Assembly: GCA_963789955.1 (NCBI GenBank)
Contig: CAWBMV010000006.1
Coordinates: forward strand, 416,001 to 480,000
Direction: 5' to 3'
Origin: an uncultured Candidatus Rokubacteria bacterium
GTDB taxonomy: Bacteria > Methylomirabilota > Methylomirabilia > Rokubacteriales > CSP1-6
Length of the DNA stretch: 64,000 nucleotides
Of this stretch, positions 1-64,000 are shown in pieces; the stretch's first letter is position 1, and each line of letters opens with the position of its first letter. Under the pieces are notes generated by a model. That model had not been told where the DNA came from. It did no database searches and saw only the letters and a list, made by a program, of their open reading frames with translations. The position numbers and the translations under genes were made by a program.

Positions 1-1104
1 CCTGCGCTTCGGACCGCCCGAGTTCTTCGCGATCCAGCTCCTGACCTTCTCGAGCTTCATCGGCCTCGGGCGGCGGCGATCCGCTGAAGTCCCTGGTGTC
101 GATCGTGCTCGGATTCATCCTGGCCGCCGTCGGGCTCGACATCGTCACCGGCCAGCTCCGGATGACGTTTGGCTTCGTGGACCTCATGAAGGGCTTTGAC
201 TTCATCGTGGCGGTCATCGGGCTCTTCGGGATCGGCGAGATCCTCCTCAGCGTCGAGGAGGGGCTGAGCTTCAAGGGCGCCGTCACCGGCATGAACCTGC
301 GCGTGGTGCTCGACACCTGGAAGATCTTGCCGCGCTATGCGCGCACCTTCGTACGCGAGTGCCTTCATCGGCTTCTGGATGGGGTTCAAGCCCGGCGGCG
401 CCACCCCCGCCTCGTTCATGAGCTACGCCTTCGCCAAGCGCTTCTCGAAGCACCCCGAGCGGTTCGGCAAGGGCGAGCTCGAGGGCGTGGTGGCCCCGGA
501 GACGGCCGCCCACGCCGCCGGCGTCGCGGCGATCCTGCCGATGATCACCCTCGGCATCCCCGGCTCCCCGACGGCGGCGGTCATGCTCGGCGGGCTCATC
601 ATCTGGGGTCTGCAGCCGGGACCGCTTCTCTTCACGGAGAAGCCCGACTTCGTCTGGGGGCTCATCGCCAGCATGTACACCGGCAACATCATCGGCGTCC
701 TGATGGTGCTGGCGTTCGTGCCGTTCTTCGCGGCCATCTTGAGGATCCCGTTCGCGATCCTGACGCCGCTGATCGTCGTCGTGTGCGCGATCGGCTCGTA
801 CGCCGTCCACAACAGCATGATCGACATCTGGTACATGCTGATCTTCGGGGTGATCGGCTACGTGTTCAAGAAGCTCGACTACCCGCTCGCGCCGCTCGTG
901 CTGGCCCTGGTCCTGGGCGACCTGGCCGAGAACGCGCTCCGCCAGAGCCTGATCATGTCCCAGGGCTCGCTCGCGATCTTCGTGTCGCGCCCGATCGCCG
1001 GGGTGATCACGGCCGTGGCGATCTTCTTCTTCGTGCTCCCGGTGCTGACGCCGTGGTGGCGGCGCATGCGTGGGACCACGGTACCGCCGGCGCGGCCGAG
1101 CTGA
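1..1104 (+). CDS. tctA: Tripartite tricarboxylate transporter TctA family permease (5'-partial; frameshift near 357)
   Basis: VGLDIVTGQLRMTFG, then in the shifted frame PGGATPASFMSY, GELEGVVAPETA, LPMITLGIPGS and GLQPGPLLF; ORFs 96.. and 337..1104. Confidence 0.9.
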
Positions 1105-1802
1105 TGGCGCTGCTCAGCGACCCCGAATTCTGGATCCGGTTACTGGGTATCGGTGTGTTGAACCTCCTCCTTTCGGGCGACAACGCCCTGGTCATCGCGC
1201 TGGCGGTGCGCGCGCTGCCGAAGCGAAAGCGGGTGCAGGGGCAGGTCTGGGGCGCGGTCGGCGCGGTCGTCCTCCGTCTGATCTTCGTGGGGATCGTCAG
1301 CGTGCTGTTGAGAATCCCGCTGCTCCAGCTGGTCGGCGGGCTCCTGCTCGTGTGGATCGCGGTCAGGCTCGTCCGGCCGGAGACCGGCGGCGACAACCAG
1401 GTCCGGCGGGGCGCGTCCTTGTGGGAGGCGATCTGGATCATCATCGTGGCCGACGTGACGATGAGCCTCGACAACGTGCTCGCGATCGCGGCGACCGCCC
1501 ACGGTGATTTCCTCCTCGTGATGTTCGGCATCGGCCTCTCGCTGCCGATCGTCATCTGGGGCGCCGGGCTCCTGGCGATCCTCATGAACCGCTTCACGTG
1601 GATCGTCTGGCTGGGCGGCGGCCTGCTCGGCTACGTCGCGGGCGAGATGGTGATCGGCGACCCGCTCGTGCAGCGCTGGCTCGCAAACGGCGCGACGGTG
1701 CTCCGCTATGTCGTGCCCATCACCGTCGGCGTGGCGATCACGGGGCTCGGCTGGTGGCTCGGGCGCGGGCATCGCCACGCGCACGTGGCGGAGAATCTCT
1801 GA
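1104..1802 (+). CDS. TerC/YjbE family integral membrane protein
   Basis: ATG overlaps the tctA TGA; motifs LLSGDNALVIALA and ADVTMSLDNVLAIA. Confidence 0.88.
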   Translation: MALLSDPEFWIRLLGIGVLNLLLSGDNALVIALAVRALPKRKRVQGQVWGAVGAVVLRLIFVGIVSVLLRIPLLQLVGGLLLVWIAVRLVRPETGGDNQVRRGASLWEAIWIIIVADVTMSLDNVLAIAATAHGDFLLVMFGIGLSLPIVIWGAGLLAILMNRFTWIVWLGGGLLGYVAGEMVIGDPLVQRWLANGATVLRYVVPITVGVAITGLGWWLGRGHRHAHVAENL

Positions 1803-1809
1803 GGCGCCG

Positions 1810-2575
1810 ATGAGCGCGCCCGAGCGTCGGCGAACGGGGGATCAGGCCGTCGAGCTTGGACCGATCAAGTCGACGCGGATCTACGAGGAGATCGTCCGAC
1901 AGGTCAAGCAGCTGATCTCCGAAGGACGCTTCAAGAGCGGCGATCGGCTGCCCCCGGAGCGCGAGCTCGCCGAGAAGTTCGTCGTCAGCCGCACCTCGGT
2001 GCGCGAGGCCCTGCGCGCCCTGGAAAGCCTCGGCCTCATCGACATCCGACCGGGCGAGGGGACGTTCGTCCGCGAGGTGTCGATCGACGCGCTGATCGGT
2101 CCACTGGCCCTCGTGATGACCTCGCAGCGCGAAGCGATCGGCGAGCTCTTCGAGGCCCGTCGGGTGCTGGAGCCGGCCATTGCCGCGCTCGCGGCGAGCC
2201 GCGCGACGCCGGACGAGGTCCAGGAGATGGAGCGCATCCTCGAGGACCAGGCCCGGGAGATCGCCGAAGGGCGCACCGGGCTCGCGCAGGACGCGGCCTT
2301 TCACGCCGCGATCGGCACGGCCGCTCACAACCGGGCGATCACGCGGCTCGTGCACGCGATCATGGATCTCCTCACGCAAAGCCGCGAGGAGTCGATCAAC
2401 ACCCCGGGCCGACCTACGTCGCTCGCATCAGGACCACCGGCGCATCGTCCAGGCGATCGCGCGTCGCAATAGCGCCGCCGCGCGGCAGGCGATGCTCGAC
2501 CACCTGGTCGCCGTGGAGGCGCTCGTGCTCGGGCCGGCATCTCAGCGACCCCGAGGCGGGCGCTCGGGCGCTTGA
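1810..2575 (+). CDS. GntR/FadR family transcriptional regulator (frameshift near 2415)
   Basis: GDRLPPERELAEKFVVSRTSVREAL wHTH; FCD domain DAAFHAAI; tail HQDHRRIVQAI...AMLDHL in another frame. Confidence 0.9.
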
Positions 2576-2600
2576 CCGGGTCGGTGTCGCCCCGTATACT
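2572..2600 (+). promoter_or_regulatory. sigma70-type promoter TTGACC-N17-TATACT
   Basis: -35 at 2572-2577, -10 at 2595-2600, 17-nt spacer; GTG 7 nt downstream. Confidence 0.75.
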
Positions 2601-2607
2601 CCGCGTC

Positions 2608-2691
2608 GTGATTCACACGACGTCGCGAGTACCGCTTCTGGGCCTGATTCTGCTGGTACTGCCAGCCCTGCCTGGAGCATCCGCGACGTAG
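2608..2691 (+). CDS. Putative ilv/leu attenuator leader peptide MIHTTSRVPLLGLILLVLPALPGASAT (27 aa)
   Basis: Leu/Ile/Val run that includes codons rare for this GC level (ATT, GTA, CTT); followed by mutually exclusive hairpins and a terminator; upstream of ilvBNC/leuB. Confidence 0.75.
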   Translation: MIHTTSRVPLLGLILLVLPALPGASAT

Positions 2692-2742
2692 ACCGACAAC
2701 GGATGCCACGGGCGGGGGACGGCCCGTGGCGACTGAAACCTC

Positions 2743-2780
2743 AAAGGCCACGGGTCGACGACCCGTGGCCTTTCGTGTTT
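2743..2780 (+). terminator. Intrinsic terminator (attenuator hairpin)
   Basis: Perfect 14-bp stem aaaggccacgggtc-gac-gacccgtggccttt ending in a T-rich tail (tttcgtgttt). Confidence 0.8.
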
Positions 2781-2855
2781 GTGGGACCGCACTCCAGGAA
2801 GGCGGGCGAAAGGCGAATGAGAGCAGGCGCGGCGTGGTAACGAGCGGTAGAATAA

Positions 2856-2885
2856 TTGACACTGGTGCTCGTTATCCACTAACAT
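2856..2885 (+). promoter_or_regulatory. Second sigma70-like promoter TTGACA-N18-TAACAT upstream of ppdK
   Basis: Consensus -35 at 2856-2861 and -10 at 2880-2885 in an AT-rich patch. Confidence 0.55.
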
Positions 2886-2926
2886 CACAAGACTTTTTTG
2901 GTCATCGGGGACGGAGACCCGCGCCT

Positions 2927-5638
2927 ATGACGAAATACGTCTACTTCTTCGGTGGGGGCCGTGCCGAAGGCTCCTCGGTCATGCGGAACCTGCTCGGTGG
3001 TAAAGGCTGCGAACTCGCGGAGATGACCAATCTCGGAATTCCCGTCCCGCCAGGATTCACCGTGACGACGCAAGCTTGGGCCCACTACAACCGATCGGGC
3101 CACGAGTGGCCCGAGGAGCTGTGGGACCAGACGCTCGAGAACCTCCAGCGACTCGAGGGTGCCGCGGACGCCGGCTTCGGCGACCCCAAGCGTCCCCTCC
3201 TGGTGTCGGTCCGCTCGGGCGCCCGCGTGTCGATGCCCGGGATGATGGAGACCATCCTCAATCTCGGTTTGAACGACGCGACCGTCGAGGGACTGGCGGC
3301 GCGCACGCGCAACGAGCGATTCGCGTGGGACTGCTACCGGCGCTTCGTCATGATGTTCGGCGACGTCGTCCTCGGCGTGCGGCGTGAGGTCTTCGACGCC
3401 GAGCTCAACGCGACGAAGTCGCGTCTCGGCGTCAAGAGCGACCCCGAGGTGCCGGCCGCCGAGCTCCGAAAGCTGACCGACGTCTTCAAGAGCATCATCA
3501 GCGAGCGGACGGGCCGTCCGTTCCCGGAGGACGTGAAGGATCAGCTGAGGCTGGCCATCAACGCCGTGTTCGATTCGTGGTTCGCGAAGAAGGCCACCGA
3601 GTATCGGCGCATCCACAACGTCCCGGAGGAGTGGGGCACCGCGGTCACCGTGATGTCCATGGTCTTCGGGAATCTCGGCGAGACCTCCGGCACCGGCGTC
3701 GGCTTCACGCGCGATCCCAGGACGGGCGAGCCGCGCTTCTACGCCGAGTTCTTGCCGAACGCCCAGGGTGAGGACGTCGTGGCGGGTATCCGCACGCCGC
3801 TCCCGATCGAGGCGCTACACCAGCGGATGCCGGCGATCTACGACGAGGTTCTCGAGATCGCGGGACGCCTCGAGCGCCACTACAAGGACATGCAGGACAT
3901 CGAGTTCACCGTGCAGGAGGGTAAGCTCTACCTCTTGCAGACGCGCGCGGGCAAGCGCTCGGCGCGCGCCGCCGTCAAGGTGGCTCGCGACCTGGTGAAC
4001 GAGCACGTGATCGACCAGCACACCGCCTTGCTCCGGGTGCGGCCGCAGGAAGTGAACGAGGCGATCCGACCCATCTTCGACGACCGGGACAAGGCCGCGG
4101 CGATCGACAAGGGGCGGCTCCTGGCCCGCGGGCTCCCCGCAGCCCCGGGCGCAGCAGTCGGCAAGGCGGTCTTCGACGCCGATCGCGCGGTGGAGTGGGC
4201 GCGCGCGAACGAGAAGGTCATCCTCGTTCGTCCGGAGACCTCGCCGGAGGACGTGGCGGGCATGTACGCCGCGGAAGGCATCGTCACCGCGCGGGGCGGC
4301 CGGACGTCGCACGCGGCCGTCGTCGCGGTCGGGATGGGCAAGGCCTGCGTGGTCGGCGCCTCGGAAATCGCCGTGGACGAGCACCGCCGTGTCTTCGAAG
4401 TGGGTGGTCGCATCGTCCGGGAGGGTGACTGGATCTCCGTCGACGGCGGATCCGGCGAGGTCCTTCTCGACGCCATCAAAACTGTCGAAGGCGAGCTCGG
4501 CGACGAGGTCAAGGAGCTCCTGGCCTGGGCGGACCGCTATCGCACGGAAGGGCTCGGCGTGCGGGCCAACGCCGATACCCCGCTCGACGCCCAGCGCGCC
4601 CGTGAGTTCGGCGCCGAAGGCATCGGGCTCGTCCGCACCGAACACATGTTCTTCGCGCCCGATCGGATTCCGATCGTCCGCGAGATGATCATGGCCGCCG
4701 ACCAGTCGACGCGCCGCATCGCGCTCGAGAAGCTCCGGCCGTTCCAGCGCGACGACTTCATCGGGATCTTCCGCGCCATGGACGGGTTGCCGGTGACGAT
4801 TCGTCTCCTCGATCCGCCGCTCCACGAGTTCCTGCCGAACCACAAGGAGTACAAGGAGCTCATCGAGACGCGGAGCCGACTCGAAGCGCTCGGGATCAAT
4901 CCCGAGGAGCAGGCCCGGCTCGAGGCGCTCATCGCCAACGTCGAGAAGCTGCGGGAAGCCAACCCGATGCTCGGCCATCGCGGCTGCCGGCTCGGCATCA
5001 CGCATCCGGAGATCTACGGCATGCAGGTGCGGGCCATCATGGAAGCCGCCTGCATGGTCGCCGAGCAGGGCGTCCACGCCGAGCCCGAGATCATGATCCC
5101 GCTCACCGGGACCGTCGGCGAGATGAAGGAGACCTTCCAGCAGACCAAGCGAGTCGCCGACGGCGTCATCGCCGAGACCGGCGTGGCCGTGAAGTATCTG
5201 ATCGGGACGATGATCGAGGTGCCGCGCGCGGCGCTGATCGCCGCGCAGATCGCCGAGTTCGCCGAGTTCTTCTCGTTCGGCACCAACGACCTGACCCAGC
5301 TCACCTACGGCTACAGCCGGGACGACGTCGCGAAGTTCTTGCCGAAGTACCTGGACATGGGCCTGGTCCCGCACGATCCCTTCTCGGTCCTCGACCAGGA
5401 GGGGGTCGGCGAGATGATCAAGATCGGCATCGAGCGGGGACGGAGCCGCCGGCCGAATCTGAAGATCGGGATCTGCGGCGAGCACGGCGGCGAGGCCTCG
5501 TCGGTCGAGTTCTGCCACCGCGTGAAAATGACGTACGTGTCGTGCTCGCCGTACCTCATTCCAGGCGCGCGGCTCGCGGCGGCGCAGGCACGAATCAAGG
5601 AGCGGCAGGTGGGGGGCAGCGGCGATTACCGTGTGTAG
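2927..5638 (+). CDS. ppdK: Pyruvate, phosphate dikinase
   Basis: MTKYVYFFG, LLGGKG, VSVRSGARVSMPGMM, GGRTSHAAVV, NPMLGHRGCRLG, GICGEHGG. Confidence 0.97.
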   Translation: MTKYVYFFGGGRAEGSSVMRNLLGGKGCELAEMTNLGIPVPPGFTVTTQAWAHYNRSGHEWPEELWDQTLENLQRLEGAADAGFGDPKRPLLVSVRSGARVSMPGMMETILNLGLNDATVEGLAARTRNERFAWDCYRRFVMMFGDVVLGVRREVFDAELNATKSRLGVKSDPEVPAAELRKLTDVFKSIISERTGRPFPEDVKDQLRLAINAVFDSWFAKKATEYRRIHNVPEEWGTAVTVMSMVFGNLGETSGTGVGFTRDPRTGEPRFYAEFLPNAQGEDVVAGIRTPLPIEALHQRMPAIYDEVLEIAGRLERHYKDMQDIEFTVQEGKLYLLQTRAGKRSARAAVKVARDLVNEHVIDQHTALLRVRPQEVNEAIRPIFDDRDKAAAIDKGRLLARGLPAAPGAAVGKAVFDADRAVEWARANEKVILVRPETSPEDVAGMYAAEGIVTARGGRTSHAAVVAVGMGKACVVGASEIAVDEHRRVFEVGGRIVREGDWISVDGGSGEVLLDAIKTVEGELGDEVKELLAWADRYRTEGLGVRANADTPLDAQRAREFGAEGIGLVRTEHMFFAPDRIPIVREMIMAADQSTRRIALEKLRPFQRDDFIGIFRAMDGLPVTIRLLDPPLHEFLPNHKEYKELIETRSRLEALGINPEEQARLEALIANVEKLREANPMLGHRGCRLGITHPEIYGMQVRAIMEAACMVAEQGVHAEPEIMIPLTGTVGEMKETFQQTKRVADGVIAETGVAVKYLIGTMIEVPRAALIAAQIAEFAEFFSFGTNDLTQLTYGYSRDDVAKFLPKYLDMGLVPHDPFSVLDQEGVGEMIKIGIERGRSRRPNLKIGICGEHGGEASSVEFCHRVKMTYVSCSPYLIPGARLAAAQARIKERQVGGSGDYRV

Positions 5639-5663
5639 CGTTCGACTCGAGGAGGAACGCGAA

Positions 5664-7419
5664 GTGAGAATGTCCGGGGCTCGGATTCTTCTGGAGTGTC
5701 TGAAGCGTCAGGGAGTCGACTTGATCTTCGGCCTGCCGGGCGGCGCGGTCCTCCCCATCTACGACGTCCTGTACGACTTCGAAGGCCTGCGCCACATCCT
5801 GGTACGCCAGGAAGCCGCCGCCGGACACGCGGCGGAAGGCTATGCGCGGACCTCGGGCAAGGTGGGCGTCTGTCTCGTCACGTCGGGCCCCGCCGCGACA
5901 AATCTAGTGACCGCGCTGCAGGACGCGCTGATGGACTCGATCCCGATCGTCGCGTTCACCGGTCAGGTGCCCACGCACCTCATCGGCAACGACGCGTTCC
6001 AGGAGGCGGACAACGTCGGGATCACGCGTTCGTGCACGAAGCACAACTTCCTCGTGAAGGACGGCAACGACCTCGGGCCGATCATCCGGGAGGCGTTTCA
6101 CATCGCCTCGACCGGGCGCCCGGGGCCCGTCCACGTGGACCTGCCGAAGGACATCCTCGTCAAGGAATGGGACCTCATCTGGCCCGAGCACGTCCAGATG
6201 CGCTCCTACAACCCGAACTACGACGGCCATCCCGGCCAGATCAAGCGCGCGGCGAAGCTGCTGGCGCGCGCGAAGAAGCCCGTGCTCTACGTCGGCGGCG
6301 GTGTGATCTCGTCCGACGCGAGCGCCGAGCTGCGGGAGCTCGCCGAGCTCGGGCAGTTCCCCCTGACGCAGACGCTCGATGGGACTCGGCGCGTTTCCGA
6401 TGGAGCATCCGCTCTCGCTCGACATGCTGGGCATGCACGGGAGCTACTACGCGAACATGGCGGTCCACCACTCGGACGTGCTGGTCGCCATCGGGGCGCG
6501 GTTCGACGACCGGGTGACCGGCAGGGTCGACGCGTTCGCGCCCAACGCCGAGATCATCCACATCGACATCGATCCGTCCTCGATCTCGAAGAATCTCAAG
6601 GTCGACGTGCCGATCGTCGGTGACTGCCGGCGGGTTCTCGCCAAGCTGGTCGACGCGCTTCGCGAGGAGCTGAAGGACGAGCCGGCGCCGGCGGTCCGCG
6701 AGGGGCGGCGTCAGTGGGCGGCCCAGGTCGCCCAGTGGAAGCACGACGTCCCGTTCTCGTACGAGTGGAGCGACGACGTCGTCAAGCCCCAGTACGTCAT
6801 GCAGGAGATCTCCAACGCGACCAACGGTGAGGCCTTCATCGTCACCGGCGTCGGCCAGCATCAGATGTGGGCGGCGCAGTACTACAAGTTCAAGCACCCG
6901 CGGATGTGGTGCACCTCCGGCGGTCTCGGCACGATGGGCTATGGGCTGCCCACCGCGATGGGCGTCCAGGCGGCCAACCCGGGCAAGCTCGTCATCAACA
7001 TCGACGGCGACGGGTCCTTCCAGATGAACAGCCAGGAGCTCGCCACCTGCTTCGCCGAGGGTCTGCCGGTCAAGACCGTGATCATCAACAACGGCGGCCA
7101 CGGGATGGTCCGGCAGTGGCAGCGGATCATCTACAAGGAGCGTTACTCCGCGATCGACCTGCCGCAGATCCCGGACTGGGTGCGGCTGGCCGAGGCGTAC
7201 GGCTGCGTGGGGCTGCGCGTGACGAAGCCCAGCGAGCTCGTGCCGGCGATCGAGAAGATGATCGCGACACCCGCGCCGGTGATCCTCGACGTGTGCGTCG
7301 ACAAGGACGAGTGCGTGTTCCCGATGGTGCCGGCCGGCGGCGCCAACACCGACATGATCCTGGCGCCGCCCACCCGCGAGGTGCGGGACAAGGCCGCCAA
7401 GTCGCAGACGGGGTTCTGA
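5664..7419 (+). CDS. ilvB: Acetolactate synthase large subunit (frameshift near 6378)
   Basis: [49 protein letters not shown]; two ORFs 5631..6623 and 6379..7419. Confidence 0.95.
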
Positions 7420-7997
7420 TGCAAAACGGGAACGAGCCGCGCAAGCACACGATCTCGGTCATGGTCGAGAACAAGTTCGGCGTCCTGTCCCGGGTCGCCG
7501 GGCTCTTCTCGGCGCGCGGCTACAACATCGAGAGCCTGTCGGTGGGCGAGACCCTCGACCCGTCGGTGTCGCGCATGACGCTCGTCGTGCGCGGCGACGA
7601 GTTCGTCATCGAGCAGGTGACCAAGCAGCTGCACAAGCTCATCGACGTGATCAAGGTGACCGACCTGACCGACGAGGGTCACGTCGAGCGCGAGCTGGTG
7701 CTCATCCGCGTGAACGCCGAGCCGGCGAACCGGGCGGAAATCTTGAGAACCGCCGAGATCTTCCGGGCGCGGGTCGTCGACGTCACGCCGGTCTCGTTCG
7801 TCCTGGAGGCCACCGGGGACGAGGGCAAGCTCGAGGCGCTGATCGAGCTGCTGCGGCCGATCGGCATCCAGGAGCTCGTCCGGACGGGAAAGGTCGCCAT
7901 CGCGCGCGGCCCGAAGACACGCGTGCGCCGCGTCGAGGCACCGAGGAAGCAGCCGCGCGTCGCGGAAGACCCGAAGGTGGTCGGCTTCGCCGACTAG
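7419..7997 (+). CDS. ilvN: Acetolactate synthase small (regulatory) subunit
   Basis: [34 protein letters not shown] domain. Confidence 0.95.
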
Positions 7998-8028
7998 ACC
8001 CACCACTCACCGAAGGAGAGAACACGAG

Positions 8029-9036
8029 ATGCCCGCCAAGATCTACTACGACCAGGACGCCGATCTCGGCCTGCTGAAGGGCCGGAAGATCGCGATCATC
8101 GGCTATGGCAGCCAGGGCCACGCGCACGCGCTGAACCTCAAGGACTCGGGCCAGGACGTCGTCGTCGGACTCTACAAGGGCTCGAAGAGCTGGGCGAAGG
8201 CCGAGAAGGAAGGGCTCAAGGTCGCGACCGTCAACGAGGCCGCGCAGATGGCCGACGTGATCATGATCCTGCTGCCCGACCAGAGCCAGCGCCACGTGTT
8301 CGAGACCGAGATCAAGGGCGGCCTCGGCAAGGGCAAGATGGTCATGTTCGCGCACGGCTTCAACATCCACTTCAATCAGGTGGTCCCGCCGCCCGAGGTC
8401 GACGTCACCATGATCGCGCCCAAGGCCCCGGGCCACGTCATGCGCGACCTCTTCACGCAGGGCCCGGGCGTCCCGGCGCTGCTCGCCGTGTACCAGGACG
8501 TCTCCGGCAAGGCTCGCGACCTCGGCCTCGCGTACGGCAAGGGCGTGGGCTGCACCCGCGCGGGCGTGATCGAGACGACCTTCAAGGAAGAGACGGAGAC
8601 CGACCTGTTCGGCGAACAGACGACGCTCTGCGGCGGCATCTCGCATCTGATCAAGGCCGCCTACGAGACGCTCGTCGAGGCCGGGTATCAGCCGGAGGTC
8701 GCCTACTTCGAGTGCATGCACGAGATGAAGCTGATCGTCGACCTCTTCTACCAGGGCGGGCTCGCGTACATGCGCTACTCGGTCTCGGATACGGCCGAGT
8801 ACGGTGACTACACGCGCGGACCGCGCGTCGTCAGCGACGAGACGAAGGCCGAGATGAAGAAGATTCTCAGCGAAATCCAGTCCGGCCAGTTCGCGCGCGA
8901 GTGGGTGCTGGAGAACCAGGCCAACCGCGCCGGCTTCCTCGCGATGCGGCGGCGTGACGCCGAGCATCCGATCGAGGAGGTTGGCAAGCGCCTGCGGTCG
9001 ATGATGGCGTGGATCGCGCCCCCGCGGATGGGCTGA
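8029..9036 (+). CDS. ilvC: Ketol-acid reductoisomerase
   Basis: [37 protein letters not shown]. Confidence 0.97.
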
Positions 9037-9666
9037 TGTCGAAGCTTCCCGTCGCGCGCGAGGGCTGGCCGTTCATCGCGATTCCGGCGGCGATCGCCGC
9101 CGGACTCGCGCTCGGCGGCCGGCGAGTCCTCGCAGTGCCCTTCGCGGCGGCGGCCCTGGCCTCTCTGGGATTCTTCCGCGACCCGGAACGAGACAGCCCG
9201 GCCCTCCCCGGCGTCGTGCTGTCGCCGGCCGACGGCCGGGTGATGTCCGTCGAAGAGGTCGACGACCCATTCGTGGGCCCGTCGGTGCGCGTGGCGACGT
9301 TTCTCTCGCCGCTCGATGTCCACGTCAACCGCTCGCCCATCGCCGGCCTCGTGGTCAAGGTCACGTACTCGCGGGGCCGCTTCCTGGCCGCCTACCAGCC
9401 GGAGGCGGGGCAGGTGAACGAGCGATGCGTCGTGAATCTCCAGGGGGATAGCTCGCGGATCACGGTGGTCCAGATCGCGGGCGTGGTGGCGCGACGTATC
9501 GTCTGCCGCGTCGGACGCGGGCGACAAGCTGGCGGCGGGCGAACGCTTCGGGTTGATCCGCTTCGGCTCGCGCACCGACTGCTATATGCCGCGCGGTACC
9601 CACGTCACCGTACAGGCGGGCGACCGGGTCACGGGCGGCGTCACCGTCCTGGGGACCTCGGCGTGA
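9036..9666 (+). CDS. psd: Phosphatidylserine decarboxylase proenzyme (frameshift near 9519)
   Basis: FFRDPER, SPADG, DVHVNRSP, QIAG..ARRI; GERFGLIRFGSRTD in the shifted frame. Confidence 0.9.
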
Positions 9667-10451
9667 TCCGGCGCGCCAAGGGGTCTCGGCGGCGGCGCTG
9701 GCACGAGCTTCGAGAGAAGCGCGGGCGCGGCATCGTCCTGCTGCCGAGCCTCCTGACGACCGGCAATCTGTTCTGTGGCTTCTTCGCGCTCCTGCTCACG
9801 GTCGACGGGCGGTTCTCCGACGCGGCGCTGGCGATCTTCGTCGCGATGGTCATGGATCTGCTCGACGGCCGCGTCGCGCGGCTGATGAAGGCCACGAGCC
9901 AGTTCGGCGTCGAGTTCGACTCGCTGGCCGACGTCGTCTCCTTCTGCGTGGCGCCCGCGTTCCTCATGTATTCCTTCGCGCTGAAGGATCTGAGCCGCCC
10001 GGCGTGGTTCGGCGCCTTTCTGTTCGTGATCTGCGGCGCCCTGCGACTCGCGCGCTTCAACGTCCAGACCGGCACGGTCGATCGGCGCTTCTTCATCGGG
10101 CTCAGCACGCCGGCCGCCGCCGGAGTCGTGGCCTCCAGTGTGGTGCTGCTCGGTGACGAGCCCCCGGAGCGATGGGCGCAGATCGCCCTCGCGGTCGCGG
10201 CCGGCGTGCTGGCCCTGCTCATGGTCTCCACGTTCCGCTACTGGAGCTTCAAGGAGGTCGACTTCGTGCGGCGCCGACCCGTGCAGTCGCTCCTGGTCGT
10301 CGTCCTGTCCATCATGATCGTGGCCACCAAGCACGACGTGTTCCTCTTCGCGCTCTTCACCGGCTACGCCGTCTCGGGGCCGGTGCGGCGGGTGCTCGTG
10401 GGGCGTACGCTCTCGGCGCCGGCCGAGCTGACCAGTAAGGAATCGTCGTAG
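9663..10451 (+). CDS. pssA: CDP-diacylglycerol--serine O-phosphatidyltransferase
   Basis: LPSLLTTGNLFCG, DLLDGRVAR...FGVEFDSLADVVSF, RLARFN. Confidence 0.93.
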   Translation: MIRRAKGSRRRRWHELREKRGRGIVLLPSLLTTGNLFCGFFALLLTVDGRFSDAALAIFVAMVMDLLDGRVARLMKATSQFGVEFDSLADVVSFCVAPAFLMYSFALKDLSRPAWFGAFLFVICGALRLARFNVQTGTVDRRFFIGLSTPAAAGVVASSVVLLGDEPPERWAQIALAVAAGVLALLMVSTFRYWSFKEVDFVRRRPVQSLLVVVLSIMIVATKHDVFLFALFTGYAVSGPVRRVLVGRTLSAPAELTSKESS

Positions 10452-10511
10452 GAGAAGCTCAAGGAAGTCGGCCCCTCGATCGGGGCGGCTCAGAATTCTG
10501 GAGGCCAGGTC

Positions 10512-11597
10512 ATGGCGACGTATCGGATCGCGGTTCTACCGGGAGACGGGATCGGCCAGGAGGTCACGCCCGAGGCCGTTCGCGTGCTCGAGACGGTGGG
10601 CAAGGGCACGGGCACCGGGTTCGAGTTCGAACGCGGGCTCGTCGGCGGCGCGGCGATCGACGCGACGGGCAAGCCGCTGGCTCCGGGCACGCTCGAGCTC
10701 TGCCGCGGGGCGCACGCGATCCTCTTCGGCGCGGTCGGCGGGCCCAAGTGGGACGACGTGCCGCACGAGCAGCGGCCCGAGCGGGGCCTGCTGGCGATCC
10801 GCAAGGAGCTCGACCTCTACGCGAACCTGCGCCCGGCCAAGTGCTTCCCGATGCTCGTCGACGCCTCGCCGCTCAAGCGCGAGGTGGTCGAGGGTACCGA
10901 CCTGATGGTCATCCGCGAGCTGACGGGCGGGCTCTACTTCGGCGAGCCCCGGGGCGTCGAGCGCTTCGCGGACGGCGGCGCGCGCGCGATCAACACGATG
11001 GCCTACACCTCGCGCGAGGTCGAGCGCATCGCCCGGATCGGATTCGACGTCGCCCGCAAACGCCGCCATCGCCTCACCTCGGTCGACAAGGTGAACGTCC
11101 TGGTGGTGTCGCAGCTCTGGCGCGAGGTGGTGACCAAGGTCGGCCGCGAGTACCCGGATGTGACGCTCGACCATGTCCTGGTCGACAACTGCGCGATGGC
11201 CCTGGTCCACCGGCCGACGCAGTTCGACACGATTGTGACCGAGAACACCTTCGGTGATATTTTGTCGGATGAGGCCGCGATTCTGGCGGGATCGATGGGT
11301 ATGTTGCCGTCGGCGTCGCTCGGAGGATCGGTCGGGCTGTACGAGCCGGTGCACGGCACCGCCCCCGACATCGCCGGCAAGGGCATCGCCAACCCGATCG
11401 CGGCGATTCTGTCGGCGGCGATGCTCCTGCGGTATTCGCTCAGCATGGAGAAGGACGCCGACCGGATCGAGCACGCGGTGCTGCGGGTGCTCGAGCAGGG
11501 ACACCGCACGGCGGACATCGTCGCGCGGGGGACGAAGCCGGCCGGTACCCGGGAGATGGGAGACCTGATCGTGCGCGAGCTGGAGCGACAGTACTGA
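10512..11597 (+). CDS. leuB: 3-isopropylmalate dehydrogenase
   Basis: [41 protein letters not shown]. Confidence 0.96.
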
Positions 11598-12598
11598 TGG
11601 CGTCCGGACTCACGATCGCGGTGGTCGGCGCCACCGGCGCCGCCGGGCAGACCACGCTCCGGATCCTCGAGGAGCGAAAGTTCCCGGTGCGTGAGCTCCG
11701 CGCATTCGCCTCGGAGCGGTCGGTCGGCAAGACCGTCACCTTTCGGGGTGAGCCGATCACGATCCGGCGCATCGAGCCGGCGGCGTTCAAGGGCGTGAAC
11801 ATCGCCTTCTGCTCGGCCGGCTCGGCGCAGTCGAAGGAATACGCGCCGATGATCGTCAAGGCCGGCGCGATCGTCATCGACAAGTCGAACGCGTTCCGGA
11901 TGGATCCGGACGTGCCGCTCATCGTGCCCGAGATCAACGCGCACGCGGCGCGCGGCCATCGCGGGATCCTGGCCTGCCCGAACTGCACGACGATCGTGAC
12001 CGTCATGCCGTTGAAGCCCCTGCACGATGCCGGGCGGCTCACGCGCGTGATCGCCACCAGCTTCCAGGCGGTCTCCGGCGCCGGGGTCAACGGCATCGCC
12101 GAGCTGCGCGAGCAGACGCTCGCGTGGGCACGGGGCGAGGCGATGGTCACGAAGCACTTCCCGCATCAGATCGCCTTCAATCTCATCCCCGCGATCGACC
12201 GCTTCGGCCCCGACGGCTACACCGCCGAGGAGATGAAGCTGGTGAACGAGACCCGGAAGATCCTCGAGGCGCCGGGGTTGCCGGTGGCGCCGACGACGGT
12301 ACGGGTGCCGGTCTTCACGTCGCACTCGATCTCGGTCACGGCCGAGACCGCGGTGAAGATCACGGCCGGCCGTGCCCGCGATCTCTTCGCCGCATTCCCC
12401 GGGCTCAAGCTCTGGGACGACCCCGCGCAGCACCGGTATCCGATGCCGATCGCGGTCGAGGGACAGGACGACTGCTTCGTCGGCCGCATTCGCGAAGACC
12501 TCTCGAGCCCAAACGGACTGAGCTTCTGGGTGGTCGGCGACCAACTGCGCAAAGGCGCGGCCACGAATGCGGTCCAGATCGCTGAGCTGCTCCTCTAG
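11597..12598 (+). CDS. asd: Aspartate-semialdehyde dehydrogenase
   Basis: VVGATGAAG, ACPNCTT, QAVSGAG, DQLRKGAATNAVQI. Confidence 0.95.
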   Translation: MASGLTIAVVGATGAAGQTTLRILEERKFPVRELRAFASERSVGKTVTFRGEPITIRRIEPAAFKGVNIAFCSAGSAQSKEYAPMIVKAGAIVIDKSNAFRMDPDVPLIVPEINAHAARGHRGILACPNCTTIVTVMPLKPLHDAGRLTRVIATSFQAVSGAGVNGIAELREQTLAWARGEAMVTKHFPHQIAFNLIPAIDRFGPDGYTAEEMKLVNETRKILEAPGLPVAPTTVRVPVFTSHSISVTAETAVKITAGRARDLFAAFPGLKLWDDPAQHRYPMPIAVEGQDDCFVGRIREDLSSPNGLSFWVVGDQLRKGAATNAVQIAELLL

Positions 12599-12643
12599 TC
12601 CCGGGACACCATCGGTCGGGCGCGCTCGGCGCGGCCCGCGCTG

Positions 12644-12970
12644 ATGTCCCTGCGCCGTTCCCTTCGCCGCCGCTTTCGCCACTACGATCGATTCCATCTG
12701 GCCGTGTTCCTCACGATCGTGGTGGTGGCGTACGTGGCCGTGCCGCAGGTCGTGAGGTTCGTCGACGCCGTTCGCGGCTACGATCCCGCTTTCTACGAGC
12801 CCAAGGACTTCGAGCGTCAGGCCTGGATCAAGCGGCAGGTCGCGCCGACGGTGCTGCCGGGGTTCTCGTGGGAGATCGTGATCGACATCATTCTGTTTCT
12901 CCTCGTGGCCGTCGTCTGGCTCACCTTCGTCCCGGCGCGGAGCTCGGGACGTCACCCGCCGCCGCGATAG
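12644..12970 (+). CDS. Hypothetical two-TM membrane protein (108 aa)
   Basis: Fills the asd-truA gap; two hydrophobic helices; GC3-biased codons. Confidence 0.65.
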   Translation: MSLRRSLRRRFRHYDRFHLAVFLTIVVVAYVAVPQVVRFVDAVRGYDPAFYEPKDFERQAWIKRQVAPTVLPGFSWEIVIDIILFLLVAVVWLTFVPARSSGRHPPPR

Positions 12971-13719
12971 CCTCGGCGCGTTCGACCTTTCGTCTGGTGC
13001 TGTCCTATGACGGCACGGACTATCACGGCTGGCAGATCCAGGCCGGCGCCCGCACGGTGCAGGGGACCCTGACCGAGGCCGTGCGCGCCCGCTTCGGAGC
13101 CGACACGCGGGTCACCGGCGCCAGCCGAACCGACGCGGGCGTGCACGCGCTCCGGCAGGTCGTGTCGCTGACGACGGAGGCGCGCATCACCGCGACCGGT
13201 CTTCGCGGCGCCCTCAACGCCGACCTGCCGCGCGATATCAGAGTTCTCGATGCACGGGAGGCGCCGGCCGGGTTCGATGCGCGGCGCGCGGCCGCCGGCA
13301 AGCGGTACGCCTTCCTGATCGACAACGGACCGATCGCGAACCCGCTCCTGGCCCGCTACGCGTGGCACATCCCGCAACCGCTCGACGTGGGCGCGATGCG
13401 CCGGGCGCTGGTGGCGTTGCGGGGCCGCCACGACTTCGGCGCGTTCTGTGCGGCGCCGGGCCGCGAGGCGAATCCGGTCTGCGTCGTGCGGGCGCTCCAC
13501 GTGATCCGCCGAAAGGAGCGAATCGCCGTCCTGCTGTCGGCCGATCGCTACCTCCACCACATGGTGAGGAACATCGTCGGCAGCGCGGTCGCCGTCGGAC
13601 GTGGGGTCCGGGACGCCGCCTGGCTCGACGCGGTCCGCGCGTCACGCGACCGCACGCAGGCCGGTCAGACGGCACCGGCCCAGGGCCTCGCGCTGGTTCG
13701 AGTGCTGTATCCCCGTTAG
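12967..13719 (+). CDS. truA: tRNA pseudouridine(38-40) synthase (start uncertain: ATA 12967 or GTG 12997)
   Basis: LSYDGTDYHGWQIQ, ASRTDAGVHA, HHMVRNIVG, TAPAQGL. Confidence 0.93.
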   Translation: MASARSTFRLVLSYDGTDYHGWQIQAGARTVQGTLTEAVRARFGADTRVTGASRTDAGVHALRQVVSLTTEARITATGLRGALNADLPRDIRVLDAREAPAGFDARRAAAGKRYAFLIDNGPIANPLLARYAWHIPQPLDVGAMRRALVALRGRHDFGAFCAAPGREANPVCVVRALHVIRRKERIAVLLSADRYLHHMVRNIVGSAVAVGRGVRDAAWLDAVRASRDRTQAGQTAPAQGLALVRVLYPR

Positions 13720-14008
13720 GGTGCGCGGTGCCATCGCCACGTACGGCGCTGCCGTTTGCCGGCACCGAGTGAGGGCCCGAGTGCCCGAGGGCGGGCGGGT
13801 GCCGGTGAAAGCCTGGCCGGCGGTCAGTCACACCTCCAACAGGTCCTCAGGAACCGACATATAAAATATTGATACGGAAAGTGTTTTGAAGCACGCCCGT
13901 CCACGGCTGTGACGCGCTGGGCCGTTGAAGAAATGGGTGGCCGGGCTCGCCGGTCAATTCGCATCGGGAATATGGTAAACTCTCGCTGCACTTGATCTTT
14001 TAGACCCT

Positions 14009-14812
14009 ATGCACCAGAGCCTGCTGACGGTCGCGATCATCGGGTACGTCGCTGCGACGGGCCTCGCCTTGGCCTACCTGGTCCAGCGGGAAGAGCTGCT
14101 GCACCGGTTGGCTTTGCTGGCGACCCTGTCCGCCTGGGTTGTGCACACCGTCGCTCTCCTGGCCCTCGCGATCGACCTCGGGCGCCCTCCGCTGGCCAGC
14201 ATGCCCGAGGCCGTGTCGGTCGCCGTCTGGGTCGTCGTCTTGCTCGAGATGTGGATCGAGCGCCGCTACGGTCTCTCGGTCCTGGGCGCGTTCGTCCTGC
14301 CCGTGGCCCTCCTGTTCAGCCTGCAGTCGACGCCGACCCGCTCGCTGATCGGTCCGACGTTGAGCGGCGCATGGCTCTGGGTGCACATCGGCCTGGCGCT
14401 CGTGGGTATCGCGGCGCTCGTGCTCAACTTCGCCGGCGCGGTGATGTATCTGCTGCAGGAGCGTCAGCTCAGAGCCAAGCGCCGCCCCGGGACCTTCTAT
14501 TACTCGCTTCCGTCGCTGGCCACGCTCGATCGGCTGACGTATCGCACCTTGGCGCTCGGATTTCCGTTCCTGACGACCGGCTTGATCCTGGGTGTTCTCT
14601 GGGCCGGAACGGCTTGGGGCAGCGTCTTCACCTTCGATCCGCTGGCGCTGTCGTCCTACGTGGCCTGGACCGTGTACGCCGCGACGCTCGCCGGACGCGC
14701 CGCGGGCGGCTGGCATGGACGGCGCGCGGCGTATTTCGCCATCGTCGGGTTCGCCGTCCTCATGCTGACCCTTGGCGCCGGTCTGTTCCTACCGGGAAAG
14801 CACGGCGGATAG
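14009..14812 (+). CDS. CcsA/HemX-like cytochrome c assembly family membrane protein
   Basis: Multi-TM; MYLLQERQLR, LPSLATLDRL, WG..F.FDP; directly upstream of hemA. Confidence 0.85.
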   Translation: MHQSLLTVAIIGYVAATGLALAYLVQREELLHRLALLATLSAWVVHTVALLALAIDLGRPPLASMPEAVSVAVWVVVLLEMWIERRYGLSVLGAFVLPVALLFSLQSTPTRSLIGPTLSGAWLWVHIGLALVGIAALVLNFAGAVMYLLQERQLRAKRRPGTFYYSLPSLATLDRLTYRTLALGFPFLTTGLILGVLWAGTAWGSVFTFDPLALSSYVAWTVYAATLAGRAAGGWHGRRAAYFAIVGFAVLMLTLGAGLFLPGKHGG

Positions 14813-16081
14813 ATGGCACTCTTCGTTTCGGGTCTTTCGCACCTCAACGCTCCGGTCGAGCTGCGAGAGCAGCTGGCCGTCGACGAGGACAAGCTGCGCG
14901 AGCTCCTCCGCGACATCGCCGCGACGGGCGTCGTGCGCGAGGCGATCATTCTCTCGACCTGCAACCGCGTCGAGGTGTACGCGGTCGCCGACGTGCCCGG
15001 TGAGGCGCGCGCGACGATGTTTCGCCGGCTCTGCCGGCACCGCGGCGTGGAGTCGACCTCGGTGGAGGCGGCCCTGTACACCTACGCCGAGGGCGACGCC
15101 GTGCGCCACGCCTTCCGCGTCGCATCGAGCCTCGATTCGATGGTGATCGGCGAGCCCCAGATCCTCGGACAGGTGAAGGACGCCTTCGCGATCGCCCAGT
15201 CGTGCGAAGTGGTCGGGCCCGCGCTGCATTCGCTGTTCACGCAGGCGTTCACCGTCGCCAAGAAGGTCCGGACCGAGACGGAGATCGCCCGGCACGCGGT
15301 GTCCGTCTCGTTCGCCGCGGTCGAGCTGGCCAAGAAGATCTTCGGCGGGCTCCAGGGCAAGGCCGTCCTTCTGGTCGGCGCGGGCAAGATGAGCGAGCTC
15401 GCCGCCCGTCATCTGGTCGAGCAGGGCGTGTTCCCGGTCTACGTCACGAACCGGACGTGGGCGCGCGCCCAGGAGATGGCCCGCGCGCTGGCCGGTACCG
15501 CGGTGCCCTTCGACGAGCTGTCGACCGCGCTCGCCGCGGTGGACATCGTCATCTCGTCGACCGGGGCGGCGGAGCCGGTGATCCGGCGCGAGACGGTCCA
15601 GCGCGTCATGCACGGGCGCCGCGGCCGGCCGCTGTTCTTCATCGACATCGCCGTCCCGCGCGACGTCGAGGGCTCCGTCGACACGCTCGACGACGTGTAC
15701 TGCTACGACATCGACGACCTGAAGCAGGTCGTCGACGCGAACATCCGCGAGCGCGGTCGCGAGGCGCATCGGGCCGAGGCGCTCGTCGAGCGCGAGGTCG
15801 CGAAGTTCCTCGCCAGGCAGGGCGACGTCGAGGTGATTCCGACGATCGTGTCGCTGCGGGAGCGGCTCGAGGCGATTCGGACCGGCGAGGTCAAGCGCAC
15901 GCTCGCGCGGCTGCCCGCCGCGACTCCGGAGACGCGCGACGCGATCGAGGCCTTGTCGACGGCGATCGTGAACAAGATCCTGCATGCGCCGATCACCAAG
16001 CTCCGCGAGTCGTCCCGCGCCGGCTCACCCCGGTCATGGCTCGAGCTCGTCCACGAGCTCTTCGGGTTGGGGCGCCGATGA
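14813..16081 (+). CDS. hemA: Glutamyl-tRNA reductase
   Basis: LSTCNRVE, SLDSMVIGEPQILGQVK, GAGKM, DIAVPRD. Confidence 0.97.
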   Translation: MALFVSGLSHLNAPVELREQLAVDEDKLRELLRDIAATGVVREAIILSTCNRVEVYAVADVPGEARATMFRRLCRHRGVESTSVEAALYTYAEGDAVRHAFRVASSLDSMVIGEPQILGQVKDAFAIAQSCEVVGPALHSLFTQAFTVAKKVRTETEIARHAVSVSFAAVELAKKIFGGLQGKAVLLVGAGKMSELAARHLVEQGVFPVYVTNRTWARAQEMARALAGTAVPFDELSTALAAVDIVISSTGAAEPVIRRETVQRVMHGRRGRPLFFIDIAVPRDVEGSVDTLDDVYCYDIDDLKQVVDANIRERGREAHRAEALVEREVAKFLARQGDVEVIPTIVSLRERLEAIRTGEVKRTLARLPAATPETRDAIEALSTAIVNKILHAPITKLRESSRAGSPRSWLELVHELFGLGRR

Positions 16082-17016
16082 CGCGCGCGACGACCATCAA
16101 GATCGGCACGCGCGGAAGCCCGCTCGCGCTGATCCAGGCGGAGAGCGTCGCCGCGTCGCTGCGCGCGCTCGGAGCCGAGGTCGACATCGTGCCGGTGCGG
16201 ACCGAGGGCGATCGCCGTCTCGAGGTGCAGCTGGCGGCCATCGGCGGCAAGGGACTCTTCGTGCGCGAGATCGAAGACATGTTGCTCGCGGGCACGCTCG
16301 ACTGTGCCGTGCACAGCTTGAAGGATCTCCCGGCCGAGACACCCGCCGGCTTGACGCTCGCGGCGTTCCCGGAGCGCGAGGACGCGCGCGACGTCCTGGT
16401 CACCCGAGAATCGCGCCGGCTCGAGGATCTTCGCCCGGGGGCGCGGCTCGGGACCGGAAGCCCGCGGCGGCGCGCGCTGGCACTCGCCGCGCGGGCCGAC
16501 CTCGTCGTCGAGCCGCTGCGCGGCAACGTCGAGACCCGGCTCCGCAAGCTCGAGAGCGAGGGCCTCGATGGCGTGCTCCTCGCGGCGGCCGGGCTGACGC
16601 GCCTCGGGATCGCGCCCGCGCACGTCCAGCCCCTCGACCCTGACGTGTTCGTGCCGGCGATCGGGCAGGGCGTGCTGGCCGTCGAGAGCCGGGCCGACGA
16701 CACTCGCCTCGCCTCACTGCTCGGCCGGATCGACCACGCGCCGACGCGCGCGTGCGCGCTCGCCGAGCGCGCGTGCCTGGCGCGCCTGGGCGCCTCGTGC
16801 AACTCGCCGGTCGCCGCGTATGCCCTCCAGGCGGGCGGCGATATCAAGATGACCGCGCTCGTCGCGAGCGAGGACGGACGCAAGGTCCTGCGCGCCTCCG
16901 GAGCCGAACGCACCGAAGGCGCCGAGCGTCTGGGCCGACGGCTCGCCGCTTCGCTGCTCGATCAGGGCGCCTCCTCGATCGCGCCGCTGCAGCCGGGGAA
17001 GTCATGGCGCGAGTAG
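16078..17016 (+). CDS. hemC: Hydroxymethylbilane synthase
   Basis: [44 protein letters not shown]. Confidence 0.95.
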
Positions 17017-17846
17017 GCCGCACGCCCGCGGAGCGGCCGCTCGAGGGCCGGACGATCGTCGTCACCCGGGCGCGCGCCCAGGCGCAGCGGTTCGCCGAGC
17101 TCCTGGAAGCGGCCGGCGCCCGCGTGCTGCAGGCGCCGACGATCGTGATCGAGCCGCCGGCGTCGTGGGAGCCGCTCGATACGGCCCTCGCCGCGCTGGA
17201 GTCGTTCGCGTGGGTGATCTTCACGAGCGTGAACGGCGTCGCCATGGTGGACCGGCGCCTGGCGGCGCGCGGCACCGCGTGGGCGGCGATCGCGCGCAAG
17301 CGGGTGGCGGCGATCGGCCCCGCGACGGCCGACGCGCTCGCCGAGCACGGCGTCCGCCCCGAGGTGGTGCCGTCCGAGTACCGCGCCGAGGGACTGGTCG
17401 ACCGATTGCGCGGCCTCATCGGACCCGGCGACCGCGTGCTGCTGCCGAGGGCGAAGGAGACCCGCGACGTGCTCGTCGTCGAGCTCCGGCGCCTCGGCGC
17501 CGCCGTGACCGAGGTGCCCGCATACCAGACCCGGCGAGTCGACGACGGCGTCGTCCGGCTGCGCGAGGCGCTCGCGTCGGGTGCCGTCGACGCCGTCACG
17601 TTCACCAGCTCGTCCACCGCCCGGAACTTCGCCGAGCAGTTCAGCGAGGCGGAGCGGAGCGCCTGGCGCGGGCGGGTCGCGGTCGCCTCCATCGGCCCGA
17701 TCACGGCGGCGACGGCCGCCGAATACGGCCTGCCGACCGATGTCATGCCCAGCGAGTACACGATCCCCGCTCTCGCGCGGGCGCTCACCGATTACTTCGC
17801 CCGTGCCGCGTGGAATGCCGGCCGCCGACCCAGAAGGAGCGTGTGA
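17004..17846 (+). CDS. hemD: Uroporphyrinogen-III synthase
   Basis: [37 protein letters not shown]. Confidence 0.92.
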
Positions 17847-18832
17847 TGGCGCATGCGATGTTCCGCCCCAGACGTCTTCGCGAGAAGCCCCTGATGCGCA
17901 AGCTGATCCGCGAGACCGCGCTCGCGGTCGACGATCTCATCTACCCGCTGTTCATCGTCCACGGCCGCGGCGTTCGCGAGCCGATCGGCTCGATGCCCGG
18001 CCAGTTCCGCCTCTCGATCGACGAGCTGGTGAAGGACATGAAGGACGTCGCGAGCCTGGGCATTCCCGGCGTGCTGCTGTTCGGGCTGCCCGTCGAGAAG
18101 GACCCGCGCGGCTCGGAGGCGTACGCCGAGGACGGCATCGTGCAGCAGGCGGTGAGGGCGGTGAAGGACGTGGTGCCGGACCTCCTGGTGGCGACCGACG
18201 TGTGCCTCTGCCAGTACACGAGCCACGGCCACTGCGGCGTCGTCGAAGGCGGCACCGTGCGCAACGATCCGACGCTCGAGCTGCTGGCGCGCGTCGCGGT
18301 CTCGCACGCCGAGGCCGGCGCCGACTTGGTCGCGCCCTCCGACATGATGGACGGCCGGGTCGGTGCGATCCGCGAGGCGCTCGACGAGGCGAGCTTCACC
18401 GACACGCCGATCATGGCCTACTCGGCGAAGTACGCGTCGAGCTTCTACGGCCCCTTCCGGGATGCCGCGGACTCGGCGCCGCAATTCGGCGACCGGCGCT
18501 CGTACCAGATGGACCCGGCCAACTCTGCCGAGGCCATGCGCGAGATCGCGCTCGATCTGGACGAGGGCGCGGACATCGTCATGGTCAAGCCGGCGCTGCC
18601 GTATCTCGACATCATCTCGCGCGCGAAGGCGGAGTTCGGAGTTCCGCTCGCCGCCTACTCGGTCTCGGGCGAATACGCGATGATTCGCGCCGCGGGCCGC
18701 CTCGGCTGGCTCGACGAGGAGCGCGCGATGATGGAAGCCCTCACGGCCATCCGTCGCGCCGGCGCCGACGTCGTGATCACCTACTTCGCCCGCGACGCCG
18801 CGCGCCTTCTCGAGCGCGGTGGTGTGAGCTGA
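17846..18832 (+). CDS. hemB: Porphobilinogen synthase
   Basis: [43 protein letters not shown]. Confidence 0.97.
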
Positions 18833-18894
18833 GCCATGGCCCTGCATGGCGAAGCGAACCTTGCAAACCGGGATCGTGTGAGCTGAGCCATGGC
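18822..18894 (+). repeat. 19-bp direct repeat gtgtgagctgagccatggc (two copies, 35-bp spacer)
   Basis: Identical copies at 18822-18840 and 18876-18894. Confidence 0.85.
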
Positions 18895-18914
18895 TCCGAA
18901 TCGTTTGGGCTGAG

Positions 18915-19355
18915 ATGCGCATCTCAGCGAAGGGCGAGTACGCGATTCAGGCGGTGCTGGATCTCGCGCTCCATCGCGAGCGCGGCCTCACGGCCATTCA
19001 GGAAATCGCACGGCGCCAGGCGATCCCCCAGCGCTATCTCGAGCAGGTGCTGCTGGCGCTGAAGCGCGCCGGTCTCTTGACGTCGAAGCGAGGATCAGCG
19101 GGCGGCTACCAGCTGACACGGCCGCCGGAGGACATCAGCGTGGGAGACGTCCTGCGAGCGGTGGAAGGGACCGGCGCCCCCTTCGAGGCGCAGCGCCGCG
19201 GCGGCCGGGGGACCGGCGAGCGTCACGACCTCGCCGAGCTGTGGGACGAGATCTCCAACGCGGTCTCGAAGGTGGTCGACCAGCTCACGTTCGGCGACCT
19301 GGCCGTTCGCGCGATCGCGCGCCGGAGCGCCGTGCGGCCGATGTACCACATATGA
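18915..19355 (+). CDS. Rrf2 family regulator (CymR-like, no Cys)
   Basis: MRISAKGEYA, YLEQVLLALKRAGLLTSKRGSAGGY; upstream of cysK. Confidence 0.9.
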   Translation: MRISAKGEYAIQAVLDLALHRERGLTAIQEIARRQAIPQRYLEQVLLALKRAGLLTSKRGSAGGYQLTRPPEDISVGDVLRAVEGTGAPFEAQRRGGRGTGERHDLAELWDEISNAVSKVVDQLTFGDLAVRAIARRSAVRPMYHI

Positions 19356-20272
19356 CGACGCCGAAGATCGCGAAGTCGGTCCTCGAGCTGGTCGGCCGGA
19401 CGCCGATGGTGCGGCTGAACCGGCTGCCGAAGCCCGGCGGCGCGATGGTGGCGGCCAAGGTCGAGTCGCTCAATCCCGGCGGGAGCGTCAAGGATCGCAT
19501 CGCCGTCTCGATGGTCGAGGACGCGGAGCGCCGGGGCGTCCTGAAGCCGGGCGCGACGATCGTCGAGCCCACGAGCGGCAACACCGGCATCGGGCTGGCG
19601 ATGGCGGCCGCGGTCCGCGGCTACCGGCTGATCCTGACGATGCCCGACGACATGAGCGTCGAGCGCCAGCGCCTGCTGGCGCGGTTCGGCGCCGAGCTCC
19701 ACCTGACACCCGCCATCGAGGGCATGACGGGCGCGGTCCACGCCGCGCGCGAGCTCCTGCGCGAGCACCCGGACTACTTCATGCCGCAGCAGTTCGAGAA
19801 CCCCGCAAATCCCGAGGCGCACCGGCGCACCACCGCGCTCGAAGTCCTGGACGCCGTCGGGGGCCGCCTCGACGCCTTCGTCGCCGGCGTCGGGACCGGT
19901 GGGACGCTCACGGGCGTCGGCGAGGTCCTCAAGGAGAAGATTCCGGCGGTCCGCATCGTGGCCGTCGAGCCGGCGGCGTCGCCCGTGCTCTCGGGCGGCA
20001 AGGCGCGGCCTCACGCGATCCAGGGCATCGGCGCCTCGTTCGTGCCCGGCGTCCTCAATCGCGCGATCATCGATCGGATCATCCAGGTGCGCGACGAGGA
20101 CGCCCTCGCGTGGTCCCGACGTCTCGCGCGCGAGGAAGGCCTCCTGGTCGGGGTCTCGGCCGGAGCCGCGGTGTTCGCGGCATGCGCGGTCGCCGCGGAG
20201 ATGACCCCGAGCCAGCTGGTCGTCACGGTCCTCCCGGACACCGGCGAGCGGTATCTGAGTCCCGGAGGCTAG
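19352..20272 (+). CDS. cysK: Cysteine synthase (PLP-dependent, CysK/CysM family)
   Basis: NPGGSVKDR, EPTSGNTGIG, GVGTGGT, PDTGERYLS. Confidence 0.95.
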   Translation: MTTPKIAKSVLELVGRTPMVRLNRLPKPGGAMVAAKVESLNPGGSVKDRIAVSMVEDAERRGVLKPGATIVEPTSGNTGIGLAMAAAVRGYRLILTMPDDMSVERQRLLARFGAELHLTPAIEGMTGAVHAARELLREHPDYFMPQQFENPANPEAHRRTTALEVLDAVGGRLDAFVAGVGTGGTLTGVGEVLKEKIPAVRIVAVEPAASPVLSGGKARPHAIQGIGASFVPGVLNRAIIDRIIQVRDEDALAWSRRLAREEGLLVGVSAGAAVFAACAVAAEMTPSQLVVTVLPDTGERYLSPGG

Positions 20273-20274
20273 GC

Positions 20275-21093
20275 ATGTCCGTCACGGTCTACATTCCGAC
20301 GTCGTTTCGTCGGGCCACCGACAATCGCGATCGGATCCAGGTCGCCGCGCACGATGTGAGCCGCCTGCTCGATCAGCTCGAGGCCTCGTTCGGCGGCCTG
20401 AAGGGCCTCGTGCGCGACGAGGGCGGCGAGGTGCATCACCACGTGAGCATCTACGTGAACAGCGAGGCGATCGAGTCCCTGCAGGGACTGCGCACGCCCC
20501 TGAAGGATGGTGACGAGGTCGCGATCATCCCGGCGCTCGCGGGCGGGGCGCGCGCGATCGTCACCGCGGAGGAGCTCGAGGCGATCCGCCGGCAGGCCGT
20601 CGAGGAGTACCCGCGCGAGTCGTGCGGAGTCATCCTCGAGCAAGGGCAGCTACGCCGGCTCGTGCGGTGCCGGAACATCCAGGACGAGCTCCACGCCAAG
20701 GATCCGCAGCGCCACCCGCGCGACGCGCGGACCGCCTACTTCATCGATCCCAAGGATCTCCTGCGCATCGGACGTCTGGAGGGCGAGGGGTACGAGGTCG
20801 CGGTGATCTATCACTCCCACGTCGACGCCGGCGCGTACTTCTCGCCGACCGATCGACAGCAGGCGCAGATCAGCGGCGAGCCGACGTACCCGTCGGCGAC
20901 CTATCTGGTCACGTCCGTGATGGCCGGACGCGCCGAGGCGGTCGCCGCGTTTCAGTGGAGCCCGGCGGAGCGCGACTTCGTCCAGGTCCAGCTCGACTCG
21001 GATCGCTGGCGCTGGCACGAGCGACTCTCGTTCGCGGCCGGCCGCGTGTGGGAGCGCCTCGGCATCGGTGCGCGACTCGGACGGAGCTCCTGA
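20275..21093 (+). CDS. MoaD/CysO-like ubiquitin-fold sulfur carrier fused to a JAB/MPN+ (Mec-like) metallopeptidase
   Basis: Residues 1-91 end [16 protein letters not shown], then continue in frame to YPRESCG...[15 protein letters not shown] (E..HxHx7Sx2D). Confidence 0.85.
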
Positions 21094-22370
21094 TGCGCGA
21101 CTCGAAGAGTCTGTTCGAGGCCGCCTCCCGCGTGATTCCCGGCGGCGTCAACAGCCCGGTCCGCGCCTTCCGCGGCGTCGGCGGCGAGCCGTTCTTCGTC
21201 GCGCGCGGCGAGGGGGCGCGACTCTGGGACGTCGACGGCCGGTCGTATCTCGACTTCCTCGGCTCGTGGGGACCGCTGATCCTCGGCCACGCGGCCCCGA
21301 CGGTCGTCGCGGCGGTCACCGAAGCGGCGACGCGAGGCACGAGCTACGGCGCGCCGACCGGGCTCGAGGTCGAGATGGCCGAGGCGATCACCGCCGCGTA
21401 CCCGTCGATCGAGCTCGTGCGGCTCGTCAGCTCGGGGACCGAGGCGGCGATGAGCGCGATCCGGCTGGCGCGGGGCGCGACCGGTCGTCCGCTGCTGCTC
21501 AAATTCGACGGCTGCTATCACGGTCACGCCGACAGCCTGCTCGTGAAGGCCGGCTCGGGCGGCGCGACGTTCTCCATTCCCGACAGCGCCGGCGTGCCCG
21601 GGCCGCTCGCGCAGCTGACCGTGACGGCACCGTTCAACGATCTCGAGGCCGTCAAGGCCATCTTCCGTGAGCGCGGCCGCGAGATCGCGGCGGTCATCGT
21701 CGAGCCGGTGGCCGGCAACATGGGTGTCGTGCCGCCGCGCCCGGGATTTCTCGAGGGGCTTCGCGAGGTCACGCGGGCGCACGACGCCGTGCTGATCTTC
21801 GACGAGGTCATCACCGGCTTCCGCGTCGCGTACGGCGGCGCCCAGGCACTCTACGGCGTGCGGCCCGACCTCACGTGTCTCGGGAAGGTCATCGGCGGCG
21901 GACTACCCGTCGGCGCCTACGGCGGATCACGGCACCTGATGAACCACGTGGCGCCGCTCGGCGCCGTCTATCAGGCCGGGACATTGTCGGGGAATCCGCT
22001 CGCGGTCGCGGCGGGGCTGGCGACGCTCACGCGGCTTCGCGATCGCGACGTCTATGGTCGTCTGGAGGCGCTCGGCGGCGAGCTCGAGCGGGGGCTCCGC
22101 GCCGGCGCCGAGCGCGCCCGCGTTCCGTTGACGGTCAACCGCGTGGGCTCGATGCTGACGGGCTTCTTCTGCGCCGGGCCCGTCACCGACTACGCGTCGG
22201 CCAAGCACTCCGACACCAAGCGCTACGCGCGCTACTTCCACGGCATGCTCGAACGCGGAGTATTTCTCGCGCCGTCACAATTCGAAGCCGCGTTCGTCTC
22301 GCTCGCGCACACCGACGCCGACATCGCGTTCGCGGCGCGCGCCGCGGGCGAGGCGCTGGCCGCGGGCTGA
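21093..22370 (+). CDS. hemL: Glutamate-1-semialdehyde 2,1-aminomutase
   Basis: [46 protein letters not shown]. Confidence 0.97.
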
Positions 22371-22406
22371 GCGCTCGCGCGAGCACGCTCGAACCGCGCG
22401 AATAGA

Positions 22407-22441
22407 TTGACGGCCGCCGGGACCACGTGATAGCGTTCACG
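22407..22441 (+). promoter_or_regulatory. act promoter TTGACG-N18-TAGCGT with a CGTGA-N6-TCACG palindrome over the -10
   Basis: Visible elements; palindrome at 22426-22441 resembles Rex or CRP/FNR boxes. Confidence 0.5.
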
Positions 22442-22479
22442 AGCAATCTAGAAAACCGCCGGAGGACAATCGACCGTCG

Positions 22480-23075
22480 ATGATGGCGAAGGCAGGAGTA
22501 GGCGCACTCGGCGCGGCGCTCCTAGCCGTTCTGGTCTTCCTGGCGATCTCGTCGTGGAGCCGCCAGCCGGCCGCCGCCGCGAAGCCTTCGGCGCAGCCCA
22601 TCAACTTTCCGCACAACGTCCACGCCGGCACCTACAAGATCGATTGCCAGTACTGTCACAGCGACGCGCGCCGCTCCGAGTACGCGGGGCTTCCGTCCGT
22701 CGAGCGCTGCATGGGATGCCACAAGATCGCCGGCGCGGCCTTGCCGGAGGTGAAGAAGCTCGCCGAATACCAGGCGAAGAAGGAGCCGATTCCCTGGGTG
22801 CGCGTGAACAAGCTGCCGGAGTTCACGTACTTTCCGCACAAGGCGCACATCCGCGCCGGCCTGCAAGTGTCAGGGCTGTCATGGTCCCGTGGAAACGATG
22901 ACGACCTTCGCGGCGCGAGACCGGCCCGAAGCTGACGGTCGACCTGCTGCATCTCGTGGGCTTCAAGCCCGCGCCGCCGCCCCTGACGATGGGCTGGTGC
23001 GTGGAGTGCCATCGCCAGCAGAACGAGACGGCCGGCAAACATGCGCCGCTCGACTGCGTGACCTGCCACCATTGA
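22480..23075 (+). CDS. actA: Alternative complex III pentaheme cytochrome c (two frameshifts)
   Basis: QPINFPHNVH; CQYCH, CMGCH, CQGCH, CVECH and CVTCH across three frames; IPWVRV. Confidence 0.88.
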
Positions 23076-23125
23076 AAAACGGAGCCGGTGAGCTCGCGCC
23101 GCCCGCGATCCGGAGAACCCGGTAG

Positions 23126-26026
23126 ATGAATCGACGCGACTTCTTCAAGATCGTCACGGTGTCCGGCGCCGCGGCCGCGTCCGGCGGCTGCCAGCAGGCG
23201 AGCGAGACGATTCTTCCGCTGGTCGTGCCGAACGAGCAGCTCGTGCCGGGTGTCGCGTCCTGGTTCGCCACGGTCTGCCGTGAGTGCCCGGCGGGGTGTG
23301 GAGTCATCGCGCGCAATCGCGAAGGACGCATCGTCAAGCTCGAGGGGAACCCGGATCATCCCGTCAACGCGGGCGCGCTCTGCATGCGCGGCCAGGCGGC
23401 CCTGCAGAGGCTCTACCATCCCGACCGGATCGCGGGCCCGCTCGTTCGCGAGGGAAGCGCCGGCTTCAAGTCCGCGACGTGGGACGCCGCGAGCAAGATG
23501 GTCTCCGATCGCATCGCCGCGCTCAAGACGGGCGGCAAGGGACGGGCGATCGCGGTCGTCACGCAGCTCGAGAACGGCAGCCTGGGCGGGATGCTCGACC
23601 GCTGGGTCCAGGCGCTCGGCGCGCGCCCGCGGGTCACCCTGGAGCCGTTCGCGTACGAGTCGATTCGCGCCGCGAACCGGCTCACGTTCAATCGCGACGC
23701 GATCCCGTACTACGCCTTCGAAGACGCCGAGGTGGTGCTGTCGTTCGGCGCGGACTTCATCGAGACCTGGCTCTCGAACGTCAACTACGCGCGTACGTTC
23801 GCGCGCATGCACTCGTTCAGGGACGGACGCGCCGGCACGTTCATCCACGTCGAGCCTCGCCAGTCGCTGACGGCGTCGAACGCCGACGAGTGGGTCAGGA
23901 ACGCGCCCGGGACCGAAGGGCTGCTCGCCCTCGCGATCCTCCGCGTCATGGTGGACGAGGGGACGGCGGACAAGCGATTCAGCGACGCGGTCGCGTCGGT
24001 CGATCTCAAGCGCGCCTCGGACGAGAGCGGAGTCGGCATCGAGACGATCAAGCACATCGCGAAGGTGTTCGCCCACGGCAAGCCCGGGCTCGCGGTCGGC
24101 GGCGGCGTCTCCGTCACCGGCACCAACGCGACCCAGACGCAGGTCGCGATCAATCTCCTGAACGCGGCGGCGGGCAACGTCGGCAAGACCGTGCGGTTCG
24201 GCGCCGACTCGGCCTACGGGAAGGTCACCCCGTATGCGGAGGTGGCCAGCCTCGCGGGCGCGATGGCGAACGGCGAGGTCGAGGTGCTCATCCTGGGCCC
24301 GGGCGTGAACCCGGCCTTCACCTTGCCCTCCGGGCTCAAGCTGGCCGACGCGATCCGCAAGGTCGCGCTGGTCGTCAGCTTCGCGAACGTTCCCGACCAG
24401 ACCAGCGAGCTCGCCCACGTCGTCCTGCCCGACACGCACTGGCTCGAGTCGTGGGGCGACTACTCGCCGCGTGAGGGCGTGGTCGGATTCCTCCAGCCGA
24501 CGATGTCCCCGATCCGCGATTCGCGGCCGATGGGCGACACGCTCCTTCGCATCGGGCGGGCGGCGCTCGGCGCCGAGGAAGGCAAGGGGCCGATCCCGTG
24601 GCCGACCTTCGAGCAATATGTGAAAGCAGCTTGGGCCCCGCTGATTAAGGGAGAGCTCGAGGGCGCCCTTCGACGCGGCGGCCTCTTCGGCGAGGTCGCG
24701 CCGGCGGCGGTGACCTTGAAGATCGCCGGCGGCGATCCGGCGCCCGCGAAGCTCGACGGCGACGGCAGCGGTCTGACGCTTCTCGCGTATCCGTCGCTCA
24801 GGTTCTACGACGGGCGAAGCGCGATCAGCTCGTGGCTCCAGGAAGCGCCGGATTCGATGACGCAGGCGGTCTGGGACGCGTGGGTCGAGATCTCGACCGA
24901 GACCGCCGCCAAGCTCGGCGTCACGCGCGGCGACATGGTCGCGGTGAAATCGTCTCAAGGGACGATCGAGCTGCCCGCGTACATCTCGCCGACCCTCCAT
25001 CCCTCGGCCGTCGCGATTCCTATGGGCCACCGCTACGCGCCCTATCAGCGCCCGCGATACGTCGCCGCCGACACGAAATCGGTGAACCCGATGGACATCC
25101 TGCCGGCCACGCCCGACCCGGCGTCCGGCGGGCTGGCGTTCATGAGCGTGAAGGTGACCCTGACGAAGCTCGGCACGCGCCGTCCGCTCGCCGTGCTGCA
25201 GGCGACGCACGATCAGGACGATCGCGAGCTGGCGCAGCACGTCGATCTCGGCGCGGCGCGCGAGCAGGCGCTGCGCGGCCGCGGCGCGGAGACACCGCAT
25301 CCCACCCTGTACGAGGAGCAGAAATATCCCGGCCCGCGCTGGGGCATGACGATCGACGTCGACGCCTGCGTGGGCTGCCAGGCGTGCGTGACCTCCTGCC
25401 AGGCCGAGAACAACGTGCCGATCGTCGGCAAGGCGTCGGCGGCCTACGGCCGTCAGCTCAACTGGATCCGCATCGAGCGCTGGGCGGACGGCAAGCCCGA
25501 GCATCCGACGAACATGTTCCTGCCGATGCTCTGCCAGCACTGCGAGGTCGCGCCGTGCGAGCCCGTATGTCCCGTGTACGCGGCGTACCGGACCGAGGAA
25601 GGGCTCAACGGGCAGGTCTACAACCGCTGCGTGGGGACACGGTACTGCGGCAACAACTGCCCGTACCACGTGCGTCGATTCAACTGGTTCCAGTACGAGT
25701 TCCCGACGCCGCTCGAGGTCCAGCTGAACCCGGACGTCACCGTCCGCCAGCTCGGCGTGATGGAGAAGTGCACGATGTGCATGCAGCGCATCATCGCCGG
25801 CAAGGATCGGGCGAAGGACGAGAAGCGCGCGGTCCGAGACGGCGACATCCAGACGGCGTGCCAGCAGACGTGCCCGACGCAGGCGATCACGTTCGGCAAC
25901 CTCAAGGACGAGGCAAGCACGGCGGCGAAGCTGACGCATTCGCCGCGCGCGTATCACGTCCTGGAAGAGGTGGGCACGCGGCCCTCGATCACCTATCTCC
26001 GCAAGGTCGTGCGCGGACACGCGTGA
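23126..26026 (+). CDS. actB: ACIII molybdopterin-oxidoreductase-like + Fe-S subunit
   Basis: Tat signal NRRDFFK, KLEGNPDHP, CVGCQACVTSCQAEN, YNRCVGTRYCGNNCPY, GVMEKC. Confidence 0.92.
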   Translation: MNRRDFFKIVTVSGAAAASGGCQQASETILPLVVPNEQLVPGVASWFATVCRECPAGCGVIARNREGRIVKLEGNPDHPVNAGALCMRGQAALQRLYHPDRIAGPLVREGSAGFKSATWDAASKMVSDRIAALKTGGKGRAIAVVTQLENGSLGGMLDRWVQALGARPRVTLEPFAYESIRAANRLTFNRDAIPYYAFEDAEVVLSFGADFIETWLSNVNYARTFARMHSFRDGRAGTFIHVEPRQSLTASNADEWVRNAPGTEGLLALAILRVMVDEGTADKRFSDAVASVDLKRASDESGVGIETIKHIAKVFAHGKPGLAVGGGVSVTGTNATQTQVAINLLNAAAGNVGKTVRFGADSAYGKVTPYAEVASLAGAMANGEVEVLILGPGVNPAFTLPSGLKLADAIRKVALVVSFANVPDQTSELAHVVLPDTHWLESWGDYSPREGVVGFLQPTMSPIRDSRPMGDTLLRIGRAALGAEEGKGPIPWPTFEQYVKAAWAPLIKGELEGALRRGGLFGEVAPAAVTLKIAGGDPAPAKLDGDGSGLTLLAYPSLRFYDGRSAISSWLQEAPDSMTQAVWDAWVEISTETAAKLGVTRGDMVAVKSSQGTIELPAYISPTLHPSAVAIPMGHRYAPYQRPRYVAADTKSVNPMDILPATPDPASGGLAFMSVKVTLTKLGTRRPLAVLQATHDQDDRELAQHVDLGAAREQALRGRGAETPHPTLYEEQKYPGPRWGMTIDVDACVGCQACVTSCQAENNVPIVGKASAAYGRQLNWIRIERWADGKPEHPTNMFLPMLCQHCEVAPCEPVCPVYAAYRTEEGLNGQVYNRCVGTRYCGNNCPYHVRRFNWFQYEFPTPLEVQLNPDVTVRQLGVMEKCTMCMQRIIAGKDRAKDEKRAVRDGDIQTACQQTCPTQAITFGNLKDEASTAAKLTHSPRAYHVLEEVGTRPSITYLRKVVRGHA

Positions 26027-26030
26027 GCCG

Positions 26031-27373
26031 ATGAGCGACAACCGGACGACCGCTCCCACGTTCGCCGACGTCAACCGCGACGTCCTCCGGACCCTCGATC
26101 CGCCGGGCAACCTCTACTTCGCCTGGATGTGCTTCGTGGCGCTCCTGCTCGCCGGATTCTTCGGCGCCTGGACCGGCCAGGTCTGGTGGGGCATGGGCAT
26201 GGCCGGCAAGCGCGTGCCCCAGATGTGGGCGCTGTACATCACCACCTTCGTGTTCTGGATCGGTATCGGCCACGCCGGCACGTTGATCTCGGCCATCCTG
26301 TATCTGTTCCGCGCGCGCTGGCGGACGTCGATCTACCGCGGCGCCGAGGCGATGACGATCTTCGCGGTCATGACCGCCGGGCTGTTCCCGCTGATCCACG
26401 CCGGGCGGATGTGGTTCGCGTACTTCCTGTTGCCGTACCCGAACCAGCGCTTCCTCTGGCCGAACTTCCGCTCGCCGCTCGTGTGGGACGTGTTCGCGAT
26501 CTCGACCTACCTCTCGGTCAGCACGGTCTTCTTCATCGTCGGGCTGGTGCCGGACATCGCCGCGCTGCGCGACGCCTCGACCGGCTGGCGCCGGCGGATC
26601 TTCTCGATGCTGGCGCTCGGGTGGGAGGGCTCGGACACGCAGTGGCGCCACTACCGCCGCGCGTACGGCCTGCTGGCCTCGCTGGCGACGCCGCTCGTGC
26701 TCTCCGTGCACAGCGTCGTGTCCTGGGACTTCGCGATGGCGCTCGTCCCGGGCTGGCACTCGACGCTGTTCGCGCCGTTCTTCGTCGATGGCGCGATCTT
26801 CTCCGGCTTCGCGATGGTGCTGATCCTGATGCTGCCCATGCGGCACTTCTTCCACCTGCACGCGTACGTCACCGACAAGCATCTGGACGCGATGGGCAAG
26901 CTGATCCTGGTCACCGGCCTCGTCCTGACCTACTTCTACATCTGCGAGGTGTTCACGTCGCTCTACAGCGGCGAGCACATCGAGAAGGCGTCGCTCTTCT
27001 GGAAGGTGACGACAGACCTACGCGTGGGCGCTGTGGACGATGTACTTCTGCAACTGCGTGGCGCCGCTGATCCTCTTCTGGAAGCGGGCGCGCACGAGCC
27101 CGGTCATTCTGTACATCGTGTCGATCCTGGTGCTGATCGGGATGTGGTTCGAGCGCTTCAACATCATCGTCCCGTCGCTCGGCCACGACTTCTATCCGTA
27201 CACGTGGGGCATCTACTATCCGAGCCCCGACGGACACGATGATCGTGATCGGCAGCTTCTCGTTCTTCTTCCTGCTGTTCCTCGGCTTCATCAAGCTGAT
27301 GCCGTCGCTGTCGATCGTCGAGGTCAAGGAGACGATCCCGCCGCCGATCCGGGACAGAGCCCATGGCCACTGA
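26031..27373 (+). CDS. actC: ACIII NrfD/PsrC membrane subunit (frameshifts near 27015 and 27230)
   Basis: FVFWIGIGHAGTLISA, NFRSPLVWDVFA, LVLSVHSVVSWDF, GMWFERF. Confidence 0.92.
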
Positions 27374-28008
27374 GACGGTCCTCGGCGTCTTCGCCCACGT
27401 CGACACGACGGTGCGCGCGCTCGAGGAGCTGCGCGCGCGCGGCTACCACGACCTCACGGTCTACACGCCGCTGCCCGTCCACGAGATCGAGGAGGTGCTC
27501 GAGCGCGACCGGCCGGTCAGCCGCGTGCGGCTCTTCACCCTGATCGGCGGGCTCACGGGAATCGCCTCGGCCTTCATCCTGACGATCTGGAGCTCGATGG
27601 TGTGGGGACTGGTCACCGGCGGCAAGTACATGCAACCGGTGAGCGGAGGCGGTCATCAGCGGCTCCTCGCTGCCGCCGTTCTTCATCATCGCGTTCGAGC
27701 TGATGGTGCTCTTCGCCGGGTTCGCGACGGTCATCGGCATGGTCGTGCTCGGGCGGCTCCCGCGGCTGCGGCCGAGCACGAGCTACGATCCGCGCTTCAC
27801 CAACGACCGCTTCGGCGTGGCCGTCCACTGCGCCCCCGAACGCGCCGCGTCGGTCCACGAGCTCCTCCGAGGAGCGGGCGCCGAAGAAGTCAAAGCCGCG
27901 ATGAAAAAAACGATCAGCCATCGGGTCAGATCGGGCGAGCGGAGCCACGCCGCACCTATCTCAGGCCACCCTCGGTCCAAGCCGGCCTCAAGGCCCCCGC
28001 TCCCATGA
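27363..28008 (+). CDS. actD: ACIII DUF3341 subunit (frameshift near 27650; may really end near 27904)
   Basis: VYTPLPVHEI, FELMVLFAG, YDPRFTNDRFGV, GAEEV. Confidence 0.85.
27932..28004 (+). repeat. Dispersed ~73-bp junction repeat, copy A
   Basis: cgggcgagcggagccacgccgcacctatctcaggccaccctcggtccaagccggcctcaaggcccccgct; similar copies at 36245 and 36901. Confidence 0.9.
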
Positions 28009-28512
28009 AATACGTCTTCATCCTGATGCTGCTGGTGGTCGGCGCCGCCGCCGGAGCGTGGGGCGCGGCGATCGTCGTCCGCTGGAACGACAACATGACG
28101 CACACCGCGCGGATCATGCCGGGCGAGCGCGTGTTCTCGATGCCGCCGGGCGTGGTCCCGCGCGGCGGTGATCTGATCATCCCCAAGGAGCAGCGCGACG
28201 TCGCGGCCAAGCAGCCGAATCCGGTGAAGGCCTCCGAGGCCTCCGTGACGATCGGCAAGGAGCGCTTCGCGACCTTCTGCGTGCCCTGCCACGGTCCCGA
28301 AGGCGAAGGGTGGGACGAGCGGGCTCGTCGCGACGAAATTCATCCCGACGCCGGACCTGACGAACGCCGAGCTCCAGAAGCAGCGGACCGACGGCTACTG
28401 GCACAGCTACATCGTCGTGGGCGGGGCCGTGATGCCCGCGTACGGCGAGGCGCTGTCGACGCAAGAGGCATGGCACATCGTGAACTTCCTGCGGTCGATC
28501 GCCCAGAAATGA
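28005..28512 (+). CDS. actE: ACIII monoheme cytochrome c (frameshift near 28310)
   Basis: CVPCHGPEG, then DGY...VMPAYGEAL...WHIVNFLR in the shifted frame. Confidence 0.85.
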
Positions 28513-29618
28513 CGGTCTTCTGGAGTCTCGTCGCCGCGCTCGGCGCGGTCGTGTTCCTGGTCGGCGCGAACTCATCCGACGCCCAGCAGGTCTGGTCGAT
28601 CTATCTCGTGAACCTCGTGTTCTGGTCCGGGATCGCCGTGAGCGGACCGGCGATCGCGGGCATGATGCAGGTCACCGAGGCGCGCTGGTCCCCGAGCGTG
28701 CGGCGCATCGCGCTGACGACGGCCGGGTTCCTGCCGATCTCGTTCGTGCTCTTTCTCGTGCTGTACGCCGGTCAGACCGTTCTCTATCCGTGGGTCACGA
28801 AGCCGATCCCGGCGAAGGCCGCCTGGCTGAACGTGCCGTTCTTCTGGCTCAGGACGTACGTGCTCGCCGCGGTGCTCTTCGCCGTCTGCTTCGCGTTCGT
28901 GCGGGCGTTGCTGCGTGACGCGATCCCGCCGGACGACGAGCGCGAGCGCGCGCATCGCAACCGCATCGCGGTGATCTTGTTGATGCTCTGGCTCGTGACG
29001 GTCTCGCTCTGGGGCTTCGATCTGCTGATGTCGCTCGACCCGAGATGGTACAGCGGCCTCTACGGCGGGTACTTCGCGGTGAGCGCGCTCTACACCGCGT
29101 TCTGCCTCCTGTCGATCCTCACGGTCCGGACCAATGCCCGCGGGCGCGCCTCGATCCCGCCCGACGCGGTCCAGGACGTCGCCAAGCTGCAGTTCGCGCT
29201 CTCGATCGTCTGGATGTACTTCTTCTGGTCGCAGTACATCGTGATCTGGTATGGCAACGTGCCGGTCGAGACGCGATTCTTCATCCAGCGTGTCTTCGTG
29301 CAGCCGTGGATGACCCTGGCGTGGGTGGTGCTCGTGGTGGGCTGGCTGATCCCATTCGCGTATCTGCTCAAGCGACTCACCGGCCGGCCGCCGCAGCGAC
29401 ACGCCCCGCTCGTCGTGGTGGCGGTGTTCGGACTGGTGGGGATCTTCCTCGAGCGGGTCTTCCTCGTCTTTCCGTCGGTCTCATCCAGCCTGCACCTGCC
29501 GCTCACGCTCCGCGATCTCGCGATCACCGCCGGCTTCCTGGCGCTCTTCGTCCTGAGCCGCCGCTGGTTCTTCGGCTACTTCAAGCCCGTCCTCAATCTG
29601 CCGCACACCGGTCACTAG
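28509..29618 (+). CDS. actF: ACIII membrane subunit F
   Basis: WLNVPFF, DLLMSLDPRWYS, YFFWSQYIVIWYGNVP. Confidence 0.9.
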   Translation: MTVFWSLVAALGAVVFLVGANSSDAQQVWSIYLVNLVFWSGIAVSGPAIAGMMQVTEARWSPSVRRIALTTAGFLPISFVLFLVLYAGQTVLYPWVTKPIPAKAAWLNVPFFWLRTYVLAAVLFAVCFAFVRALLRDAIPPDDERERAHRNRIAVILLMLWLVTVSLWGFDLLMSLDPRWYSGLYGGYFAVSALYTAFCLLSILTVRTNARGRASIPPDAVQDVAKLQFALSIVWMYFFWSQYIVIWYGNVPVETRFFIQRVFVQPWMTLAWVVLVVGWLIPFAYLLKRLTGRPPQRHAPLVVVAVFGLVGIFLERVFLVFPSVSSSLHLPLTLRDLAITAGFLALFVLSRRWFFGYFKPVLNLPHTGH

Positions 29619-29632
29619 TCCTTCGCGTCACC

Positions 29633-29771
29633 GGGGACCGAGGGGCGGGCTGGGATGCCCCCCGCGACCTGCGCGCGAAGACTGCAAAGAGACGAAACCA
29701 TTCGCTTGCAGTTCAAGTTGCCGTACCTACACAGGTCGCGGGGGGCATCCCCAGCCCGCCCCTCGGCCCCC
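29633..29771. repeat. ~140-bp element with ~39-bp terminal inverted repeats (REPIN/MITE-like)
   Basis: ggggaccgaggggcgggctgggatgccccccgcgacctg ... caggtcgcggggggcatccccagcccgcccctcggccccc. Confidence 0.85.
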
Positions 29772-29794
29772 TGCGCGTGTAGTAGAGTAACCGT

Positions 29795-31006
29795 GTGCTT
29801 ACCGTCGAGGACGCGCGCGAAGGGATTCTTTCACGCGTAGTGCCGCTATCAATCGAGCGCGTCGAGATCATGGCGGCGCTCGGGCGTGTGCTGGCCGAGC
29901 CCATCGTCTCGCGGGCGACGATTCCGCCGTGGCCGAATTCGTCGATGGACGGGTACGCCGTCCGGTCCACGGACACGAACGGAACCGTCGAGCTCGCCGT
30001 CGTCGGCCGGATCATCGCCGGCACCATGCCGTCCCGAGCGCTCGGGGCGGGCGAGTCGATGCGGATCTTCACCGGCGCGCCGCTTCCAGAGGGCGCCGAC
30101 GCGGTCGTGCCTCAGGAGGACGTCGCCGCCGACGGCGACCGGGTCACGGTCCGCGGACGCATCGCCCCCGGCGCCTACGTGCGCCCCGCGGGGGAGGACG
30201 TTCGGACCGGTGACGTGGTGGTCGAGCCCGGCGGCGTCATCGGCGCGGCGGAAGTGGGCCTTCTCGCGACGCTCGGGTACTCGCAGGTTCGTGTCTACCG
30301 CCGTCCGCGTGTCGCGATCCTTTCAACCGGCAACGAGCTCGCGGACCTCGGGACACAGCCGGGCCCGGCCCAGATTCCAAACACCAACACGTACTCGCTC
30401 ATGGCGCAGGTGATCGAAGCGGGAGCCGAGCCCGTCAACCTGGGCGTCGCGCCCGACCAGCTCGAGGCGATCATCGAGCGGGTGCGGTGGGGACTCAGGT
30501 CCGCCGACGTGCTCGTGACGTCCGCGGGCGTGTCGGTCGGAGAGCTCGATCTGGTCCGCGAGGCGCTCGAGCGGAGCGGCGCCGAGCTCCATCTGTGGCA
30601 GGTGTCGATGCGCCCGGGTAAGCCGATCACGTTCGGCACCCGCGGCACCCAGCCGGTCTTCGGGCTGCCCGGCAATCCCGTGTCCGCGATGGTGACGTTC
30701 GAGCTCTTCGTTCGCCCCGCCTTGCGACGGATGGCAGGCGCGCACGTGCTCGACCGTCCACGGCTTCGGGCACGCGCGATCGAGCCGATCGCGAACCCGG
30801 GATCGCGGCGCGGCTATCTCCGCGTCACCCTCAGGGAGGATGCGCAGGGCTACGGCGCGCAGCTCACCGGCGACCAGGGCTCGGCGATCCTGCGCTCCAT
30901 GGTGCTCGCCGACGGGCTCGCCGTCGTCGCTCCCGACACCACGATCGGCGCCGGCGAGGCGGTCGACGTCATCGTGCTGCGCTCACTCGAGCCGAGAACG
31001 CGCTGA
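29795..31006 (+). CDS. moeA: Molybdopterin molybdotransferase
   Basis: SSMDGYAVR, RIFTGAPLPEGADAVV, STGNEL, GLPGNPVS. Confidence 0.95.
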   Translation: MLTVEDAREGILSRVVPLSIERVEIMAALGRVLAEPIVSRATIPPWPNSSMDGYAVRSTDTNGTVELAVVGRIIAGTMPSRALGAGESMRIFTGAPLPEGADAVVPQEDVAADGDRVTVRGRIAPGAYVRPAGEDVRTGDVVVEPGGVIGAAEVGLLATLGYSQVRVYRRPRVAILSTGNELADLGTQPGPAQIPNTNTYSLMAQVIEAGAEPVNLGVAPDQLEAIIERVRWGLRSADVLVTSAGVSVGELDLVREALERSGAELHLWQVSMRPGKPITFGTRGTQPVFGLPGNPVSAMVTFELFVRPALRRMAGAHVLDRPRLRARAIEPIANPGSRRGYLRVTLREDAQGYGAQLTGDQGSAILRSMVLADGLAVVAPDTTIGAGEAVDVIVLRSLEPRTR

Positions 31007-31010
31007 GGCG

Positions 31011-31040
31011 TTGACAGCGTTTTCTTTCGCGTGCTACGGT
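31011..31040 (+). promoter_or_regulatory. Promoter TTGACA-N18-TACGGT
   Basis: Consensus -35; TG-extended -10; ATG 8 nt downstream. Confidence 0.5.
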
Positions 31041-31048
31041 CGACACGG

Positions 31049-32112
31049 ATGAGCCGAGGCCTCTGCGTGTTGGCCGCGCTGGCGATTCTCGCTGGCGGCT
31101 GCGCGAGTCGGCGTGCGGTGGACCGACTCGAATCCGAAGTTGGGCGGCTCCGCTCGGAGCTCGCCGAGATGCGCGTCGCTCAAGAAGCCACCAGCCGCGG
31201 CGTCGCCACGATCACCTCCCAGCTTCAGTCGCTCGACATCCCGGCACTCGGAGACGAGGTCGGGCGGCTCAGCCGACGCGCCGATGCCAACGAGATGGCG
31301 ATCGCGGCCACGCGGACGCAAGTCGAAGCCCTCACGCCCCCGACAGGCAGTATCGGGCGCGCCGACTCCGACGCCGGCGCCCGCTCCAGCACCAGCCGGA
31401 ACGACGCGGGTCCCTGCGCCGTTGCCGCCAAGCTCCGCCGTGACGTCGCCGGTGCCACGCGCCGTTGCCGCCCGCTCCGACGGTGACGACCCCGGTCCCG
31501 GCGCCCGCGCCGTCCGGTCGAGCGTCGATCTCGCCACCGCCGGCTCCCGCGCCGCCGCCGGCCGCGACGATGTTGCCGTCGCCGACGCTATCCCCGACGT
31601 CGGCGCCGCCGCCGGCGGTCATACCGTCCAGCGCGGCCGTCGAGAAACCTCGCGTGACGCCGCCGCCGGCTCCGGTGGTGCCACCGGCGGCGACGACCGT
31701 CACGCCGGCGAAACCCGCTCAGAAGGCCGGCGGCAATCCGGAGCAGGAGTATGCCGCCGCGCTCGCCACGTATCGAGCGCGCGAGCACGGGCAAGCGGTG
31801 ATCGACTTCCTCGACTTCATCGCGAAGTATCCGAAGCATCCGCTGGCCGGCAACGCGCAGTACTGGATCGGCGAAGCGTACTGGGCGCAGCGAGACTACC
31901 GGCAGGCGCTCGTCGAGTTCGAGAAGGTGTTCGAGCACGGCCCACAGAAGGCGCCCGACGCGCAGCTCAAGATCGGTCTCTGCTATCTCCGCCTGGGCGA
32001 CGTGCCGCGCGCGCAGCAGGCCTGGCAGCGCGTGGTCAACGAGTATCCGAAGTCCGAGTCGGCCGCGATGGCCCGGTCGCTGATCGCCACGCACTCCGCC
32101 GCGCGGCGGTAG
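31049..32112 (+). CDS. cpoB: Tol-Pal protein CpoB/YbgF-like lipoprotein with Pro/Ala-rich linker (frameshifted)
   Basis: Lipobox LAGGC, coiled coil, TPR YPKHPLAGNAQYWIGEAY...KAPDAQLKIG. Confidence 0.8.
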
Positions 32113-32192
32113 CGCGTCGCGCCGTATCCGTTCGGGCTCTCTGGCGCGCTCGATCGCTTCGCTATACTGAAAATCCGCGACGCGTGACGACC

Positions 32193-33086
32193 ATGATGGA
32201 GCTTCGTCCCGGAGACCCCCGCTACCCCGCGCTGCTGCGCGCGATTCCCTCGGCGCCCGCCCTCTATGTGCGCGGCGAGCTCCACGCCGACGACGCGCTC
32301 GCCATCGCGATCGTCGGCTCGCGGCGCTGCACACCGTATGGGATCGCCGCGACCGAGCAGCTCGCCTCGGACCTGGCCGCGCGCGGCGTGACGATCGTGA
32401 GCGGCCTGGCGCGCGGGATCGACACCGCCGCGCACCGGAGCGCCCTGGCGGCGGGCGGACGGACCCTGGCCGTGCTCGGCTGCGGCGTCGACGTCGTCTA
32501 CCCGCGGGAGAACGTGCCGCTCGCCCGCGCCATCGAATCCCAGGGCGCGATCCTGTCGCAGTTTCCGCCAGGCATGCCCGCGCTGGCCGGGCACTTTCCC
32601 GCGCGCAACCGCACGCTCGCCGGGCTGGCGCTCGGCGTCGTCGTGGTCGAGGCCGCGGAGCGCAGCGGTGCCCTGATCACGGCGGGATTCGCAGGCGATC
32701 TGGGCCGCGAAACCTTCGCCGTTCCTGGCCGAATCACGTCACCGACGAGCGTCGGCGCCAATCGACTCATACAGGACGGTGCTAAACTCGTTACATGCTG
32801 GCAGGACATCGTGTCAGAATTGCCAGAGCAATGGCGCCGCGCCGTACGCGGGTTGTCGGCGTCGACGGGCGAGGAGCACGCGCCCGAGAACGAGAGTGAC
32901 GAGGGTCGAATGTTGCGGTGTTTGGCTCAGGATGAGCCGCAGCACATCGAGCAGCTGATCGTGCGCTCGGGATTCGTTCCCGCGCGAGCGGCGGCGTTGC
33001 TCGTGACCCTCGAGCTGGGCGGATGGGCCCGGCAGCTTGCGGGACAGCGGTGGGTCTCGCTCGAGACGCGCGCGAGGAGAGCGTAG
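32193..33086 (+). CDS. dprA: DNA-processing protein DprA
   Basis: AIVGSR, IVSGLARGID, FPARNR, VVEAAERSGALITA. Confidence 0.95.
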   Translation: MMELRPGDPRYPALLRAIPSAPALYVRGELHADDALAIAIVGSRRCTPYGIAATEQLASDLAARGVTIVSGLARGIDTAAHRSALAAGGRTLAVLGCGVDVVYPRENVPLARAIESQGAILSQFPPGMPALAGHFPARNRTLAGLALGVVVVEAAERSGALITAGFAGDLGRETFAVPGRITSPTSVGANRLIQDGAKLVTCWQDIVSELPEQWRRAVRGLSASTGEEHAPENESDEGRMLRCLAQDEPQHIEQLIVRSGFVPARAAALLVTLELGGWARQLAGQRWVSLETRARRA

Positions 33087-35339
33087 GTGGCGGCGAAACG
33101 GTCGTTGGTCGTCGTGGAGTCACCGACCAAGGTCAAGACGATCCAGAAATATCTGGACTCGAAGTACATCGTCAAGGCCTCGATGGGCCACGTCCGGGAC
33201 TTGCCGAAGTCACAGCTCGGCGTCGACCCGAAGAAGAACTTCAAGCCGAAGTACGTCGTCTCGCCGGCCAAGAAGAAGATCCTCGACGACCTGAAGAAGG
33301 CCGCCGAGAAGGTCGAAGCGCTGTACGTCGCCACCGACCCCGACCGTGAGGGTGAGGCGATCGGCTGGCACCTCGCGGAAGAGCTCGGCGTCGCCAAGAA
33401 GAACGTCTACCGCATCACGTTCAACGAGATCACCGAGCGCGCGGTCAAGGCCGCCTTCACGCAGCCGGGCAAGATCGATCTGAAAAAGGTCGACGCCCAG
33501 CAGGCGCGCCGCGTGCTCGATCGCCTCGTGGGCTACAGCCTGTCGCCTTTGCTCTGGGAAAAGGTCCAGCGCGGTCTCTCGGCCGGACGTGTGCAGTCGG
33601 TGGCGGTGCGGCTGATCGTCGACCGCGAGCGCGAGATCAAGGCGTTCCTGCCGGTCGAGTACTGGTCGCTCCACGCGCGGCTCAAGGCGGCCCGACCGCC
33701 GGAGTTCGTGGCCACGTTGAAGGAAGTCGCGGGCGAGAAGGCGTCACTCGGCAACGAGGAGACGACGCGCGCCCTGATGGCCTCGCTCGACGGCGCCCGG
33801 TTCGTCGTCAAGTCCGTCACGCGCGGTGAGCGCCGCCGAAACCCGGCGCCCCCGTTCATCACCTCCACGTTGCAGCAGGAGGCGGGCAAGAAGCTCGGCT
33901 TCACGGCGCGCAAGACCATGACGATCGCGCAGCAGCTCTATGAAGGGATCGATCTCGGGGCCGAGGGCGCCGAAGGCCTCATCACTTATATGCGTACCGA
34001 CTCGGTCCGGGTGGCGCGCGAGGCGCAGGCCGCGGCACGCGGCTGGGTGATCGCACGAATCGGGGATGAGTACGTTCCCGAGGCGCCGCCCACGTACCGC
34101 TCGCGCGGGAGCGCCCAGGAGGCGCACGAGGCGATCCGCCCCTCCGAGCTCAGAAACGAGCCTCGGGCCGTCGCGCAGTTCCTCTCCAAGGACCAGATGG
34201 CGCTCTACCGGCTGATCTGGGAGCGCTTCCTGGGCAGCCAGATGATGCCCGCGGTCTACGACACGGTGGGCGCCGACATCGAGGCCGGGCAGTGCCTCTT
34301 CCGGGCGCAGGGCGCCACCCTCAAGTTCAAGGGCTTCACGGCCGTCTACGAGGAGAGTCGGGACGAAGAGGAGCCCCAGCCAGAGCAAGACCCAGAAGGC
34401 CAGGTCCCGCTGCTGGAAGAGGGCGAGGTGCTGACGCTCCTCACCTTGGATCCCAAGCAGCACTTCACGCAGCCGCCGCCGCGCTTCACCGAGGCCTCGC
34501 TGATCAAGGCGCTCGAGGAGCTCGGGATCGGCCGGCCGTCGACCTACGCGTCGATCCTGGGCACGATCATCAACGATCGGGGCTACGTGCACCGCGAGCG
34601 GCGCACGCTCACGCCGACCGAGCTCGGCATGGCCGTGACCGACAAGCTGATCCCGTACTTCCAGGACATCATGAACGTCGAGTTCACGGCGCAGATGGAA
34701 GACAACCTCGACAAGATCGAGGAAGGCGAGCGCAAGTGGGTCGACACGGTTCGGGCATTCTACGAGCCGTTCAAGCGCGACCTCGCGCGCGCCAAGCGCG
34801 AGATGCAGAGCGAAAAGGTGGGCGCGCCCACCGGCGAGACGTGCCCGGAGTGCGGCAGCGAGCTCCTGGAGAAGCGCGGGCGGTTCGGCAAATTCCTGGC
34901 GTGCTCGTCCTATCCGGACTGCCGCTACACGCGCAACCTCGACGGCAGCGGCCGCGCCGAGGACGAGCCGGCGAACGAGAATTGCCCGACGTGCAGCAAG
35001 CCGATGGTCATCAAGCACGGGCGCTTCGGCAAGTTCATCGCGTGCTCCGGCTATCCGGAGTGCAAGACGACCAAGCCGGTCACGCTCGGCATCGCGTGCC
35101 CCGAGACGGGCTGCACCGGCCAGCTGGTCGAGCGCCGCTCGCGCAAGGGCCGCACGTTCTTCGGCTGCTCCGCGTATCCGAATTGCAAGTTCGTGGTCTG
35201 GCGGCGGCCGGTCAACGAGCCGTGCCCGAAGTGCGGGGCCGCGTTCGTCACCGAGCGCGCCCTGAAGAACCGGGTCGTCCGCAGCTGCGCGCGCGAGGGT
35301 TGCGACTTCGAGCGGGAGGTCGAGCTCCCGGTGACATGA
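33087..35339 (+). CDS. topA: DNA topoisomerase I
   Basis: VVESPTK, ATDPDREGEAI, SAGRVQS, ITYMRTDS, C-terminal Zn ribbons. Confidence 0.97.
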   Translation: MAAKRSLVVVESPTKVKTIQKYLDSKYIVKASMGHVRDLPKSQLGVDPKKNFKPKYVVSPAKKKILDDLKKAAEKVEALYVATDPDREGEAIGWHLAEELGVAKKNVYRITFNEITERAVKAAFTQPGKIDLKKVDAQQARRVLDRLVGYSLSPLLWEKVQRGLSAGRVQSVAVRLIVDREREIKAFLPVEYWSLHARLKAARPPEFVATLKEVAGEKASLGNEETTRALMASLDGARFVVKSVTRGERRRNPAPPFITSTLQQEAGKKLGFTARKTMTIAQQLYEGIDLGAEGAEGLITYMRTDSVRVAREAQAAARGWVIARIGDEYVPEAPPTYRSRGSAQEAHEAIRPSELRNEPRAVAQFLSKDQMALYRLIWERFLGSQMMPAVYDTVGADIEAGQCLFRAQGATLKFKGFTAVYEESRDEEEPQPEQDPEGQVPLLEEGEVLTLLTLDPKQHFTQPPPRFTEASLIKALEELGIGRPSTYASILGTIINDRGYVHRERRTLTPTELGMAVTDKLIPYFQDIMNVEFTAQMEDNLDKIEEGERKWVDTVRAFYEPFKRDLARAKREMQSEKVGAPTGETCPECGSELLEKRGRFGKFLACSSYPDCRYTRNLDGSGRAEDEPANENCPTCSKPMVIKHGRFGKFIACSGYPECKTTKPVTLGIACPETGCTGQLVERRSRKGRTFFGCSAYPNCKFVVWRRPVNEPCPKCGAAFVTERALKNRVVRSCAREGCDFEREVELPVT

Positions 35340-36217
35340 AGGATTCGCTAGGCGCATTTCTCCGTCACCTCTCGCTCGAGAAGGACGCCTCGCCGCACAC
35401 GCTCCGAAGCTACCGGACCGATCTCGTCGAGTTCGCGCACTACGCCGGCAGCGGCGATCCGTCGACCTGGCTCGGGGACGTCGACACCCGCACGATCCGT
35501 GGCTACCTCGCGCACCTTCACGCGCGCTCGCTCGACGCGACGACGATCGCGCGGAAGCTGGCCGCCGTGCGGAGCTGGTTCCGGTTCCTGGTCCGGCGCG
35601 GCGTGCTCGAGCGGAACGTGGCGCGCGAGGTGAGGGGCCCGCGGCCGCCGAGGAAGCTGGTCTCGTTCCTGCCCATCGACGAGGCGATGTCCCTGATGGA
35701 CGCCAAGGCGCCCGACGGCGCCGCGCGGGCCCGCGACACCGCGGTGCTCGAGATCCTCTACGCGACCGGCCTGCGCGTCTCCGAGCTCGCCGGGCTCGAC
35801 CTCGACGACATCGATCGCTCGCAGCAAACGGTGCGCGTCCTCGGCAAAGGCCGCAAAGAGCGGATCGTGCCGTACGGCGGCCGGGCGGCGAGCGCGCTGG
35901 CCGCGTACCTGGACGGTCGCGGTGGTGACGCGGGGCCGCTGTTCCCCAACCGTCGCGGCGGGCGGCTGACGGTCCGTTCCCTTCACACGATCGTGCGACG
36001 GAGCGCGGCGCTGACCGGGATCACCCGGCGCGTGAGCCCGCACACCTTGCGCCACACCTTCGCGACCCATCTGCTCGATGCCGGCGCCGATCTGAGAATG
36101 ATCCAGGAGCTCCTCGGCCACAGCCGGCTGTCGACGACGCAGCGCTACACTCACGTGGGCTCCGACCAGCTCATGCGCGTCTACGACGCCGCCCATCCGC
36201 GCGCTCGCGCCAAATGA
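35336..36217 (+). CDS. xerC: Tyrosine recombinase XerC
   Basis: [41 protein letters not shown]; topA-xerC-hslVU context. Confidence 0.92.
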
Positions 36218-36870
36218 GCCGAAAAACGAGCTCGAGCGAAGGAACGGGCGTGCGGAGCCACGCCGCGTCTGTGTCAGGCCACCCTCGGCCCAAGCCGGCC
36301 TCACGGACCTCGCTACAACAGTCCTCGCTACAACCATCCCGACAGATTAGATCGACGACCGTGGTCGCGGTGCGACATCGCGGCCAGGTGGCGGTCGCCG
36401 GTGACGGTCAGGTCTCCATCGGCAACACCATCGTCAAGGCCGGCGCCCGCAAGGTGCGAAAGCTCTACGGCGATCGGGTCGTGGCCGGGTTCGCGGGAGC
36501 GGCCGCCGACGCGTTCACGCTCTTCGCGCGATTCGAGGCCAAGCTGGAAGAGCACCGCGGCAACCTGTCGCGCGCCGCGGTCGAGCTCGCCAAGGACTGG
36601 CGCTCCGATCGCGTGCTGCGCCGGCTCGAGGCGCTCCTGGCGGTGGCCGATCGCGAGCACTCGTTCATCGTCTCCGGAACCGGCGACGTCATCGAGCCCG
36701 ACGACGGCCTGATCGGCATCGGCTCGGGCGGCCCGTTCGCGCTGGCCGCCGCGCGCGCGCTGATCGCCAACTCCGACCTCGACGCCAAGACGATCGCGAC
36801 AGAAGCCATGCGCGTCGCCGCGACGATCTGCGTATTCACCAACGACCACGTCACGGTCGAAGTCCTGTGA
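36214..36870 (+). CDS. hslV: ATP-dependent protease subunit HslV with long N-terminal extension
   Basis: [35 protein letters not shown]. Confidence 0.95.
36245..36317 (+). repeat. Dispersed ~73-bp junction repeat, copy B (inside the hslV 5' extension)
   Basis: cgggcgtgcggagccacgccgcgtctgtgtcaggccaccctcggcccaagccggcctcacggacctcgctaca. Confidence 0.88.
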
Positions 36871-36900
36871 CGCCGAGCCACGCCGCATCGTCGGCAAGAA

Positions 36901-36973
36901 CGGGCGTGCGGAGCCGGGTCGCACCGATCTCAGGCCACCCCCGGTCCAAGCCGGCCTCAAGGACCCCGCTACA
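36901..36973 (+). repeat. Dispersed ~73-bp junction repeat, copy C (hslV-hslU)
   Basis: cgggcgtgcggagccgggtcgcaccgatctcaggccacccccggtccaagccggcctcaaggaccccgctaca. Confidence 0.88.
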
Positions 36974-38329
36974 ATGACCGATTTAACCCTCACCCCCGCG
37001 CAGATCGTCGCCGAGCTCGATCGCTACATCGTCGGCCAGCAGAAAGCGAAGCGCGCGGTCGCCATCGCGCTCCGCAATCGGTGGCGGCGGCAGAACGTCC
37101 CGCCCGAGCTGCGCGACGAGGTGGCGCCCAAGAACATCATCATGATCGGCCCGACCGGCGTCGGGAAGACCGAGGTCGCGCGGCGACTGGCCAAGCTCTC
37201 GCAAGCGCCGTTCTTGAAGGTCGAAGCCTCCAAGTACACCGAGGTCGGCTACGTCGGGCGCGACGTCGAGTCGATGATCCGAGACCTGACCGAGCTGTCG
37301 GTGAACATGGTCAAGGCGGAGATGACGGCCCGCGTGCAGGAGCGGGCGGAGCAGCTTGCGGAAGATCGCCTGCTCGACGTGCTGCTGCCGCGCCGGACCG
37401 AGCCGTACTCGTCGAGCTCGCTCGAGGAGGTCACGCCCGACGCCTCGCGCGAGACGACCAAGGACAAGCTCCGCCAGCAGCTCCGAGCCGGAAAGCTGGA
37501 CGACCGGCTCGTCGAGCTGGAGATGCAGCAGCAATCGCTGCCGATGATCGAGGTCCTGTCCGGCCAGGGCATGGAGGAGATGGGCATCAACCTCAAGGAC
37601 ATGCTCTCGAACATCATGCCGAGCCGGACCAAGCGCCGGAAGGTGCGCGTGGCCGAGGCGCGGCGGCTCCTGACTCAGGAGGAAGCCCAGAAGCTCGTGG
37701 ACATGGACGAGGCGGTGTCCCAGGCCATCCGGCGGGCCGAGAACTCGGGCATCATCTTCCTGGACGAGCTCGACAAGGTCGCCGGGCGGGAAGGGGGCCA
37801 CGGCCCGGACGTCAGTCGGGAGGGGGTCCAGCGCGACCTGCTGCCGATCGTCGAGGGCTCGTCGGTCACGACCAAGTACGGGGTCGTCCGCACGGATCAC
37901 ATCCTGTTCATCGCCGCCGGCGCGTTCCACGTCGCCAAGCCGTCGGACCTGATCCCGGAGCTCCAGGGCCGCTTTCCGATCCGCGTCGAGCTGGACCCCT
38001 TGACGCGGGACGATTTCGTCCGCATTCTTACCGAGCCTCGCAACGCGTTGATCACGCAGTACGTCGAGCTCTTGAAGACGGAACAGGTGACCCTCCGGTT
38101 CGCCCCGGAGGCGGTGGAGGCGATCGCGGAGATCGCGATGCAGGTGAACACGAGCACGGAGAACATCGGCGCCCGGCGCCTCTATACGGTGATGGAAAAG
38201 CTCCTCGAGCAGATCTCGTTCGATGCGCCGGATCTTCCCGGCAAGGAGCTGACCATCGACGCCGCGTACGTGCACGACCGCCTGAGCGACATCACGCGGG
38301 ACCAGGACCTGTCGAGGTTCATTCTGTGA
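36974..38329 (+). CDS. hslU: ATP-dependent protease ATPase HslU
   Basis: [37 protein letters not shown]. Confidence 0.97.
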
Positions 38330-39201
38330 GCACGCCGGTGATAGATCCGCGGCGCGTCGAGATCCTGCTCGAGGCCCTGCCGTATATCCGCGAGTTCCGC
38401 GGAAAGACCATCGTCATCAAGTACGGCGGCGCGGCGATGGAGCGGGCCGACCTCAAGGATCCGTTCGCGCTGGACGTGATCCTCCTGCGCCTGGTCGGGA
38501 TCAATCCCGTCATCGTCCACGGCGGTGGCCCGCAGATCGGGGCCCTGATGAAGCGGCTGGGCAAGGAGCCGCGCTTCGTGGGCGGCATGCGCGTGACCGA
38601 TCAGGAGACGGTGGAGATCGTCGAGATGGTGCTGGTCGGCAAGATCAACAAGGAGATCGTCGGCCGCATCAATCACAACGGGGGCAAGGCGATCGGCCTT
38701 TCGGGCAAGGACGCCGGCCTCCTCCGGGCGCGCCGGCGACCGCATCGGCTGCCGACCGGCGAAGAGGTCGACATCGGGCTCGTCGGCGAGGTCGAGGCCG
38801 TCAACGCCGAGGCCATCCGGCTCCTCACGGACAACGGCATCATCCCGGTCATCGCGCCGGTCGGCGTGGGGAGCGGTGGGGAGACGTACAACATCAACGC
38901 AGATCTCGTCGCCGGCGACATCGCGTCGGCTCTGCGCGCCGAGAAGCTGATTCACCTCACCGACGTCCAGGGGATCCTCGACGTCGACCGCCGGCTGGTC
39001 AGCACCCTGACCCGGAAGGACGCGGAGCGACTTATAAAGGAAGGCGTGATCGACGGCGGCATGCTGCCGAAGGTCGAGTCGTCGCTCCGGGCCCTGGAGG
39101 GCGGTAGCGGTAAGGCCCACATCATCGACGGCAGCCAGGAACACGCGATCCTGCTCGAGCTGTTCACCCGTGAAGGTATCGGAACGGAAATCGTTCTGTG
39201 A
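38326..39201 (+). CDS. argB: Acetylglutamate kinase
   Basis: [35 protein letters not shown]. Confidence 0.96.
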
Positions 39202-39212
39202 GGTCGACGGCG

Positions 39213-40406
<1,194 letters not shown>

Positions 40407-40408
40407 CG

Positions 40409-41321
40409 ATGCGGCATTTCCTGTCAGCCGCCGACCTGACGCGCGACGTCGCGCTGGGGCTCTTCGACCTCGCCGCCGATCTGAAGCAGCGGCGCAAGGC
40501 GGGTCGGCTCTCGGCGCCGCTGGCCGGCAAGACGGGCGCGCTGATCTTCGAGAAACCCTCGCTCAGGACGCGCGTGACGTTCGAGGTCGGCCTGATCCAG
40601 CTCGGCGGGCGCGCCGTGCACCTGGTCGGCCGCGAGATCGGCCTGGGGACACGCGAATCGGTGCCCGACGTCGCGCGCAACTTGTCGCTGTGGGTCGACG
40701 GCATCATGGCGCGGGTGTATTCGCACTCGACGATCACCGAGCTCGCTCGACACGCGTCGGTCCCGGTGATCAACGGACTCTCGGATCGCGAGCACCCCTG
40801 TCAGGCGCTGGCCGACTTCTTCACCTTGTGGGAGCGCGGCGTCGACTTCGCCACGGTGCGGATCGCGTGGATCGGCGACGGCAACAACGTCTGCCACTCC
40901 GTGATGCTCCTCGGCGCGCTCCTCGGCGCCTCGATCGTCGTCGCGTGCCCTCCCGGGTACGAGCCGGACGCCGGCGTCGTGACCACCGCGCGCCGGCTCG
41001 GCGGCCGGATCGACGTCACCGAAGACGCGCGGGCCGCGGCGACCGGCGCCGACGTGATCTACACGGACGTGTGGACGAGCATGGGGCAGGAGGCCGAGCA
41101 CGAGCAGCGGCTCGAGGCCTTCAGCCGCTATCAGATCAACGACACCCTGGTCGGATTCGCCAAGTCCTCGGCCCTCGTCATGCACTGCCTGCCGGCCCAT
41201 CGCGGCGAAGAGATCACGGACAGCGTGCTCGACAGCAAGCGGTCCATCGTCCTGGATCAGGCCGAGAACCGGCTCCATGCGCAGAAAGCCGTGCTGCTCC
41301 ATCTCCTGGGAGGCTCGCTCG

Positions 41322-41332
<11 letters not shown>
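40409..41332 (+). CDS. argF: Ornithine carbamoyltransferase
   Basis: [34 protein letters not shown]. Confidence 0.95.
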
Positions 41333-42530
<1,198 letters not shown>

Positions 42531-42533
42531 CCC

Positions 42534-43266
42534 GTGCGGATCGACGTTGCGCCGACCGCTGATGCGGTGGTCCCTTCCGATCTCTCCGGTGTCACGGCGC
42601 TGGTGATCGACGTGCTGCGCGCCTCGACGACGATCATCACGGCGCTCGCGAACGGCTGCGACGCGATCGTCCCGGTCGCCGAGCCGCTCGAGGCCCGGCG
42701 CCGAGCGCTGGCGATGCCGAACGGTGGCGCGCTGGCCGCCGGCGAGCGCCAGGGCGAGCCGATCCCCGGCTTCGACTTCAGCAATTCGCCCGTGGAATTC
42801 GAGAGCCCGCGCGTCCGCGGCATGACGGTGTACTTCACGACGAGCAACGGCACGCGCGCGCTCCTGGCCGCGAGGGCCGCGCACGCGATCGGCGTCGCGG
42901 CGCTCGTCAACGTCTCCGCCGCGGCGGCGTGGGCCGCGGACGCCGGGCGCGATGTCGCCGTCGTGTGCGCGGGCTCGCACGGCTCGCGGTCACTCGAGGA
43001 TTGGACGTGCGCCGGGCTCCTGGTCGACCGCCTCCTCGCGGCAGGTTCCGGCCGCCGTGCTCACCGACGCCGCCCGCGACGCGCTCGAGACCGGCCGCCG
43101 CTATGCCGCGGACGTGGGCCGCCTCAAGCAGGACGCGCCGTGGGCGCGCCGACTGATCGCCGCGGGGCGCGCCGACGACGTCGACGCGTGCCTGCGTCTG
43201 GACACGACGAAGCTCGTGCCGCGGTACGTCCCGAACGTTGACAAGATCGTGGGCGACCACCGATAA
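42534..43266 (+). CDS. comB: 2-phosphosulfolactate phosphatase family protein (frameshift near 43045)
   Basis: VIDVLRASTT, GER, NSP, TTSNGT, SLEDW.CAG. Confidence 0.88.
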
Positions 43267-43303
43267 TGACCATGCTGATTCGTTCCGGCGACGGAGCACG
43301 ACC

Positions 43304-43873
43304 GTGAACTTGCCGATCGGCCTCACGCTGACTCGCATTGTCGCAGTGCCGCTGCTCATCGTGTTTTTGATCTCGTCGTCGCGCGTGCACGCGCTGATCG
43401 CCGCGGCGATCTTCATCCTCGCCGCCATCACCGACTGGGCGGACGGGATGCTCGCCCGACGACGCAACCAGGTGACGACGCTCGGGACCTTGCTCGATCC
43501 GATCGCCGACAAGCTTCTGGTCGCCGCCGCGCTGGTGTCGCTCCTCGCGATCGACAAGATCGACGCGTGGATCGTCGTGGTGATCGTCGGACGCGAGCTG
43601 GCGGTGACCGGTCTGCGGGCCGTGGCCGCGTCGGTCGGCGTCATCGTGCCGGCTTCTCGTCTGGCCAAGTGGAAGACGGTGAGCCAGTACATCGCGATCA
43701 CGATGTTGATCGTCGAGAAAGGGTTCGACCCGCCGGGATTCCGCGTCGCGGCGACCGCGTCCCTGTGGGCGGCGTTGGGGCTCACGATCATCTCCGCCGT
43801 CGACTACTTCTATCGCTTCTTCAGGAAGGCCGACTACCGCGCGATCGTGCCGGGCGAAGAACGCTGGTCGTGA
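43304..43873 (+). CDS. pgsA: CDP-diacylglycerol--glycerol-3-phosphate 3-phosphatidyltransferase
   Basis: TDWADG.LARR, LDPIADKLL, RELAVTGLR, AKWKT. Confidence 0.93.
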   Translation: MNLPIGLTLTRIVAVPLLIVFLISSSRVHALIAAAIFILAAITDWADGMLARRRNQVTTLGTLLDPIADKLLVAAALVSLLAIDKIDAWIVVVIVGRELAVTGLRAVAASVGVIVPASRLAKWKTVSQYIAITMLIVEKGFDPPGFRVAATASLWAALGLTIISAVDYFYRFFRKADYRAIVPGEERWS

Positions 43874-44481
43874 TCGCGATCCTGGCCATCGGCGCCGCTT
43901 ACCTGATCGGCGCGGTGCCCATCGGCTACCTCATCGGGCGCGCGTTCGGTGTCGCCGACATCCGGCGGCACGGCAGCGGGAACATCGGCGCCACGAACGT
44001 GCTGCGGACGGCCGGCCGCCTCCCGGCGATCCTCACCCTCGCCGGCGACATCGCCAAGGGCTACCTCGCCGTCGTGGCGGGCGCCGCGCTCGCCTCGAGC
44101 CCGTCGGGGCCCGACACCGGCGTGATGGCCGCCTCGGCGGTCGCCGCCGTCATCGGCAACTGCTGGTCGATCTTTCTCGGCTTCCGCGGCGGCAAGGGCG
44201 TGGCCACGGGACTCGGCGCGCTGCTCAAGATCGTGCCGCTCGCGGTGCTGCCGGCCGCGCTCGTGTGGCTCCTCGTGACGATCAGCTTCCGCTACGTGTC
44301 GCTCGGATCCGTCCTGGCCGCCTCGTGCGTGCCGCTCGGCGCGCTGCTTCTCGGCATGCCCGCGCCGTTCGTGATCGCCACGTTCGCCGTCGGCGCGATC
44401 ATCGTCGGACGTCACCACGCGAACATCTCGCGGCTCCTGGCCGGCCACGAGCCGAAGCTCGGCCACCGGCGGTCGGCGTGA
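43870..44481 (+). CDS. plsY: Glycerol-3-phosphate acyltransferase
   Basis: GSGNIGATNVLR, DIAKG, FRGGKGVAT, HHANISRL. Confidence 0.95.
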   Translation: MIAILAIGAAYLIGAVPIGYLIGRAFGVADIRRHGSGNIGATNVLRTAGRLPAILTLAGDIAKGYLAVVAGAALASSPSGPDTGVMAASAVAAVIGNCWSIFLGFRGGKGVATGLGALLKIVPLAVLPAALVWLLVTISFRYVSLGSVLAASCVPLGALLLGMPAPFVIATFAVGAIIVGRHHANISRLLAGHEPKLGHRRSA

Positions 44482-45467
44482 GCGTCGCGGTCATCGGCGG
44501 GGGCAGCTGGGGCACCGCGCTGGCGATCCACGTCGCGCGGGCGGGCTCGCCGGTGCGCCTCTGGGCGCGCGAGCGCGAGGTCGTCGACGGGATTCGCGCC
44601 CGGCGCCGGAGCCCATGGTATCTCGCCGACATCGACGTGCCGGCGGCGGTGGAGCCCACGACCGACGTGGAGGAAGCCCTCCGCGGCGCCACCCTGGCGG
44701 TCATCGTGGTGCCGTCCGAGTTCGTGGCGACGACGCTCAAGACGCTCCCGTCCATCCCGGCCGACGTGCCGATCCTGTCGGCGACGAAAGGCCTGGACCC
44801 CGAGCGGCACCTGCGCATGAGCGAGGTGATCGCCGAGCGTTTCCCCGACGCGCGCGTGGCCGTCCTCTCGGGCCCGACGTTCGCGCGCGAGGTGGCGCTG
44901 GCGCGCCCGACCGCCGCGGTGATCGCCACGCGCGACGACACCTTGGCGGCAGCACTCCAGCGGCGGCTCGGCACCCGCGAGTTCCGTCTCTACGCGAATC
45001 GCGACGTGATCGGCGTCGAGGTCGGCGGCGCGCTGAAGAACGTCATGGCCATCGCGACCGGGATCGCCGACGGCCTCGGGCTCGGCGAGAACGCGCGCGC
45101 CGCGCTCGTGACGCGCGGGCTCGCCGAGATGACGCGCCTGGCGGTCGCGCTGGGCGCGATCTCCGGGACCATGGCCGGGCTGGCCGGGCTCGGCGATCTC
45201 GTGCTCACCTGCACGGGAAGCCTGTCCCGCAATCGACAGCTCGGCATGGCGCTCGCGAAAGGCGGCACCGCCGCGGCGGTCGAGCGCGAAACGCGCATGA
45301 TCGCCGAGGGCGCGCGCACCGTCGTCTCCGCGCTGGCGCTGGCGCGCCGCTACTCGGTGAGCCTGCCCATCTGCCACGAGGTCGGCGCGGTCCTCTTCGA
45401 CGGCAAGCCGCCGGCGGACGCGCTGGTCTCGCTCCTCGAGCGGCCCCTGAAGCGGGAGGACCGCTAG
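44478..45467 (+). CDS. gpsA: NAD(P)H-dependent glycerol-3-phosphate dehydrogenase
   Basis: [41 protein letters not shown]. Confidence 0.95.
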
Positions 45468-45471
45468 CGCG

Positions 45472-46471
45472 ATGCCGGAGCTGCGCAAGGATCCGGTCGT
45501 CGGCCGCTGGGTCATCATCTCGACCGAACGCGCGCGGCGCCCATCCGACTTCGCCGCCGAGCCGGTGCGTCCGCGCCAGACCGACGTGCGCATTCTGCGA
45601 AGGCCACGAGCACCAGACGCCGCCGGAGATTCTCGCGGGCCGCCCGCCCGACGGTCGGCCGAACGGGCCGGGCTGGACCTATCGCGTCGTGCCGAACAAA
45701 TATCCGGCGCTCCGGATCGAGGGCGAGCTGGAGCCCGCGGGCGAAGGCCTCTTCGACCGGATGAACGGCGTCGGCGCGCACGAGGTCGTCATCGAGACGC
45801 CGCAGCACGGCGCGTCGCTCGCCGGGCTCTCGGTCGACGCGGTCGCCGACGTGCTCTTCGCGTTCCGCGAGCGCATGCTCGATCTGAAGAAGGATCCGCG
45901 GTTCGCCTACGTCCTCGTGTTCAAGAATCACGGCGAGGCCGCCGGCGCCTCGCTGGAGCATCCGCACTCGCAGCTCATCGCCACGCCGATCATCCCGATC
46001 ATGGTGTCCGAGGAGCTCGCGGGCTCGGCCCAGTACTACGACCTGAAGGAGCGCTGTGTCTGGTGTGACATGGTTCGCCAGGAGCGGCGGGGCAGGGGGC
46101 GGCTGATCGTCGAGTCCCAGGATTTCGCGGCGCTGGCGCCGTTCGCGCCGCGGTTTCCGTTCGAGACGTGGATACTCCCCACGCATCATCGGGCCGCGTT
46201 CGAAGAATCGACCGAAGAGGAGCTGCGCGGAGCGGCGGCGATCCTCGGCGAGGTGCTTCGCCGGATGGACCGCGTGCTCGGCGAGCCGGCGTTCAACTTC
46301 ATGCTGCACACGGCGCCGTTCCGCGAGGCGCAGCTGGAATCGTTTCACTGGCATCTCGAGGTGATTCCGAAGCTCACGCGGGTCGCCGGCTTCGAGTGGG
46401 GCAGCGGCTTCTTCATCAACCCGGTACCTCCCGAGGATGCGGCCGACGCTCTGCGGGCGGGCCCGGGCTGA
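45472..46471 (+). CDS. galT: Galactose-1-phosphate uridylyltransferase family protein (frameshift near 45585)
   Basis: [32 protein letters not shown]. Confidence 0.9.
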
Positions 46472-46496
46472 TCGTGATAACATCGGCGGCTGTGGC

Positions 46497-46571
<75 letters not shown>

Positions 46572-46605
46572 GTCTTTTTTCGCTTCGACCGGCTCCCATC
46601 ATCGG

Positions 46606-46681
46606 GGCGGCGTAGCCAAGTGGCTAAGGCGGAGGTCTGCAAAACCTCTACTCAGCGGTTCGAATCCGCTCGCCGCCTCCA
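46606..46681 (+). tRNA. tRNA-Cys(GCA)
   Basis: ggcggcgtagccaag...gaggt-ctGCAaa-acctc...ttcgaatc...cgccgcctCCA. Confidence 0.96.
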
Positions 46682-46729
46682 TGTCTCCGACGCGCTCACC
46701 AGCATCTTGAGGATTCGCGGAGAGTCTTC

Positions 46730-47101
46730 ATGGCCGAATTGATCAAGCGGGTCGGTCCGCCCAAGGCCACCGACCTCAAGGCTGATGAGTTCACGTGGTC
46801 CATCCAGCTCAGCGCCGCGCCGTCGCGCGAATGGTCGCGACTCTTCTCCGAGCCCGCCGAGTCGACGGTGCTCTGTCATCCGCGGCGGCTCGGCATGATG
46901 CATCAGGCGCTCGTCTTCAAATCCGACGAGGGCCACCTGCCGACCTGGGTCCAGTACATCGACAAGTGGATCGGCGGCGCGAACAAGGGCATGGAGGAGC
47001 AAGAAGAAGCCGAGCGCCAGCGCAAGGTGAAGGCGCTCGCCGAAGAGGAAGAGCGGCAGAAGCGCATCCGCGAGGTGAACGAGAAGGTCAAGAATCTCTG
47101 A
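46730..47101 (+). CDS. Hypothetical protein (123 aa, charged coiled-coil C-terminus)
   Basis: GGAG RBS; typical codon bias; globular-looking N-terminus plus E/K/R-rich helix. Confidence 0.75.
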   Translation: MAELIKRVGPPKATDLKADEFTWSIQLSAAPSREWSRLFSEPAESTVLCHPRRLGMMHQALVFKSDEGHLPTWVQYIDKWIGGANKGMEEQEEAERQRKVKALAEEEERQKRIREVNEKVKNL

Positions 47102-47116
47102 GCCCGTCGGTCGACC

Positions 47117-47203
47117 GGGGGCGTGGTGGAACTGGGATACACAGAAGACTTAAAATCTTCTGTCCGCAAGGACTTGCAGGTTCGAATCCTGCCGCCCCTA
47201 CCA
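47117..47203 (+). tRNA. tRNA-Leu(TAA)
   Basis: gggggcgtggtggaa...gaaga-ctTAAaa-tcttc, long variable arm gtccgcaaggac, ttcgaatc, cgcccctaCCA. Confidence 0.95.
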
Positions 47204-47832
47204 CCACCGATTCGGTCACCCGCGGACATCGACGTCGAGCAGCGAGCTCCTACAGCTATCTGTTCGGCGTCTACCTCGGCGACGGCTACATCAGCCGCAC
47301 CCCTCGGACATATCGCCTCGAAATCTCGCTCCATACGTCGGCCAGGAGCTCGCGATTGCACGTGTCGCGGGTGCCGTCAGCGCACTTCGGCCCGACCGGC
47401 CCGTCGGATTCCGGCGCCGCGGGGTTGTCACGGTCGTCAACGCGTACTGGAACACCTGGCCGCATACTGTTTCCGCAGCACGGTGCCGGACGAAAGCATC
47501 ATCGACCGATCGTCTTGACGCCCTGGCAGCGCCGTATCGTGGAGCAACATCCGGTCGAGTTCGTTCGGGGATGCATCGACTCGGACGGCTGCAGACACCG
47601 ACGCATCGTAGCTGGGCGAAGGACTATCCTGCTTGACTCATTCGATCGAGCGAATCATTCGCTCGACATCCTGGAGGTGTTCATCTGGGCCTGCGGCCTG
47701 ATCGGGCTGCGACCGCGGCGCGCCAATCGGGTCACCGTTTCGCTGGCGCGGCGCAGCGATGTCGCGACGCTCGACCATCTCTTCGGGTCAGCCGATGGGC
47801 TCGAGTCGCATCCAAGCCTAGCCCGCTCATAA
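47204..47832 (+). CDS. Double-motif LAGLIDADG-like (homing endonuclease fold) protein; start unclear, several indels (possibly a pseudogene)
   Basis: YLFGVYLGDG (47257-47286) and FVRGCIDSDG (47560-47589); NAYWNTWPH/LFPQHGAGRKHHRPIVL between them. Confidence 0.72.
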
Positions 47833-47853
47833 CACCGTGATATCCTTCGTTCT

Positions 47854-48660
47854 GTGCTGCCCCTCGTCATGAGCTCGCCTGGCGCGATCGCGTTCCAGGT
47901 CGGTCCGATCGTCATCCGCTGGTACGGCATCCTCATGGCCACCGCGATCGTCGTGGGGCTCTGGCTCGGCTATCGTCAGGCCAAGCGCGACGGTCTTCCG
48001 GCCGACGACATCATCAGCGCCGGGCAATGGGCGATCCTGGCGGGTCTCGCCGGCGCGCGGATCTACGAGGTCATCTTCAACTGGGACTACTACGGCCGCT
48101 ATCCGTCGAAGATCATCGCGGTGTGGGAAGGCGGCCTCGCCATGCACGGCGGCCTCATCGTCGGGCCGCTCGTCGGTGCGTACCTCGCGTACAAGTGGCG
48201 GCTGCCCATCTTGAAGGGGCTCGACATCGCGGCGCCGTCGATGGTGCTCGGGCAGGCCATCGGTCGCTGGGGAAACTTCTTCAACGAGGAAGCGTTCGGG
48301 CGGCCGACCGATCTGCCGTGGAAGCTCTACATCTCGCCCGAGCATCGCCCGCTCGGATATGCCCAGTTCGAGTACTTCCATCCGACGTTCCTGTACGAGT
48401 CGCTGTGGGACTTGGCGGTCTTCCTCCTGCTCGTGGGAGTGCTGCGCTCGAGGCTCAAGACGCGCCCGGGTGCCCTGTTCTTCGCCTACGTCGGTCTCTA
48501 TTCGATCGGGCGGTTCGCGATCGAGGCCCTCAGGCTGGACAGCTTCTGGCTCGGCTCGGTCCGCGTCCCGCAGCTCGCGAGCCTCGTCGGCGTGCTCGTC
48601 GCGCTCGCGGGCATGGCCTGGGCGAACCGCCGCGCCAGCGCATCGCCCGCCACCACCTGA
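47854..48660 (+). CDS. lgt: Prolipoprotein diacylglyceryl transferase
   Basis: IRWYG, WEGGLAMHGG, GRWGNFFNEE, HPTFLYE. Confidence 0.96.
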   Translation: MLPLVMSSPGAIAFQVGPIVIRWYGILMATAIVVGLWLGYRQAKRDGLPADDIISAGQWAILAGLAGARIYEVIFNWDYYGRYPSKIIAVWEGGLAMHGGLIVGPLVGAYLAYKWRLPILKGLDIAAPSMVLGQAIGRWGNFFNEEAFGRPTDLPWKLYISPEHRPLGYAQFEYFHPTFLYESLWDLAVFLLLVGVLRSRLKTRPGALFFAYVGLYSIGRFAIEALRLDSFWLGSVRVPQLASLVGVLVALAGMAWANRRASASPATT

Positions 48661-48740
48661 GCGCGACGTCGGCGCTGCAGGCCGTCGCGGGGCTGGGGCC
48701 CCGTCGGCCGAGGCGCGATTCTAAGTCAGGAGAGGCTGCT

Positions 48741-50141
48741 GTGCGCCTCGAGCGAGTGGGGTCGTATCTCTGGCGGATTCCTCAGGACGCAAGCCGCGGG
48801 ATGCGCGTCCCCGGTCTCGTCATCGCCGACGATCAGCTGATCGAGTCGATTCGCTCCGACGCCTCGCTCGACCAGATCGCCAACGGCGCGACCTTACCCG
48901 GCATCGTGAGGGCCGCGATGGCCATGCCCGACATCCATCAGGGCTACGGCCTGCCGGTGGGCGGCGTGGTCGCGACCGATGCGCGGCACGGCGTCGTGAG
49001 CCCGGGCGCCATCGGCTTCGACATCAACTGCGGCGTGCGCCTCCTCGCGACCTCGCTCCGATCGGACGCGATCGCCGACCGGATGGAAACGCTCGTCGAC
49101 GCGCTGTTCGCAGCGATCCCGACCGGGGTCGGCTCGCGAGGCGAGCTGGCGCTCGATCCCAAGTCGCTCGATCAGGTCCTCGAGCGCGGCGCCGCCTGGG
49201 CCGTTCGCGCCGGCTACGGCGACTCAGAGGATCTCGAGCGGATCGAGTCCAGTGGCGGCCTCGAAGGCGCCGCGCCGGATCACGTCTCACCGCACGCGCG
49301 CGAGCGGGGCCGGCGTCAGCTCGGCACCTTGGGCTCCGGGAATCACTTTCTCGAGGTGCAAACCGTCGAGGTGGTGTACGACGAGCGGGCGGCGAGCACG
49401 CTCGGCGTCAGCGAGGGCCAGCTGATGGTCATGATCCACACCGGCTCTCGCGGGCTCGGTCATCAGGTGTGCACCGACTACCTCGACACCACCGGCAAGG
49501 CGCTGCGCCGCTACGGGATCAGCGTACCCGACCGCCAGCTGGCGTGCGCGCCGGTCGACTCCGACGAGGCCCAGGCCTACCTCGGCGCGATGCGCGCGGC
49601 GGCCAACTTCGCGTTCGCCAATCGTCAGGTCCTCACGCACTGGACACGTCAGGTCTTCGAGCGGAGCCTCCACATGGCGCCGCGCGAGCTCGGCCTGCGA
49701 GTCGTCTACGACGTCGCCCACAACATCGCCAAGGAAGAGGAGCACGAGGTCGACGGCGTCCGGCGACGCCTCATCGTCCATCGCAAGGGCGCGACGCGCG
49801 CGTTTCCGGGCCAGCCGGTGCTGGTCCCGGGCGACATGGGACGTTACTCCTATCTGCTGATCGGGACCGAGCGCGCGATGCGCGAGACGTTCGGGAGCAC
49901 CTGCCACGGCGCAGGGCGGAGGCTCAGCCGCACCGCAGCGGTGAAGGCCGCGCGTGGCCGCAGAATCGGCGACGAGCTGCGCCAGCGCGGCGTGCTGGCG
50001 CGCGCCACCGGCCGCGACGCGCTCGCCGAGGAGATGCCCGAGGCGTACAAGGACGTTCAGGACGTCGTCGACGTCGTGCATCGATTCGGCATCTCGACGC
50101 GCGTCGCTCGACTCAAACCTTTGGCGGTCATCAAAGGATGA
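48741..50141 (+). CDS. rtcB: RtcB family RNA 2',3'-cyclic phosphate/5'-OH ligase
   Basis: MPDIHQGYG, GFDINCGVR, GTLGSGNHFLE, HTGSRG, HNIAK, HRKGATR, CHGAGR, EEMPEAYK. Confidence 0.95.
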   Translation: MRLERVGSYLWRIPQDASRGMRVPGLVIADDQLIESIRSDASLDQIANGATLPGIVRAAMAMPDIHQGYGLPVGGVVATDARHGVVSPGAIGFDINCGVRLLATSLRSDAIADRMETLVDALFAAIPTGVGSRGELALDPKSLDQVLERGAAWAVRAGYGDSEDLERIESSGGLEGAAPDHVSPHARERGRRQLGTLGSGNHFLEVQTVEVVYDERAASTLGVSEGQLMVMIHTGSRGLGHQVCTDYLDTTGKALRRYGISVPDRQLACAPVDSDEAQAYLGAMRAAANFAFANRQVLTHWTRQVFERSLHMAPRELGLRVVYDVAHNIAKEEEHEVDGVRRRLIVHRKGATRAFPGQPVLVPGDMGRYSYLLIGTERAMRETFGSTCHGAGRRLSRTAAVKAARGRRIGDELRQRGVLARATGRDALAEEMPEAYKDVQDVVDVVHRFGISTRVARLKPLAVIKG

Positions 50142-50168
50142 CCGCGCGCCGCGTGGTACACTAGCGCG

Positions 50169-51872
50169 ATGTCCTGGTCATTAAAGAAGAAATCACAAGC
50201 TCTGCTCGCCGAAGAGCAGGGAACCGTGATCAAGGATTGGGGCGGCAAGATCTCCGTCGCCCTCGTCTATCCCAACACCTACGCGGTCGGGATGTCGAAT
50301 CTCGGCTTCCAGACCATCTACCGCCACCTGAACGCGATGCCCGACGTCGTCTGCGAGCGCGTGTTCATGCCCGAGCCGGCCGATCTGGACGAGATGCGCC
50401 GAGCAGAGACGCAGCCGTTCTCGCTCGAGTCGCTCCGGCCGCTGACCGACTTCCATCTCGTCGGCTTTTCGGTGACCTACGAGGGCGACTACGTCAACGT
50501 GCTGCGGCTGCTCGCGATGGCGGGCATCCCGGTGCGGGCGGCCGCGCGACGGCCGCACGATCCGCTGGTGCTGATGGGCGGCGTCTGCGCCTTCTCGAAT
50601 CCGGAGCCGATCGCGCCGTTCATGGACTTCGTGGCGGTCGGCGAAGGCGAGGAGCTGGTCGTCGAGATGATCGCCGCCTATCGCGCCGGCTACCGCGACC
50701 GCGCCGGCCTCCTCGCCTCGCTCGCGGTGATCGACGGCGTCTACGTGCCCGAGCGATACGACATCGCCTACGCCGATGACGGCGCGATCGTCGACGTCGC
50801 CGCGCGGGACGGCGCGCCCGCGATCGTCGCCAAGCGGCGGCTGCGCAACGTCAACGCGTTCGAGACGGTGGCCGCGGTGAAGACCTCGCAGGCCGAGTAC
50901 GGCCACATGGCGCTGCTCGAGGTGGGCAAGGGCTGCGGGCGCGGCTGCCGCTTCTGTCTCGAGGGCCAGGTCTATCGGCCCGTCCGACATCGATCCGTCG
51001 ACGCCCTGCGCGAGACCGTCGAGCGCATGGCGGCCGCCGGTGAGCGGCGCATCGGCCTCGTGGGCGCGTGCGTGTCGGACTATCCATGGCTCGCCGATCT
51101 GCTCAAGGTCGTCGAGGACAACGGCATGGAGCTCTCGATCTCCTCGCTCCGCGCCGACAGCCTCAGCGAAGGCCTCGTGGCGGCGCTCGCGCGGGGCGGA
51201 CATCGGACGTTGACCATGGCGCCCGAGGCGGGGACCGAGCGCCTGCGGCGCGTCATCCGGAAATCGATCAGCGACGACCAGCTGATGACCGCGTGCGACC
51301 TTGTCCGGGCTCACGGCATCCCAAATCTGAAGACCTATTTCATGATCGGCCAGCCGACCGAGACCATCGAGGACGTCGAGGCGATCCCGGATCTGGCCGG
51401 ACGGATGCTCGAGCGACTGCGCGTGCTCGACCCGACCGGACGGCCGTTCGGACGGCTCACCCTGTCGGTGTCGTCGTTCGTGCCGAAGCCCTGGACGCCG
51501 TTCCAGTGGGCGCCCTTCGACGGCGCCGAATCGCTCCAGGCCAAGCTCGAGATCATCAAGCGCGGTGTGCGTCGCTTCTCCAACGTGCGCGTGCTGCACG
51601 AGAACCCTCGTGAGGCGGCACTGCAGGCGCTCCTCGCGCGCGGCGACCGGCGCGTCGGCGACTTCCTCGAGCTGGCCGCCGCCCACGAAGGCGACTGGCG
51701 TCGGGCGCTGCGCGAGTGGGACGGTGACGCCGAGTTCTACACCACACGCCGCCGCGCCCTCGACGAGCGGCTGCCGTGGGACCATTTCGACGTGGGCGTC
51801 AAGAAGGCCGGTCTGCTGCGCGAGTGGGAACGGGCCGCCGCCGAGGACTCCGCCGTGGCCGGAGCGCGCTGA
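50169..51872 (+). CDS. Radical SAM protein with B12-binding-like N-terminal domain
   Basis: [46 protein letters not shown]. Confidence 0.88.
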
Positions 51873-52894
51873 TGGCCATCCGAGACGTCTACCAGCGGCC
51901 GCTGCGCAATCTCAGGATCTCGGTGACCGACCGCTGCAACCTGCGCTGCAGCTACTGCATGCCCGAAGAGGACTACGTGTGGCTGCCGCGCGAGCAGATC
52001 CTCAACTTCGAGGAGATGAGCACGCTCGTCGACGTCTTCATGGACCTCGGCGTCGACAAGATCCGCCTCACCGGCGGCGAGCCGCTCCTGCGGCGCGATC
52101 TGCCGCAGCTGATCCGGCTGCTGGCGGACAAGCCGAAGCTTCGCGACCTGGCGCTGACGACCAACGGCGTCCTGCTCGCCGAGCAAGCGCCCGCGCTGCA
52201 CGCGGCCGGGCTCCATCGCGTGACCGTGAGCCTCGACACCCTTCGGCCCGAACGGTTCACCGCGCTGACACGGAGGGCGAATCACGGGCAGGTGCTGGAG
52301 GGCATCGCCGCGCTCGCGCCGGCCGGCTTCACCGGGACGAAGCTCGACACGGTCGTCATGCGAAATATCAACGACGACGAGCTGGTCGAGCTGATCGAAT
52401 ACGGCCGGACGGTGCCGGCCGAGGTGCGTTTCATCGAGTACATGGACGTCGGCGGCGCGACCCGCTGGACGATGGACAAGGTCGTGAGCCGTTCCGAGAT
52501 GCTGAAGACCCTGGAGCGGCGATATGGGCGGATCGAGCCGGTGGTCGAGGAGAGTACCGCGCCGGCCGATCGATACCGTCTCGCCGACGGCGCGGTCTTC
52601 GGGATCATCTCGTCCACGACCGAGCCGTTCTGCGCGAGCTGCGACCGCAGCCGGCTCACGGCCGACGGTGTCTTCTACCTGTGCCTCTACGCCCAGCAGG
52701 GCGTCGACCTCCGGGGGCCGCTCCGCCGCGGGGCGTCGCGTGACGAGCTCAGCGCGCTGATCACCGGCGCCTGGAGCCGGCGCGCGGACCGCGGCGCCGA
52801 GGAACGGCTGAGGCTGCGGGACCGCACACCGCTCGTGCAGATCGGTCGTCTGCGCGAGGACCCGCACCTGGAGATGCACACGCGGGGCGGGTAA
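51872..52894 (+). CDS. moaA: GTP 3',8-cyclase
   Basis: [36 protein letters not shown]-terminal GG. Confidence 0.95.
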
Positions 52895-52960
52895 GCCCGT
52901 AGCGCGCGCCGCGGGCCATCGGAGCCGCGGGCGCCGCCCGTGAATGGGGAGGACTGACGC

Positions 52961-53674
52961 GTGAGCGCCTCTGACACGACCAAGATCGACGTCCAGGAGC
53001 ACGGCGCCGACCGGCAGACATCCGATCGACGGCTCTACATGCAGCTCTCGGCGTTCGGCAGCTGTCTCGACGCCAAGCCGCTGCAGCGCGCGCTCGAGTC
53101 GAGCCGGCTCGAGGCGGTGCTGTACCAGGACCTCAACGATCCGCGCGGCGTCGCCGTGGTCTCGATGAGCGAAGATCCGACCTTCTTCGTCACGGCGCTC
53201 CGTGAGGTCTTCAACGCCGAGCCCTTCGCCGGGCTCTCGCAGAAGCCCGAGCTCACGATGTTCGGACGGACGTACGCTTCCGGCTTCGAGACGGATCTCG
53301 AGGACTGGCTGCTGCGCCGGCCGCGCCGGGCCGCGCTCAATCCGGCGTGGCCGTGGGGAATCTGGTACCCGCTCCGGCGCACCGGATCGTTCAGCAAGCT
53401 GACGCCTCAGGAGCAAGGCACGATCATCCGCGAGCACAGCGTGCTCGGCCGCGCCTATGGCGATGCCGATCTCGCTCACGACGTGCGGCTGGCCTGCCAC
53501 GGCCTCGACGTCCACGACAACGACTTCGTCATCGGCCTCGTGGGGCGCCAGCTCCACCCGCTCTCGCACCTCGTGCAGGCCATGCGAAAGACCACGCAGA
53601 CCTCGCAATATCTCCAGACGCTCGGCCCCTTCTTCGTGGGCCACGCGCTCTGGCAGAGCCCGTACGCGGGATAG
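52961..53674 (+). CDS. Chlorite dismutase / coproheme decarboxylase (Cld/ChdC) family heme protein
   Basis: WYPLRR, IREHSVLGRAY, GLD..DNDFV, MRKT..TSQY, GPFFVG. Confidence 0.8.
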   Translation: MSASDTTKIDVQEHGADRQTSDRRLYMQLSAFGSCLDAKPLQRALESSRLEAVLYQDLNDPRGVAVVSMSEDPTFFVTALREVFNAEPFAGLSQKPELTMFGRTYASGFETDLEDWLLRRPRRAALNPAWPWGIWYPLRRTGSFSKLTPQEQGTIIREHSVLGRAYGDADLAHDVRLACHGLDVHDNDFVIGLVGRQLHPLSHLVQAMRKTTQTSQYLQTLGPFFVGHALWQSPYAG

Positions 53675-53737
53675 CGCTCGCTCGCGCCGACGCCGCGGCT
53701 TGACGCCGGGCGGAAGGCCGGGCTAGAGGAGGACGTG

Positions 53738-54043
53738 ATGGCTCAGGCGACCCTGCCGCCGTGGATCCAGGCGTTGCAGCAGCGAGACCCCGAATTCGTC
53801 AGCTCGTACATGGCCCAGCGCGAGCGGATCCTGCGCGACGGCGCCATTCCGGCGAAGTACAAGATCCTCATGACCATGATCGTCGACGCGCTGTTGTCCC
53901 ACCCCGACGGCGTGGCGAACATCGCCGGTCGCGCTCGCGCCGCCGGCGCGTCGGACGCGGAAATCCAGGAAACGGTCGAGGTGGCGTACCTCTTCGGCGG
54001 CACGCCGGCCCTGGTCACGGCGATGAACGCCTTTCGCAGCTGA
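53738..54043 (+). CDS. Carboxymuconolactone decarboxylase (CMD/AhpD-like) family protein
   Basis: GAIPAKYKIL, ARAAGASDAEIQETV; GAGGAGG RBS. Confidence 0.85.
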   Translation: MAQATLPPWIQALQQRDPEFVSSYMAQRERILRDGAIPAKYKILMTMIVDALLSHPDGVANIAGRARAAGASDAEIQETVEVAYLFGGTPALVTAMNAFRS

Positions 54044-54049
54044 CGGAGA

Positions 54050-54721
54050 TCAGCGGGTCGGCGTCGCGACGAAGATCCGATGCGACGCGCGGAGCTCGGT
54101 CTGGGCGAGGACCTCGAAGCCGGCCTCGCCGAGAAGCCATCGCCAGTCCTCGACCGTGTACTTGTTGTGCACGGGGAAAAGACGGAAGGCGCGTCTGACC
54201 GCGTCGGGCCCGCTCTCCTTCATGACGTCGCGTCGCCACGCCAGATAGCTCGAGAGCGGCTGGCGAATCCAGTCGTTCAGCAGAAAGATCGCGCCGGGCG
54301 CGAGAACGCGACGGATCTCGGCCAGGGTCGGCAGGGGCTCGTCGAACACGTGGAGCACCGACGACATGCTCGCCAGGTTCACGGTGGCATCGGCGAGCGG
54401 CAGCGGCTCGACCGTCACGTCGTGGACCGTGAGCGACACGCTCGCCGGCTTGAAGGCGAGCCGCCGGCCGTAGGCGATCATCGCGGGCGTGACGTCGTAG
54501 CCGTGCAGGATCGCGTCCGGGTGACGCTCGCCGAGGTCGCGCAAGAGAAGCCCCGGCCCACACCCCAGGTCGATCATCACCGCGCGCGGCGGAAGACGCC
54601 GCCCCACGTGCGTGTCGTAGAACGCCCAGAACGGCGCGTCGAAGCGCTCCGGGTGCGTCGCCACCATCCGCTGAAGCAGATCCTCGTCCGATGCGCCGCC
54701 GAGCGACTGATGAGTGGGCAC
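54050..54721 (-). CDS. Class I SAM-dependent methyltransferase
   Basis: IDLGCGPG, EIRRVLAPGA; GGAGG RBS before GTG. Confidence 0.88.
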   Translation of the reverse strand: MPTHQSLGGASDEDLLQRMVATHPERFDAPFWAFYDTHVGRRLPPRAVMIDLGCGPGLLLRDLGERHPDAILHGYDVTPAMIAYGRRLAFKPASVSLTVHDVTVEPLPLADATVNLASMSSVLHVFDEPLPTLAEIRRVLAPGAIFLLNDWIRQPLSSYLAWRRDVMKESGPDAVRRAFRLFPVHNKYTVEDWRWLLGEAGFEVLAQTELRASHRIFVATPTR

Positions 54722-54784
54722 GCCCGCCTCCCGCGAAGAGTCTAGCGCAAGCCACGGGGATCCGTGGGAGGATGGCGCCGCGCG

Positions 54785-56204
54785 ATGAGCCGGACCGATA
54801 CGGCGGTCGTGGGAGCGGCGCGACGTAAGACGAAGGCGCTCGCAGTCCCGCTGGCGGGGCTCGGCGCCGCGCTGTTCCTGCCTCCGCTGCTCCCTGGTCT
54901 TCCGCTCGCCGGCCAGCGGGCGCTGATCGTCACCCTGATCACGATCCTGCTCTGGACCGGCGAGATCCTGGCGCCGGGTGTCGCCGCGCTCCTGAGCGTC
55001 ACCCTGCTCGCGCTCAGCGGCGCCACGGCAAGCCTGCGGGACGCGCTGCAGGGCTTCGCCAACCCCGTGCCCTTCTTCCTGATCGGCGTGCTGACGATGG
55101 GCGCCGCCGTCGTGCGGAGCGGGCTCGCCGAGCGGCTGGCCCGGACCATCCTCGAGCGCGCGCGGGGGTCGGAGCCTCACGGTCTATCTCCAGCTGGTCC
55201 TCTCGTTCCCCGTCCTGACCTTCCTGCTGCCGTCGGCGACGACACGGTCCGGGATCCTGATCCACATCTATGACGAGGTCTTTACGCTCGGCCGGGTCCC
55301 GCGGGGCGCGGACGTGGCCAAGGCGGTGATGCTCGCGCTCTCGTCGATCAATCGCCTCGCGTCCACCTCGCTCTTGACCGGCGGGATCACGCCGGTGATG
55401 AGCGCCGCGATCATCGGGGGCATGTCGTGGACCGGCTGGTTCACCTTGATGGCAGTGCCGTACTACGCGATTCTGCTGCTGGGCGGCGTCCTCACGTACG
55501 CGCTCTATCGCCGCGGGTTCTCGGCGGGGCTGCCGACCCCCGAGCCCGCGCGCCGGCGTCCGATCTCGGGGCCCGAGTGGCGAACGATCGCGATCATCCT
55601 GAGCGCCTCGGCCCTCTGGCTCACGGACGGCGTGCATCATCTCGATCCGGCGATCCCGGCGCTGCTCGCGTTCGCCGCGCTGCTCACGCCGGGCCTGGGC
55701 CCGCTCGTCTGGGCGGACCTCGAGCGCGGAGTCGGCTGGGCGAACTTCTACGTCATCGCCGCGTCGATCTCGCTGGCCCACGCGCTGGTGGCGAGCGGCG
55801 CGGCGCCGTGGCTCGGTCGGCTCCTGGTCGGCGGCTTGCCGGCATTCGGCGACAGCGCGTTGGCGGTCGTCGTGCTCCTGATGCTCGGCGCGACGCTCTT
55901 GCGAGTCATCGTCCCCAACATCTCCGGCTTTCTCGCGCTGGCGTTGCCGATCGCGATGTCCGTGGGGCGCGAAGCCGGGGTCAACCCGCTCGTGTGCGCC
56001 CTGGTCGTGATGATGACCGGGGACGCGGTCGTCTACTACCCGGCGCAGAGCTCGTCGGCGCTCGTCATCTACGAGCGCGGCCACGTGTCGGCGGCCGAGA
56101 TGCTGAAGTTCGGACTGTGGATGACCGTGGTCGGCTGGGTGGCGATCCTGGTGGTCGCGCTGCCCTGGTGGGCCCTGGTCGGCGAACCCCTGCGGCCCCG
56201 CTGA
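54785..56204 (+). CDS. SLC13/DASS family anion permease (frameshift near 55165)
   Basis: LQGFANP, RSGLAERLA, LLPSATTR, LLTGGITP; many TM helices. Confidence 0.82.
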
Positions 56205-56217
56205 AGATTCGCCGCTC

Positions 56218-56291
56218 CGAGCGCGGGCTTTGCCCGCGCGAGCCGAATCCTGGGGGGAGGTTCGGAAGGGGCGGCGAAGCCCCCCTCCGAG
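56218..56291. repeat. REP-like tandem hairpins between convergent genes (possible bidirectional terminator)
   Basis: cgcgggc-ttt-gcccgcg and tcggaaggggc-ggcgaa-gccccctccga. Confidence 0.6.
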
Positions 56292-57740
56292 TCAAAGGGG
56301 GGCGGGGAGCTCCGACTTGCCCATCAGATAGAGATCGACCCCGCGCGCGGCGGATCGACCCTCGGCGATCGCCCAGACGATCAGCGACTGCCCGCGCTGC
56401 ATGTCGCCGCAGGCGAACACGCCGGGCACGCTGGTCATCCAGTTCGGGTCGCGCCAGACGTTGCCGCGCTCGGTGAGCCGGACACCGAAGTCGGTCAGCA
56501 TCCCCGGGCGCTCGGGCCCGAGAAAACCCATCGCGAGCAGGACCAGATCGGCGTCGAGCTTGAACTCGCTGCCGGCGAACCGGCTTGAACTCCAGCCGGC
56601 CGCCCTCGCGGACCATCTCGACCTTGACCGCCTCGAGCGCCTTCACGCGGCCGCGCGTCGTCGCCGATGAAGCGCTGCGTCGAGACCGCGTAGACGCGCT
56701 CGCCGCCTTCCTCGTGGGCGCCGGACACGCGGAAGATGTTCGGCCACTGCGGCCACGGATTGTCGGCCGCGCGCTGGTCGGGCGGTCGCGGCAGCAGCTC
56801 GAACTGGTGGACGGAGGCCGCGCCCTGGCGATGCACCGTGCCCAGGCAGTCGGCGCCGGTGTCGCCGCCGCCGATGATGACGACGTGCTTGCCCTGCGCG
56901 CTGATGAACCGCTCGTCGGGGACGTGGTCGCCCTCGCAGCGCCGGTTCTGCAGCGTCAGGTACTCCATGGCGAAGTGGACGCCGTCGAGCTCGCGTCCGG
57001 GAATCGAGAGATCGCGCGGCCAGCACGCGCCGCCGGCCAGCACCACCGCGTCGAAGTCGCGCCGCAGGCTCCCGACCGGCACGTTGACCCCGACGTGGGC
57101 GCCCGTCCGGAAGCGCACGCCGTCCTTCTCCATCAGCTGGAGCCGGCGGTCGACGAAGCGCTTCTCCATCTTGAACTCGGGGATGCCGTAGCGCAGGAGG
57201 CCGCCGATCCGGTCGTCGCGCTCGAACACGGTCACCAGGTGGCCGGCGCGGTTGAGCTGCTCGGCTGCGGCGAGACCGGCCGGGCCGGAGCCGACCACCG
57301 CGACCTGCTTGCCGGTGCGCGCGGCCGGCGGCTGCGACGCCGACCCAGCCCTCGTCGAACGCGCGCTCGACGATCGCGATCTCGACGCCCTTGATCGTCA
57401 CCGGATCGTCGTTGATGCCGAGCACGCAGGCGCCCTCGCACGGTGCCGGACAGAGGCGCCCCGTCCACTCCGGGAAGTTGTTCGTCGCGTGCAGGCGATC
57501 GATCGCCTCGCGCCACTGGTTGCGGTACACGAGGTCGTTCCAGTCGGGGATGATGTTGCCGAGCGGGCAGCCCTGATGGCAGAAGGGAATGCCGCAGTCC
57601 ATGCACCGCGCGGCCTGCTTCGTCAGCTCCTCGACCGGGTAGGGGAGGTAGTACTCCTTCCAGTCGCGGACGCGCTCGGCCACCGGACGCGCGGGCGGCT
57701 TCTTCCGCTTGATCTCGAGGAAGCCGGTGACCTTACCCAC
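56292..57740 (-). CDS. gltD: Glutamate synthase small subunit (frameshifted)
   Basis: [64 protein letters not shown]. Confidence 0.95.
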
Positions 57741-60700
57741 CGCTGGTCCCGACGAGCTCGGCGAAGGTCGGCGGGCGCCCCTCAGCACGCGCCTGCGCCT
57801 CGGCGAGGAGCACGCGCTTGTAGTCCCTCGGCATGATCTTCACGAACCGCGGCTGCATGTCGATCCAGTCGCGGAGGATGCCCGCCGCGTAGGTCGATCC
57901 GGTGTACTCGACGTGGCGCTGGATCAGGTCGCGCACGAGCGCGATCTCCTCGGGCTGATCGAGACGCTCGATATCGACCATGCCGAGGTTACACCGGCGC
58001 TTGAAGTCACCGTCCAGGTCGAGCACGTACGCGATGCCCCCGGACATGCCGGCCGCGAAGTTGCGGCCGGTGCGTCCCAGGACGACGACCCGACCGCCGG
58101 TCATGTACTCGCAGGCATGATCGCCGACGCCCTCGACGACCGCGTGGACCCCGCTGTTGCGCACGCAGAAGCGCTCGCCGGCAACGCCGCGCACGTAGGC
58201 CTCGCCGCTCGTCGCGCCGTAGAGCGCGACGTTGCCGATGATGATGTTGTCCTCGGGCACGAACGTGCTCGCGCGGGGCGGAAAGACCGTGAGCTTGCCG
58301 CCCGAGAGCCCCTTGCCCCAGTAGTCGTTGGCGTCGCCCTCGAGGGTGAAGGTGACACCCCGCGGGCACGAACGCGCCGAAGCTCTGGCCCGCGGATCCG
58401 GTGAAGTGGACGCGGATCGTGTCGTCCGGCAGCCCGTCGCCGCCCCACCGCTTGCGTGATGTGGTAGCCGAGCGTGGTGCCGACGGTACGGTTGACGTTG
58501 CGGATCGGCAGCCGTAGCTCGACCGGCTTCTTGTGCTCGACGGCCTCGCGGCACGCCGGGATGATCGTGGTGTTGTCGAGCGAGCTCTCGAGCGCGTGAT
58601 CCTGGGGCCGCACGCACCGGCGCGCGACGTCCGCCGGCATGTCCGGCAGGTAGAGGATCGACGACAGGTCGAGCCCGCGAGCCTTCCAGTGCTCGAGCGC
58701 CGGCTTGAAGTCGAGCCGGTCCGCGCGACCGATCATCTCGTCCATCGTCCGGAAGCCGAGGGCCGCCATGTGCTCGCGGACTTCCTGGGCGAGGAACCGG
58801 AAGAAGTTCACGACGTAGTCGGCCTGGCCGGCGAAGCGCTTGCGAAGCTCCGGATCCTGCGTGGCGATGCCGACGGGGCAGGTGTTGAGGTGGCAGACCC
58901 GCATCATGATGCAGCCGAGCACGACCAGCGGCGCGGTCGAGAAGCCGTACTCTTCGCCGCCGAGCAGCGCGGCGATGACGACGTCGCGCCCGGTCTTCAT
59001 CTGGCCGTCGACCTGGACCACGATGCGATCGCGGAGCTTGTTCAGCACCAGGACCTGTTGCGTCTCGGCGAGCCCGAGCTCCCACGGGACGCCGCCGTGC
59101 TTGATCGACGTGAGCGGCGAGGCGCCGGTGCCGCCGTCGTGGCCGGAGATCAGCACGACGTCGGAGAACGCCTTCGCCACGCCGGCCGCGACCGTGCCCA
59201 CGCCGATCTCGGCGACCAGCTTCACGTGCACGCGCGCCTCGGGGTTGGCGTTCTTCAGATCGTGGATGAGCTGCTTGATGTCCTCGATCGAGTAGATGTC
59301 GTGGTGCGGGGGCGGCGAGATGAGCTGCACGCCCGGCGTCGCGAACCGCACCTTCGCGATCCACGGATAGACCTTGCCGCCGGGAAGCTGGCCGCCCTCG
59401 CCGGGCTTGGCGCCCTGGGCCATCTTGATCTGGAGATCCGTCGCGTTGACGAGGTACTCGCTGGTGACGCCGAAGCGCCCGGACGCCACCTGCTTGACCG
59501 CGCTGCGCCGCCAGTCGCCGTTGGGATCACGCTGGTAGCGCGCCGCGTCCTCGCCGCCCTCGCCGGTGTTCGAGCGCCCGCCGATACGGTTCATCGCGAT
59601 GGCCAGGGTCTCGTGCGCCTCCTGGCTGATGGAGCCGTAGGACATCGCGCCGGTGGCGAAGCGCTTGAGGATCGACTCGACCGACTCGACCTCTTCGATC
59701 GGCACCGGCGCCGCGCCCGGCCGGAGCTCGATGAGCCCGCGCAAGGTCGCCAGGCGCTTGCTCTGGTCGTCGCAGAGACGCGTGAAGTCCTTGAACTGCG
59801 CGTAGCTCCCGCTGCGCGTGGCGTGCTGGAGCTTGGCGATCATGTCGGGATTGACCATGTGGTGCTCGCCGTCGCGCCGCCACTGGTACTCGCCGCCCCA
59901 GTCGAGCTCCGCGCCGATGGGCCGCTCCGGGAACGCGTGCTCGTGGCGCCGCCGCACCTCGTCCGCGATCACGTCGAGCCCGATGCCGGACACGCGCGAG
60001 ACGGTTCCGGTGAAGTAGCGATGCACCAGATCGCCGTTGAGGCCGATGGCCTCGAAGATCTGGGCGCCGGTGTAGCTCTGCAGCGTGGAGATCCCCATCT
60101 TGGCCATGACCTTGAGGATTCCCTTGTTCAGGGCCTTGATGTAGTTCTTGATCGCCTTCGCGCGATCGACGCCGGGCAGCAGCCCCTCGTTGATCATGTC
60201 GTCGATCGTCTCGAAGGCGACCCACGGATTGACCGCGCCGGCGCCGTAGCCGATCAGGAGGCAGAGGTGATGCACCTCGCGCGCGTCGCCGGTCTCGATC
60301 ACGAGCCCGCAGCGGGTGCGCTCCCCGCGCCGGACCAGGTGGTGGTGCATCGACGCCGTGGCCAGGAGGCTCGGGATGGCCGCCGTCTTACGGCTGATGC
60401 CGCGGTCCGAGAGGATGATGACGTTGTAGCCTTCGGCGATCGCCTCGCTCGCGCGCCGCTGGAGCAGCTCGAGGGTCCGCTCGAGGCCCGCCGCGCCGTC
60501 GGCCACCGCGTAGAGCATGGGCAGGGTGAGCGCCTTGAAGCCGCGCTCGGAGACGTGGGCGAGCTTGGCCAGCTCCTCGTTCGTGATGACCGGGTCCTTC
60601 AGCACGATCTGGCGGCAGGACTCGGGCTCCGGCCACGAGGAGGTTGCGCTCCGGACCGACCGTCGACTCCATCGACGTCACCAGCTCCTCGCGGATCTGG

Positions 60701-62332
60701 TCGAGCGGCGGATTGGTCACCTGGGCGAAGAGCTGCTTGAAGTAGTCGTAGAGCGGCCGCGGCCGGTTCGAGAGCACCGCCAGCGACGTGTCGGTGCCCA
60801 TCGAGCCGATGGGCTCCTCGCCGTTCTTGGCCATCGGCCCGAGGAGGATCCGGAGATCCTCGTGCGTGTAGCCGAATGCGATCTGCCGGGTCAGCACGGT
60901 CGCGTGGTCCGGGGCCGGCACGGGATGCGCCTTGAGCTCCTCGAGATGCACGAGATTGTCCCGGAGCCAGTCGGCGTACGGATGCTCGGCGGCCAGCTGG
61001 GCCTTGATCTCCTCGTCGTCGACGATCCGCCCCTGGGCGGTGTCGACCAGGAAGATCCGCCCGGGATGCAGCCGCTCCTTCATGAGGATCGTTCTCGGCC
61101 GGAATGTCCAGCACGCCGACCTCGGAGGCCATGACGACCATGTCGTCCGTGGTGACGTAGTACCGCGACGGACGCAGTCCGTTCCGGTCGAGCACGGCGC
61201 CGATGACGGTGCCGTCGGTGAACGCGATCGACGCCGGGCCGTCCCAGGGCTCCATCAGCGACGAGTGGTACTCGTAGAACGCCCGGCGCTCCGGGCTCAT
61301 CGACTCGTGGTTCTGCCACGGCTCGGGGATCATCATGAGGATCGCGTGCGGCAGGGACCGCCCGTTCATCACGAGGAACTCGAGCACGTTGTCGAACGTC
61401 GCGGAGTCCGACAGGCCGTCGCGCGTCACCGGCAGGACCTTCTTCAGGTCGTCGCCCAGCAGCCGCCGACCGGCACAGCGCCTCGCGCGCCTTCATCCAG
61501 TTGATGTTGCCGCGCAGCGTGTTGATCTCGCCGTTGTGGGCGATGTAGCGGTACGGGTGCGCGAGCGGCCAGGACGGGAACGTGTTGGTGCTGAACCGCT
61601 GGTGCACGAGGGCCAGCGCCGATTCGAAGTCGGGATCGGTCAGATCGGGGAACATCGTCTCGATCTGGTCCGCGCGAGAGCATGCCCTTGTAGATGAGCG
61701 TGTTCGAGCTCAGGCTCGGCATGTACGCGTACTTGCTTTCCGGAATGTCGAGCGCCGCCACGGCCTTCTCGATGCGCTTGCGGATCACGTAGAGCTTGCG
61801 CTCGAAGTGGGCGTGGTCGCGCACCGCCGGCCCGCGCCCGATGAACACCTGCATGATGTGCGGCTCGACGGACAGGGCGCTGGCCCCGATCAGGTGGTCG
61901 TCGGTCGGGACCTCGCGCCAGCCGAGGAGGCGCTGGCCCTCCTCGTCGACGATGGAGTGCAGAAGGGCGCGCACGATGTCGCGTTGCTCCGCGTCGCGCG
62001 GCAGGAACACGAATCCGCAGCCGTAGTCCTTGGCGCGGCGGCAGGGGAATGCCCAGGCGCCCGCACTCGCGGCGGAGGAACTTGTCCGGAATCTGGATGA
62101 GGATGCCGGCGCCGTCCCCGGTGTTCGCCTCGCAGCCGCACGCGCCTCGATGGAGCAGGTTGATGAGGACCGCGAGCGCTCGGCGCACGATCGTGTGGGA
62201 GCGCCGCCCTTTGATGTCCACGACGAATCCGACGCCGCACGCGTCGTGCTCGTGGCTGGGGTCGTAGAGCCCCTGAGCAGGAGGCGGTCCGCGGCACGCG
62301 CTCGGTCGACGCTGAGCTTCAGCCATCTGCAT
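57733..62332 (-). CDS. gltB: Glutamate synthase large subunit (multiple frameshifts)
   Basis: [63 protein letters not shown]. Confidence 0.96.
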
Positions 62333-62398
62333 CCCCTTTTGTGAAAACAGTTGCACGATACTACAGACGAACCACACTATTAGTCACCCCCAAAAAGC

Positions 62399-62429
62399 TG
62401 GATAGTAAGTATCAGAAACTGCTTATAAT
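62399..62429. promoter_or_regulatory. Divergent gltB/LysR control region: dyads (gata-N5-tatc; tatcag-N6-cttata) and a TATAAT -10
   Basis: AT-rich; TATAAT at 62424-62429 lies 7 nt before the LysR GTG. Confidence 0.55.
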
Positions 62430-62436
62430 CTGCGCC

Positions 62437-63353
62437 GTGCATCTCGAGACCCTCCGCCTCTACTGCGACGTCGTTCGGCTCCGGAGCGTTCTCGCGCGGC
62501 GCGACGCAGAACTTCGTCTCCCAGTCGGCGGCCAGCCAGGCGATCCAGCAGCTCGAGGCCGAGCTGGGGGTCGCGCTCCTCGACCGGACCAAGCGGCCGT
62601 TCGTCGTGACGCCCGAGGGCCAGGCCTTCTACGGCGCCTGCCGGGATCTGCTCGAAGCGTGGGACAAGGCCAAGGCCGGAGGTCGCGCGCGGTGAAGGCG
62701 CGGGTCGACGGAACGGTGCGGGTGGCGGCGATCTACTCGGTCGGCCTCCACGACGTGAGCCGCCACATGCAGCGCTTCATGTCGCTCTATCCGGAAGCGC
62801 GCGTTCAGCTCGAGTGCCTGCACCCGCACAAGGTCGTCGAGGCGGTGCATCCAGGGCGAGGCCGACGTCGGGATCATGTCGTATCCGCCGGCCGAGCGCG
62901 CGCTCTCGATCGTGCCGCTCCGGTCCGAGCCGATGGCGTTCGTGTGCCATCCGAACCACCGGCTGGCGCGGCGCCGCGTGGTCACGCCCGCGGACCTCAA
63001 CGGCGAGACGTTCGTCGCCTTCGACGCCGGGTTGACGATCCGCAAGGCGATCGACCGCGCGCTCCGCCAGCACAACGTGCGGGTCAACATCGTGATGGAG
63101 TTCGACAACATCGAGACGATCAAGCAGGCGATCATCATCGCGGCGGGCGTGTCGCATTCTCCCGCGTCACACCGTGCAGAAGGAGGCGTCGATCCGCACG
63201 CTCGCCGTCGTCCCGATGGCGATCGCCGATCTCGTGCGGCCGGTCGGCCTGATCCATCGGCGCCAGAAGCCGCTGACGCCGACGGTCAGCCGGTTCATCC
63301 AGCTCCTGAAGGACGCCAGCGAAGAGCCGGCGCGCGCGACGTCGCACTCCTGA
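62437..63353 (+). CDS. LysR family regulator divergent from gltBD (frameshifted)
   Basis: MHLETLRLYCDVV, VSQSAASQAIQQLE..LG..LLDR, MEFDNIETIKQA. Confidence 0.9.
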
Positions 63354-63420
63354 GGCGGTCGGGGTCCTCGCCATTGCCGCGCTCGGACTGAGGAGTTAGG
63401 ATCGGATGCGGGGGGCAGTC

Positions 63421-63968
63421 ATGAGTGGTGAGTTCGAGGACGAGTACTCCGCGACGATCGACGAATCTCTGACGAAGACCGACGACCTGCGCGAGAGCAG
63501 CGATGCGCTCCTGAACGACACCATCGCCGTCCTGGCCCCGGCCGAGCCGCTGTGCCTCGGCGAGAGCGGCCACCGTCCACGACGCCGTTCGGACCATGCT
63601 GGCTCACCGGCAGGCCGGGGTGCTGATCACGGACGGTCAAGGGCCGGCTCGCCGGAATCTTCACCGAGCGCGACGTGCTGACGCGCGTGGTCGGCCGCGA
63701 TCTCGATGCCCGGCGAACGACGCTCGGCGAGGTGATGACGCGCAAGCCGCAGGCGCTGACCGCGAGCGACCGGGTGGCCTTCGCCATCCACTGCATGAGC
63801 GTCGCCGGCTACCGGACGATCCCGCTGGTCGACGCCGAGGGCCGGCCCATCGGCGTGGTGACCGTCAGCGACGTGGTCCGCTGGCTCGCCGGCCTGTTCC
63901 CCGAGGCGGTGCTGAACTTGAGGCCAGGTGACGCGCTCAAGCGCCCCCACGAGGTCGACGCGGGCTGA
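63421..63968 (+). CDS. CBS domain protein (frameshifted)
   Basis: LAGIFTERDVLTRV, EVMTRKP, GYRTIPLVD..GRPIGVVTVSD. Confidence 0.85.
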
Positions 63969-64000
63969 TGGAGCGCCCGGAAGCATCGCTGGTCGGACCG

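Follow-up and report, generated by a model that had tools for sequence, protein, structure and literature searches.

Free-standing LAGLIDADG genes linked to tRNA-Leu genes in bacteria and viruses: a predicted family of homing endonucleases associated with D-arm diversity

Introduction

Among the closest described systems, SegB of the phage T4 tRNA cluster is a free-standing GIY-YIG homing endonuclease which spreads itself along with the neighbouring tRNAs by cutting the allele that lacks the gene; it is a phage-only enzyme reading the T-loop motif (PMC2330249). The free-standing enzymes of T4 are restrained by RNA structure at the translation start (PMC2988022). The bacterial protein WhiA, conserved across Gram-positive bacteria, combines a LAGLIDADG fold from which the acidic residues have been lost with a C-terminal HTH (PMC3384342). 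In Streptomyces coelicolor, a type I short-loop tRNA-Leu(CAA) is leucylated, and some Streptomyces do not have this tRNA; the part of the article available to us gives no mobile-element origin for it (PMC6614811). Lastly, mycobacterial tRNA arrays include HNH endonucleases linked to horizontally moved tRNAs, one of which is a short-loop tRNA-Leu (PMC6582537).

Here we analyzed a LAGLIDADG gene in a 64,000-nt stretch of the genome of an uncultured Candidatus Rokubacteria bacterium (the window), together with its relatives in other genomes. As in the case of SegB, an intron-less endonuclease gene lies by tRNA genes; unlike SegB, the present family is of the LAGLIDADG type, mostly chromosomal and leucine-specific; its genes overlap the tRNA or surround it, and are associated with hypervariability of the D-arm. 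It resembles the T4 seg/mob type in being a stand-alone gene close to a conserved host gene with co-converted flanks, but has no GIY-YIG or HNH domain. It has in common with I-DmoI, I-Tsp061I, TliVMA, and PI-SceI the two-motif fold of about 190 residues and both acidic residues, whereas these enzymes sit in introns or inteins and the members of the present family are unspliced and leave the tRNA whole. The nested form, where the tRNA lies inside the protein gene, also differs from the intron and intein enzymes, and most members have an additional N-terminal HTH. Like WhiA/DUF199, the family joins a bacterial LAGLIDADG fold to an HTH, but it departs from that group in three respects: the catalytic residues are kept, the order of the domains is reversed or the HTH absent, and the distribution is patchy, with many decaying copies. 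In the present family, the CAA alleles located beside the nuclease gene in Streptomyces are of both the short and the long kind, and the short alleles nested in the nuclease gene in the window's taxonomic family are TAA. The mycobacterial HNH arrays contain several tRNAs and are added to the genome, whereas in the present family a single resident tRNA seems to be replaced in place. In the literature searched, which included few subscription journals, no account was found of this family, its linkage to tRNA-Leu, the nested layout, or the D-arm footprint.

Organization of the locus

In the window, a broken LAGLIDADG gene directly follows a tRNA-Leu(UAA) gene, and the pair lies between a small host gene and lgt. 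The features of this locus are as follows:

46730..47101, + strand: 123-aa host gene, left homology flank in the proposed mechanism; no Pfam, NCBIfam, or PADLOC match
47117..47203, + strand: tRNA-Leu(UAA) gene, 87 nt, long variable arm (ARAGORN, Rfam)
47126..47148, + strand: tRNA positions 10-31, covering the D-arm and the 5' side of the anticodon stem; sequence hypervariable among relatives but base pairing conserved; the nuclease recognition site is predicted to lie here, the role as a target being putative
47174..47176, + strand: TTG closing the variable arm on its 3' side; putative start codon within the tRNA, sharing the frame of motif 1 in intact relatives
47174..47832, + strand: whole broken nuclease gene, HTH-less (type B); span from motif 1 to the stop 47257-47832, stop codon 47830-47832
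47204..47256, + strand: linker from the tRNA CCA to motif 1, one base short of the relatives' frame
47257..47286, + strand: LAGLIDADG motif 1 (YLFGVYLGDG), Asp codon 47281-47283, invariant in homolog alignments
47337..47466, + strand: central part of the nuclease, frameshifted, with an insertion on either side
47560..47589, + strand: LAGLIDADG motif 2 (FVRGCIDSDG), Asp codon 47584-47586, invariant in homolog alignments
47619..47651, + strand: cluster of three insertions (net +9) scrambling a conserved strand after motif 2
47854..48660, + strand: lgt, prolipoprotein diacylglyceryl transferase (PF01790, E 7e-73), right homology flank in the proposed mechanism

A first-pass annotation of this DNA had described a double-motif LAGLIDADG gene directly behind the tRNA, and its motifs, coordinates, and spacing (101 codons between the two Asp codons) were confirmed. 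It had also correctly described a GC3 lower than that of the neighbours (0.77 and 0.70 in the N- and C-terminal pieces, vs. 0.86-0.94 in six neighbouring genes), the absence of an intron or intein host (no intron family was matched in Rfam between 46400 and 48000, and the tRNA is uninterrupted), and the absence of a start codon (ATG, GTG, or TTG) in frame between the tRNA CCA and motif 1 of the window copy, the upstream frame LQVRILPPLPPPIRSPADIDVEQR beginning within the tRNA, as does the frame in use in intact relatives. Taken alone, the window pieces fall below the Pfam cut-off (LAGLIDADG_3, 15 bits vs. 22.5), and the assignment to the family therefore rests on the homologs and the fold. The nuclease stop codon is separated from lgt by 21 nt, and no sigma-70-type promoter was matched between 46300 and 48800.

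The tRNA-Leu(TAA) at 47117-47203 is the only TAA isoacceptor found in the genome of the window, and is presumed to be the immune allele travelling with the nuclease gene. TTA codons are rare, accounting for 1 of the 2,171 codons in seven window ORFs. A tRNA-Gly and a tRNA-Cys were also placed in the window by ARAGORN and Rfam. The 123-aa gene, which is located between tRNA-Cys and tRNA-Leu and has a charged helical C-terminus, is conserved in the genus and in some related genera, and is found both with and without the nuclease gene. An integrative element inserted at a tRNA attachment site was considered and rejected: the 650-nt interval between the tRNA and lgt holds only the nuclease gene, the tRNA has a single match in the genome at E<=1e-8, and its 3' half is the constant part.

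State of the window copy

Alignment with four intact relatives places six indels in the window copy, at about 47248 (-1), 47331-47339 (+2), 47463 (+1), 47621 (+2), 47635 (+1), and 47645-47650 (+6). Some of these breaks had been noticed in the first-pass annotation, others had escaped it; the segment QELAIARVAG...VVNAYWNTWPH, which it had recovered in part (VVNAYWNTWPH) from an alternative frame, is real, being in frame in intact homologs. Its view of the indels as correctable read errors is the less likely one. In comparison with G013, the assembly background amounts to 34 single-base insertions counted in 27 kb, i.e., about 0.4 per kb at 37-55 kb and about 3 per kb at 55-64 kb, whereas the nuclease copy shows six events in about 620 nt, or roughly 10 per kb, including 2- and 6-base insertions. 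Since this density is above the local background and most relatives are broken too, a real pseudogene is the likelier explanation: the window copy is probably a true pseudogene, to whose indels read error may contribute.

The assembly is insertion-prone, especially beyond 55 kb, and single-base insertions relative to the relatives split ordinary genes at window positions 43043, 45584, and 55169-63637. The split gene at 45472-46471 is presumably galactose-1-phosphate uridylyltransferase-like.

Sequence, fold and selection in the protein family

Searching with the window piece yielded 1,632 proteins out of 1,922 candidates, and all the matches with a source name belong to Rokubacteria/Methylomirabilota; a profile search extended to 1,793 clusters at E<=1e-10. 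Most of the distant members have about 250 residues and an N-terminal HTH. Among 114 members, Pfam identified HTH_23 in 80 and LAGLIDADG_3 in 83 (E<=0.01), and no intein domain occurs among the 25 families listed, of 34, for these proteins. The AlphaFold model of an intact homolog, P0001 (pLDDT 86.7), matches I-DmoI with a Z of 15.0-15.1 and an rmsd of 2.9-3.1 over 162-166 aligned residues; an intein endonuclease (Z 15.7), WhiA (Z 15.7), and I-DmoI (about 15) are tied, and the bI3 maturase and I-AniI are also among the structural matches. On the basis of this model, the family is predicted to have the LAGLIDADG fold of the homing endonucleases.

At either motif, 67 of the 68 copies have retained the catalytic Asp, which is invariant in both alignments. 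The median dN/dS is 0.195 over 1,806 pairs drawn from these 68 copies, one of which (1/68) is the window copy with its compensating shifts; the family is under purifying selection. One copy per genome was found in the five genomes checked. The phage sequences of INPHARED and the plasmids of PLSDB gave no match to P0001, P0194, or P0207; NCBIfam and PADLOC returned weak HTH-level matches only, all below the cut-offs, with no notable PADLOC system; the ESM Atlas gave only automatically named HTH/LAGLIDADG clusters. In PHROGs, P0194 and the second family described below match a generic endonuclease family, and P0001 and P0098 match none.

Linkage to tRNA-Leu genes

A tRNA-Leu gene is present within 450 nt of the nuclease gene in 77 of 80 bacterial genome loci, these being the best 80 of the 586 confirmed (Actinomycetota, Chloroflexota) when ranked by likeness to one query, and in 15 of 19 strong viral loci, a number which leaves aside nine weak viral loci (L153-L161) without tRNA-Leu. 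The nearest tRNA is a leucine tRNA in 91 of these 99 loci, with the anticodons CAA (58), TAG (20), TAA (7), and CAG (6) but never GAG. Five geometries occur: the tRNA is either enclosed by the gene or precedes or follows it, in both cases on one strand or the other. Since there are four anticodons and five geometries, the constant element is the leucine tRNA gene, and not a rare codon or a shared transcript. The tie to the rare UUA codon, which the first-pass annotation had proposed, is not supported, TAA accounting for 7 of these 91 genes. Its main proposal, that of a tRNA-anchored homing endonuclease, is supported by the fold, which matches those of I-DmoI and intein enzymes, by the linkage, which includes the Actinomycetota it had mentioned, and by the existence of intact relatives.

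In Streptomyces (L485-L514, L064-L133), the tRNA-Leu(CAA) is short-armed in 20 of 25 cases and long-armed in 5; both alleles occur with and without the nuclease gene, and they are interleaved on the nuclease tree.

Nested, overlapping and relic layouts

The layouts were compared in a set of 109 loci, of which 7 had no tRNA, 16 no parsable motif 1, and 19 were duplicates. In type A, which occurs in the window's taxonomic family, an HTH domain, a 77-nt short-armed tRNA-Leu(UAA), and the nuclease are in one frame: the end of the HTH is base 1 of the tRNA, and motif 1 starts 22 nt past the CCA with no start codon in between. In many relatives, the tRNA-Leu nested in frame between the HTH domain and the nuclease measures 74-77 nt, and the frame is common to 18 of 19 distinct short-tRNA loci. 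In 11 of 18 nested loci, the pS/pN values were 0.65/0.28 and 0.63/0.20 in the two flanks, a protein-type pattern, and 0.11/0.07 in the tRNA part, a nucleotide-type pattern. The 77-nt tRNA is the only tRNA-Leu(TAA) found in five of five type A genomes (66-99% complete). Peptides resembling the tRNA translation were read by eye at the same place in 11 distant proteins, and in the model of one distant protein the tRNA-coded linker, of low confidence (pLDDT 61-65), lies between two confident domains; in non-nested relatives, an ordinary linker of similar length is found there. Nesting requires seven changes on the tree, two of which are forced by supported branches.

Type B, to which the window belongs, has a long tRNA and no HTH. 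The frame of the T-arm is kept in 41 of 48 distinct linkers; by length class, 10 linkers are in frame (a multiple of three) vs. 7 that are not, and several contain an ATG or GTG of their own. Among 45 parsed long-tRNA loci, the end of the variable arm carries TTG (25), GTG (17), or ATG (3). That the T-arm frame is kept even where variable-arm indels break the anticodon frame suggests a start at this NTG, which we propose with moderate confidence as the type B translation start. In type C, a long tRNA is followed by a peptide relic of a short one (L035, P0095, P0096, P0112, P0113).

Rare-codon autoregulation through an in-frame TTA in the anticodon loop was considered and rejected as a general function: indels in the variable arm give a TAA stop or another frame at this point, although the T-arm stays in frame (L184, L187, L191, L192, L203), TCA takes its place in the nested CAA copies, and CAA or TAG is the anticodon associated with most members. 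A nested cassette (L008) and an HTH-less one (L020) share a single locus in the G012 bin, their lgt genes being 98% identical, which may reflect either a strain mixture or a recent replacement.

Hypervariability of the D-arm in the linked tRNA

In the genus of the window, the linked TAA tRNA shows nine D-arm alleles in 13 long tRNAs (leaving aside four unrelated 77-nt tRNAs), vs. one allele in 14 CAG and one in 13 TAG tRNAs. In mycobacteria, where the linked isoacceptor is TAG, 14 genomes yielded 12 alleles of it, vs. one in 14 for CAG and one in 13 for GAG. These counts are descriptive, related genomes not being independent, and the control isoacceptors were CAG and TAG in the window's taxonomic family and CAG and GAG in mycobacteria. 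TAG is thus constant without such a neighbour and variable with one. Most of the variation falls within positions 10-31 and the bases pairing with them, and the acceptor stem is nearly constant; all the stem pairs counted and the 15-48 pair are kept, and the same segment varies whether the gene is 3' or 5' of the tRNA (two phyla). The variable stretch, of about 22 nt, would be an indirect signature of a cleavage site; a length of about 22 nt is within the size range of LAGLIDADG recognition sites.

Loci that now lack the gene, namely 16 of the 29 TAG loci of Mycobacterium and 39 loci in the window's taxonomic family, have a tRNA that is just as variable, which fits past invasion followed by loss without proving it. 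The carriers L083, L399, and L417 keep a canonical D-arm, and immunity in these cases must rest on other positions. On inspection, no clear one-to-one match was seen between D-arm alleles and the strands presumed to contact DNA.

The CAA tRNA of the window's genus, with five D-arm alleles in 13, first appeared to be an exception, but a second, distant family of HTH and two-motif LAGLIDADG proteins proved to be encoded directly 5' of this variable tRNA. This second family, whole or as a relic, was found at 15 of 21 CAA loci and none of 48 CAG/TAG loci. It is present in 63 of the 159 genomes of the taxonomic family, where it is patchy and decaying, and all 21 loci parsed (30 taken) are beside tRNA-Leu(CAA), with 19 D-arm alleles. 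Its members are about 300 aa long (L347:591-1490, L350, L351, L353, L387, L451-L480), their reading frame often runs into the tRNA, and none was found in the window's genome.

Near-identical unusual D-arm variants occur in different phyla and isoacceptors (L174, L193, and L167 vs. L059, L076, and L077; L014 vs. L080), which suggests that they may form a small set of structurally allowed escape variants.

Patchy distribution, decay and replacement

The gene is present in 28 of 251 genomes of the phylum, all belonging to one taxonomic family, and in 4 of 151 genomes of a Mycobacteriaceae sample. Of 29 TAG loci in Mycobacterium (from 30 of 66 matches), 8 have a whole copy, 5 a broken one, and 16 none; among 25 Streptomyces CAA loci (from 30 of 76 matches), 11 copies are whole and 4 broken, and no gene was found at the other 10. 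The 29 loci in the window's taxonomic family include 9 intact copies, one with Asp replaced by His, and 20 broken ones, whereas lgt is split in only 1 of 26. Genomes with no match to the gene carry a long tRNA-Leu(TAA) in 39 of the 40 regions examined; in 14 of these 39, the tRNA lies 20-95 nt before lgt, and three show visible relics. Genes of another kind, about 600-850 nt long, are often located between tRNA-Leu(TAA) and lgt in genomes without the nuclease (L242-L281).

As regards the empty alleles with which the first-pass annotation had recommended a comparison, the gene is missing from three of four sequencing runs of strains about 99% identical in the flanks, and in one of these, X1, the tRNA is identical to that of the window. 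The gene-less sister strains thus exist, but they do not provide clean, never-invaded sites: the three joins differ in their end points and one keeps the linker, which shows that the gaps are deletions.

On the gene tree, the four members of the genus with a type A layout group in a single clade (100/100), but they occupy four separate places and require four changes on the flanking-gene tree (AU p 2e-50). The gene tree rejects two pairs that the flanks support (p 2e-5 and 1e-4), one of them coming from a single bin that may hold two strains, while the pairing of the window with its nearest relative is not rejected (p 0.19). These trees show that the whole tRNA-plus-gene cassette has been replaced laterally between lineages at one locus. 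The family behaves like a selfish mobile gene in a cycle of invasion, decay, and loss.

Proposed mechanism and alternatives

We propose, with a probability of roughly 0.68, that the family consists of free-standing homing endonucleases predicted to cut the tRNA-Leu gene near the D-arm and accompanied by a presumably immune allele. A nuclease that cuts rival alleles and installs its own would explain why one tRNA is unusually variable. The cassette would arrive by horizontal transfer, be expressed, and cut the resident tRNA-Leu allele, and repair from the incoming DNA via the flanking host genes would convert the locus, so that an essential single-copy tRNA would be swapped and never lost. Leucine tRNAs are well suited to this, since LeuRS depends on the shape of the tRNA more than on the D-arm sequence; a short-armed tRNA-Leu of Streptomyces is leucylated (PMC6614811). 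LeuRS would therefore tolerate D-arm changes as long as the fold was kept, and escape alleles would be cheap, so that successive variants of the nuclease could drive the turnover of alleles. Once no sensitive allele was left, the gene would decay and be deleted, while the altered tRNA would stay; according to this scheme, the window and its sister strains are at the stage of decay and deletion. Maturation of the tRNA would cut the mRNA of the nested form and of the form starting inside the tRNA, which would limit the expression of a nuclease dangerous to its own host, much as the T4 enzymes are held back in translation (PMC2988022), and the overlap with the tRNA would hold the gene and the immune site together. 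We infer the whole of this chain, namely the cutting, the immunity, the biased inheritance, the translation start, and the expression.

A homing endonuclease might also have its site elsewhere in or beside the tRNA, for instance in the T-arm, the anticodon loop, or a flank, the D-arm variety being cargo co-converted from diverse donors. Whole tRNA types are indeed swapped along with the nuclease gene, and in phage T4 free-standing enzymes cut hundreds of bases from their own gene and co-convert the flanks (PMC2988022), and SegB recognizes a T-loop motif (PMC2330249). However, imported tRNAs would be expected to differ throughout, whereas here the acceptor stem and T-arm are near constant and positions 10-31 vary, and a T-loop target would not favour leucine tRNAs, which are the nearest in 91 of 99 loci; we regard this possibility as rather unlikely. 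A slightly smaller chance is given to the idea that the nuclease acts on RNA, in which case it would cut or bind the D-loop of those tRNA-Leu transcripts that are sensitive, the linked variant tRNA being the antidote; the element would then be of the poison-antidote kind, or a tRNase directed against phage or host. The same linkage and escape pattern would be predicted, LAGLIDADG maturases bind RNA (the bI3 maturase and I-AniI being among the structural matches), and the viral copies sit in tRNA clusters. What speaks for DNA as the substrate is that both metal-binding Asp residues and the two-domain DNA-saddle fold are kept and that most copies have a DNA-binding HTH (HTH_23 in 80 of 114); in addition, there was no notable PADLOC match, and an RNA toxin alone would not explain the replacement of the locus between lineages or the ease with which the gene is lost.

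The first-pass annotation had alternatively suggested a domesticated WhiA-like factor regulating the expression of tRNA-Leu or its processing. The tied structural match with WhiA, the combination of HTH and LAGLIDADG domains, the purifying selection, and the single copy in the five genomes checked are all compatible with a factor of this kind, which nevertheless seems very improbable to us: the acidic residues are kept (67 of 68 copies at each motif), the HTH is N-terminal or absent, and the gene is missing from most genomes, disrupted at 20 of the 29 loci, and lost by deletion from sister strains. Hardly any weight can be given, lastly, to the view that the overlap and nesting are accidents of gene calling and that a separate nuclease gene starts downstream. 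Long chance frames do arise in high-GC DNA, and the tRNA is wholly outside the ORF in many members, but there is no start between the tRNA and motif 1, a common frame is shared by all but one of the 19 distinct nested loci, selection is of the protein type on both flanks while the tRNA part is under nucleotide constraint, an ordinary linker of comparable length occupies this place in relatives without nesting, and the tRNA-coded peptide persists as a relic where the short tRNA has been lost.

The homing reading can be carried further, in a joint form to which we give even odds: a standing gene drive on tRNA-Leu, of which D-arm diversity, the spread of short arms, and a kind of inside-out intron would be the outcome. 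At least two LAGLIDADG lineages would drive on essential single-copy tRNA-Leu genes in bacterial chromosomes and phages; by cutting rival D-arm DNA and supplying an immune tRNA, they would generate D-arm diversity, and would also spread the short-armed (type I) tRNA-Leu of bacteria. In the nested form, the only UUA-reading tRNA would serve as the in-frame linker between HTH and nuclease, each transcript becoming either a tRNA or a nuclease mRNA. If this were true, intron-less homing, which is known mainly from T4-like phages, would extend to the chromosomes of bacteria from at least three phyla, and an essential tRNA would be its target as well as its cargo. Two oddities would have a possible cause, namely the single fast-evolving D-arm found in one leucine isoacceptor per lineage and the existence of bacterial short-armed tRNA-Leu. 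A functional tRNA gene translated as an interdomain linker would be an unusual layout, hidden by annotation pipelines, and the family would amount to over a thousand natural variants of a small meganuclease, each tied to a predicted immune site, which would make it easy to map their specificities.

Viral members

The nested tRNA was confirmed in two viral contigs, L134 (CAA) and L135 (TAA). A second viral scan added essentially one new type of locus. The viral matches of the second family have no tRNA nearby (four of four). In the viral contigs L147, L148, L150, and L157, a divergent HTH-less member is located directly behind tRNA-Met(CAT), and in three of the four a tRNA-Leu(TAA) lies 1.4 kb away; the members linked to tRNA-Met(CAT) possibly reflect a switch of target.
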